Shown here: positions 1 to 64,000 of the stretch, piece by piece
Numbering within the stretch: position 1 is the first letter of the stretch
How the letters are laid out: each line of letters starts with the position of its first letter
Origin: Octopus vulgaris
Taxonomy: Eukaryota
Direction of reading: 5' to 3'
Assembly: GCA_951406725.2 (NCBI GenBank)
Contig: OX597824.1
Coordinates: 50,778,001 to 50,842,000 of the forward strand
Length of the DNA: 64,000 nucleotides
Position numbers and translations under genes: made by a program
Notes under the pieces: model-generated
The model's input: the letters and a program-made list of their open reading frames with translations, nothing else
Databases searched by the model: none
Told to the model about the DNA's origin: nothing

Positions 1-189
1 CTGTCTGAAACTCCTTTCTAAAATAATTATCAATGGCATACTGGGGGTTGATATAACCGACTAACTCCCTTATCTTAATTATTTCAAATGGATTAAGCCT
101 CAAAAGAAAAAAATACATTAAATGACTTTCGGCCATGCTTACGCAGACGTAAACACGCGCGCACCTGCGCACACACACTTACACACAAA

Positions 190-410
190 CAGGCACGCAC
201 ACACTCTCTCTCTCTTTCTCTCTCACACACACACATACACATACACATACACACGCATACATACACACAAGGGTGCACGCACACACACTCTCTCTCTCTC
301 TCACACACACACACATACACATACACACGCATACATACACACAAGGGTGCACGCGCACACATACACATACACACGCATACATACACACAAGGGTGCACGC
401 ACACATACTA
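190..410. repeat. Compound CA/CT minisatellite, about 3 copies of a unit containing CACGCATACATACACACAAGGGTGCACGC
   Basis: Unit recurs at about 250, 325 and 370; followed by a CT-rich tract to about 1260. Confidence 0.8.
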
Positions 411-1989
411 TTTCTGTACTTCTCTCAATAATCTGTTCATCCCTCTTTCTCTTTCTCTTTCTTTCTCACTCTCCTCTTATATCTCTCCCTATCATTCTCT
501 CTCTCCCTCTCATCTACCTTCACTCATTTGTGCTCTTAACGCTTTCTTTCTTTCTTTATTTTGCCTTTCCCCCTTATCGGACTATCTCTTTCTTTTTATC
601 TCTCTCAGATACGTCCCTGCCTTTTCTTTTCATCTGACTCTGCCTATTGCTCTCTCTCCCACATCGCTCTCTCCCTGTGTCTGTTCCGTCTCTCTTTTTC
701 ATTTTCTGTATAGCTCTCATACCTTTTCTTTGTATCGTTTCTGTTTCTTTCAGGTCCCCGCTCTCTCTCTCTCTCCTTCCCTCCCTCTCTCTCTTTCTCT
801 CCTCTCTCGCACTTTCTTTCTCTCTCTCCCTCTTTCTCTCTCGATTTCCTCCACTCTTTCTCATCAGTCCTATTATTTTCTGATTCATTTTTCACATCCT
901 TAATTGTCTCAAACTTCAGCTTTTCCTCTTCTCTCTCAGACTATCTATGTCTGTCTGTCTATCTGTCTCTTTATTCTCCTTCTCAATTCGTCTTTCGCAT
1001 TTCCCCTCTTTCTCCTCTTCTCGCACATTCTCAATTGTCTTCTTAAATTTACCTTTCTTTCTCTGTCTGTCCGTCTGTCTGTCTCTGTCTCTCTGTCTGT
1101 CTTCCTATCTCTCCTTTTTTTCACTCCTCTCTCTATGTCACTCTTCTCTTTTCGGTCGATCTATCTGCATCTCTTTTTAACTCTCATCTTTCTCTCTCTC
1201 TTTCGTCCTCTTTCACTTTCCCCCTCTCTCTCACTCTCTCACTCTCTCACTTTCTCTGTCAATAGCCATCTTCCTTGTAGCTAGCAAATTGTCTTGATAT
1301 AAATTACGACGTCTCTTCAAAACATTACATCAAACTTGGCAGTGGAAACAATGTCAGATCTTCATGGCGATCTCTGCCTGTGTTTCATCTAAATGTGAAT
1401 CACTCATCAAATATTATGAGATAAGTTCTGGTGGTAATGTGATCATGAAATAGAAGACACTGGTGAATTGCATATGAGGTGGCGGTGGGTTGGCATACCT
1501 CGCATGAGGAGGAATGTAAATGGATGGATGGTGGTGGTGGTAGTATGGTGGCGGTGGTAGTGGTGGTAGTGATGGCTGTGGCTAAACTAGAAGTGATATA
1601 AAGAGATGCTTTATAACAAAAATCTACAATCAGTGTAAGGTGAGTGGTAGCCAGTTGCTAGGACAGGCAGACATTGCTTTATTTATTTAAAAACACGTCA
1701 GATCACCAAGCAAAATACAACTGCATCAAATACAATGGAATATATGATAGAGGGGATGAAAATAGAAAAAAGAACACGCTCCCTCTATAAAATGTCTTTC
1801 TGGCCATTGATGGTGTGCACGTTCTTAGTGTTTGTCCTAAAGAAACGGGAATATGTGACGCGCATTCCTTTACTTCCAAATGGTTGTTAATACCATTATT
1901 GGTAATTGTGTGAAATGATAAAAACAATCAAGAACAAAATGTATATTTTACTGAGAATTCTTTCTTAAAACTAATTCTTTTTCCTTTTT

Positions 1990-2228
1990 TCCTTTTTATA
2001 CTTCTTTCAGTCAGTAGACAGCGGCCACGCTGGGGCAGCAGCATCAAAAATTTCAGACAAACTAATCAACCCCAGTACTTATTTTCTTTTTAAGCCAGGT
2101 ACTTATTCTGTCGGTCTTTTACTGAACCCCTCAGTTACAGGGACGTAAACATACCAACACCTGTTGTAAAGTGGTGGTAGCAGACAAACACAAACACAGA
2201 GACAAACACACATAGATGTACACACACA

Positions 2229-2271
<43 letters not shown>

Positions 2272-2473
2272 ACACACATATACAAACACACATGTCTATT
2301 TATATATATATATACGACGGTCTTTTAGTTTCCGTTTACCAAATCCACTCACAAGGCTTTGGTCAGCCTGAGGATTTAGTAGAAGACACTGGCCCAAGGC
2401 GTTACGCAGTGGGACTGAAACAGGAACCATGTGGTTGGGAAGCAAACTTGCCACACAAACATATCTACGCCTA
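1990..2473 (-). mobile_element. tRNA-derived SINE, family A (octopus OK/OR-like), diverged full copy
   Basis: Reverse complement matches the 24713-25118 copy: head, GGATTTGGTA.ACGGAAACT block, internal CA/TA repeat and 3' tail. Confidence 0.85.
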
Positions 2474-2530
2474 TAATTGTTTATTTAGTGTAATATAAGT
2501 ATGTATGTGAGTATGCAAGTGTATGTGTGT

Positions 2531-3165
2531 ACTAAGTGACAACACAAAGTTCCCGGACTAGTTCTGTAGCGCGACAACAGATGGAAGCGCACGGTTGCGT
2601 GCGTAATGAGAGCTAGCAGTAAGCTTCATGAGGCAATGTGTCGAATGATGCTGTTGTGTGTAGTTTGCAAGTCGTGAAGTTTATGTTTTTGTGATCACGT
2701 GTATGCTGTAGTCTGCGATTTTGTCATGGACAGGAAGTTGGAACAAAGAGCCAACGTGGAATTTTGCGTTAACCTTCGGAAATCTGCTACAAAGACATTG
2801 AGAATGCTTTAGCAAGCTTACGGTGACGTGGAAATGGGTGGTATGCAATGTTTCGAGTGGCACAAACGCGTCAAAAACGGAAAACATTCCTGGAAGAGGA
2901 TGAGCATCTGGAAAACCTGCCATGAGCGTTACCCCCGGGAATTCGTCACCCAAGACTAGACGGTCAATCGAGAGTTCTGCAACGTTTTGAAGCGTTTGAA
3001 GGAGGACATTCGACGAAAGCGACTGGATCTGTGGTGCGCATAGAATTGGGTTTTTCACGATAACAATGCATCCTGTCATCGAACTCTCTCCACTTATGAG
3101 TTTCTCACCAAAAACAACATGGTATCGCTTCTGCACCGATCCTATCCGCCAGATTTATTACCTGC

Positions 3166-3166
<1 letters not shown>
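2531..3166 (+). pseudogene. Internally deleted mariner (irritans-like) transposase remnant
   Basis: From 2726 reads MDRKLEQRANVEFCVNLRKSATKTLRML*QAYG...FEWHKR (HTH), then WVFHDNNASCH...HRSYPPDLLPA (decayed HHDNAPAH and HPPYSPDLAP motifs). Confidence 0.85.
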
Positions 3167-3197
<31 letters not shown>

Positions 3198-3528
3198 TGT
3201 ATGTATGTATGTATGTGTATATTAGTTATTTACAGGACCCTAGAGAATCAAAGTATTCTAAGTTACCAAAGTAGGGTCAAGAACAGCATATCCATGTATC
3301 AACAGTACAGATGGACTCTCATGTACATACTAATGTATATAAATACTTACCTTTCACGTACATTGACATTCACATGGACAGAACTAATACACTCAACAAT
3401 ATAAGTACCCGAGTATATGTCAAACCGTAAGCAGACATACTCTGGCATGCAGTCCATTAAGCTCAAGAGCCAAAGCAAGAAGGACTCCCATCGAGGTGTA
3501 GTGTAAATAATAACACAAATAACCTGAG

Positions 3529-3616
3529 TTTCACTACAGCTGTTTCAGACGGATTTTGTATTGAAAAACAAAAAACCGCTTAAGTCGTTAAAAAAAGCCG
3601 TTTTCTTCAGGTGAAA
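3529..3616 (-). ncRNA. Type I hammerhead ribozyme motif
   Basis: Minus strand: TTTCAC-CTGAAGA-AAACGG...CCGTCT-GAAA-CAGCTG-TA^GTGAAA; 6-bp helix I, conserved core, palindromic helix III, GUA triplet. Confidence 0.75.
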
Positions 3617-3702
3617 TAAAATTGAAATCCAAAATTGAATATTTAGGATTTTGTTCATGAAGAATATAGAATGTATATTGACTCCGTTATTCCATCATCT
3701 CA

Positions 3703-3750
<48 letters not shown>

Positions 3751-3753
<3 letters not shown>

Positions 3754-3920
3754 GATCCTGGTGTGTTTACGTTCCCGTAACATAGCGGTTCGGCAAAAGG
3801 TAAGGATAGCATAAGTACCGGGCTTAAACAAAAATCCTGAGGTCGAAACATTCGACGAAAAAATTCTGCAATTTGACGCCTCAGCATGGCCGAAACCTAA
3901 TGACTGAAACAAAGATAAAA

Positions 3921-3921
<1 letters not shown>
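3751..3921 (+). mobile_element. SINE family A, 3' half
   Basis: GGTGTGTTTACGTTCCCGTAAC.TAGCGGTTCGGCAAAAG...CAGCATGGCC...TGACTGAAACAA matches the 3' part of the 24713 copy. Confidence 0.8.
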
Positions 3922-3988
<67 letters not shown>

Positions 3989-4620
3989 TACACACACGTA
4001 CGCACACAAAAACACACATATACACACACACGCACACACACACGCACAAACACACGCACACACACACGCACACGCACACTCACTCACACATACACACATT
4101 CATACACATACATACACGCAAACACAAACGCATATATACAAATACATAAGTATATACGTGATGTTTTAAACAGCAATTATGAAAAAGTGAGTCTGACTTA
4201 TATGCTCACAGTTTGACACGCACATAGCAAGACGGCTGTGCACCTAGGATAAATTGGCGGCAAAACACAAGAAAAAACCGCGATTCATTGAGTGTCCTCT
4301 GCACGTATGCGTGCCCGGACTGGTTTAACATTCATTTCGTTGTCTGCTATAGTTGTTGTTGTTGAGGTATGAGTGCGTGTATGTTAACAAGATGATATGA
4401 TGAATTAATTAAGTTCGCAAATTTATTACCTATGATTTTTTTTTTCCGATTAATATTTTTAGATATACATACTACATATTTACATATATGCACATATATA
4501 ATACACGTAAAATATACACTTACACGCAAATAAAAGTATATATATATATGTATATATACATAAATATATATATATACATATATATAAAAGTATACATACA
4601 TATGTGTACGTGTGTATACT

Positions 4621-4665
<45 letters not shown>

Positions 4666-4901
4666 TTGTGTTCTCGGGATAAGTGATAAGACGAGTCTAG
4701 ATATATTTTATTGGAAAATATGACGTTTATTAATAAATAGGAATAAGGAAAAAACACTAAATCTAAGAAAAGCAAGAGTAAAATAAATGAGATAAATGCC
4801 CATAATAATTTAGAGTTTTTGGTTTTACATTTACTTAAAAAATTTTTAAATGTCAAATCTTGCACAAACGTATTTACACGAAAAATAAATGTGAACCTAT
4901 C

Positions 4902-4955
<54 letters not shown>

Positions 4956-5245
4956 ACTGATCTCCTATATATATATACAGACACATACACAAACGTATAT
5001 ACATACATATACACCCACAAACACAGAGAAACACACATACACATATATATACATATATACATATATTAATATGTGTATGTATATATATATGTATATATGT
5101 ATTGTAGATAGCTAAATATAGACATATATACTTATATATAAATATATATCTATAAATATACACACATACATAAAAGTGTATCTTTGTGTAAATATGAGTA
5201 TATACATGCACACAGACACACACATATGTGTATGTATGTACGTAC

Positions 5246-5287
<42 letters not shown>

Positions 5288-5334
5288 GCATATATATATA
5301 TATATGTTTACATGTCTGTATGTATATGTACATG

Positions 5335-5368
<34 letters not shown>

Positions 5369-5790
5369 TGTATATATATATATATATGTATGTATTTGCA
5401 GACATATACTTGTCAAACGCCAGTAACATCGTGGGAAAACATATGTCTGTATATGGAATTATACAGTGTATACAAACCGCTCCGTCTTTAACTGAACTTG
5501 TCATATCACATCGGATAAAGATGTCTTCTTGTAATCACCTATCAGCATTATGTGGCCGCCAGTTTGGACGGTAGGCAAGCCAGATGGAAAATAAATCAAT
5601 ATAATATAATATAACTCAACATAAGAAAATATAACGTAAGATAAGACCTTATATGTTAAATATATCATATCACATAAAGGTATATAGGTACACATACGCA
5701 CACGGATACCTAGATACGTATATACATGCATGCATGCTTACATATACATACATACATACATACATACATACATACATACATACATACATA

Positions 5791-6112
5791 CTCACTGCCT
5801 GAGTACCAATCTTGAGAAATTAGGCTTTTTAAAACCGGAAAGGTACAAGTTAATCGAAGACTATAGATTCAAGCCATCACCGGAACTGTAAAAGTCAGTA
5901 TAACTTTCTAGAAGTTTATCATTTAAGTATATATGAGCAGGTCTATGTATAGAATATATGCATAAAACAAAACTTGCAAATCTGCACTTGTACATACATA
6001 AAAAATATCCTGTTGATGTTGCTGAAATTCCAATGAAGGAGCCTTGGGTCTAGGTTGGGGACCGGCTCTTTCTCTATTGGCAAGAAATCTTGAAATATAA
6101 CTGAATTATAAC
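5791..6112 (+). mobile_element. R4/Dong-type non-LTR retrotransposon 3' end, 5'-truncated, within (CATA)n
   Basis: Aligns by eye with 62603-62926 (ORF end plus 3' UTR); preceded by (CATA)n and followed by CATACATA. Confidence 0.8.
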
Positions 6113-6123
6113 TTACATACATA

Positions 6124-7410
6124 TCAGGTCATCCCATAAGTTCTGTCCGAATTTTGAATAGAGAAAACAAGTGATCAAATGTTATATTTAATTGAAATTT
6201 AATCATCAATGTAATTTCCCTGATTATCTATGACTTCCTTCCATCTATTTACAAGCTTTTTAATCCCATCAATGTAAAACTGTTTTGACTTCAAAGCGAA
6301 GAACTCTGAAATGTCAGTTTCGGCCTCCTCCTGGCTTGCGAATGTTACGTCCTCCAAATGATTCTGTAATCTACGTAACAAATGGTAGTCTGAAAGAGCA
6401 CGGTCGGGAGAATAAGGTGGATGAGGAACTTTTCCCAACTAAGCTCTCCGAACTTCTGTGATGTGATCTTTGTAGTGTGGGGTCGCGCATTGTACTAATG
6501 AAACATCACTCCTTTTCGATTCACTAAAGCGGGTCTTTTTTTTTCTTCAAAGCTTGTTTCAAACTCTCTAATTGCTGAAAGAAGACATGAACATTGATTG
6601 TTGCATTAGGTGGTAACAATTCAAAGTAAATTACTCCTTTGCAATCCCACCAGATAGAGAGAAGAACCTTTTCCCATGAAGTTCCCTTCTCAGTTGTGGT
6701 TGAGCTTTTTCTCTTTTACCAAGCCACTGTTTACGACGTTTAATATTTCGATAGAGATCCATTTTTCGCCACCAGTCAGAAATCTATCCAAAAAAGATGA
6801 AATGAGTTCACGAGAATGGAGAGAAGAGCAGATGTCAACTCGGGATTGGCGGTTGCTTTCGGACAATTCATGAGGCACCCATTTTCCAAGTTTAGGAACT
6901 TTTCCAAGTTGTTGAAGAGGACGATGAACAGTTGCATGGTTTGAACTAAGCTTTATTGCCAATTCTTCAACTGATAATGCAGGATTTTCTTCAAGTAATA
7001 CCTCAAGGAGCTTATCATCAAACTCAAGTGGACGTCCTGTTTGATCTTCATCTTCAAGGCTGAAATTTCCACTTCTGAATTTTGCAAACCATCTTCTGCA
7101 AGTTCATTCATTCAAGCATTCTTTCCCATAAACTGAGTGTATGTTTCGAGTCGTTTCAGCTGCAGAATTCCCTTTTTTGTACTCATAAAGCATTATGTAC
7201 CTCAAATGCTCTTTGGATACTTCCATGTTAGAAAGGGCTTTAATCAAAGAAATTTTAATTCTATTATTCTGTAAAATAATATTGAATTAGTTTAAATGTA
7301 CACAAATGCATAGAAATAATTTTAAATTCCATTAGACATTCTAAAATACTATTAAATTTCATTTAATTTTTAAAAAGGTAAAATTGGACAGAACTTATGG
7401 GATGACCTGA
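6124..7410 (-). mobile_element. Full-length mariner DNA transposon (DD34D, Hsmar1/cecropia-like), 1287 bp
   Basis: TIRs TCAGGTCATCCCATAAGTTCTGTCC at 6124 and its reverse complement ending at 7410; TA on the left, TG on the right (mutated target duplication). Confidence 0.95.
6199..7226 (-). pseudogene. Mariner transposase with stops and frameshifts
   Basis: MEVSKEHLRYIMLYEYKKGNSAAETTRNI...WFAKFRSGNFSLEDE, WVPHEL, TGGEKW (TGDEKW), FH*YNARPH, HPPYSPDRALSDYHL, ending GNYIDD*. Confidence 0.93.
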
Positions 7411-7505
7411 TGTATTGATGGAGCTTGATACGTTTGTTAGAAACCAGCTCCTTCAGAGGAAGAATTTAAATGATTAAAACCAGAAGAGAAACAGACACAC
7501 GCTCG

Positions 7506-7570
<65 letters not shown>

Positions 7571-7789
7571 TGGTCTATATGGTCCATATAAGATTTTGTT
7601 GTTAAAATTTATCTGCAATAAACTGGTTGTACTTCTAAAATACACAAAATATTTTAACATTTTCTTATACAATTCCTAATGATATTTAATTATAAAAATG
7701 TATGAGGTTTTAAACATCGAATGAGTAGGTGGGTCCCATCCAAGTAAAATAAGAATCAAAGGGGCCGATAAATTGAGAAACACTGACGT

Positions 7790-8057
7790 AACTTTTACTC
7801 CTGTACATCATCAACCTATTTTCCGTTACTTCCAGCATAATATCACTTGTCTTTCCTCTCAAACATGTTACATCCAAGCGTTACCTTCTCGTAACCTACA
7901 CACCTGACCCAAAACCGGCACTTAGTCTATGAATAGAGACCTCGACAAAATCCTCAGAGATCGTGCCTGTCTTGTCTCCTTCAACAGAACAAAATCACTA
8001 TCACTACCTATATCAAGAAAATATTATCACACCTACCCAAACTAAACAAAAATATCT
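7790..8057 (+). mobile_element. LINE RT fragment (CR1/L2/Jockey group), near-identical inverted copy of 12220-12460
   Basis: Encodes LLYIINL (FLLYINDL-like) and MNRDLDKIL...LVSFNRTK; reverse complement found at 12220-12460. Confidence 0.75.
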
Positions 8058-8593
8058 GACGTAAACGTTTAAGTGTTCCTTATCACTGCCAGCTTTTTTC
8101 TAGAATAGCGTTCCCTCAGCCCCTTTCTATCAAAGCCCTTTGGATTGTTACAAATGGAGCTGAGTTTGCCCGAAACCAAGTTTATCAGCAACTCTCTTTA
8201 CGATGTATCGCATTAGGTGAAAGTTATCGTGAACGAATCTACCAGAAATCGCACGGGCGTGTATCTTCCAGACGAAACTACAGTCGACAAGTGTCAACCT
8301 TTTTGCTTGAATCTAAGGGAAAATCTTGAATACTGCACGCTCATTGAAATATCAAGAAGTAGTAATTGTTGATTATATTTTCACTTGCTCGCGTTCTCCG
8401 TCAGCAGCAGTGACGACACTGCTCCTCAGTTAACTCAGTTGAGGATGTTTCCATTTTATTGTCAGTTATTAACAGACATCTGCCAGCAAAGGAAAATCTA
8501 GCTTGTGGGGCAGATCATCCCCCCCATCCATCTATACCAGCTGATGATTGCTTTTTGCCCCTTGCAAGAACCACTCATCGCCGACGACACTAT

Positions 8594-8747
<154 letters not shown>

Positions 8748-9449
8748 GGATCGTATTGATAGATGGATGTTAAAAAACAAAACACAACAACCAAATCCAT
8801 AACTATAACCAAAGCTAAAAAACTATATATAAATATATATACACATACATCTAAAAACAAAACAAATGACGAAAATAAAATAAAACAAAACAAAAAATGA
8901 AATGGACGCTAAAATTTTCGATCGATCAATTAGCGCGGTGTCATCACACAAACACTGTGTCGCCTCCCATCTTCACCTCACCACTACCACTACCACACTG
9001 CGACACCACCACCACCGCCACGACCATCACCACCACAAAACTATACGCTAGACTTCCCTTCTTTTCTTCTCTTAACAACAGCCCACCCTTGTCAATTACA
9101 ATACCACATCATATCCATCATACCCACTAGCACTCCATTTATCTCTTTCTCTTTCATAACCCTCTCTCTCTCCCCTTCCTCTCTCACTCTCTTCTCCCTC
9201 TCACTTTCTCTTTCCCTCTCTCTCTCTATCTTGCTGTCGATCTATATCTCTTTGACCTTCATTGCCCAATATTTGCTTTAATATAACTGCCACACCACCA
9301 ACGCCACGACTCTACTTTGTACACACACACACGCACACACACACAAACACACACACACAGACACGCACACGCACATACATACATGCACACATTGTCATCG
9401 CTTACAATATTAGTAAATTGAATGCGTCACTACCAGCAATATGAAAAGC

Positions 9450-9476
9450 TGATGGCTGTGATGGCGTTGATTATGT

Positions 9477-9547
<71 letters not shown>

Positions 9548-9755
9548 GCGGTGGTGATGGTGGTGGTGGTGGTGATGGTGGTGGTGATGGTGGTGGTGAT
9601 GGTAGTGACGATGATGGTGATGATGATGATGTTGTTGATGTTGGTGACGATAGTGATGACAATGGTGATGACGATGACGATGAGGGTGGTGGCGGTGGTG
9701 GAGGTGTTGGTGATGGTGGTGTTGATGATGAGGATGATGATGGTGGCAGTGGTGG

Positions 9756-9825
<70 letters not shown>

Positions 9826-10235
9826 AATGATGATGGTAGCGGTGGTGGCGGTGGCAGTTGTAGTGGTGATGATGACGATGATGAGGATGATGATGATGAT
9901 GATGATGATGATGGTGTTGGTGGTGGTGATGATGATGACGATATTGATGATGAGGATTATGATGATGAAGATGATATTGATGGTAGTGGTGGTGGTAGTG
10001 GTGGTCGTCGTGATGATGATGGTGATGAATGGCCTGATGATAATGATGATGATGATCACGGTCATGGTCATGATGATAATGGTGGTGGTGATGATAGTGA
10101 TGGTGGCCGTGGTGGTAGTTGTCGTGGTAGTGGTGGCGATGGCGGTCATGGTGATAGTGATGTTGACGATGATGACGACGATGACGATAATGGTGGTGGT
10201 GGTGGTGATGATGGACATGATGGCGTTAGTGATTG
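9450..10235. repeat. Degenerate (GAT)n/(GGT)n trinucleotide array, about 790 bp
   Basis: Directly visible; produces the poly-M/V and poly-I/T pseudo-ORFs. Confidence 0.95.
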
Positions 10236-10998
10236 TCATCTACTTATGGTGACCAAATGACAATGAACTTGGTGTTGCTAGCGTTGCTAGTGTTGTTGGT
10301 GTTGTTGCTAGTGTTCTTGTTAAAGATGTCAATGTAGTTAGTGGCAGCTATTAGTGATGTTGTCGTTGTTGTTGTTGTTGTCATTAACGATGGTTTTGTT
10401 GTTGGTAACGTTGTTGTTATAGACTTCGTTGTTGTAGCTTGTGCTGGTGTTGGTGGTGACGGTGGTGACGCTGATGATAGATATCGTCTTGCAGAGCTAG
10501 CCACTTGTAGTAAGTCTATAGAAGTTCGTTTTAACCGACTTCTTCGGTGAGATTGGTCCAAAGAACCAAAATGCCATGACCTCAACCCGGTCAAATTCCA
10601 TCTCCACCCACATATTTCCTCCTGGGTCCATCTTCTACAGTCCTTACGAAATTAGACTCACTATCAGCCATCCCTTCAATAACATCTGTCTGTCTGTCTA
10701 TCCCTCCACATGTCTCTCTGTCTCTCGTCTGTCTGCCTTTCTTCCTGTCTGTCCGTCCTTCTATCTGTCTGTCTATCTGCCTATCTGTCTGTCTATGTTT
10801 CAATTCTTATTTTTATTCCTTCTTTCTTCATCTTAAAACGCTTTCTCATTTTTTCTTTTTCTCTCTCTCTCGTACACATCCCCACGCACACTCACATAAA
10901 CACATCTGTATCATCATACACACACGCGCATACACACAAAAACACACACAAGTGAATACACATATATTTACCCAGGCACACATATTCTTTCTTTCTCT

Positions 10999-11035
<37 letters not shown>

Positions 11036-11399
11036 TTATTCATACAGAAGTACACAGACATACAAATAAATATTCATAAAAACTCACGCACACGCACACA
11101 CACACATACACATGCACAAAAACACACACAAACACGCACACGCACAGACACACATGCACACGCACACACATACATATGCCTACACACACACACAATCGCG
11201 TCTCTTCCACTCTCTTTCTAATGTTTAAAATTCACTAAACTTTTGCAGAATCACACCCTTCATCTCTCTCTCCCTTTCTCCTTACTCCAAATTTCTTTCT
11301 TTCTCTCCACTTCTCTCTCTATAATTCCTTCTCCTTCCCGTTCTGGATTTCTTCGCCCTATTTTCCCTATTATTTCTCTCTTGTTGAGTAAAACGCGGA

Positions 11400-11545
11400 C
11401 TTGGTGCAGGCGGTACACACACACACCGCAGTATTTAGTTATGATTCTTCATGTTCTACGTTCAAGTCTTACCGATCTTATATTATCTATATTTCATCTT
11501 TTCGATGAAGGGTCGATAAACTAAAGTATCTGTCAAGTACTGGGT
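11400..11545 (+). mobile_element. SINE family B, degenerate
   Basis: GTTCTACGTTCAAGT...TTTCATCTTTTCG..G.GGTCGATAAACTAAAGTA..GTCAAGTACTGGG similar to the 50988 copy. Confidence 0.55.
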
Positions 11546-11689
11546 TTTCCTTTAGTCGCTGCATCCGGTCATTATGATTTCTCAAGCGAGCTGATCTGTG
11601 GAATAAATTGTCCCTTCCAGAAACATAATGATGCCTTTAAACTTTTTTTATTGGTTTTGTCTGTTGACTTTAGAGGACCTCCGCGACTG

Positions 11690-12500
11690 GTGAGATTGAC
11701 GGTAACGTTTCTCTTGGGCAGTTGTAAATCGACAGGTACAGGGTCTAACATGTGCAGAGATTGAATTCCAATGGTCTCGTTGTTAGTTCTGAACGTGAGG
11801 TGAGGGAGGAGAAACAATATGGGTGACAAGTGAAATGAAGACGAGTGAGTCGGAAATGCCTGATTTGTGGTGGAAGAAGAGCAGCTAGTATCATGGTATA
11901 GGAACAAAAGAAGCAGAGGTTGAGAGAAAGAGAAGGGGAAGAGGAGAGAGAGTGAGAGAGAAAGAGGGTAAATGAGGAAGAGATAGAACAGGGGAGCTAA
12001 TCCTTACCAGTCAGTCAAGTGACTCTTATTTAGATGCAGTTTAGGGTGTCTGTAAACGTAGCAACAGCACCATGTGGATCTCACCTGAGCTTCGTAGAGG
12101 GTTTGTAGTTGTGTGAGGCTGAAATATTTTCTGTCCCTAAAGTGGAAAGCCAGTCATCCTGACTCAGGATAATGAAACCTTTGGGATTTACTGAAAACCT
12201 TTGGGATTCTCATTCCGCGATATTTTTGTTTAGTTTGGGTAGGTGTGATAATATTTTCTTGATATAGGTAGTGATAGTGATTTTGTTCTGTTGAAGGAGA
12301 CAAGACTGGCACGATCTCTGAGGATTTTGTCGAGGTCTCTATTCATAGACTAAGTGCCGGTTTTGGGTCAGGTGTGTAGGTTATGAGAAGGTAACGCTTG
12401 ACAAGTGATATCATGCTGGAAGTAACGGAAAATAGGTTGATGATGTACAGGAGTAAAAGTGTTGGGTACAAAACCGAAATCTGAGGCACTTCAAAGTCGA
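11690..12500 (-). mobile_element. LINE (CR1/L2/Jockey group) RT and C-terminal remnant, interrupted by a GA tract
   Basis: Minus strand pieces VPQISVLYPTLLLLYIINL (GVPQGSVLSPTLFLLYINDL), RKYFSLTQLQTLYEAQVRS and WNS...VDLQLPKRNV. Confidence 0.75.
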
Positions 12501-13364
12501 TATGTTGTGGGCTGCAGAGAGAGGGGAAAAAAGAGAACGAGAGAGAGAGGAAGAGAGAGAGAGAGAGAGTGAGTGATATTCCTTAGTACACGTTGTAACG
12601 GTACGATCTAACAAGAAAACCAGATCCCAGAGATAGGAAATGGATTAAGAACATAACCTTGCAGTAACTCGAAATCGTCAAATCATTAACCTAGCAACCA
12701 TCCTAAGTCTCCGTAGATTTCTTGTTATTAGGAACATTTTAAAATAAATTTCTACTCTGCGATCTCGATGGTGGATAACTTTGAGAATGTATTAAAACAA
12801 GTCATAGTCATAATAATATATATTCTATTGAGCTGGCTGTAGTATTGTTCGTAGTTGTTGTTTAGCCACTGGTCAGTTATAAAAAAAAACTGGACCCACA
12901 ACCACAAGTCCTCCAACCATCACCATCTCGGTTGTAATTCAGTGAAGTCAAAATTATCAATTTGTTCATTAATTATACGAATATGTTAAAAAATTTATAA
13001 CGTTTTTTTTTTGTATTCTTTGTTGGCAGCCATTTTGTCACAATGCGTCTTTACCTCAATCGTTAGGAAGATCAGAAATGAGAAACTCAGAATTACGATT
13101 CAAGAAGCCTTAGTTTTTAAATATATAAGTACACTGTAAGTATTGAGTAATTTCTCTCCACGTCTGAAAAAGCAAATCTGTATGTATGTATGTATGTATG
13201 TATGTATGTATGTATGTATGTATGTATGTATGTATGTATGTATGTACATACACATATATTATCTATCTATCTATCTACCTATCTATCTATCTCTCTATCT
13301 CTCTATCTATCTATCTATCCATATCTATCTATATATATATATATATATATATAGATATACCTGT

Positions 13365-13515
13365 AGGCGCAGTGGTGGGTGTGTAGTAAGAAGTTTGCTT
13401 CCCAACTACATAGTTCAGAGTTCAGTTCCACTATGTGGTATCTTCTGCTTTAACACCAGCCGTCCAAAGCCTTGTGTGTGGATCTGGTAGACGGAAACTG
13501 AAAGAAACCCGGCCA
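13365..13515 (+). mobile_element. SINE family A, 5' half
   Basis: GGCGCAGTGGTGGGTGTGTAGTAAGAAGTTTGCTTCCCAAC...GGATCTGGTAGACGGAAACTGAAAGAAACCC. Confidence 0.85.
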
Positions 13516-13539
13516 ATATAAACACACACACATCTATAT

Positions 13540-13770
13540 AGTTCAAATTTACAGAAAACTAATGAAGACAGGGGAGGAAACAACAAGCAGGTGTATTCGC
13601 TTGACGCTCGGGAAGAATGAAAAAGTCTTTGACGTTTCAAGCCTGAGCTCTTCGACAGAAAGGATAGAGAGGGAAAAAATGGAGAGAGAAAAATATGTGG
13701 GGATTAACGGTTTATCCCGACCAAGTCACTGGGAGAAAGAGGCTAACTGAAAAGGAGACAATAATAAGAG
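13540..13770 (-). mobile_element. Short hammerhead-bearing non-autonomous element (family H1)
   Basis: Minus strand CTTT-CTGTCGA-AGAGC.TCAG.GCTT-GAAA-CG-TC^AAAG at 13627-13662; flanks shared with the 19330, 40527, 44285 and 49460 modules. Confidence 0.65.
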
Positions 13771-14032
13771 TGACCCGGCTGAACTAGGGTGTGCAAGCGC
13801 GTGTGTATGTGAGGATGGTGTGAGTTTGTTTGTGTGAATTGGGGCGAGCGCGCATGAATGTATGTGTGAGCGAGCTTGAAATTATGTGGGCCTTTCTGGG
13901 CATATGGATGTGTGTGTGTATTTGTATAAGTAACCTAGTGAGTGCATTTTGTAGAGATGTGCATTTCGTGTATTGTGAGTGTATGTGCAAGCGTTTGCGC
14001 GTGGACGTTTGTATATGTGTGTGAGGCTATCG

Positions 14033-14077
<45 letters not shown>

Positions 14078-14196
14078 CTATGTGTGTACTTTTGTGTGTG
14101 ACCAATAGAATAGGTACCAGGCTTTACAAAAAAAGATGAAGAACTTCGTACTAGAATAGTTACGTTCGATTAATCCTTTCATTATATATCTTATCA

Positions 14197-14247
<51 letters not shown>

Positions 14248-14349
14248 CGTCTATCTATCTATCTATTTATCTATCTATCCATCCATCCATCTCCCCCCCC
14301 TCTCTCTCTCTATATATATATATATATGTATATGTATAGGTCCTGTGAC

Positions 14350-14403
14350 TAGATTTGGGAGACGGAAACTGAAACTCCTCACATATATCCGTGTGTGTAT
14401 GTA

Positions 14404-14434
<31 letters not shown>

Positions 14435-14632
14435 TTCTGTATGTGATTGTCAACCACCATCTCTTCACAGTCGGTACTAGTTTGTTTATATCCTTTAACT
14501 TGGCGGTTCGACGAAAGAGACCAGGCTTTAAAAGAGAAAAGCGAGGGGATCGATTTGTTCGACAAGAGTCTTTAAGCTGAGGCCCCAATAAGATCAGAGT
14601 CCTGTGACTGAAAGAAGTAAAAGATAAAAGAT
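14350..14632 (+). mobile_element. SINE family A, partial
   Basis: GATTTGGGAGACGGAAACTGAA, internal GT repeat, AACTTGGCGGTTCGAC, TGACTGAAAGAAGTAAAAGATAAAAGA tail. Confidence 0.75.
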
Positions 14633-14794
14633 ACACCCCCCCCACACACACACGCATATTCACATATACAGACACAGACATACATGCGCACACGCTCACA
14701 CACATACATATATACACACACACTCATATTCATATCTATAAACGTGCGTGTGTGCGTATAAATACGTATATATCACCATATACAACTACGTGTT

Positions 14795-14826
<32 letters not shown>

Positions 14827-14827
<1 letters not shown>

Positions 14828-14945
14828 GGCCTGCTCGCTTAGCCAACGGGGTGGCGTCATTTGAAGGCTTAAACAATGCCAAGACGCATTATGACCAGCG
14901 ATGTGCTGCAACATCTGATAGCCTGGTCGGTCACGTGATCACGTG

Positions 14946-14947
<2 letters not shown>
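14827..14947 (+). mobile_element. Probable SINE/LINE 3' tail ending in a CACGTGAT tandem, inside a (TA)n tract
   Basis: GC-richer 120-bp insert between TA tracts ending GGTCACGTGATCACGTGAT; single copy in this window. Confidence 0.4.
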
Positions 14948-15001
<54 letters not shown>

Positions 15002-15077
15002 ATATACATATATACATATACATATATATATATATCTGTATATATGTATATATATAATATAAATGATATATATAGAT

Positions 15078-15130
<53 letters not shown>

Positions 15131-15135
<5 letters not shown>

Positions 15136-15786
15136 GTACGGGACGTCACCAACAGTAAACAACATGAAATACGAAAACAAATGAGTTCAATACACAAACA
15201 ACGAGAGAAAGGAATGGAAAACAGGACAAATAACTTCATCAGTTATCAGCTGTCTATCTACTCCTCATTTCTAATCATTGAACGAAAATATGAGTCTTCG
15301 GATACAGTTGCTCCCATAAGAACCCCCCCAAAAAAGATTTATGGAGGGTCAAATTTGGGAACAAAAACAGGATAGTGGCAACATGCAAGGAAACCAAACG
15401 AAAACAAACATCGAAGGTCGTTAGACCAGAACGAGTGTAAAATAGCGAACACTGGTGAAATATTTTCTTTGACGAGAGAAAAGATAAATGAGAGAGATGG
15501 AATACGTCCAGTCCCTAGGAAAGTCCTGAAGGAAAAGAAAGATGATTAGGTGAGGGAAAGAAAGATGGACGATGATCACGTGTGAGCAGCGGGATAATGA
15601 AGAGGTGAGAGGGAAAGAGAGAGAGAGGGAGAGAGACAGACAGACAAACAGATAGTAAACGGTGAAGGGGAGAAAAAGGGAATTAGAGAAACGGATGGGG
15701 AAGAAAACAGTATAGAGTAGAGTCGCATCAAAAAGATTAAGATAAACTTACTTGGAAATGGATGCGTGGCGCTCAATCAAATAATA

Positions 15787-15790
<4 letters not shown>
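15131..15790 (-). mobile_element. About 660-bp non-autonomous element in (TA)n (family H2), homologous to 58266-59007
   Basis: Shared blocks CACGCATCC.TTTC.AAGTAAG...TTTTGATGCG, GTTATTTGTCCTGT and the terminus GTCC.GTAC.CATATA; terminus repeated at 15924-15941. Confidence 0.75.
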
Positions 15791-15853
<63 letters not shown>

Positions 15854-16036
15854 TATGTATGTATATATATATGTATATATATATGCATATTCATATATAT
15901 ATACATACGTATACAAATGCATATATGGGTACAGAACGTCATATATATATATATATATATATATATGCATATATATATATACATATATACATATATACAT
16001 ATACATATACATATATGGGCTCATGATTTAATATAT

Positions 16037-16078
<42 letters not shown>

Positions 16079-16561
16079 GGATACACATATGCACATACAA
16101 ACACACTTATTGTTATAAGTAGATAAGTAGGAAGACTGAGAGAGGAAGAGAGAGTGAGAGAGAAACGGAAAGAGAGCTCGTCCATTATCCATTAAGTTGC
16201 CTTTACAATGTGGCCGAAAGTCAATCGTCAATTCTTAGGGGTTTTTTTTTGTATTGTTTTGTACATAGAAAGATAAGACAAACAAGAAATATGGAAGACG
16301 GAATCTCCCGAACCAAAACAGCATAAAAGTGTATGTGTGTAGGGGGTGGGGGCGAGTCGTTGTGGTAGGTCATGGATGGTGGGCTATTAGGGAAGAAAAT
16401 AAACCCTGTCAACAAAGGTAAAATGTCTAGATGTCAGTTTATTGTGTTAATCATTTCGATCTTGGCAGTTAAGTTACAATAGCAATATTTACCGTGCCAT
16501 TGATTCTCCTTTTGATGCTGATCTTCACTACTTTCTTTTTCCTCTCTATATCCAGTCACCC

Positions 16562-16596
<35 letters not shown>

Positions 16597-18499
16597 GTTC
16601 TCTCTCTCTCTCCTTCTGTATTTCTCACTTGTTCTTCACACTCGCCCCCGCCCACTTATTCGCTTACTGTTTTGTTCTCTATACTTGTATTTATCAGTTT
16701 TACTCTCGGCCTCATACCCTCCTCGTCCCACCTCCTTTATCTCTCTGTTCGCCTCTATCTTCTCTCGTTTCTAATTTACTCTTTTCTCTTATTATCGCAC
16801 CGGTGAGTCTTTCCGATTTACGTAGTTTTTGTTCTTGACTGCTGAGACGGACTGCCTTTTATATATACATACATGCAAATCTACATTCGTACACATTCAC
16901 ACACACACATACATACACACGTACATACTTACTCAGACATACATAAACTCAAACACGTATAAGTGTACACATATAAGCACACACACACTCACACACACAC
17001 GCATACATACGCACATAATTATATTGTTTCTATTGTTTTATCATACAAAGACATAAGTGTTCAATACGCCCTTGTACTTATTTTTTTATTTGAATTGCAT
17101 AGAGACTATTTAGGGCATATGTGTGTGTGTGTGTTGTGTATGTATATGAATATATATTTGTATGTCTGTATTTGTATGTATTATATAATAGATATATGTA
17201 TATATGAATGTGTACGTATGTGTGCGTGTATGTCTGTCCGAGTGTACAAGTGAGATTCCAAACTGTTGCTTATGGTTTCATGCGACTAGCTGTTTGCTTT
17301 TATTTGACAAACATTTCTAGTATGTGGGTAATAAAGGACAACAACTGAAAGTTACGATCATTACACATTATCATGTTCCCCTCACATAATCCATCATCGG
17401 CAGTGCTCTTCATCATGTCTCTGAAAGCCTTTCCTTAAATGTTACGCGACAAAATTCGAGCATATGGATGGTGGGGAAGGGCTATTTATTTATGTCGTAG
17501 TTTTGCTGCTTAGACCTGAGATGCGGTAGAGAATGATGTATGGAAATAGGGAAAACCTGACTATTCATGTTAATGTTTTTGTCCAAGATTGCTCATGTAA
17601 TGTTTGTGTTTCTTCTATTGATTTCTAAATCAATTTCGAGAGTCCTATGTCATTTTGTAAATAGGAGTGGCAAAATCAGTTGGTGTCTTATTGCAACAAT
17701 AAATATAACAACACAATCAACAAAACCATGAGGGAGCTTTTACGTGGTCACTCAACCGTGCTACATATAGCAGCCAAATCACTCTGAAATCACACTTTAT
17801 CATTTTGAAACCTAAAGGACATAATGGATAATGCAGTCCGCCCTACATGCATTATGTCTGAAAAGTAAAGATAGGATGTTTACAGCTAGAATGTCTTTCA
17901 TCATAGTTTTTTATAAAAATATTGCGGGCGATATATGAAGTCAACAGTGATTTCAATAAGAACAATCTGAAAATAAATAGACACAAACACACGAACTGCA
18001 ATCAAATAAACATAGATTCAAACATAGGACCTACAATCCGTGTAATCAGTGGTGGGTTACAAACTTCTTCAAATACGTCGGAAACTGATTATTGAAGACA
18101 TATCCAAATGAATATAATTTTTGTTACTCTTCAGTGATCTGGAACCCTACCAATAGCAATCCAATTTATTCAAAACGTTCACCTAGATAACATCATAAAA
18201 CAATAACCTATCACCTTTTTAATCATAAATACTTGACAAAAAGAAATAGTACAGGCGATTTTGATAATACTTATAGTACTTCAACATCTCAGTGACAGAA
18301 ATCTTGCTGGCATTAAAATGGGTAAATGGAGTGGCAACAATTTATAATAATATTCCGTAAATTTGACTTATGAGTGACGGTTGAAAGGAAGCTGACAATG
18401 GTAAACGTCCTGAAATCATGCAAGTAGCTATTAGATAGGAGAGTCCTGTCGCGTTTCAATATGGGAAAGAAACATATGCTTCTCTAATTGACCCATTTA

Positions 18500-18960
18500 A
18501 TCATAACATTTCCCTTCATCATTCATAACAATCCCACCTATTTGTTAAATTGTTGACCCGTCGGGTGTAAAATTCCTCACCTTTCGATTCAAAAGACATT
18601 CAATATACTTTTCAATCTCTTCACTATTAAGAAACAGTTTTCCTCCTAAATAATGTTGCATTGGTCTGAAAAGCTGATAATCAACCAGACCAAGGTCAGG
18701 CAAGTAAAGAAGATGAAGCAAAACTTTCATATTTAGTGCCATAATTTATTTTTCTGAGTGACGTGGGCAATATGCATTATCGTGCAAGAGCAACATTCCT
18801 TTACGACTGAATAATGATGAAGTGCTTTTCTGGAAAAGTTTTGTGCAATGCTTCCTATTGACAGCAATACATCTCTGCGCTAACTGTTTCATTTTGGTTT
18901 GACATTTCATAATAGACGACACTCTTTATATTCCCTCGGACATAGAGCATAACATTCGTT
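18500..18960 (-). pseudogene. Old mariner transposase fragment (catalytic C-terminal half)
   Basis: GMLLLHDNA followed by HLLYLPDLGLVDYQLFRPMQHYLGGKLF (HPPYSPDLAPSDYHLFRSMQH-like). Confidence 0.8.
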
Positions 18961-19329
18961 TTAAAATGGAAAATCGTCACGATCATAGAATAAATTAACC
19001 TGAAAGGAAACAAGAAAAACATTATTATAAGGAGGGATTATGCAATTATTGCATTATATAATACAATATTGTATACACAAATTAACGCAGATAAAGAAAG
19101 CAAATTCATCAGATAACCAGAACATCATGGTTACACCAACGATTCAACTCTCAGGAAATGATTTAATCGATTGGGTATCCTGGATTTCAGCTGCATGGAA
19201 CTCTGCTTCCCACTGTATTGGGATTATTTTGTAGTTTGTTAGCCGACTCCGCTAGAGAAGCTTTCTGTAATAGCCACACGCTTCTATAAGTCCATATATT
19301 ACACTAAAAATGTATATATATATATATAG

Positions 19330-19530
19330 GTGAAATTTTCAGAAAAACAAAAGACGAAGACAGATGTATGAACAACAAACAGGTGTATTAGTTTGACGCT
19401 CAGGAGGGTGAGAAAATCTTTTACGTTTCGAGTTTACGCTCTTCAACAGAAAGGAACACGAGGGAATAAACAGAGATAGATAGATAGATAGTATTCACCT
19501 CCAAGAATAGAGAGAAGTCGGTATATTTTC
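19330..19530 (-). mobile_element. Short hammerhead-bearing element (family H1) between TA tracts
   Basis: Minus strand CTTT-CTGTTGA-AGAGC.GTAA.ACTC-GAAA-CG-TA^AAAG at 19418-19453; flanks homologous to 13540-13770. Confidence 0.65.
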
Positions 19531-19544
19531 ACTTATATATATTT

Positions 19545-19596
<52 letters not shown>

Positions 19597-19639
19597 CAGC
19601 TTACATAATTGAACTGTTACCTAACATTCTGTTGAATCC

Positions 19640-19830
19640 ATGTACAGTTGTCTACTTCAAGTTTTTCTCCAAATTTCTCTTGACTTGTTAGAGTGTCATT
19701 ACTTGGAGAGGTTTTGAGCTCCAGTTTTTGCTCCAGTTTCAACCGTTTTCAGAGCTGATTTTAGTTGGTCTTTGTAACGATGGAAAGGACATCCACTTGG
19801 ACTTTTCCCACTGGCTAATTCAGTGAATCA
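19640..19830 (-). mobile_element. RTE-clade LINE C-terminal fragment
   Basis: Minus strand ELASGKSPSGCPFHRYKDQLKSALK resembles the RTE GEL..GKR..GRP..RYKD.LK motif. Confidence 0.55.
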
Positions 19831-20540
19831 AACCAAAAATAAAGTTATAAATAAGAGGAATTGCTTTCAAATCCTCAAAATATCACTCCGAGACACAATA
19901 TTCGAGAGACTTCATGCGTATATACTAACAAACAATAAAAAAATGTTTCTTTTAAAATATAGAAATAATAGAAGCACCTAATAACACATTATCTTCAGAA
20001 TTTAACTATACCAAAAATAAACTTATTTAGACATTAATACTTTACAGATCTCTATTGTCAAAATCTCCTTAAAGTCAAAGAATACTAGCTGAAAAGTTAT
20101 TTACCATTCACTAGTTTCCATAGTTTTGTATGACTATAGTTACACTACAGGGGTCCTTACGAGAAATTTTTCATGGAAAGTTATATAGTTGAATACGTTT
20201 TGTGTAAAATATTTCTATAGAAATTTTACTTCATCTTCCTAAACATCGATAAACACCCATATATGGAACCTATAATTGTCACCAAATAGTATTCAGTACG
20301 ATATGAGGAAACCCACCTTAGTTTGTATATATTTGCACACTTCATATTTGGACACTTCACAAATCATCATCACTTGATAACCAAGAACGAAAAATTCCGA
20401 GTTGCGGCTCAGACAGATTCAACTTTTAATAAATATTATTTCAATCTAACTTAAGTGTATTGCGTACTCTCATTTACTGCAATGCATTTACTACAATATA
20501 AAATTTGCACCAGTTATACGTACATAAGTACGTACTTAGG

Positions 20541-20690
20541 TACCTACCTGCCTACCTACCTACCTACCTACCTACCTACCTACCTACCTACCTACCTACC
20601 TACCTACCTACCTACCTACCTACCTACCTACCTACCTACCTACCTACCTACATACATACATACATACATACCTATATACATACATACATA
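20541..20690. repeat. (CTAC)n then (CATA)n tetranucleotide microsatellite
   Basis: Directly visible. Confidence 0.95.
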
Positions 20691-22369
20691 CATGATTACA
20701 TATATACACACACACATAATACATACACACATACGTATATACACACACATACATAAATGTATACATACATGTGTATTGATTTATATATATATATACATAC
20801 ATATAAATGTGCATATGTGCATGTATATGTATATTTATGTATGTACATATGTATAACTATGTATGTATATGTATATATATATGTGTGTGTAGTGAGAGAG
20901 AGAGAGGGCTGTATGCATATATGTATACTTATATATGCATAGGTACATATGTATATATACATCAAATCAGACATCATGCTATTAGTAGCGAGTGGCAGTT
21001 GAATGTTTACTTAGAGTTGAACGACAGTATGATAAATAGCTGTTGTGAGATGGGAGAAGGATGTTCGATACAATGTTTAATTAACCTAGCCTTCAGGCAT
21101 TGTCTTTGGCAAAAGCGATATATATTTACACACACAGACACTGTCACAGACACACACATATACACACACACTCACGCACACAAACACACACACATGGATA
21201 TATGCTTATTTATATGAATGTGTATGAGTACATGAATGCACTTACACATATGTATACATGTATGTGTGAGTGTGTCTATATTATACATACACATACACGC
21301 ATATACACACCACACCCACACATATATATAGATAGATGCATACATACATACACACACATAAACACACACGCACACACACATATATACACACATACATACA
21401 ATCAATCGATTAAATCTTATTTACAAAGCTCTTTCTCTCATCTCTCACTCTCTCTCAGTCACACACACGCATAAACACGCACATACACAAATACACACAC
21501 ATACACTCACATAAACACCTCTTCAAGTTCCTCCTTAATGGCCGTTCACACGAATTCCCGATGTCTTGTTTGCTAAACATTTAATTCTCTATCTTAGCTT
21601 TCACTACAGTTGACAGTCATCCAACGCCTGTTTAACAATAACTTTATTACCGTTATTCTTGTTAATGTTGCCGCTGTTGTTGTTGTTGTTGTTGCTGGTA
21701 TTGTTATTTGTTATTGTCGTTGCTACTGTTTTTGTTGTTAGTGTTTTTATGTCTTTCATTACTTATCGACAGTATCCGCTTTTTGTTTGCATCTATTGAT
21801 TTACGATTGTTGATTAATAGCATTTTTTTTATGTTGTTCTGGTTTGTGTTGTGTAGCCCCATGTGCAACCACGATCGGCAGAATGATCACCAAATGTTTT
21901 CCGTCCGTGACCTTTTCGTCTTTTGTTTCTAAGAATATTGTATTTAGGACGACATTATCCAATATAACCTTTCTTTAACATGATAAGCTTCTGATTTGAG
22001 GTAGACTTAGTCGTTATTTCTAGTTTGCTTTTCGGTTTCGTCAATATAGTTGTGATAGTACTGGTACATTTTCATGTTGATTTGTTGTTTAAAATAAAAA
22101 TCTGTCATAGCATTAAATAAATATGCGTGTGATGAAGTCGAGTCATTTTTCAAGTGGGGGAGGGGTAGCATAATGGCTGTCTTGTGCGTTGACTAGAATC
22201 GTTGGCTGTAATCGTGAACTTTTTTATTACACTTAACTTTTAAAAATATTTTTGATAAGGTTCGTTTTTTCAAGAAGTAAAATCTCTAAGAAAATTAAAA
22301 TTTATCTTATATAGTGGCGTTTTCAAACTTCTTTTTTATAAATATACACCCACTCGCATGTCACCTACA

Positions 22370-22434
<65 letters not shown>

Positions 22435-22596
22435 CCGGCCGCCAACACATTTTTCCTCAAATAGAGGTAGCTTATCCTGCTTAGGCTATATTATTAACAT
22501 TATGTTGCGTTTGAGAATTTAAAATCACTTCTTTAACTTTCTAAGACATCTCAATGCTTTATTTACGTTCATCGTAATTTGAAATTAATATATATT

Positions 22597-22630
<34 letters not shown>

Positions 22631-23193
22631 TGTGCACATACGTTATAATGGAGAACGCTGCTTATTATTAATTAGGTGTGTAACAGTTACTAAAAGCACT
22701 AAAAGAAAGCAATTATTAAAGGGTTGACTGGAAACATTTTTATAAATTCATGTTCCAAGAAATTTCCAATAATTTCAATTTCTCAAGTTTCTTGAATTTT
22801 TAAACTCCAATTTCTCGTAAATTTAAATATTCACTGCATTCACTGCGGAGTATTCCATTTTCATTTGCAAAGTCTCTCACTTTCTATTTTAAGTTTTAAT
22901 TCGCTATTAATGTATACGTAATGTAAAAACATTATTGAATGAAATTTTTTTTAAATACCCGTATAATTTTTGAACGCGGGATAGCTGTGAGAAGCGCCTA
23001 GAAAATTGGGTAATTACTATTAGAAGACAAGGAGAGAAAGATAGCTACCGACAAGTACTCGAAACTTGCACCTTTTTCGCAGTTTCCTTCAACAGTGACA
23101 CACACATACACACACACACCAATACACACTCGCGCAGACACATAGATACACATACACACAAATGAAAGACAATGAATGTGTGTGCGTGTACGT

Positions 23194-23256
<63 letters not shown>

Positions 23257-24539
23257 GTTCAGTGACAAAACTTCGTGCTGCATCATTTTTGTGAAGATTT
23301 GTCAGTGAAGTCGTGGTTTCAAAGCAACGAAAATATTTTGACCCAAATGAAGTTTTAATGTTGAAGTGAACCTAACGGTATTTGTGTGTTCTTAAATGGT
23401 TTACAAACATCTTCCTCGCTGCAATTTCTTTTGTTTCAGCACACGATCTCACATCATGTCACATGTTATGCAAGTACATCTCCGTAATTTTTTTAAATCA
23501 CACTGGATAAATATCAGCAATATCAGGCTCTCCAGTATTTTAATTTCTAAACTGAAACAATCGGAGGCATGGAGTGGGGTTTCAAAAGATTCATAATTTC
23601 TCAATTTTTTTTTGATAGCGTATGAATGTATTTATGGGGAAATATATATAAAAACACTAGTACATGCGACAGTAATAAAGAAACGTGGGTGGATTGTCTT
23701 TGGATGTGCTTGAAACAACAGCCAAATCACCCTTAAATCATTTTTCCCTCTGAAAATATTAACTTTTAAAAATAATTTTTGCCGAAAATGCTCTTCCCAT
23801 GGTTTTGAAGTGTAAAAAAGAAAAAAGGCCAAAATGGGTCCGGAGTGGGATGATATAGGAGGTGGGCGGAAATAAAAGAGTTTTCAAAACTTTTTTCATG
23901 CAAAGATGCCCCATAATCCCATCATTTCGAAGGCTATGGTTTAAAAAAAAGATGGAGAAAATCTACGAAAATCCTTTTCTCCGCAAATTTCTTTATAATC
24001 GTAATCAACGCCGTTTGAAAAAGATTTGTATAATTTTTCAAAGTCAGATCGTGTGAATTTTCTGAAACTCCTCTCTCCACCCAGTCGCAAGAATACTTTC
24101 CCATAAATCCCTATATACTCTGAAGCCACAATTCTATGCGGTATTTGTAGAAAATGTTGATAAAAAGTATCCATTTTTCTGGATGTTATGAGGAAACAAA
24201 GTCGGGGGCGTATACACCTGTAGTAATGCCCTTTTATTTATGCGATTTTTTCATTTCATGTTTATTTCATTCATTGTTGTGACTCTGTCTGACATACACA
24301 CTGCATTGAAATTTCTATGTTGCTTTGAAGGGAAGGTAAAACTTGACAAACTGCTTCCCCCTCTGTCGTTGGACTACTGTGATGTTTGTTGAAAAAAGAG
24401 AGATTATGACTGTGATAAAATAATGAAACCAATATTTACTAAGCAAGTGAGCACTGTTATACAAAGAAGTAATTAGAGGTAAAATATGAAAATTATTAGA
24501 AATGGGAATCAAATGTGAAAATATTATCAAAGGGCTAGC

Positions 24540-24572
24540 AGAAAACCGCCCGGAGGGCGGCCTTTCTTCTAG
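24540..24572 (+). mobile_element. Helitron-type 3' terminus (5' end not located)
   Basis: GC hairpin CCGCCC-GGA-GGGCGG followed by CCTTTCTT-CTAG|T. Confidence 0.5.
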
Positions 24573-24574
24573 TG

Positions 24575-24614
<40 letters not shown>

Positions 24615-24639
24615 AATAAATATATATATATGTATAGGC

Positions 24640-24712
<73 letters not shown>

Positions 24713-24714
<2 letters not shown>

Positions 24715-25118
24715 CGTAGGAGTGGCTGTGTGGTAAGAAGCTTGCTAACGAACCACATGGTTCCGGGTTCAGTCCCACTGCGTGGCACCTTGGGCAAGTG
24801 TCTTCTACTATAGCCTCGGGCCAACCAAAGCCTTGTGAGTGGATTTGGTAGACGGAAACTGAAAGAAGCCCGTCGTATATATGTATATATATATGTGTGT
24901 GTGTATGTTTGTGTGTTGTGTTTGCCCCCCCCCCCACATCGCTTGACAACCGATGCTGGTGTGTTTATGTCCCTGTAACTTAGCGGTTCGGCAAAAGAGA
25001 CCGATAGAATAGGTACTAGGCTTACAAAGAATAAGTCCTGGGGTTGATTTGCTCGACTAAAGGTGGTGCTCCAGCATGGCCACAGTCAAATGACTGAAGC
25101 AAGTAAAAGAGTAAAAGA
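24713..25118 (+). mobile_element. SINE family A, full-length reference copy (about 405 bp)
   Basis: Pol III A-box-like TGGCTGTGTGG, B-box-like GGTTCAGTCC, CORE-like CACCTTGGGCAAGTG, internal TA/GT repeat, tandem tail GTAAAAGA; many copies in the window. Confidence 0.9.
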
Positions 25119-25139
25119 GATATATATAAATATATATTT

Positions 25140-28000
25140 CTGGGAGAGTTAGAGGTTGGGAAGCCAACCAACAAAGGGATAGCACCTATCCAATATACTG
25201 CTGGTAGGATGCCCAATTATTAATACCCAAGTGTGTGGCAATTTCGCAATTGAATGTCATATATGGGCAGGGGTTAAATTATTTATCCTTAATCTATACA
25301 GCAAAAAGAAAATGGGGTGGATAGAAAAATGACATACATCAGCCAGTAGACATTCTATTATGTCTATTCCAAAACAAAAGGGAGTGTTATAAGAATACAT
25401 GCACATGCAAAGACTGTGTTACACAAATATATACTAGTATTTACTAGTATACTAGTAATACATCAAATACTAGTATATACATAGTATATACTAGTAATAC
25501 ATCAAACAGTAAAAGATTAAAAAGTCAGTTCCTTACGGCCGCTCCTGCCAAGAGGCCACGATATCCTCCATGCTAGCTGCATTTCTTCAGTGTTCTGTAG
25601 GGATGGGTAGATAGAGTGTGGATGTTGAGTGTGCCTCTAGGCTTCATCAGAGGGTCTAAATGGTTAGGAGAGCCGATACATACAAGAGTCAGTTACTAAT
25701 TGGTACCGTATATTTTTCTTATTGAAGTGGGCATAAGAAGAATAGGAGTAAGACTTAGGAGTGTGAGAGGAGTAAAATTTAGTAAAATGGATTTGATATA
25801 GTAAGGAGAAATAAGTCATATGCTTCAAGTGTTGCCTTCCAAGATTCATGTTATTTTGTCCAGTGGTGAATAGGTAGGTATATTTGTTCTAAGGATGACT
25901 TTTTTTTTAGGAAGGGTAAATTTAGGCAGTGGTTCTTATTTTGTTTACATATAAATACACGTTATGTTTGTATTTACAGTGGTGGGTTTGAAAGTATGGT
26001 CCGTGTTTCAGAGGTGTCAGTTAGTACTAAAGAGAGTATGGCACCAGGTGGTGACCAAAGTACGGTGTTTGATTGTGATTGTTATTTTTTCGATCAACAA
26101 GTCCCTGAATCCTTGTGTGCAGTGGTTATGGTTAGTCCTGCAATCTAATTGGTCAGCTATTTTTTAAACTATGACGCGATTCTGGTTCGTTGATGGTTAA
26201 CAGATAACACAAAAACAAATCAGATAAATAAATAAGTAAATAAATTAATTAAAGAATAAATGGATAAAAAACACCGTAAAAGACACCGTGGCCACTATGG
26301 GCAAGCAGGAGAGTAAAATACCATTCAAACTAGATTAAATTAAATTAAATTAAATCTAGATAAGTAAACAAATAAATAAATGAATAAATAAATAAATGAG
26401 TATGTGAGTGATTACGATAATTAAAGCAATATGATTAAGGGGATATGATCTTAAGGGACAGAATAAGAAAAATAAATTATTGCAAACGCATAAAATAAAA
26501 AATAAAAAACAAAAATGTAAAATATACATCTATCTATCAGGGGAATCAGCTATATTGTTAAACATAATATAGAAGGACAGAGGATTCATTTTTGTTGGAA
26601 GGCGTAATAAGGAGGATTTTCTGACAAGGGACAGCAAATGGAACGGACCGGATCGATTGCTTGTTTTTTCTGCTAAAACCTATACTAGAAAAATATAGAA
26701 TAACGGATATAAAGTATTAAATGGATAGCAATGTGTTATAGCATTAAATTACTAAATTATTTAATTAAGTGAGATCTGTCAGAATGATGTGGACCATACT
26801 TTGAAACCCACCACTGTAAACACAAGCATAACGTGTATTTATATGTAAACAAAATAAGAACCTCGAGTCACCGTTGTTGACCCCAAATATCAGAAAACGA
26901 AAGAATATTGTTCTTATTGTTCTTGTTATTGTTGTGGTAGTTCGTATTCTTTTCTCCATTCTAAAACTACTCTTTGTTGCATCTTCAATTGTGCATGTGT
27001 AACTGCTTCAACCTGGAGATCAGTTTTTACCTCTTGTTTCTTACTTTTTAACATTTCTTTTCTTACAGTCACTTTCGCCACTCGACACGTCTGAATGGTC
27101 CCAACCGGGGACGGGCATATATTGCTGTGTTATAGTCTGTTGTTCTGATTGTTATTGTTTAGAGGTTTTCAGTTGTTGTTGTTGGTGATGTGCTGGCTGT
27201 TTAGGGCGGTGTTGTTCCAGTTGTTTTTCTGTTTTTGCTGCTTCCGCGGTTGCAGGCTTTAGCGTTGCATTTGCTGTCATTCTTGCTGTTGTAGCCGCAT
27301 GCTGTTGTTGATGCTGCTGCTGTTGATGTATGCTGTTGTCGATGCTGCTGGTGTTTCTACTGTTGGTGTTGTTGCTGCTGTGGGGGTGGTGTCAGCAGAA
27401 GAGAAAGATTTGTTTCTCGCTGCTTTGTCTCTGAGTAAAAAATCTTGAAAAGGATTGTGCTACCATACAAGAGACAATGAGTTTTCTCACTCGACGGTCT
27501 CGTACTGTTGTGATCCTCTGATGGATCAGTCAGTTACAGTATAGATTCCATACTTTCATTATCCATTTGAATATCCCGACACTCTGGTTACATACGGGTA
27601 TTTCTGCAAGCAGTTCTTTGTAAAAATTTCTATCGATATTTCTTCTGATGCCTACTACACCATCAGGATATCTGTTTTTATGGTTTTGTATGTGTTCCGC
27701 CAGCTCTCTTTTCCGTTGTTTTCTTACATCGGTGGCTTTGTAAACAAACAAAACTTCTGAAGTTGGTCTTCTTTTTGGCAAATGGATTTCGGTACATTTA
27801 AAACTACGTTTCCTGAGGATCTCGTGAGGTAGTTTTCTTTGTAATTTTTTAAATCTTGAAATAATAAAAAAATTCTTATTTTGGGCTCACAGCGTCGACG
27901 AAACCGCCAACACTAGATTTGCAAATTGTTGTTTCGTAATGTTTCATGAGTTGTTGTTAACGGGGAGTTGAAAGCGGCGGTGGAATTTACAGAAGCATTG
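25140..28000 (-). mobile_element. Heavily degraded, rearranged L1/Tx1-like LINE
   Basis: Minus strand HMTFNCEIATH (C-terminal H..F.C), QLAWRI, and an ORF1-like basic segment at 27530-27781; many stops. Confidence 0.4.
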
Positions 28001-28462
28001 AAGCGATAGTTTTAATTTTTACTTTTCAGTTCTTTATTATCATTTTTGTTGTTGTTAATTCGATCAAACTTACCCAACATTCTTTTGTATTTATTGCCTC
28101 TTCCCTTTCTCTCAGTTTTCACTTCCCTAATCCATAATCTATCTCTTCTGCTCTTCTCTCATTAGGTCCACTCTCCCAACACTCCTCCCATTCTTTTACA
28201 GTTCTTATCTTTAACTTTTGGATATTAAGATGGATCTCAATATATCCATTTTATTATTAATTTACCAATTCATCATCCACTTCTCGAAACAATTCGTTCG
28301 ATCTGAATATGAGAAAATCTGGAGCATTATCAATAAATTATATTAAACAGCACAGATTAAATGTATGTATGCATAATAACATGTATGTATGCATACATGT
28401 TTGTGTTTCTGTGTATATATGCGTTTGTATGTATTCATGTATATATATATGTTTCTTTGTAA

Positions 28463-28509
<47 letters not shown>

Positions 28510-28613
28510 TATATATACATATGTGTGTATGCATATGTGTATGCGTGTATATATATGCATGAATACATATATGTATATATTTATATGTATGAATTCTTAC
28601 ATACTTTATACAT

Positions 28614-28658
<45 letters not shown>

Positions 28659-28682
28659 GTGTATATATTTATCTACCTTTCT

Positions 28683-28756
<74 letters not shown>

Positions 28757-29384
28757 TATACATTTAGAATGACTATTAAACGTAACCGATTATAATCAAG
28801 TTAACAACATTTTAAATGAAACTCTATTATATTAGTTTGTTTAGGAGTAACAATTCAGCGGTTTACACTTTAAAAGTTAAACTTGTTATGTAACCTGTTT
28901 AAGGACTTGCCTTAACAGTGCTTTACATTAGTGGTGCGTATTAAAGAAAACATCTTGAAATTTCAAAACTATTTAATGATTTCTTGTTTGTATTAAATAT
29001 TTGTAGACAATGTAATAGCAACTCATTAGCGCTAACTTCATTACTCAACATATGTATATGTATTAGTGTATTATTGTTTAAACGCTATAACATGAGGAGG
29101 AGGACAAGAATGAAAATATATGGATTCAACGTTGTAAACGATTGAAAAGGATTATGATTTGAGCTTGTAGGATCTGATTTCAATTCCTGTGTAAATACTA
29201 TTTCATTTGTGGTATTAATAGCTATGAAGAAAAAAATACGTAAGCTATGAGTTCACTATGGTGTCTGAATTAACGGGGGTCACTTACATGGCAGTCCCTA
29301 TATGCTAGAAATATTAAGCATTAACAAAAGTGATCTAAATTTCCGCATCTTCATGAAAACGGAAAGACATTTTGTAATATTGAT

Positions 29385-29592
29385 TTCAAATTTTGGTACA
29401 AGACTTGCAAGTTCGGGTGACGTATAAGTCAATTACATCAACCGCAGTGTTTAACTGGTACTTATTTTATCAACCCTAAAAGAATGAAAAGTGAAGTTAA
29501 CCTTGGCGAAATTTGAACACAAAACTTGAAGACTGACGAAATACTGCTAAGCGTTTTACCCGGCGTGCTAACAGTTCTGCCAGCTCGCCGCC
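29385..29592 (-). mobile_element. SINE family B (tRNA head, CORE-like)
   Basis: Minus strand GGCGGCGAGCTGGCAGAA.TGTTAGCACGCCGGG...GTTCAAATT.CGCC.AGG...GATAAAATAAGTACCAGTT. Confidence 0.85.
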
Positions 29593-30739
29593 TTTCTACG
29601 TATTTCTTAATATTAACAAAGATCCAGTGGTATGTTAGTAGTAAGCAGTTAAGTGGCCCATTATTGTTAGTAGTGGAATATATTTTTGAAAGAATAGACA
29701 TTAGTGTTTGACTATGCAGGTATACTCAACTACCACAGGGAGCTGGGTGAACGATAGAGTTAACTCCAACTTGATTTGAACCCGTAACCTAACAAAACAG
29801 AACTAAACATTAGCAAGCATTTAAGTCCAGGATTATACCTAATCTTCCGCTCCATTGCCTTAACCTGTGTCATTATATTTATTACATTGTGCTTGACACC
29901 ATGATGCGACCATAATTTCTTAGTGAACACAAAGCTATCAACCCGATTTAATTGCCTAATTAAAATCTAACAACTTCATTTACGTAGCAAGTACCTTAGG
30001 GAAACTACAAATATCACCCCACCCAATATTACGTGATACCCTTGTTCTTTATAAACATGTGCTATCCCATTTTTGTCTCAAATTATTAACGATAGAAAAC
30101 ACCGAGCTTGCAGTTTATGAAATTGGGTTTCGATTTCTGGTTATAACTCTTCCATTTCACTTCCCTCTCTTGGTGGAAATTATGAAAATTACATAACTGC
30201 ATCCCCCACAAAGCGTCTGGACCATTTCTGCTTTTGAAAAGAAATCCTTATATCAACCATAACATGACATGTGTGTCTAGGAGTTTAATTTCGCAACGAT
30301 GTTGTTCTGATTTCTACTTCAACAACGTTGCAACTTAGGAGAATCTCTTCTCCCATAGCATCGGCATGACTCAGGTCTTGTGAAAGAAATTGGGAAGACA
30401 AAAATGTACGGAATTCCGACGGATAAGTTGTTTGTTTATTCACTGCCGGAAAAAGTGAAATAAGCCCGTCATATATATGTATGTATATGTATATATATAT
30501 ATGCATATGTGTGAGTGTATAAACATATACATCTTCAGATGTGGATGGGCACTTTGAGCAAGTACCATCTATTATAGCCCAGGGCCGACAAAATCCTAAG
30601 AGTAGATTAGATAGACGGAAACTACAAGTAGCTCACCTTATGTACGTGCGTTTGTATGTATGCGCGCGTGTGTGTAGGTAGGAATGTTCGTATACACACA
30701 AATATACATATATATATATATATTTGTATGTATACGAAC

Positions 30740-30792
<53 letters not shown>

Positions 30793-31289
30793 ATCTTTAA
30801 ATCCTTAAAATCCTTAAAAAAGTTTTAGCCCGAAGGCCGCGGCCATGCTGGGGCAAAGAAAAATGAATTTATGGATGCATAAATAATTTATTTGTATGAT
30901 GTTATGAGGTGTTTTCGTCAGAATATATATATATATATGTATAAGTACATTCCTACCTACCTACCCCACATATACACATACGCACACACACACATATATA
31001 TGCATTATATACATATACATGTATATAATATGTATATATGTGGGTGCATATATATATGTATATGTGTATATATGAATATATATGTACTTGTACTTGTGCA
31101 TTCCTTTGACATCAGTAATAATTGTAAGCAAGTGTTACTGTCACGAGTCTTTTTTTCGAATCTTACATGTAAACCTGTTTGGGCACAGTGAACGGAATCT
31201 GTCTGAATCACGCGAAAATGCAAAAGTGGTTGTTTCACACACACACACACACATATACATATATATATATGAAACATTATTTACACTAT

Positions 31290-32135
31290 TTACATTTGAC
31301 GGATGTTTGTCCTCATCTTGTTGTTAACACAACGTTTCGGCTGATGTACTCTCCGGCCTCCATCAGGGTTCTCATTCCAGGGTTCTTATTCCGATGTTAT
31401 TATTATTATTCAGGTCACTGAATCGATTTCGGAATCTTGGGGTTAGTACTATTAACTACTACACCATATGCCCGTTGGCAATTATGGAGTGAATTTCAGG
31501 GCTTATAAATCTAATATGTTCCTATCCTTCCTTAATACCGGTTCCCATATGCTACTCATATCTGCACTCGGTCTGCTTAGGAAGTTGTTGTGTCCTAGCA
31601 TATGTGCTGCTTCTTTTAGTTTTTGTATTTTCCAGTGGTGTTCTCTGTCTACTATTTTAACTTCATTCCACAGGAGTAGGTGGTCTCCGTTTTTCCATAA
31701 GTGATCAGCTATACCTGATTTATCAATATCTCCTCATGTCACAGGTTTGCGATGTCCCTCTATCCTTATTTTGAGGGGCAGCATGTTTCATCTTTGTATA
31801 ATCTACCACAGCTGCATGGGATGGAGTACACTCAGTCGTTAGTCATATTCTCTTCTATTGGTGGTTTTACTCGAAGGAGATTTTGCGAAGTGTTGTATTA
31901 CTCTTGAATACTGTCCTGGTGTCATATGGGCCGCATATCTTTTGTATCTTTTCGGAGAGACCTTTCAGATAGGGTAGACAAACTGTAGACAGTTTGTTGG
32001 TTTCATCCTCTCTTCTCTCCATAATTGGAGTGGATATTATGTTTTGGGGGTAGTTGTTGCTTAATAGATTGTTACTGAGCTTGATCATTTCTTCTTAGTG
32101 TTTATCAGGATCGCTTCTTATATTCTTTGCTCGAC
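31290..32135 (-). mobile_element. Penelope-like retroelement 3' remnant (RT C-terminus/linker, GIY-YIG endonuclease, 3' region with degenerate hammerhead)
   Basis: VCLPYLKGLSEKIQKI...VFKSNTTLR, then VYSIPCSCGRLYKDET, KIRIEGH, SGIADHLWKNGDH, LKEA; CTGATGG-AGGC...GCC-GAAA-CGTT at 31330-31368. Confidence 0.88.
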
Positions 32136-33461
32136 ATACACACACGCACGCGCGCACGCACGCACACACACACACGCATGCGCGCGCACCCCCCACACGA
32201 TTGCTAACCTTTATCAATGGTTTTTCCCTTTGTTTTGAGATATCATTTTTTAAATCATTAATAGAAGTGTCGGTATTTTGACGATTCGAGTATGCTAATT
32301 ATATATTAATATATACACACGCATATTCATGCATACATACACACACACGCGCGCACACACACACATTTGTACATATGTATGTATGTATGTATGTAGCAAA
32401 TACGTAAATGGGAGGGTGGAACGCGCCTGTACATACGTATAGGATGAAAAACAAGTTTTCCGCAGTAGAGCGACGGACACTGACGAAAACTAAATGTACG
32501 AAACCATCGCTTTATTTATCTGTTTGCCATTTCGTCTATATCTTTCTTTCTCCACTGTGATCAACTTCGCAATCGGTAAAATAGAATGCTAGTCACTCAT
32601 TCGTGTCGATGTATTTTTATATCATGCATCTTAGAGTAAATGGAATTATAACAGAACTCTAACGCAGTCATGGTCGTTATTTGAATCTTATTCTTTCTCT
32701 ATTACTTTTCTTTCCTCGCATTATCGTTATTAACTCTTCTCTTTTTCTCATTCTTTCTTTAGCCCCACCACTTCTCACTCCCCAAATTATATCTTCGTCT
32801 TTCATTTGTTTTCTTTATATTCTATACACTCCTCATACCTCTGCACCTCACTCTCTCTTGTTCTTTCATTATCTCTTGTAACCTCTACAGTAAGTGGTCA
32901 GTTGAAAGATTTAACGTTCTGCCACCATCAGAATTGTTTAAATGGCTTTATCCATTAGAAAATAATCATCTCGTAGATTGGCCCGATAATAATATTAACA
33001 AGAAAATGATTTTTCAGCTTCGAAGCGATTATCAATTTGATGACTGCTGAACTATTTCTCTCGCCGGAAGCAAGTATAAACTTCACTACACTGTATTCCA
33101 AACACAAGTCAGTTTATGTTCCACCATTGCTCATATGAAGAATGAACTTGGAAAGAGAAAATCTCACAAGCGGAAGCATATCGATGGCCATAAACATTAA
33201 AACTTTCGTTCATTTTTATTTGCTTCGTTTACGGTATATCGGCCATTTCAAGAAACGTCTATTGAGAAACCCGGAGTCTTGAAATAGTCATTAAATACAC
33301 CTACGAAGACGATGAGAACAACGAGAACGTTGGGACAATGACAATGACAATGATAATGATGATGATGATGCCGATACTAACAACAACAACAACCATAGCA
33401 AGAACAATATTATTTTCTTTTGAATAAATATAGAACTAAATTTTTACCTTTTTGTTCTTGC

Positions 33462-33512
<51 letters not shown>

Positions 33513-34872
33513 GAACCAAGGGAGAGAGAAACAAGAGAGAGAGAGAGAGAGAAACAGAGGGATAGAAAGAGAGAGAGAATCACAGAGAGAGACAATATGA
33601 TTGGTTTAAATGATCAGCAGAATATTTGACCATTATTATCATACTGGTATCGACTTAGAGGTAAAAGAGACAAAACAACGAAGTATAGTCATTATCATAC
33701 TAGAATAACTTTTACTGTATATATGCGCTCCAACAACCTATGAGAAGGTACTTAGTCCCAGGACTTGACTCATATTTAAAGTCCCTAGAGACTATGCTTA
33801 ATTTATTTCGTCGAACCCCAAGACAACCTTCAAATTTTCGTCACACATTTCTTCCACAAAAATCTCTTTAAACTGTCAGTTTGGACATTCCACTGTGCTG
33901 TGTTGTATCTTACTAAGACCTCTACGCCTTACAATTACAAGCGGTAAAACATTTGAGGAGACGATTCTGAAATACTTGGAGAGGTTGTTTAGCAAAATGC
34001 TAAGTACACTTCAACGTATTGGATTTAAACAATGAAAACCGACAGAAACGTAGAAAGAATTGTAATGAAAACAGTTTGTAATTTCTCTTCTCTCTCAAAG
34101 CTATTCTACACCACTCTAATAAACATTTCTACCACTCCACAATTCACCACATCTCATATAAGAGATGTGTTTTCCGCCCTTTTTCTGCAAAATATAAATA
34201 CTATTGTAATAAAATAAAATAAAAAGATTTTTAAAAAATGCTTCATCAAACATGTCAGCAATTGTTGTCTTTTTTTAAAGAGCAGTGACATCTAGTGGGA
34301 AAATATTAATATCCTGTTTGTACATGCTTGTGTTCGCTCTCCCTCTATATGAGTACACGTGTGTTTGCGTTTATCCGATTATCTATATTTTTATATGTGT
34401 GAGTGCGCGCGTGTGTATGTTTATATATTTGCTTTAGGTAATAATACTGGGATGAAGAGAGAAATCCGGTATTCGATTGTTGTCCAGGGTAAAGGATTAA
34501 GAATTGTGTGCAGAAGGAAAAGGAAGAGAACGGTTTTCGGATGGAGCAGAAAGTGAAATAAGAATAGTGATGTTGATGTAGGAGGTGGAGGGTGGTTCAG
34601 TTTTATTTTATTGTATATTGAGTGAAAAACATTCTCACCCGCAAAGGACCTAGATACTTGCCAGTTCCAGTAAGCTTCAAGTCATTTGCTACAATCGTTA
34701 ACAAATTCCTTCCTTACTTTTCTTCTGCTCTCATTATTTGCTATTCAGTCAAATAATTGACTAATAGGGTATTCTTTTTCTTTAGTGTGCCTTTATTAAG
34801 GGTTCAAGCGATCTTAGCATTCTCTCAATGATTCTATATTTTTGGATGTTGTGTGTTGTTATAAGGCAATTC

Positions 34873-34939
<67 letters not shown>

Positions 34940-35412
34940 GAAAGAAAAGGTAGAGAGGGATTAATACTTAACACATTGTAATTATCGCTGTACGAAATGG
35001 GAAAATTTTCGGTCGAAATTATGTTAATATATTGTCTCAGACTTGGCGATTGTTCGATAAGACAATAAAGGAATAAAAAATATTGAATAGAGAAGGAGGA
35101 TTTGTGAATGGAGAGATGTGTGAAAGGGAAGAACGAATTAGTCTTACATAAGCTATTTCTATAAAATACATGTGTAGTCTGTTGAAGCAAGGGCATTCAT
35201 TTTGAGAAAAACTTAATACAATCAATAATTATGTGGAAATTGCTTTACCGATCTCGACGAAGGATGAAGTCGATCCTGAGACATATCGATTCAGATCACA
35301 AGAGTATGTATGGAATATTGTAATTATTTAGCCCGATTTTCTGTCGAATTTATCATCCTTAGACCTACTACTACTACTACTACTACCACCACTACCACCA
35401 CCACCAATAATT

Positions 35413-35607
35413 GTTTGAAATTTTGCTACAGGGCCAGCTGTTTTTCTAAGAGAGGAATAGGCCGATTATATCGACTCTAATGTTCGACTTGTAGCTATTT
35501 CATCTACCAGAAAAGAATGGATGGCAAATTAGACCTAAGCGGAATTTGAACTAAGAACATAAAGAGCCTGAAGAGCACTTTTTTTTGACGCTCAAACGAT
35601 TCTGCCG
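35413..35607 (-). mobile_element. SINE family B, degenerate
   Basis: AAATTTTGCTACAGGGCCAGC...GGAATTTGAACT.AGAAC...ACGATTCTGCC, similar to 54644-54803. Confidence 0.65.
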
Positions 35608-35958
35608 AATCTTTTTCTTTATGAACGATAAAAGTTCGAAGAGATTAAGAAAAATACAAACAAACATCACACAAGTGGCTTTCATAAACGTGTTAGGTTG
35701 AGTTATAAAATTTAGGAATTCTTTAAATATACAGATTTAATTAAAATCTTATGCTGTCTAATTATTTACATTCATTCCTACTTCTACAAAGGCCTTACAA
35801 AGATGTGTTGTATTAAGTTATAGAAAATACAATGGCGAAAGATGGCGTTGTTATACAATATATAAAGGGATGATTTAAAATTTATATGAAACGAGGAATG
35901 TTTACAAGAAATAAAGAAAAAATGTGATAAAACACAAGATTCGAAAAAGATATTTACA

Positions 35959-36315
35959 GGCGCGGCTATGTAGTAAGTCATTTGCTTCCCAACCACAAAG
36001 TTCGGGATCCAGTGCCACTGTGTGGCACTTTGGGCAAGGCTACTATAGCCCCGGGTCGACCAAAGCTTTGTAAATGGATTTGGTAGGCGGAAACTGAAAG
36101 AAGCTTGTTGTGTGTATATATGTGTGCGTGCGCGCGCACGCGTGTGTGCGCATGTGTGTGTGCCTTTGTGCCCGTGTTTAACTCCCACCACCGCTTGACA
36201 ACCGGTGTTAGTGTGTTTACGTACCCGTAACTTAGCGGTTCGGTAAAAGTGACAGCTGGAATAAGTACTAGGCTTTAATATATAAGTCCTGGGGTCGATT
36301 TGTTCGACTAAAACC
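35959..36315 (+). mobile_element. SINE family A
   Basis: Head GGCGCGGCTATGTAGTAAG..., CGTAACTTAGCGGTTCGG, AAGTCCTGGGGTCGATTTGTTCGACTAAA. Confidence 0.88.
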
Positions 36316-37217
36316 CAACATTCCTGATTTAGCATCCGCTTTACTAACACCCTGTATTGTCTATAGCAGTTGTCGTCTTAGGATTAAAAACCTCCATAAT
36401 GTTCTTGTGTTTTGCTTTTATTCCTACGAAATTAATGCACAAAAAGCTCTTAGTAGACTTTTACTGACATCTGTGTAACGAGTGAGCCACCTAACTTGGT
36501 TTCAAGGCCTGTCAGCAGCCTCTGGAGGACTCAGTTGGGACATTGTTTTGTTGAATTTGTGGGCTCATGACCAATTATACCTGACCAAAACTTACATAAA
36601 GACAGACCCTCTCTCTATATTGTACTAAGAATGTTACAACTAGTCAAGGATCAATATCGTCACCTATGCATCTGACGTAGATTTTTGTGTACTTCCTTCT
36701 CAAATACTGTGAGACCAGCTTATGGGCTAGTTTGTCTCGGAAAATTTTGGGTTTATGCTTTAGTCCCGGTCTCTGTTTTAAAGTTGGCCTCTCCTACCTA
36801 GTACTTGCTATCTTTCCCAGTATCTGCTACTTTTTCGCGGTATTTGCTACCACTCCTAGTAAAGAAGATTTCATTAAAAATAAGTTATCATAGACACACA
36901 ATGCGTGACAGAAGACAAATAACAGCCTCGTGATTGCGAAACAAACTTTTCATCGATCCAGTGAATCCTACATCGGAAGTAAAATGCATTCATTTATAAT
37001 CCGAGTTTCTTCACATTATATATTATCTTCTCTTGTACACAGAAAACAACATAATGTCATTGTGACAAAAAAAAAAGAAGAAAAAATACATTGGAAAGCC
37101 ACTGTAGCTGATTTGCTTTACGAAGGTGCCATTCCATTTTACAAATATTGTCTTTCTCAGTCTGTCTATCTCTCTTCCTCTCTGTGTGTGTGTGTGTATG
37201 TGTGTGAGTGTGTGTGA

Positions 37218-37272
<55 letters not shown>

Positions 37273-37550
37273 AATATACATGCAGGTACACTATACACAC
37301 ACAAGCGCACGGACACATAGAAGCGCTGCGTCGTCTGTGTATGTGTGTATATGTGTATGTGTATATTTGCTTCTATATGTACATACATATACACACGCAC
37401 TCATATCCGCCCGCTTATTCACTGAAATAACATTCAGCTTTCCTTAACTACAAAATAAGTCTTCAACACTAAAGACACGGACAAAACAAAAACAAAATAA
37501 AGCAACAATTATTTTTCTTTCTTTCTTTCTTTCGTTCTTTCTTTTTCGAT

Positions 37551-37610
<60 letters not shown>

Positions 37611-38494
37611 CCTGTCTATTTTTCTTCCTGCCTATCTATCCCCTAACATCAATAACCACCACTACAACCACCACCACCGTCACCATCACTAACAACAACA
37701 ATAACAACAGCATCACAGCGGAAGCATATATTACTGCATGTGCACAGTTGCCTCAAATGCGATCTCATGACAGAGTTACTTTGAGCATTGGTATCTTACA
37801 TCAAGAAAATCATTATTCCTCACCACCACCAATACTACAAACACCACCCTCGCCATCATCTTCATTACTAACATTTGCAATACTCTCACAACCATCTTCA
37901 TCTCCAACAGCATCAGCATTACTGTCAACACCGTCACCACCACCAAAAACCGCACTCACCACAACTACTATCACTACCACCTCCACTGTAACAATAAAAA
38001 GAACCAATACTCGAACCGACATCGGTTTCACTATACCCCTTTTTTTCCTCTGCTTCTTCTGCTCTTCGTACCTTTCTATCAATTTACATTTATGTCACTG
38101 ACCCTATACTTTCCACTCCAACTCAGATCAACACTTTTACCCACCAACTCCGCGGTACGTCAACGAAAACCAATGATCCATTGATCTACTAAAATAGTTA
38201 GTCATCGTCTTTGATCCGTGGTTCCAGGCGATGCCTTATCACCTACCGATTCAGCTTCACCTATCGAGCCATTCTTTAACACAATACACCCATACGTACT
38301 GTCAAACTTCTACACAATCTGCCCTCAACAGTGATCCACGCTTCTACTCAACCCATCTCTCATCCATTCTCAATTTCTCCGCAAAATTTATCCGTTCACT
38401 GGAAATGTTATTTATTGCTTGCAATAACAATACTCATTAGAATCAAGAAAATTACACGAAATAAACGAAATGCAACACTATTTATCATTGTTTT

Positions 38495-38524
38495 TGTTGT
38501 TATTGTTATTATTATTATTATTAC

Positions 38525-38615
<91 letters not shown>

Positions 38616-38668
38616 TTCATTATTATCATTATTGTTATTGCTATCGTTATTGTTATTATTGTCATTAT
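38495..38668. repeat. (TTA)n microsatellite
   Basis: Directly visible. Confidence 0.95.
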
Positions 38669-39085
38669 AATGTCAGCGGTAAACTCATCTCTGAAGAAAA
38701 TCGCAGAAGCGAAAATAAAGAAATCAAAAACAAAAAAACAAACAAAAGAGAAAGAAAGCGGGAAAATAAGAAAGAAAGAAAACAAGAAAGAAAGAAAACT
38801 GCACCTCTTACAGTTTCCGGTCACATGGTAAGAGTACTTGTAGCCTTGAGAAAGAGCATCCGGTCACATGAGCGAATACACAAGTCTTTCAGTTTGCTGA
38901 AGTCAACTGTTCGATTATTCTGACGTCCTTTCCACCATATTTATTCATATGAAGTGGGAGACGCTTGTACTCCTTTGTTTTCTTGCGAGTCACACTACTT
39001 TTTTAAAAGATGCTACACGATTTGTTTGGTGACAGCAAATATTAGTTCCTGGCGATATATGCATATCATGCATGTATATATGTAA

Positions 39086-39145
<60 letters not shown>

Positions 39146-39285
39146 TTATGTGTGTGAATGTGTGTGTGGAAATTTGTATATGCATGTCATATCATTTCTC
39201 TGTGTCCTCAGTGGGCGTGTGCACATGTTGTTCACGGAGATGCGTGCGTGTATGTGCATGCATGTGTATATAAGAGAGAGAGAGA

Positions 39286-39317
<32 letters not shown>

Positions 39318-39604
39318 GAGAGAGAGAGATAGAAAGAGAAGGAGAGACAGAACTATATGTATATGTGTAGCATTGGTATAATACATTTGTCTGTGCAGAG
39401 ATTTGTATGAGTGGAAACATGCATACGTATATAAATTCGTACCGGCTTATACATACATACATACACACATACATTTACATACACAGTCTTTTATACAGAG
39501 GTATCCATGTTAAAAGGGTATAAATACTGCTGTAATTTCATTATTCTCCTTCCACTGAGTTAAATGCATGTATGTCTAAATACATACATGCATACATACA
39601 TACA

Positions 39605-39638
<34 letters not shown>

Positions 39639-39699
39639 CATACATGCATACATACATACATATATAAATATGTATATATATAACTATATATATATATAT

Positions 39700-40012
39700 T
39701 CTTTTATTTTTTATTCTTTTATTTGTTTCAGTCATTTGACTGCGGCGATGCTGGATCACTGCCTTTAGTCGAAGAAATCGTCCCCAAGACTTATTCTTTG
39801 TAAGCCTAGTATTATTATATCGGTCTCTTTCGCCGGACCGCTAAGTTACGGGGACGTAAACACACCAAGATGGGTTGTCAAGCGATGGTGGGGTGGGGGA
39901 CAAATACACAAACATATACATATACGTATTTCAGTTTCCGTCTACAAAATCCAAACACAAGACTTTGGTCGGCCCGTGGTTTTAGTAGAAGACACTTGCC
40001 CAAGGTGTCACG
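39700..40012 (-). mobile_element. SINE family A, 5'-truncated
   Basis: TTGTTTCAGTCATTTGACTGCGGC...CTAAGTTACGGGGACGTAAACACACC...GACACTTGCCCAAGGTG. Confidence 0.88.
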
Positions 40013-40244
40013 CATAAGTAACAGAATGACTCAAAGTGCGAGAATTTCATGCATTGGCGCTTAGCTTCATAAATGCCAAAGCATGAAATTCGTAGCTTGA
40101 GACACCCTGTTATTTCTGTTAAATATTAATATATACACACACATATACTCATATTCTGAATTGTATTTTTCCTGTTTGCATCAACATGTCCGTATGTATA
40201 TATATATATATATATATATATAAGATTTCGATATAAGATTTCCA

Positions 40245-40362
40245 TAGAATAGGCAACAGGCTTAAAACGTAAGTACTGGAATCGATTCATTCGACTATAA
40301 ATTTTTCAAGGTGATGCTCCAGCATGGCCGTAGTCGAAGGACTGAAATAAGTAACAGATAAA
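40245..40362 (+). mobile_element. SINE family A 3' fragment
   Basis: GGTGATGCTCCAGCATGGCCGTAGTCGAAGGACTGAAATAAGTAA. Confidence 0.7.
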
Positions 40363-40412
40363 CAGTATATGTATCAAATATACAGATATATATATATATA
40401 TACGTACATACA

Positions 40413-40436
40413 CATGCCATACACACTCACAAACAA

Positions 40437-40501
<65 letters not shown>

Positions 40502-40670
40502 ATTGTTTGTGAGTGTGTATGGCATGGTGGTTACCGCCCGTTGATAAGGGACAAAAATCCCGAAACTAGTCAAAGACTTGTTTTATTTATATTCCTGAGT
40601 GCCATACTAATACAATTGTTTGTTTGTACTCCACCTGCCTTCGTCTTTTATTTATTTTCATAAAGCTTCC
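40413..40670 (+). mobile_element. 114-bp palindrome followed by a degenerate hammerhead element (H1-like)
   Basis: CATGCCATACACACTCACAAACAATC(AC)n-ATAT-(GT)nGATTGTTTGTGAGTGTGTATGGCATG; then TTGATAA-GGGA.CAAAAA.TCCC-GAAA-CTAG-TC; downstream TTCCTGAG.G.CA.ACTAATACA shared with H1. Confidence 0.6.
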
Positions 40671-40671
40671 C

Positions 40672-40772
<101 letters not shown>

Positions 40773-41282
40773 TCTGTGTATGCACGTATATGATGCAATT
40801 TCAATACCTGAAATGGAACAAAATATATGAGTTGCAACAATAATCCCAAAGCAACTAAGAGAAGAATAAAAAAAAAATCAAATAAATATTAAGACTACAT
40901 TATTTCTATGTTCTATGATTCATTCTTCGTACGTTGTTTTAATACATTTCATCCTTACATGTCATCTTGCATTTCTTCTTAGTATATCATTATTATCGTC
41001 GTTGTATTCATCATCGTCATCATCCTTATATTCTCATTATTATCATCACCTTTGTCATCGTCGAAGCTGCCGCTTAAGTTATTCTCGTCGTCGTCATTAT
41101 TATCATTATTTTTATTACTATTATTGTTATTGGTGTTCCTCATCGGTCGCCCTTGTGGCAAATAAATGAAATCATTATTATTATTATTATTTCTTTTTCT
41201 CTCAAGTTTTGTTGGACGTTTTTGCATGTATACATACATGCATACATACATACATATATATACATGTATGCATATATATATG

Positions 41283-41346
<64 letters not shown>

Positions 41347-41394
41347 TGTGTATGTGCGTGTACACGCACACACACACATACACACACACACATG

Positions 41395-41724
41395 ATAGAT
41401 ACAATAGAAAAGGTTCAAATCAGGCAGACTGCGATTAACACACATATATATATATACGGGTTGAAAAAGGATAAAATAAGAATTGTCCAATCTGAAACAT
41501 ATTTTATCTATATTTTATTATTATTATTATGTTGACATGCATGTATCTCTAGGTCCATGTATATTTTTAGTTTTCATATATCTTTATATTTCTATATTTT
41601 TATATTTCTGATATATCAATATATGTTTCAGATTGGACAATTCTTATTTTATCTTAATTAAACCCGTATATATATATGTGTTATTCGTAGTCTGCGTGAT
41701 TTGAACCTTGTCTATTGTATCTAT
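41395..41724. repeat. Inverted repeat, arms about 105 bp (41395-41502 and 41621-41724)
   Basis: AGATACAATAGA.AAGGTTCAAATCA.GCAGACT...GATAAAATAAGAATTGTCCAATCTGAAACATAT and its reverse complement. Confidence 0.85.
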
Positions 41725-41817
41725 TATACTTGTGTAGCATCTCGGGTTCAACTTGAGCATTTCTACGTTGTTTTTCGAAAGAAAATTATAATTTTATATA
41801 TATATATATACATATTC

Positions 41818-41999
41818 ACTTGTTTCAGTCATTTGACTGCGGCCTTGCTGGAGCACCGCCTTTTAGTCGAATAAATCGACCCCAGTACTTATTCCTTGTA
41901 AGCCTGGTACATCAGTTTCTTTTGCCGAATCGCTTAGTTACGAAGGCGTATACACACCAAACTTGGTTGTCAAGTGATGGTAGGGAGACGAACACAGAG

Positions 42000-42053
<54 letters not shown>

Positions 42054-42410
42054 AATATAAGAGAGTGGTCACTATATGGCTCATATAGTGACCACTCTCT
42101 TATATTTATTTTGTAAAAATATTATAATATATTATAAAATATTATAATAATCCACGTTTCTCGGAGCACTAGGCCACTTGGTGTAGAATAGATATACTAT
42201 TAAATTAGTATCTAATTCTCTCACCCTTATTAATTAATTATATATATATATGTATACACGACGGGCTTTTTCAGTTACCGTTTGCCTAATTCAGTCTTTG
42301 GTCGGCCCGATGCTATAGTAGAAAACACTTGCCCAAGGTGCCACGCAGTGGGACTGAACCCGGAACCATGTGGTTGGGAAGCAACCTTCTTACTACACAG
42401 TCACTCCTGT
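41818..42410 (-). mobile_element. SINE family A split by a hairpin-bearing insertion in its internal TA repeat
   Basis: 3' half at 41818-42000 and 5' half at 42255-42410; insert 42048-42240 contains a 30-bp-arm hairpin. Confidence 0.85.
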
Positions 42411-42570
42411 ACATACATAATACGTGTGTGTGTGTGTGTACATGTGTGTGTGTATTATATACCTACTTACACACATATATTTTGTACGTATACATATATA
42501 CAAATACATAATGTGCGTGTATATGTATCTCTATCTGTCTATCTGTCTATAGACAGACAGACAGACAGAC

Positions 42571-42656
<86 letters not shown>

Positions 42657-44143
42657 ACCGACAGGCAAACAGATAAATAGTTAGATAGATAAATAGATAG
42701 ATACACACATTTATATATTCATATATATCTATACATACATGTTGAGGTATATGCACGCCCCCACACAATATATGCTCCGTTTGCCAACTAAAGCTAATAT
42801 TACCTTTAGTCATTTATTGAAGGCTTCGTCTGTGCAATAACTTTAATCTAGATTGAATTGGCAGTTGGTTTTGTTGATGTCGTTCTTCTTACTCTTGCTG
42901 CTGTTATTGCTGTCATTGCTGCTATTATAACCCAACCTCCTCTTTACCTCTTTCCACCCTCTTTTCCTTTCTTTAGCTATTTCTTTCTTTCAATCTTTTA
43001 TTCTTTATTCTGCTTCCCCTTCTTTCCGTTCCTTTATTTCTTTATATTCCCGGCCGTATGTTTGTATGATTTATTTTTCCAGAGATTCTCCTGAAAAGTC
43101 GGCTCAATAGGAAAGTAATAATATTTCTATTAAAAAATCCACGTATACTTGTTTGCAAAATGTGTAGAAATGTACGCTTTTTAAGGAAGCACTGGCGTGG
43201 ATATCTGAGGTCTTGGGTGGATGTCTTAGTGTTGGTCTTCGCTGCGGTGATGTCAATATTTCTGTTGGTGTTGCTACTGGTGTCAGCGATACAATGTTGC
43301 TGTCGACGCTGGTGTTTGCGTTAATGCTAATTATGTCGACGTTGGTGATGTTGTTCTTGTTGTCGCTGTTGGTGATGCTGCTGATGTTGGTATTATTAGT
43401 GTTAGTGTTGACATTTGTGTTATTCATCTTAGTGGCAGATATTGTGGTCGAGCTGTTCGACGGGATTGTTGTTTGCTGGCCGTTGTTGTGGTTGTTGTAT
43501 AATTGTTATAAAGATTATTGTGATGGCTATGACTGTGATTGTTTGGTCACACAAGGCTGCTGTCGAGTGCTGTAATGGTAGGAGTATTGACAGTAATATA
43601 ATCGGAGTGACAGTTTTAATGATATTTGAGGTAGAGGTGGTGCTAGCGATATCAGAGAATGTTTGCGGTGGCGGAGGAGATTATTGTGGTATTAGCAGTG
43701 TTGCTTGCATTGGATTCTACGGCTATCTATGAGGTGATTATTAAGCGATATTAATGGTAACGTTAATAACATTGAGTGTCTTAATGGTTGTTTCAGCGTA
43801 CACCCCGGCCTTGATAAGAGTGGGAATATTGGAATATAGTTGTGTTGATTTCAGTGACGAGATTCACTGTTCTATTGGCAAGGATGATATTGGTTGTGAT
43901 GGTGATATTGTGGTTTCGTTTGTGAATACGGCATTATGGGGCAGCAGGCGGTTTATAGGGCCTAGACTAATACTAAACGAACCTTAATTCAGCTAAGTTG
44001 TATATATAAATTAATATATATATATATATACATGTATGTATGTATGTATGTATGTATGTATGTATGTATGTATATGTATATATACCTATATATCTATCTT
44101 TCGATCTATCTATTCACACACAAACACACACCCCAACACACAA

Positions 44144-44248
<105 letters not shown>

Positions 44249-44284
44249 CATACATGTATACATCCAGACAGTTTTTTTTTCTCT

Positions 44285-44380
44285 CCATCTGTTTCCTCTT
44301 TTCATTCCTCGAAAGGCTCGAAACGTGAAAGACTACTAATTTTCCTGAGCGTCAAATTAATACAACTTGTTTCGTCTTAA
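44285..44380 (+). mobile_element. Family H1 fragment (hammerhead 3' half GCTC-GAAA-CG-TG)
   Basis: GGCTCGAAACGTGAAAGACT...TTCCTGAGCGTCAAATTAATACA matches the reverse complement of 19385-19432. Confidence 0.6.
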
Positions 44381-44399
44381 TCATTCGCTTTTTTGTTTT

Positions 44400-44700
44400 C
44401 TTATATAATTTCAAACCATATATATGCGGACTTTAGATGTACAATAGACATAACTCTACTTTCACCACCAGTAAAATTCCCAATTGAGAAGGATATCAAG
44501 CAAGGTGATACTATCTCTCCAAAACTCTTTGCGGCGTGTCCAGAAATGGTAATCAAGGAGATCAACAGCACAGGTTGTGTGAACATTAATGGCTAAGACC
44601 CAATCCCCGATTCGTATATGACATTGTACTCATCGCTGAAACCCAAACCAGCTGTACACCATGTTGACAAGGTTGAACACTTAGAGTTTAGCAGTACAAA
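44400..44700 (+). mobile_element. RTE-clade LINE RT fragment
   Basis: IEKDIKQGDTISPKLF...NING, then RFVYDIVLIAE (GVRQGDTISPKLF and LRFADDIVL motifs). Confidence 0.8.
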
Positions 44701-44957
44701 ACAAAATTGGAAGATGGAGCACAAGGACAGATGGTGTTTAAAATTTACGACAGCCTTTTCGGTAGAATTCTATTAATGCATTCATAGATAGAGGATTACA
44801 TCAGAACATACAAAAACCACCATCAGTTAAAATTTTAAAGAGGTAAGATTAGAAATAATTGAGCTTTCTTCTAAGAATTTGGACATCAGTTGTGTTAGTT
44901 AATTCGAACTAAACATTTGAATATATAGGAGAATTAAGTGTGGCTAAAACGGGCATA

Positions 44958-45949
44958 TCTATTATATAAAATCCGGTTTGTCTGTGTGTGGGTCTTCTAG
45001 GATCTCGGGCATCCTCCATCCGATTGCGCTCAAATTTGATATGTAGATACCGACGGTATCAGAGCGTGTATAACTCTTGAAAAAATTACAAGAATTGATT
45101 CCAGGTGATAATGCGATCAATAAAGCCGCGGGAACGTGCATTTGTACGTGCAAGTACATCAGCTGCTGCCACTAGCTTTTCTATGCCCTTGAACATCCCG
45201 TAAAGTAAATTAACTTAAAATTAGTTACTTAGTTCCCTAGGTTGTTGCTTTTCAGCAAAAATCGCCCCATGTTGATTTCCTACATGCTTTATCGGATAAA
45301 TTTATTATTGTCCCAGGTACGTTCTCATAAATTCATCATGCTTTTCCATCTAGATTTACCTCCAGCTAACCCATTTGCATGCAATCGTTTTTGTCCTGCT
45401 TTTCTTCCGTCAACCTGTACATAAATGCACCTTCCATTTTTTGTTGTTTTTGTACTGTTTCTTTCCTGCCAAGCTTACTGTTTAAACCATGTTTGTGCTC
45501 TCCCAGTCAATAGCCTTATCATTACTGGTATTTTAAACTCTTCAGTTGCATATTTGTGTGAATAAAATCGTTTTTCTTTGGAATAGAAAAAAGTCTATCT
45601 TTATTTCTTCTTTTGCTGGTGTCTCAAATTTAGGTTAAATCAGTGTTTCTCTAAGGGGAGGCCTACAGGACGGTCGGACAAGTTGTTTTGAGAAAATTTA
45701 GTTGAAATGTTTGACAACTCAGCACCGTTCATTGGACGGGGGTGGGGGTGATTTGCCCGTCTTATAAATAAATGTGTAATGCAAGGATTACCTTACTATC
45801 CGGTTACATTACAAAATCAGATTGATATTTCGAAATATATTACGATTTCTTTTTACAAACACAGCTACCAAACTATAAACGAACACAAGGGGGTTCTAAA
45901 CACTGGGTATATGACGTGTCCTATATACCGCATCACAGAGTGGGGTGGG

Positions 45950-45984
<35 letters not shown>

Positions 45985-46017
45985 AAAGAAAATTTGTATG
46001 TGTGAGTGTGTTGTGTT

Positions 46018-46065
<48 letters not shown>

Positions 46066-46964
46066 TAAATGCAAGCTGTCTATTTGGATGTGTGTTTGTG
46101 TCAAGTTGCCGTGAGACTGCATAAATGTTCAAGTAACATCCAGTTTGTTACTAGGCTCATTGAAGTTTAATAAAAATCTATAATTGGATGGTTAAGGACC
46201 ATATATAACCAATATATTTTCCTTTAACATCCTAGGGAAATAACCCATTTATTTCCCTTTGATAACCCTAAACACTACCAACCTTAAAGTTAATGATCAT
46301 TTGTTTATTTATGCCCCACAAGAAAGCACCAAACTCTTTGTTTATCACGAAGCTCTGCAAACTTAATAAGATTCACCAAATCATCCGGTATCTATTATTT
46401 AACTGCAATATTTGTGTTGTAAATGTATTGATAATATATATGTTATTTTATTTTAAAATCTATATGCAAATTTATTTGTATGTCTACTGTAAAACTAAAT
46501 GTCAGTCTGTTTCTACATTCATTGTAAATCTAGTTCAACACTAGTGCCCCTAGAGGTTATATTCTTTGGGAATACACAAAAGCCTTTTTCAGAGTTATTT
46601 ACTTTGGATTGATATTATCTCATATCCGATTAGACTGTTATTACGTAACATGCCATATTGGTATTTCCTCGTAAGTTCTATATACTCTGGGAACACATTA
46701 AAGCCATTTTCGGGGCTACTTTATTTGAATTCTTACTATTGGGTGACGAATTTCATGGTATTATGTAACTGACTTCATGATTTGGGTATTCATAACTTAT
46801 TGGGATTTCCCAAAAACAAGTTCGGTATTCTCTATAAATGCACAAAAACTGTTTTAATGGTTAGATACTTTGTATTGTTGTTATTGGATTAGCGAAACAG
46901 TTTATGAGAACGGGACCAAGGGATAAGCCCCGCTTTTCTGGGAATTACCGGGTACCTCAGCTAG
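44958..46964 (+). mobile_element. Non-autonomous Helitron (about 2 kb)
   Basis: 5' A|TCTATTATATAAAATCCGGTTTGTCTGTGTG; 3' subterminal hairpin-like CTGGGAATTACCGGG then TACCTCAG-CTAG|T; that both ends belong to one element is inferred. Confidence 0.65.
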
Positions 46965-46970
46965 TATATA

Positions 46971-48204
46971 CAGGGGTTGGATAAGATAATGGAAACAACT
47001 TAAAATTTCAAACAGATCTTTCATATGTACCGCCTTTGGCAGTAATTACAGCTTGAATTCTACGAGGTATGGACTCGTATAAAGTTTGAATTGTTTCCAA
47101 AGGAATTTTATCCATTCTTCAGCTAAAACAGTCTCCAGTTCTTGTAGTGATGTTCTTCTAAAATGCACCGTAAATGTTCCATAATGTTGAGATCTGGAGA
47201 CTGTGGTGGCCAGATAAGATATTCAACTTCACTAGAATGTTCCTCGTGAGTTCAGTAACAACTTTAGCTGTGTGAATTGGTGCATTATCATCCAGAAAGA
47301 TTGCGTTTCCTTCCAGAAACAGTTTCGCAACCAGAAGATGAATTCGATCAGATAAAATGCTTAAATAGTCTTGACTATTAATTCTGCCATGAAGGGAAAC
47401 CATTGGGCCGGCAGATTTCCAAGATATAGCCCCCCAACCAGATCATCACAGATCCTCCTCCATGTTTAACAGTTGGAAGAAGGCAGTCTGGGTCAAATGT
47501 TTCTTCTGACTGTCTCCACACGTATACTGGGCCGGTGGTCTGAAATAAGGTAAAGGATGACTCGTCCGAAAAAATAACATACTTCCACTGCTTGAGGGAC
47601 CAATTCTGTAGGTTTTTACCCCACTGTAACGGCTTTGCAACGTTTGTTTTTGAAAGTAGTGGTTTTCTGATTGCGGCTCTCCCGTGAAATCCGGTTTTGT
47701 GCAGCTTCCGGCCAACAGTTCTTGTGGGAAGTAGGTTCTTGAGGTAGTGATTAAGCTCTGCAGTAATTTTGGGAGCTGTACTATCGTGATCTTTTCTAAC
47801 AATTCGTGTAAGAGCCCGACTATCTCTATCTGAAAGTTTTAGCTTTTTTTCCGGAGTTTTGTTTCGACGAGGTTTTTTTCCCCTCTTTCTCAATGGCTAT
47901 CATTACTTTCGAGACAGTACTTCTTGATACACCGAACATTTCGGCTTTTTTCGTTATTATAGCATCTGCTATACGAGTACCAACAATTTGACCTCTTTGA
48001 AAGTCCGATACATCTGTCATTTTAATGAATCTTAATTACCTTTTTTTGATGATATCTGAAAAGAAACAGCAATTTTAGCAAATCATTAATCAACGCTAAT
48101 AATAAATCAAAAAACATAAAAATAAACAAGCTTTTGACGGTTTTATAGATATTTCAAAATTATGATGCTATTATGCTAGGTATTCCCATTATTTTGTCCA
48201 AACC

Positions 48205-48207
<3 letters not shown>
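46971..48207 (-). mobile_element. Full-length Tc1-family DNA transposon (DD34E), 1237 bp, TA-flanked
   Basis: TIRs CAGGGGTTGGATAAGATAATGGAAA and CAGGGTTTGGACAAAATAATGGGAA; TA on both sides. Confidence 0.93.
47030..48020 (-). pseudogene. Tc1 transposase, frameshifted
   Basis: MTDVSDFQRGQIVG...AEMFGVSRSTVSKV, RKPLLS, VIFSDES, KHGGGSVMIW, FLDDNAPIH, WPPQSPDLNIMEH. Confidence 0.92.
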
Positions 48208-48257
<50 letters not shown>

Positions 48258-48261
<4 letters not shown>

Positions 48262-48685
48262 CCACTGGTAGCGGAGAATTTTTCTAGAATTAAAAAAAAA
48301 TTTTTTTTGCTACCCTAAGATTTATTAATTAATGATAAAAGGCTTTTTGATTAATTTTGAAAGAAAATCAGCAATTATATTTACTGCTGAAAAAACCACG
48401 CGTGCGTGGTGGATTTTGAAAAGTTATAGAATATAGATTCGAGGCATGGTCCTTATCGCCTCGTGCCTATATGTTAGCCTTGGCTTCCTGCTGAAGATGG
48501 CATTTTATTTTATTTACAAAAGATTGCCGAAACTATGCATAGTCCAGGAAAGATAGGGTAAACGTTTTTATTTCTCTTTCCCTTTCAGAATTACAACTAT
48601 TAGTGGTTTGGAGTTTAACTGCTCTTTCGTATATATACATACGTCACTAAAAGTTGTAAAATTGCTAATTAGTCACTCATATTAT
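48258..48685 (+). mobile_element. About 430-bp non-coding module between TA tracts carrying a hammerhead
   Basis: Begins ACCACTGGTAG...TACCCTAAGATTTATTAATT (motif shared with 42170 and 56271); TA tracts on both sides. Confidence 0.6.
48485..48550 (+). ncRNA. Type I hammerhead ribozyme motif
   Basis: TTCCTG-CTGAAGA-T-GGCA...TGCC-GAAA-CTATGCATAG-TC^CAGGAA: 6-bp helix I, intact core, palindromic helix III, GUC triplet. Confidence 0.85.
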
Positions 48686-48686
48686 A

Positions 48687-48740
<54 letters not shown>

Positions 48741-48748
<8 letters not shown>

Positions 48749-49451
48749 TGAGAATGTGTGTCTGTCTGTGTGTTTCCCTAAAACTTGAGAACTACACAAC
48801 CAATTTCATTCAAATTTTACACATGCCTTACTTAGGGTCCGGGGAGTGTCATCGGCAAAACAAAATGTTCAACTTTTTGCCTAGAGTGAGCCCATAGCAA
48901 TATCATATCTTCTCCACTATTTCAGTATTACGTGTTAAAAGTGAAACAAAAATATTTCTCTATTTTATGTCAGATGCTTTCACTTTAACAATACAAATAA
49001 TAATAACAATTGAATTATATGTAGTAAGTAATAATTAAAATCAAACTAAAGTATAATATAATCGTAACATACAAAAGTAAAAATAGCAATTGGTATAAAA
49101 CTGCATCAATGATTTGAACTTGAATAAGTGGTTTCACATGAATGGGAATAATTAAAAATAAAATTAGCGTGCAGAAATGGAATAGTCCAGATGGATAATA
49201 AAAAATTAAATTAAAGAAAAGACTATTATCTATAAAGTATACAATATAGAGAAAAAAGAAGAGCTAACAATTCCAGTCTGTTATATATTTTGAGTATTGT
49301 TATCACTAGCGATATCAAGATATAACTTTGTATTTTGCATTTTATGTGTAGATGTATATATAAAGATGTACATGTAATATGTACACACATATATACACAT
49401 ATATACATGCACTAGCACTATGACCCGGCAACGACGGGTCTTTAATGCTGG
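48741..49451 (+). mobile_element. Non-autonomous Helitron (about 700 bp)
   Basis: 5' (TA)nTATAAAACTGAGAATGTGTGTCTGTCTGT...CCAATTTCATTCAAATTT, similar to the 44958 5' end; 3' hairpin GACCCG-GCAACGA-CGGGTC then TTTAATG-CTGG|T. Confidence 0.75.
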
Positions 49452-49459
49452 TATATATA

Positions 49460-49986
<527 letters not shown>

Positions 49987-50289
49987 TATATACATATATA
50001 TATACATATATATTCACACACACACAAACAACAAATGCACAAACTCACAAGCAAAAGGTCGAAAGAAGTGAATTCAAAGTTTCAGGTTACTGACAAAATT
50101 CTGACACATTGGTATCAACCTCCTTTTTCTAATTGGTCACTCTACTTGCTAGAAATGACAAGAAAATTTTCCTCTAGCGACACTACCGTTTTACCAGCAA
50201 TAACAATATTAACGATGGTGACATGAAACGAATTTCAGTTATCATCATGCGATACCAGAGTCGAAATCTTTTCTCTCGGCCGATTTACC

Positions 50290-50478
50290 CCATAACGTTT
50301 GTGGGAAGGGATAAGTCGATCACATCAGCCCCAGTGCTGAACAGGTACTTATTTTATCGACTTCGAAAGGATGAAAGGCAAAGTCGACCTCGGCAGAATT
50401 TCTACTCAGAACTTTCAGACGGAAGAAGTGCCGCTAAACATTTCGTCCGTTGTACTTACGATTCTGCCAGCTCACCGC
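50290..50478 (-). mobile_element. SINE family B
   Basis: GGTACTTATTTTATCGAC.TCGAAAGGATGAAAGGCAAAGTCGACCTCGGCAGAATT...ACGATTCTGCCAGCTCACCGC. Confidence 0.88.
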
Positions 50479-50987
50479 TTCGGTGTCTCGTACATTAACA
50501 GCATGAACTAAATGAACTTGAAAGCTTACGAAGAAATATATTGACAAAACTACTTATGATTCTCGGAAAGATCAATGGAGTGTGCTGACTGTGTGGAAAT
50601 AACGGAGAAAAGAATTTAGCTAACATTCAATAACTCACGTAGTGTGCACTTGCAGTAAGAAGGACATCAGTAAGACATGCGTACTACGTGAGCTTTGATT
50701 TCAGTTAGTGACAGGCATTTGAGGGGAGCCTTTCAAGACTGAAGTTCACATTAAAGTGGCTAATGGTGATGGATGTGAGCGTATAAACAGATCAATCATC
50801 AAAAACAATTACAAATAACTTGTCTATTTTACGTTATCAACCGACATCTGTTCTCAATGACTGACTCCTATGTAATCGGAACAATATCTGTCATGTAACG
50901 ACCAGCGTTTGTATTCGACGTATAAAATTATCGAATGATCACGTATGTTTCATTGAAGCTTCCTTCTTTTAATATCTATTCTAGCTA

Positions 50988-51182
50988 GGCGGCGAGCTGC
51001 AAGATTCGTGAGCACTCCAGACAAAATGATCAGCTGGATTCCATCCATCTTTACTTTCTGCGGTCAAATTCCACCAAAGTGGACTTTGCTTTCAAACTTT
51101 TGAGGTCAATGAAACACTGGGGTCGATATAATCAATTAGTCTCCTTCTCCAAAATTTCAGGCCTTGTGACAAAATTTGAGAC
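50988..51182 (+). mobile_element. SINE family B
   Basis: GGCGGCGAGCTGCAAGATTCGTGAGCAC...CACTGGGGTCGATATAATC...CAAAATTTCAGGCCTTGTG. Confidence 0.8.
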
Positions 51183-51194
51183 CCCAATGCTTAT

Positions 51195-51282
51195 CTTCAA
51201 ACCTGGTTCTATCGGTCTCTTATTGCCAAACCACTCGATTACAGGACACCCGTCGTGTAGCGATGGTGGGGGAGACACACAC

Positions 51283-51332
<50 letters not shown>

Positions 51333-51990
51333 GTATATAACCTATAGAGAAGATTTATAAGCAGGGATAATTATGCTATTTCTTTGTAGACTGAAAAAGA
51401 AAAAAAAATTGAAAGACTTTAATCAATTTTTGAATGTTATTGAGTTCACCTCGGGAGGAACTACAACAATTTGACCAACAACAATAGAGCAAGCTACTGC
51501 TCTATTTATATATTCAACAACTTCTGTGGCTATAAAGAAAAGGGCCCGCTAATTTGCATACTGTATTACCATTTTACTTAATATCAAGGGCCTATCAGAG
51601 GGAAACACAGTCCACACAGAATCAAGGTATAATATTAATATATGTGACCAATATACTACACTTATAAACGGGGCTAATTTAGCTATTTCTGTAGATTGAA
51701 AGAACGATGTACAACCTTAATCAATTTTCGAATCTTATTGGTTTCTCAAAAGAAGCGTCCACATCAATTTGACCAATCCTAGAGAAACAAGTGGCCAGTT
51801 TGTTTATATACTCAATAATTTCAGCAGCTACAGAAACTGGAGCAATTAATGCCGTACGTGTTAACACTCACAAGGTTTTGGTCGGCCTGGGGCTATAGTA
51901 GAAGACACTTTCCCAAGGTGCCATATTGTTCGACTGAGACAGGAACCATTTGATTGGAAATCAAACTTCTTACCACTAAGCCACGCCTAT
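51195..51990 (-). mobile_element. SINE family A split by an insert of about 520 bp (51340-51860)
   Basis: 3' part at 51195-51275 and 5' part at 51865-51990 (CACTCACAAGG.TTTGGTCGGCC...CCACGCCTA). Confidence 0.7.
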
Positions 51991-52077
51991 ATATCTATAT
52001 ATACATAAATAAATACATGCATATATTCTTACATACATGCATACATACATGCATACATACATACATACATACATACA

Positions 52078-52136
<59 letters not shown>

Positions 52137-52639
52137 TATTACAGAGAATCAGTAAGAAAGATAGAGACACAGGTAGACACATACATATATACAAATGAAT
52201 GTATGTCTATTGTTTGACCATTGGATATGTTAAGTGATAGTGTCCACATTTTATTGTACTTACCATGTGGGACTATCAATGCTGACCGGTCGCAGGTGGT
52301 GTGCGTATATTAGTATCAATTTCCTCTACGGAAGACTCTTAGCGTGCTTCAATGGATACAACAGACACTTACACGCACACACACACACGAATCATATATA
52401 TGCATATCATATATGTTAGTGTGTGTGTGTGTGCGCGTGTTTCATATATGTATGTATGTATGAATGTATGTATGCATGTATACATGTATGTATGTACGTA
52501 TATGAGTATGAATCTACTTGCATAAAAAATAAAACCAGGAAAACACACACTTCCATGCAAATAGAAATGAACAGATGTATTCTACATAATGCGTTATACT
52601 TATTTATATTTACATTATGCATATATACGTAAGGACACA

Positions 52640-52746
<107 letters not shown>

Positions 52747-52780
52747 AACATGGATATGTAATTCTGTGTTCTGATTTTTA

Positions 52781-52817
<37 letters not shown>

Positions 52818-52835
52818 TATATACACACAGATACT

Positions 52836-52867
<32 letters not shown>

Positions 52868-52916
52868 CATAGATACGTACGTACATACGTGTGTGTGTGT
52901 GTAAAGTAAAATAGAG

Positions 52917-52957
<41 letters not shown>

Positions 52958-52978
52958 GAGAGAGATAGATAGATAGAG

Positions 52979-53045
<67 letters not shown>

Positions 53046-53619
53046 CAGACAGACGGAGAAGGACTATACTTCTTCAAAGATGTATATACAACTGATTATG
53101 TATGCGTGTACGATGTCCTCTATACACAAAAAGCTAAACAATGTATAGTGTATTGCGTTTCAGTAATGGTAATTGTACATTGTTTATCCTAGTGGGCCCT
53201 CCCTACATGCTTACAAGCCTTTTGTATGTGCTTGTATATTGTTGAGTATCTTTCTTATTGTCTCTGACTTTGTATCCGTTTTATCTTAAATAAATGATAT
53301 AGTCATTATTTTTTGTTTTAAATGATATAGTCATTTTTTTGTTTTGCAGGCATATATATTCATTTATGCTATTCTCAATGTCACTGCCTCGGTCTACGCT
53401 TGATCTAGGAATGCAACTCTGTCAAACAGACGAGCTGTTGACAAGTGATTTCAGGAAACGACGACAACACCTGCTCATTATCAACGAAGCACTGGATATG
53501 TCATAGCTTCACTGCGTGCCTGCGCATCATCAGCCACATCACAATCTCTAAGCAATGAAGTTGACAGTAGATGGAACATAAGGCATGTGGGACCCGTTCC
53601 CTCTTCAGAAAGCGGAAGA

Positions 53620-54450
53620 ATAAGCACTCCATGGCACGACAGTCAATCGGTTGTAGATTAAGGATGCGGTGTAAACTTTCGCCATCTTACACTACCTTTT
53701 AAGGATAGCTACCTTTCTGCCTAATTCTGAGTGAGATTCGTCTCCCTGTTCTTGATTTTTGTCCACCTAGACCAAGCTAAACCTTAATGAATTTAACCAA
53801 GCTATTGGATGGTATGAACCTGCTTTTCCAGGTGCGTTGTTGCAGGTCCAACAATTTCTCCTAGTTAGTTTTTGCTTCTTTTACTGCTTCGTACTCCCTC
53901 AGAGCAATGCTGAACATATTGTTGTGACTGGTTTCCTACAGCGTTACAGTGTCATCATCCATCTATACTGACACAACTCTCCTACTTTAGGCAGATGTCT
54001 CTCGAAACCTCTAAATTTCCCGGTAGTGGCTCGAGCGCCAGCACGTACGGAAGAGGGGAAAGGGGACAACTTTGACCGTCATAGCGCATCATGCGCAACG
54101 GTTCTGACAGGTGGCCATTTACGCTAATCTCCGAACCGCGGTCGCTGTATATTGCAGCGATCCAGCTTTTAAAGACGGGGCCGAAACCCACTGCTTTCAG
54201 GACAGCTGCGAAATACTGAAAGTAACCAATAGAAAGCATTCAATTGATCTAAATTCTCAGGGCCCTAAATATGTTAGGCTATATACCCACTCTTTCTATG
54301 ATGAATTGCATGAAGTGGAGGTTGTCGTAGATAGGTTTGATTGGGATAGCGCATGTCTGTGCACTAGTGAGTAGAGGTTCGACGACAAGCGCCAACCTCT
54401 TGGCAAACACCTTGCTCAAAAACACTGTATTTACCATGCTTCGGGACTAC
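53620..54450 (-). mobile_element. L1/Tx1-clade LINE RT remnant
   Basis: GFGPVFKSWIAAIY...VNGHLSEP...GQSCPLSPLPYVLALEPL (RQGCPLSPLLY.LALEPL) and a YADD-like GTATAGATGGATGATGAC just downstream. Confidence 0.85.
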
Positions 54451-54643
54451 TATTTGTCAAAAGCATTCACCAATATTAATAACTACAGCAGTAGCAACAG
54501 CAGCAGTAGCAGCAACAGCAGCAACAGCAACAGCACCAGTAGCAACAACAGTAACGGCAGCAGCAACAACATACCTACAATAACAATAACAACAACTACT
54601 ACTACAGCAGTAGTAGCTGCAACAACAACACTAATAATAATGC

Positions 54644-54803
54644 TTTCAAATTTTGGCACAAGGCCAGCAAGTTTGAGGAGGGTGTCATTCGATTACATCG
54701 AGTCCAGTGCTCAACTGGTACTTATTTTATCGACCCTTAAAGAATAAAAGGCAGATCGACCTCGGCAGAATTTTAACTCAGAACGTAAAGATGGACGGAA
54801 TGC
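54644..54803 (-). mobile_element. SINE family B, 5'-truncated
   Basis: TTTCAAATTTTGGCACAAGGCCAGCAA...CAACTGGTACTTATTTTATCGACCC...GACCTCGGCAGAATT. Confidence 0.85.
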
Positions 54804-54835
54804 TAAATAACAACAACAACAACAACAACAACAAC

Positions 54836-54868
<33 letters not shown>

Positions 54869-54869
54869 C

Positions 54870-55355
54870 TAGCACAAAATCTCTCCCTAATCAAGGCTCG
54901 GAGACCAGGTATTGTGGTAGAAAGAGAGAAAAAGAAATCAAGATTATAGATATTACAATACCTGGAGATGCACGCATAAGTAAGAAAGAACTAGAAAAGA
55001 TTGAAAAGTACAGACTACTAAAAGACGAAATTACAAGAATGTGAACTATGAGGAGAGTGTCTGTTATTCCAGTAGTTGTAGGTGGAGGCGGAGCACAAAC
55101 AATCAAGTTCGAGAAATATGTCAAAGAAATCAGAATTGATATGAGAGCAGAGCAAGCCCTAAAAACTGCTCTGCTGGGGATAGCTAGGATTTTGAGATTG
55201 ATACTTGGATGTTGAATGTCTCCCACGTTAATTGATAATCAAGTATCAAAGCTTATGTGCATAAAGAGGTCCATTTAGACCTATGACAGGAGCCTGCTGT
55301 TCGTTCTCATAGAATCTACCAGAACAAACAAAACCGAACGTTCTAAGAAGTAAGG
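54870..55355 (+). mobile_element. R4/Dong-type LINE 3' end (REL endonuclease) within (AAC)n/(AAT)n
   Basis: IKARRPGIVV...IIDITIPGD...KELEKIEKY..LKDEI...VIPVVVG...LKTALLG (PD..D, K..KY motifs); flanked by AAT/AAC repeats. Confidence 0.85.
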
Positions 55356-55791
55356 TAACAACAACAACAACAACAATAATAATGATGATGATGCAGTACC
55401 AGACACTTGCTCTGATGGAAGTGTATGGCACTGATTGGAAGTGTTATCATGTACATGTTTTGTCTTGTGGATAGGCTACAGTAACTATTTTGTTCAATAC
55501 AACAGATTTACTTGACAGTTGCTTGGCCTTAACCAGTTGAGCATGTTCCTTAGTGGCGGATCATATGTGCATCTCTGATCACAATAAGAAGTACTTGGGG
55601 AATATCATAGTGTTGAGAGAAATTCTTTGGATTTGTATAATTCACCTCTGGAAAAATTGGGCCCCAACTGCAAGCTCTGTATATTTTATCCCAGTGTCAT
55701 TTTGATGGCATGCGCTGCTCTCCCATTCAATAGTAGTAGTAGTAGTAGCAGCAGCAACAATAGCAGCAGTAGCAGCATATATATATATATG

Positions 55792-55861
<70 letters not shown>

Positions 55862-55866
55862 TACAT

Positions 55867-56330
55867 ATTTAAACACAAAGAGGCGAGCCATAACAGATTG
55901 CCTAACATACTAGAAAGAACAGTCAAAAAGTCCAGACCATAGTTAAGAGCAATTCTGAAGGGAATAAAAAATAAAAACATTCACCATGTTTTACAGCCGG
56001 ACCTCAGGTTTCGAACTTTAATTGGTAAATAAAATAATCTGCAAGGCGAAGTTCTCATCAGCGGATACACCAAAACATTAACATTTAAATTAGAGACCAA
56101 ATAACACGTGTCTCATCCGTATATATTAGGATATAAATTGCACTTAACTGTGGACTGGAATTTTGACTGTTCTTTCTAGTATGTGAGGCAACCTGTTAAG
56201 GCTTGCCTCTTTGTGTTTAAATGTACACTGATTCTTATATGAAAATATGTCTACTGACTTTGTATACATACTAGGCCACTGGTAGAAAACTTTTCTATAA
56301 TTTTTCCTACCCTATATTAATTTTAAGAAA
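55867..56330 (-). mobile_element. Fold-back module: about 68-bp inverted repeats (55867-55935 and 56155-56222) enclosing a hammerhead
   Basis: Arms visible directly; motif TAGGCCACTGGTAG...TACCCTATATTAATT at 56271-56322. Confidence 0.7.
55997..56064 (-). ncRNA. Type I hammerhead ribozyme motif
   Basis: Minus strand CCG-CTGATGA-GAACTT...AAGTTC-GAAA-CCTGAGG-TC^CGG: canonical core, 6-bp helix II with a G-C first pair, GUC triplet. Confidence 0.82.
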
Positions 56331-56409
56331 TATATATATGTGAGAGTGTGTGTGTGTATGTATATATATACATGCATATACATATATATGTTTGTCTGTA
56401 TGTTTTCAG

Positions 56410-56449
<40 letters not shown>

Positions 56450-56464
56450 ACATATATATATATA

Positions 56465-56627
56465 GGCGCAGGAGTGGCTGTATGGTAAGTAGCTTCCTTA
56501 CCAACCACATGGTTCTGGGTTCAGTCCCACTGCGTAACACCTTGAGCAAGTGTCTTCTACTATAGCCTCGAGCCGACCAAAGACTTGTGAGTGGATTTGG
56601 TAAACGGAAACTGAAAGAAGCCCGTCG

Positions 56628-56688
<61 letters not shown>

Positions 56689-56908
56689 GTATGTGTATGT
56701 GTGTGTGTGTGTGTGTTTGCCCTTATTTGTCCCCCCAATATCGCTTGACAACCGATGATGGCGTGTTTACGTTCGGCAAAAGACCCCGATAGAATAAGTA
56801 CTAGACTTACAAACAAAATATCCTGGGGTCGATTTGCTCGACTACATGCAGTGTTCCAGCATGGCCGCAGTGAAATGAGTGAAACAAGTAAAAGAATAGA
56901 ATAAAAGA
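56465..56908 (+). mobile_element. SINE family A, full-length
   Basis: GGCGCAGGAGTGGCTGTATGGTAAGTAGC... through GAAACAAGTAAAAGAATAGAATAAAAGA. Confidence 0.9.
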
Positions 56909-57505
56909 ATATAAATAGGTCTACATATTTCATAGAAGGTACTTTCGTGACAATATCTATGTATGTTTATGTACGGTGCCCTGTCATGAGTTGATCATGT
57001 ATTGACAAGGAGACATGAGAACACGTTATCGAACAGAATACACATAATTAGAACAACATTAGTTAATAACAAGAATCGTATATGGGATTCTTCACAAAAA
57101 CTTTGATTGGTTATCGAAGCTTTAACAATATCCAATTACAAACCAAAATTAAACGCACATTTACATTACATGAGGAATAAACTACGAAAATAACAACGAA
57201 TTTAAACATTAGCTAATATGTAATCTGTCGATTACGGCTTACATTGTCATTCCCACGTTGTTCTATTACCTACAATGTTCGGCTGATAGGGCCAACAAGG
57301 TCGTGAAGCGTTGATAAATGTAGAAACATTCATGTTTTGGAATAAACATAGTTGACAATTAAAGAAACATGAAACATCTTTAATAAAAATGATTAAAATC
57401 GAATATGCTCCTGATTGCAATTCATGTTTGAAAAGAAATAAACTTACTAATTATACCTACGTACTTACATATATGTGTATGCATGAATACACAAACACAC
57501 ACACG

Positions 57506-57537
<32 letters not shown>

Positions 57538-57599
57538 CATACACACACATGCAAACACACATACACATACACACACATGTACAATTAAATATAGAATCG

Positions 57600-57753
57600 A
57601 CGTGGCTTAGCGGTAAGACGTTTGCTTCCCAACAACACGGTTCTGAGTCCAGTCACACAGCGTGGCACCTTGAAAAAGTGTCTTCTAATATAACCTCGGC
57701 CCGACCAAAGCCGTGTGAGTGGATTTAGTAGACAGAAACTGAAAGAAGCCTGT

Positions 57754-57755
<2 letters not shown>
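57600..57755 (+). mobile_element. SINE family A, 5' half
   Basis: GTGGCTTAGCGGTAAGACGTTTGCTTCCCAAC...GGATTTAGTAGACAGAAACTGAAAGAAGCC. Confidence 0.82.
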
Positions 57756-57812
<57 letters not shown>

Positions 57813-57814
<2 letters not shown>

Positions 57815-58125
57815 CGTCGAGCTTACGATCGTGAGGTTGTGAGCTCGAATCCCGGACGGGGGTGCGTGTTGTGTTCTTGAGCAAGGCACTTTATTTCACG
57901 TTGCTCCAGTTCACTCAGCTGTAGAAATGAGTTGCGACGTCACAGGTGCCAAGCTGTATCGGCCCTTGCCTTTCCCTTGGACAACATCGGTGACGTGGAG
58001 AGGGGAGGCCGGTATGCATGGGCGACTGCTGGTCTTCCATAAAAAAAACAACCTTGCCCAGACTTGTGCCTCAGAGGGTATCTCTCTAGGTGCAAACCCA
58101 TGGTCAGTGCCTGACCGAAGGGGGT

Positions 58126-58129
<4 letters not shown>
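57813..58129 (+). mobile_element. SINE family C (tRNA head, CORE-like middle, possible RTE-like tail) inserted in (TA)n
   Basis: B-box-like GAGCTCGAATCCC, TCTTGAGCAAGGCACTT...CTCAGCTGTAGAAATGAGT, terminal hairpin GGTCAG.GC.CTGACC. Confidence 0.7.
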
Positions 58130-58204
<75 letters not shown>

Positions 58205-58265
58205 AATATATATATAGCTACGTACATATATGTATATATATGCATATGTTTTATTTATTAATATA

Positions 58266-59007
58266 TTATATGACGGAACGCACGCATCCCTTTCTAAGTA
58301 AGATTGTTCTTGATATTAATTTTGATGCGCACTCTTAACCTTTCTGTCCCCTCCCTTTCTCAGCCTCCATTTGATTTCCTTTTCTTCTACTTAACTGTCT
58401 CTCCCTATCTCTCATTCTTCACTCTCTCTCTCTCCCTCTCTCTCATTCTTCATTCTTTCTGGTTTCCTCACAACCATTCCCTTTTCTTCTCTCCCTTTCT
58501 CTTACTCCTCCTCCTCCCTCCCGCCGTTAACCCGCGACGAGAGCATTGCCACCTTTCTACCTTGACCTTCTTGAGGTGTGGACGGCAATTTTCTTTGCTC
58601 CCTTCGCTGTCCACAGAAATAGCGTTCGTAATATTTTTTTTCGTTCGGCTTAACAGCCCTTCTTGTCTTGTTATTTTCCTTGTCCTGTCTTTTACTGCTT
58701 ATATTTTGTACTGTCGTTTCTGTCCTGTTTTTGTTACCATTTTTACCCCTCTGCAAAAGGATCTCAAATTTTATTTGATTTGCTTTTCGCAGGAAGGAAA
58801 GTTTCTATCGAAGATACGTCTCGCCTACACCTTCAAAACGTAGAGTAGATGAAACCATGGCGACTGAAGAAGGGGTTTTTTCCTTGTGTTATTTGTCCTG
58901 TACTCTATTTTTTGTTGTTTAAGAAAAATGTCCAGTTCCTTGGGTTTGTGTCTGTTTTCGTTTCTCATTGTGTTCGGCCTTTATTTTGGTGTCCTGTACT
59001 CATATAT
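58266..59007 (+). mobile_element. About 740-bp family H2 element in (TA)n
   Basis: Homologous to the reverse complement of 15131-15790 at both ends and internally. Confidence 0.75.
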
Positions 59008-59069
59008 GCGTGTATATATACATGTAGAGGTAGGTACGTACATATATGTATATATATATGCATATGTTT

Positions 59070-59104
<35 letters not shown>

Positions 59105-59184
59105 TATGTGTGTGGGTAAATTGCCGCATTTTATATTTTTTATTTCACGCTTGCGTATTGTTTGTGTTTGATTTTGTTGAATAC

Positions 59185-59937
59185 ACAGTATAATAGGGTC
59201 AATTTGGCACGGTCTGTGAGAAAAACAGCACCATGATGCAATTCACTCTGCCAGAAATTTGGAAAGGGTGTGCTCTACTGCTTGGCATTCGCCTCGAAAG
59301 CTCCAATACGAATATTTCAGAGTATTTGGGTGTTAATCTCAGTCCCCAAAAACATGTACTGAGAGTGATAAAAATCAAACACCAGGCAACATCATGGCGA
59401 CGTTATCTTCCCACACGGTTTGAGACTCAACATGGAGGCCTATATCAAGTGCCTGGTGGAGGTGCCCTGGGTCAAGAGGGTGGCTGCTGGAAGACGTTAT
59501 GTCTAACAACAGGAATCTGCACCATGCCACTCAAGAAGGAGAATTCAGTCATGACTGTCAAACAATTTCTGCGACCACATCACCCCTAACATCTGGCCAC
59601 CTAGCTCCCCAGACTACAACCTCCTTGGTTATTATGTGTAGGAAGCAGTTGAATGTGAGACTAACAAAACTCCTTGTAACACCAAAGATGAACTGAAGGC
59701 AAGTATTATGGCATAATTCACCAACTTAATCAAAAAAAACCCCCAGAAGAGTTGCAGGAGATTCCGAAGTCGTCTGGAGGGTGTGGTTGAAACCAATGGC
59801 GAATTTATTGAATAAATTTACTCTTTACTATTTCAAGATATTTTAATATAATTTTGATGAATATATCTGTTAAAATGAGATGTCGGTGTTATTTTTTTTT
59901 ATTTTTGCATAATTTAGACAGTAGTTTATTCACCGTG
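59185..59937 (+). pseudogene. Internally deleted Tc1/mariner element of maT (DD37D) type
   Basis: QQESAPCH (QQDSAPAH), WPPSSPDYNLLGYYV* (WPPSSPDLNPLDY.VW), ending RFRSRLEGVVETNGEFIE*. Confidence 0.8.
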
Positions 59938-59944
59938 TGTGTGT

Positions 59945-60300
59945 ATGTGTGTGCATTTTTTCTTTATGTTTGTCCCTACACCAGCACTTGATAATAGATG
60001 TCGGTTTGTTTACTTCCCTGTAAATCTGAATAAGTACCAGATTAAAAAAATATTAGTACCAGATTGATTTATTCGATTTAAACTATCAAGGCGACACCCC
60101 TGCATAGCCGCTGTTGAATGACTGATATACGGTCATGCTGGGGCAGCGCCTTGAGAGATTTTTGTCGAACGAATCGCTCCCAGCACCTATTTTTTTAAAG
60201 CCTGGTATTTATTATTTCGGTCTCTTTTACTGGGCCGACTTACGAGGACATAAACACGCGAACACCAGTTGTCAAGCAGTGATGGGGTACAAACACACAC
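59945..60300. mobile_element. Two SINE family A 3' halves joined tail-to-tail (+ 59945-60128, - 60131-60300)
   Basis: GCATAGCCGCTGTTGAATGACTGA is directly followed by GGTCATGCTGGGGCAGCGCCTTGA. Confidence 0.65.
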
Positions 60301-61472
60301 ACACATCTGTAAATACATACATAAATACACGCATACACATATACATGTACACACACACGTACATATAGGTGTGTGTGTGTGTGTATGTGTGTGCACGCAC
60401 AACAAACCACGAAACAATTCACTTTTTTGAAGACAAAACCTGGATTTTATGTTCAAACCTTTAAAAGCGTCTCTCTCCCTTTTCCTGTACAATCTGCACG
60501 CATAATTATTCGAGCACTTTCTGAACTAACTCATTGTTTTGAATAACATAGCGGCAATGAAATGACATAATGACATGTTTTGCGAAAATATTAGTCGGGT
60601 AGGTGGCTGTTAAACTGCGCATCGTTCTGTGGTTGTCCGCAATTTATATGAAAGACTTATATATTTCTTGTTCAGTAGCTAAGAGAGAGAGCACTGGTTG
60701 ACCTTTTTCTTTAACATATAACACTTATTGAACTCATATATTGTAAATTGTTACCTTGAAAATTATATTTAAAAAAGCAATGTAAGATATAAAATAAAAG
60801 TAAAACATGACAGACTGATAGTCAGACGGGGAGACAGAAGGAAAAGCAAAGATTAGTATGAAACAGTAAGGCCAAAATACATTTTCGTTAATCGAATGTA
60901 TAAATATATTTACCCTGGCAAACATTAGGGTAAACAACATAACTGTCAGCAAATCAATTATCATAAACCATGAGTAGGACCCCATGCCCCAAGCCATTGA
61001 TGAGACACTCTATAATCGGGTGATATGATAGAAATAACATCCATTCCCACACGCATTCTAAAACATGCAATGGGAAGGACATTGGATTATGTCGTTCAAA
61101 ATATATTAAGCCAAGATAAAATTAAGATGGAATAGTCATATTGTTTGGTTTGCTTTTGATTCTAATTTTAGAATAGTCACATTATCCTTCCTATCTTAAC
61201 AGATGAGCCTGAAAACATTGCGATTTAATTTGGTTAATACATTGATACGCTGCAAATTATTTAGTTCGTTTGACATATTGGGATTGAAGTGCACCATAGC
61301 AGGGGTCGAAAGCTCCTAGTATTGCAGCGCAGGTTTGCTTATTAGTTGCAGCTTTTAACTCCTTTGCTCCATTGAAGTTCGTACGGGGAACATGAAGGAC
61401 AAAAACTCACAAGTATCCCTTTCCTGGTCACCAGGTTCATTTCTAAGTCTGAAATTTCAAGCAATTGATAAT

Positions 61473-61511
<39 letters not shown>

Positions 61512-61624
61512 CGCTCATCATGTCATTACATTTAGATGTAATCATTAGATTTAATTGTATTGATAAATCAGATCTGTATTTTGGTAAAATATTTGTTTAT
61601 TTGTCAAGTTACAACAAAAGCAGC

Positions 61625-61770
61625 CTAGCATCCAAAGTAGAGGCCATCGTGTTGCGTTGTCTGAAGCCACCCCTCTGATAGCTCTTTGATCCCATGCTGA
61701 TACCAGTACTTATCCTTCGAGGTGAAGAACTCCTTCATTGAAGTTACCACTTCCTCAAACGAATAATAGG
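61625..61770 (-). pseudogene. Mariner transposase C-terminal fragment
   Basis: FEEVVTSMKEFFTSKDKYWYQHGIKELSEGWLQTTQHDGLYF. Confidence 0.75.
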
Positions 61771-62113
61771 CTGCTTTCATTGTAACTTGACAAATAAAGC
61801 AAACTACTAAACTATTGCAAAACATTTGACCCAACATAATGGAATACATATTTGTCTCCTCAGTATCTTTTACTACATTTCCTCAACTCCCTTGGCATAC
61901 CTAAATTAGAAAATAAAACTTTACAAGGAATATCCCTGACAACGACCCATGTATTTACTGCCCATCATATTTCCAACTCCACACTGCACAAACATTCATG
62001 CATGCACACATACACACCTAAGTTGTCACTCGACACGGTAGAAATAATAACCATACATATGTGCATACATACATACATACATACATACATACATACATAC
62101 ATACATACATACA

Positions 62114-62147
<34 letters not shown>

Positions 62148-62149
62148 CA

Positions 62150-62926
62150 TTCGTTGTGGAGTTAACACCGAAGATATCACCCACATCATAAGCAGTTGTC
62201 CGAAAATGTCATCACAGTATTATCTACAGATGAGATATGATGCTGGAGCTATGACACTCTATAATGAAATCCGTCGGAAGGATAATCCTGAGGACAAAGA
62301 AATAAGAACTCACAGTATGGTAGAAGCCATAGCCATTCATAATAAAAAAGAGTACTGGTGGAATGTACCAGTGAAGACCTCAATAAAATGTAAGCACAAC
62401 AGACCTGATATAATGATTTGGAATAGAGAAGAGAAACTGTGCACAGTTATGGAAATTAGCTGCCCAGCGGATGTCAACATAAAGCTGAAGATTAGCGAAA
62501 AAGAGAAAACCTACGCTGAACTATTGAGAAATTTGCAATTACTCTATCCAGATTACAAGTTCAGGTTTATACCTGTAATTATTGGGACCCTGAGATAGGT
62601 ATCACACTGCCAAAATACCAATCTTGAGAAATTAGGCTTCTGAAAACCAGAAAGTAGAAAGCTAATTCGAAGACAACAGATCCAATCCATCACTGGAACT
62701 GTAAAAATTTGTAAAACTTTCCAGAAGTTTATCATTTAACTACATATGAGCATGTCTAGATATGCAAATATATGCATGAGAATACACACATAAAACAAAA
62801 CATACAAGTCTGCACATATTCGTACAAATATACATACCAACAAAAATACCTGTTGATGTTGAAATTCTAATGAAGGAACCTTTGATTTAGGTTAGAACCA
62901 GGCTCTTTCTCTATTGGCAAGAAATA
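62150..62926 (+). mobile_element. R4/Dong-type LINE 3' portion (CCHC knuckle, REL endonuclease, 3' UTR) within (CATA)n
   Basis: CGVNTEDITHIISSC, RYD (RHD), WWNVP, HNRPDIMIW...EISCP, KEKTY, FIPVIIGTL; two in-frame stops, ORF ends at 62739. Confidence 0.9.
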
Positions 62927-63157
62927 TGTATGTATGTACGTACGTATGTTATGTTATGTTTGCATTGCTGTATGAATGTCCTGGATATGACTTTAAACTG
63001 TAGGCCTCTGTTTCATGAGTGCCAACCTTTTCTGAAAAATGGGATGTATGAAACGTGGTTTTTTATCAGGCAGGTGGCAATACTAAAAATAATCATGGTA
63101 ATTTTCGTTGGGGGCGTCGTCCAGAAAGCCCCACGAGGGGCAGGTTACCCATGACTG

Positions 63158-63214
<57 letters not shown>

Positions 63215-63240
63215 TTTGTGTGTGTGTGTATGTATGTATG

Positions 63241-63289
<49 letters not shown>

Positions 63290-63292
63290 GTA

Positions 63293-63701
63293 TTACTCTT
63301 TACTCTCTACTCTTTTGCTTGTTTCAGTCATTTGACTGCGGCCATGCTGGAGCACCGCCTTTTAGTCGAGCAAATCAACCCCGGGACTTATTCTTTTTAA
63401 GCCCAGTACTTGTTCTATCGGTCTCTTTTGACGAACCGCTAAGTTACGGGGACGTAAACACAACAGCATCGGTTGTCAACCAATGCTGGGGGGACAAACA
63501 CAGACACACAAACACACACACACACACATATATATATACATATATACGACGGGCTTCTTTCAGTTTCCGTCTACCAAATCCACTCACAAGACATTGATCG
63601 GCCCGGGGCTATAGCAAAAGACACTTGCCCAAGATGCCACGCAGTGGGACTGAACCCGGAACCATGTGGTTGGTTAGCAAGCTACTTACCACACAGCCAC
63701 T
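63293..63701 (-). mobile_element. SINE family A, near full-length young copy
   Basis: High identity to the reverse complement of 24713-25118. Confidence 0.92.
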
Positions 63702-64000
63702 ATATATTATTTCAAGGATATAAATACCTCTTAAAAGGATGTCAGCATCCAATCTGTTCCAGTAATCTCCGTGTGGCGCATTCTGTCTCTAGAATTGTCT
63801 TCAAAATTATATCTTCACTTAACAATAGGAAATTAAGTGATTTGTATTATTATAATAATACGAATAAATGTAATACTTGAAGAACAGTAAAGGTGATAAT
63901 GATAGTAAAGCATATACTAATAAACCTTTCTAATAAACAAAGGAAACAATCCACGTTGGGTCCCATCTTAACCTAAAGGCTAACAGTATGGACTATAATA

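Follow-up and report, generated by a model that had tools for sequence, protein, structure and literature searches.

Hammerhead ribozymes in the terminal repeats (pLTRs) of metazoan Penelope-like elements (PLEs) are type I motifs in which an unpaired base lies between positions 9 and 10.1; this base, written into the consensus CUGANGAH, is listed as conserved in PMC4209133, where a G10.1-C11.1 pair and a palindromic helix III emerge as further traits across metazoan examples and a similar base is noted in some canonical hammerheads, with reference to De la Pena and Flores 2001. These motifs are described in the same source as inactive as monomers and weak as dimers, and the dimer mechanism of palindromic type I motifs has been reviewed (PMC6155905). 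In the green anole, a PLE hammerhead cut only together with the protein of the element, cutting was dispensable for insertion, and reverse transcription started internally, in a stem-loop downstream of the hammerhead (PMC11167929). Insertions of PLEs are marked by inverted arms, a one-sided tail of 30-40 nt, partial tandems and microsatellite targets (PMC8557442). Animal retrozymes are reported to derive from PLE terminal repeats, and one of nine frog retrozymes cut in vitro (10.64898/2026.07.22.740005).

Our literature search found no paper on hammerhead-bearing repeats in cephalopods: these animals are absent from the 56-row alignment of PMC4209133, a term search of PMC7229834 returned no such repeat from them, and none is covered in the text of 10.64898/2026.07.22.740005; repeat databases or the supplement of PMC8557442 may already hold the family described here. 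We analysed a 64,000-nt stretch of Octopus vulgaris DNA (hereafter the window; positions are counted from its first base) that contains a hammerhead motif at 48485-48550. We consider it probable that this motif is a PLE-type type I hammerhead lying in one truncated copy, with part of its sequence deleted, of a plentiful repeat that does not code for protein and that is likely a non-autonomous PLE derivative whose closed unit measures ~0.48 kb.

Structure of the hammerhead motif

The motif, recovered both by a descriptor scan and in the predicted fold, occupies 48485-48550 of the + strand and is a type I hammerhead of the PLE kind, with a CUGANGA core, GAAA and an NUH triplet arranged round three helices, of which helix I is open. 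Helix I pairs TTCCTG (48485-48490) with CAGGAA (48545-48550) through six Watson-Crick pairs. The catalytic core CTGAAGA (48491-48497), equivalent to C3-U4-G5-A6-A7-G8-A9, is followed by an extra T (U in the RNA) at 48498, between A9 and G10.1, and then by helix II, in which GGCA (48499-48502) pairs with TGCC (48525-48528) and G48499-C48528 is the G10.1-C11.1 pair. The resulting stem-loop II (48499-48528) combines a 4-bp stem with a 22-nt AU-rich loop. Downstream lie GAAA (48529-48532) and a 10-nt palindrome, CTATGCATAG (48533-48542), which together with A15.1/U16.1 gives a helix III region that is self-complementary over 12 nt (48532-48543) according to the fold prediction. The predicted cut, between C48544 and 48545, follows the G-T-C triplet; standard hammerhead numbering agrees here with an earlier note on this DNA, which had placed cleavage after 48544, and every feature that the note had described, including the complete set of catalytic nucleotides, was found on the + strand at the position given for it.

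A strict descriptor (helix I of at least 5 bp, helix II of at least 4 bp) matched this one site in the window and had no match in any of 200 block-wise dinucleotide shuffles of the window. A relaxed descriptor (helix I of at least 3 bp) retrieved a second site as well, with its core at 56061 on the - strand, and a single match occurred in one of 200 shuffled windows. Rfam returned no hammerhead, either for the whole window at the gathering score or for 47500-49500 at E<=10. This silence of Rfam, together with a folding energy of the isolated motif no better than that of shuffles, could be taken to favor a chance arrangement of bases, but the motif was found in 0 of 200 shuffled windows and the related copy (core 56061) retains core and helices with different letters, and we regard the probability of such an accident as negligible. 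Judged by its sequence, 48485-48550 is a genuine type I hammerhead motif.

The base between positions 9 and 10.1

The earlier note had proposed that the extra U may be a core variant particular to one lineage. This proposal does not survive comparison with the published PLE consensus, which has a base at the same place: by our own count of the alignment in PMC4209133, it is present in 54 of 56 aligned motifs and is a U in 12 of them, and exactly CUGAAGAU stands in four of the 56 rows (a planarian, two nematodes and a limpet). The companion statement, that one-nucleotide insertions also occur in other copies that the note had called H1, held for two likely ones (cores at 49595 and 13658, - strand), both of which carry an extra A; the related copy with its core at 56061 (- strand) has no extra base. 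On the aligned sequences, the extra base is a marker of PLE origin and not of this lineage. All three PLE-type traits occur together at 48485-48550, namely the extra T48498, the G48499-C48528 pair and a palindromic helix III.

The likeness to the pLTR hammerheads of PMC4209133 extends further, since both belong to type I and possess a CUGANGAH core plus an extra base, both have G10.1-C11.1, a palindromic helix III and a U-rich 5' side, and both occur as dispersed lone copies, some in opposite orientation. The differences are that the palindrome is 10 nt long in the octopus and up to 8 nt in the aligned PLE examples, that helix I of the octopus motif has 6 bp with further pairing beyond, that its stem II has a basal part of 4 bp, extended in relatives by a long outer stem, and that no linked ORF was found for the octopus copy. 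The motif is thus a new example of an already known kind of PLE-type hammerhead.

A9, the extra U and G10.1 also spell AUG (48497-48499), in a frame that closes after 19 codons; the ORF of the green anole PLE likewise opens where stem II starts (PMC11167929).

The repeat copy and its family

The ribozyme is carried by a non-coding repeat copy at 48258-48628 (+), delimited by contig alignment, frame scan and predicted fold. On its left, (TA)25 (48208-48257), at the end of a Tc1 transposon remnant, is the likely insertion target; its right flank is (TA)n at 48679-48744, preceded by a low-copy spacer with a short inverted scrap (48645-48659, -) that repeats 14 of the 15 bases of 48591-48605. Contigs from four public runs, two of DNA and two guessed to be RNA, were aligned to 48260-48676. 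The two DNA runs, which bear two organism labels, contributed 476 and 761 aligning contigs, mostly less than 95% alike, and this alignment marks 48258-48628 as one member of a repeat family of large size. The match among family members ends at 48628; beyond that base, 32 and 36 contigs continue with other letters common to them, and the copy at 56 kb ceases to match at the same base and continues with letters similar to theirs. The guessed-RNA runs yielded 14 and 11 contigs, all from other copies and with no cover at 48456-48497, which speak neither for nor against expression of the 48258-48628 copy. No raw-read RNA run was found to contain the stretch, and smaller shares of it were indicated for three further organism labels outside the four aligned runs.

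The longest stop-free stretch in 48258-48628 is 39 codons in six frames, and the ORF of an autonomous PLE (telomerase-like RT and GIY-YIG) is absent from the copy. In a Pfam scan of 148 of the 705 stop-free frames of the window (the longer, non-repetitive ones), no RT or GIY-YIG domain and no host exon near the hammerhead were found; the matches were pieces of mariner and Tc1 transposases only. The RNA of 48258-48628 is strongly self-paired (predicted fold z -4.09), and the window is 36% GC and full of microsatellites. A pattern scan for relatives gave 0 matches in metagenome contigs, viral contigs and prokaryote genomes, as expected for an animal repeat.

Immediately after the ribozyme lies a 31-nt stretch of the form GT...pyrimidine tract...CAG (48558-48588, +; 30 nt in the 56-kb copy), recognized by sequence comparison and fold prediction and similar in appearance to a splice acceptor. 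A mini-intron here (GT at 48558, AG at 48588) was considered but found no support: no joint skipping the stretch occurs in the four runs, and the listed contigs of both guessed-RNA runs read through 48558-48588. An ORF start was rejected for the region after the ribozyme, where the AUG frame ends at 19 codons and all six frames are short. Upstream, a small hairpin precedes the ribozyme by ~25-50 nt in both copies (48440-48463, and 56116-56095 on the - strand); as read by eye, its 5-bp stem closes a loop of 12 nt and differs between the copies by a single compensatory change (A-T versus G-C).

Related copies in the window

Descriptor and alignment placed a related copy at 55867-56135 on the - strand, 69% alike to 48500-48628 over 134 columns, which contains a hammerhead of its own (core 56061-56055, predicted to cut after 56000). 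Its hammerhead (56061-55997) has a 6-bp helix II, a near-palindromic 7-nt helix III, U at position 1.7 and a possible 7-bp distal helix I. An inverted arm adjoins it at 56136-56330 (+), made of an 88-bp mirror of its 3' part, ~108 nt more and then (TA)n; the ~108-nt extension ends in the module seen at 48259-48330.

A probable third and more distant member lies at 49672-49870 (-), with a 101-nt hairpin head, a terminal module of the same type and a (TA)n end; the ribozyme part is absent. It is included because of its match to the 56-kb copy, the two ends aligning with a score reached by 2 of 1000 shuffles; compared directly with 48258-48335, its end gives no significant match (702 of 1000 shuffles score as well). 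The head itself, 49770-49870, is a near-perfect 101-nt palindrome adjoining a long (TA)n and is probably the inverted head of a short PLE-type insertion that has its end at 49672, immediately upstream of the element at 49595 on the - strand.

That element belongs to a separate family of minimal PLE-type hammerheads, found at 49595 (-), 13658 (-) and 44262-44426 (+), which have an extra A, a 4-bp stem II and a two-base palindromic helix III and which each lie ~100-130 nt ahead of an end in TA repeats. One core base is changed in the copy at 13658 (-), and most of the core and stem II is lost from that at 44262-44426 (+).

A probable closed unit and insertion geometry

The 48258-48628 copy begins with a terminal module (48258-48334, +) that contains a hairpin at 48267-48316 and is delimited by loose contig ends at 48331 and 48334 and by a drop in depth. 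In other copies this module is the end adjacent to (TA)n; in the present one it comes first, forming the upstream part of a partial tandem, and the copy is made up of a 75-nt end piece followed by one unit missing ~170 nt at its end.

Three observations bear on the unit. The first is that the 56-kb copy has an inverted arm leading from the shared 3' part, over 98 nt, to a module matching 48259-48330, with a score reached by 0 of 1000 shuffles; with TA runs masked, this is the best non-self match to 48259-48330 among 1277 tiles, while TA-containing tiles outscore it when the runs are left unmasked. The comparison was made by local alignment with shuffles, as global MAFFT alignments misplaced the module. 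The second is a single contig of run X15 in which 48601 is connected back to 48260 across unknown intervening letters. The third is that the 48334/48335 boundary is crossed by diverged contigs (four records from three runs), each with 15-25 other letters. Taken together, these observations indicate a closed unit of ~0.48 kb, whose length (~369 + 13 to 23 + 98 = 480-490 nt) is pieced from two subfamilies ~69% alike.

(TA)n follows the terminal module in the inverted arm at 56 kb, in the member that ends at 49672, and in two X20 contigs (at 48331 and 48334). In both DNA runs the summed contig depth drops ~sixfold or more between 48329 and 48344; summed depths are not copy numbers, and the drop after 48343 could reflect subfamily divergence. 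On these ends, 48331-48334 is read as the usual 3' end of family copies.

Marks of PLE-type insertion are present in the family: partial tandems, an inverted 5'-truncated arm, a one-sided tail and microsatellite targets, as seen at 55867-56330, at 49672-49870, in two opposite-strand contig joints and in loose ends within (TA)n. The tail of the 56-kb copy, ~108 nt, is longer than the 30-40 nt described for PLEs (PMC8557442), and a target-site duplication is not readable inside the (TA)n flanks. Self-BLAST found no tandem array in the window, and no period near 480 occurs among the 150 of 175 tandem repeats listed. Head-to-tail joints are seen in relatives, with no array of two complete units at the locus or in the contigs and no listed contig spanning the whole of 48260-48676; the back-joint seen in X15, a run whose RNA nature is only a guess, is equally compatible with a circle and with a tandem. 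No autonomous partner PLE was found, and the link to PLEs draws on ribozyme style and insertion geometry.

The starts of the inverted arms are more regular than those of the main arms, which begin at varied places (~48420, 48507, 48524). In both opposite-strand contig joints, one arm begins at 48583 or 48589; the inverted arm of the 56-kb copy begins exactly after the AG equivalent to that at 48588, and the hairpin head at 49770-49870 aligns weakly from ~48582. A fixed RNA 5' end, set by transcription start or processing ~40 nt past the cut, would explain these arm starts, a suggestion that we offer as a lead only, the regularity comprising four cases of which two are single contigs and one a weak alignment.

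Another possible origin is that the copy represents no more than the terminal repeat (pLTR plus tail), in truncated form, of an autonomous PLE. The closed unit would then be only apparent, produced by short copies inserting into one another's ends, and an independent non-autonomous family would not exist. In genomes, PLE hammerheads are mostly lone truncated copies (PMC4209133), a PLE can integrate into its own pLTR (PMC11167929), an expansion of Penelope LINEs in octopus has been reported (PMC8967140), and the AUG that the extra U creates at the start of stem II recalls the ORF start of the anole PLE. However, diverged contigs of three runs have the 48334/48335 junction in common, one contig together with the 56-kb copy completes the unit from its opposite side, and the AUG frame has 19 codons with no frame longer than 39, which makes this origin unlikely in our judgment. 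A comparison with PAc, the Poseidon PLE of the green anole (PMC11167929), shows both likenesses and differences: in each case the hammerhead lies near the element end with an AUG where stem II starts, and copies end internally downstream of the ribozyme in AT-rich targets. PAc is autonomous, with a tail of ORF sequence that ends 111-118 nt after the start codon; unlike it, the octopus copies end ~250 nt past the cut site, and coding is absent.

With regard to animal non-LTR retrozymes (PMC7229834, 10.64898/2026.07.22.740005), the octopus repeat, like them, does not code, is a few hundred bases long and contains a type I hammerhead, which is one of the features of a non-LTR retrozyme, and both are AT-rich and strongly self-paired, with a head-to-tail joint and many dispersed monomers. 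The octopus ribozyme differs in being PLE-type, not canonical; inverted arms and (TA)n targeting of the octopus copies are PLE insertion marks, unlike the pattern of animal non-LTR retrozymes. One might also class the repeat among the classical non-LTR retrozymes, bearing a type I hammerhead of canonical form, living in long tandem arrays, making abundant circular RNA and having only a loose tie to PLEs. A unit size near the 150-450 bp range, low GC with strong self-pairing (z -4.09) and the head-to-tail joint in a run guessed to be RNA would suit such an element, but its ribozyme traits are those of PLEs, its copies are dispersed, below unit length and furnished with inverted arms, and a tandem array is absent from the window. 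We rate this identification as quite improbable, noting that it overlaps with the non-autonomous PLE derivative that we prefer and differs from it mainly in degree.

Stem-loop II and position 1.7

The hammerhead had been called the best preserved, which holds among the four hammerhead motifs seen in the window; within its own repeat family it does not, as stem-loop II is longer in relatives, the copy breaks off early, at 48628, and position 1.7 is A. Family relatives have 13-23 more bases in stem-loop II, after 48501-48504, and these are complementary to 48509-48519. In a listing of 32 contig pieces, out of a set with 1252 more, a single piece bridges 48502, doing so with 13 gap letters, and six start at 48502-48505, preceded by loose letters that comprise the start of ribozyme stem II and a stretch complementary to 48509-48519. 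Because the extra bases of the relatives are complementary to 48509-48519, the 48485-48550 hammerhead has lost the 5' arm of an outer stem. In intact family members, domain II contains such an outer stem, interrupted by an internal loop, and the 22-nt loop 2 seen here is a deletion product.

Position 1.7 is A in the 48485-48550 hammerhead and U in the 56-kb copy and some contigs. In solved hammerheads U1.7 makes an activating contact, although not every natural one has U, and in the canonical stabilized type I form an unpaired U1.7 touches an A of a short loop 2 (PMC11875169); at 48485-48550 this arrangement is absent, with A at 1.7 and a loop 2 of 22 nt. Among the 40 variant rows listed, none falls in 48453-48547 and five fall in 48548-48554; since 21 further rows lie outside the listing and contig cover is thin over 48456-48497, the variant-free core region is not counted as evidence of selection.

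Predicted folding and cutting

For isolated RNAs of 66 nt and 101 nt, the predicted minimum-energy fold is the hammerhead, with a probability of 0.15-0.19, and their folding energies are no better than those of shuffles (z -0.04 and -0.52); these and the following predictions refer to equilibrium without tertiary contacts. Helix I is predicted to continue further through an internal loop. Helix III of the monomer is predicted as a 4-bp hairpin with a pair probability of 0.4-0.5, whereas two copies joined through helix III would form a 12-bp duplex at -15.9 kcal/mol, and the cofold minimum of two RNAs is a double hammerhead with a 12-bp helix III. The comparison of monomer and dimer constructs envisaged in the earlier note is apt because the predicted dimer fold is a double hammerhead. 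A partner in cis is absent, the 56-kb copy lying on the other strand with a different palindrome and not being predicted to fold as a hammerhead in the stretch tried.

In RNA starting at 48258, the hammerhead probability is 0.15 with the 3' end at 48570-48580 and 0.0001 from 48590 on, a loss past ~48590 that arises because the pyrimidine tract (48574-48588) is predicted to pair with the 3' strand of helix I. A construct limited to 48470-48570, such as had been proposed for a cleavage assay, omits this competing tract, so that a positive result with it would not show activity at the locus. On balance, we think it somewhat more likely than not that a short T7 transcript would cut, slowly, at high Mg2+; the extended helix I and a helix III longer than in most PLE motifs may make the monomer more active than assumed. 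For a lone relic with a damaged stem-loop II and no tandem partner, a role of this hammerhead in the cell is unlikely.

These predictions bear on whether the locus holds a fully active monomeric hammerhead that cuts a host transcript on the + strand. The core is intact, with a GUC triplet and a 6-bp helix I with pairing beyond, a helix III hairpin is possible in the monomer, the minimum-energy fold of the short RNA is the hammerhead, and a folding window during transcription is predicted. Nevertheless, stem-loop II carries a deletion relative to its kin, A stands at 1.7 where U makes an activating contact (PMC11875169), published PLE hammerheads are weak, inactive as monomers or dependent on protein (with the frog figure of one in nine given above), and no host exon was found nearby, all of which leaves such activity highly improbable.

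Other elements in the window

The remainder of the window contains further mobile sequences. A broken Tc1-like transposase (47158-48207, -; Pfam HTH_Tnp_Tc3_2, E 1e-11) has its end abutting the (TA)25; a protein search with Tc1 sequence placed its host no more narrowly than among animals. A mariner-like remnant at 6123-7411 shows inverted ends of 33 bp together with HTH pieces of the Mos1 type (Pfam HTH_48, E 1e-13). A fragment of a non-LTR retroelement with Cys/His and PD-like nuclease motifs lies at ~62150-62925 (+), partly repeated at 5793-6088, and presumably resembles R4/Dong elements; its part at ~62150-62595 is 72% identical to an Octopus bimaculoides protein, the best-identity named match (two of 33 matches are named). 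Two inverted repeats were also seen: one of 72 bp (25931-26002 and 26791-26862), 96% alike and ~790 bp apart, between whose arms scans found no hammerhead, and a long one (7791-8056 and 12219-12460), with 182 nt at 99% and ~4.2 kb apart, which encloses microsatellite-rich DNA. An abundant SINE-like dispersed repeat of 200-400 bp occurs at 24721-25113, 63308-63701, 56473-56900 and more than 10 other places, its copies usually adjoining TA or CA repeats.

A model for the family and its significance

If the 48258-48628 copy is a shortened member of a non-autonomous PLE derivative, the following course of events can be proposed. The family is large and non-coding, lies in (TA)n and forms partial tandems and inverted arms, as observed. 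From PLE biology, intact tandem copies would be transcribed, and the RT-endonuclease of an autonomous PLE would nick AT-rich DNA; reverse transcription would start inside the RNA near the hairpin module ending at 48331-48334, ~250 nt downstream of the cut. The hammerhead is predicted to cut after GUC mainly as a dimer through the 12-nt palindrome, within a short window during RNA synthesis, as the pyrimidine tract at 48574-48588, once transcribed, would engage the 3' strand of helix I in pairing and so abolish the fold. By this cutting, RNA of several units would be reduced to pieces of unit length. The 48258-48628 copy itself would be a lone relic cut at its 3' side, with a damaged stem-loop II and without a tandem partner. 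Since the one PLE examined together with its protein could insert without hammerhead cleavage, the cutting step may be dispensable.

A more far-reaching proposal is that octopuses harbor a large undescribed superfamily of 0.48-kb retrozyme-like PLE parasites, whose intact members would possess a monomer-active hybrid hammerhead (a PLE-type core with internal loops in helices I and II and U1.7), a downstream pyrimidine off-switch, circular RNA in abundance and a constant start of the RNA ~40 nt beyond the cut. We regard this as distinctly unlikely in its full form.

A single motif of this kind matters little, as animal genomes contain thousands of PLE-type hammerheads in which the extra base is standard. 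The family is of modest interest. Its natural pairs, with stem-loop II intact or deleted and with U or A at position 1.7, bear on the weakness of PLE hammerheads, and a fixed start of the inverted arms, if true, would offer a direct way to study the formation of PLE inverted repeats. An octopus family of this type would extend the model in which retrozymes arise from PLEs from vertebrates to molluscs.
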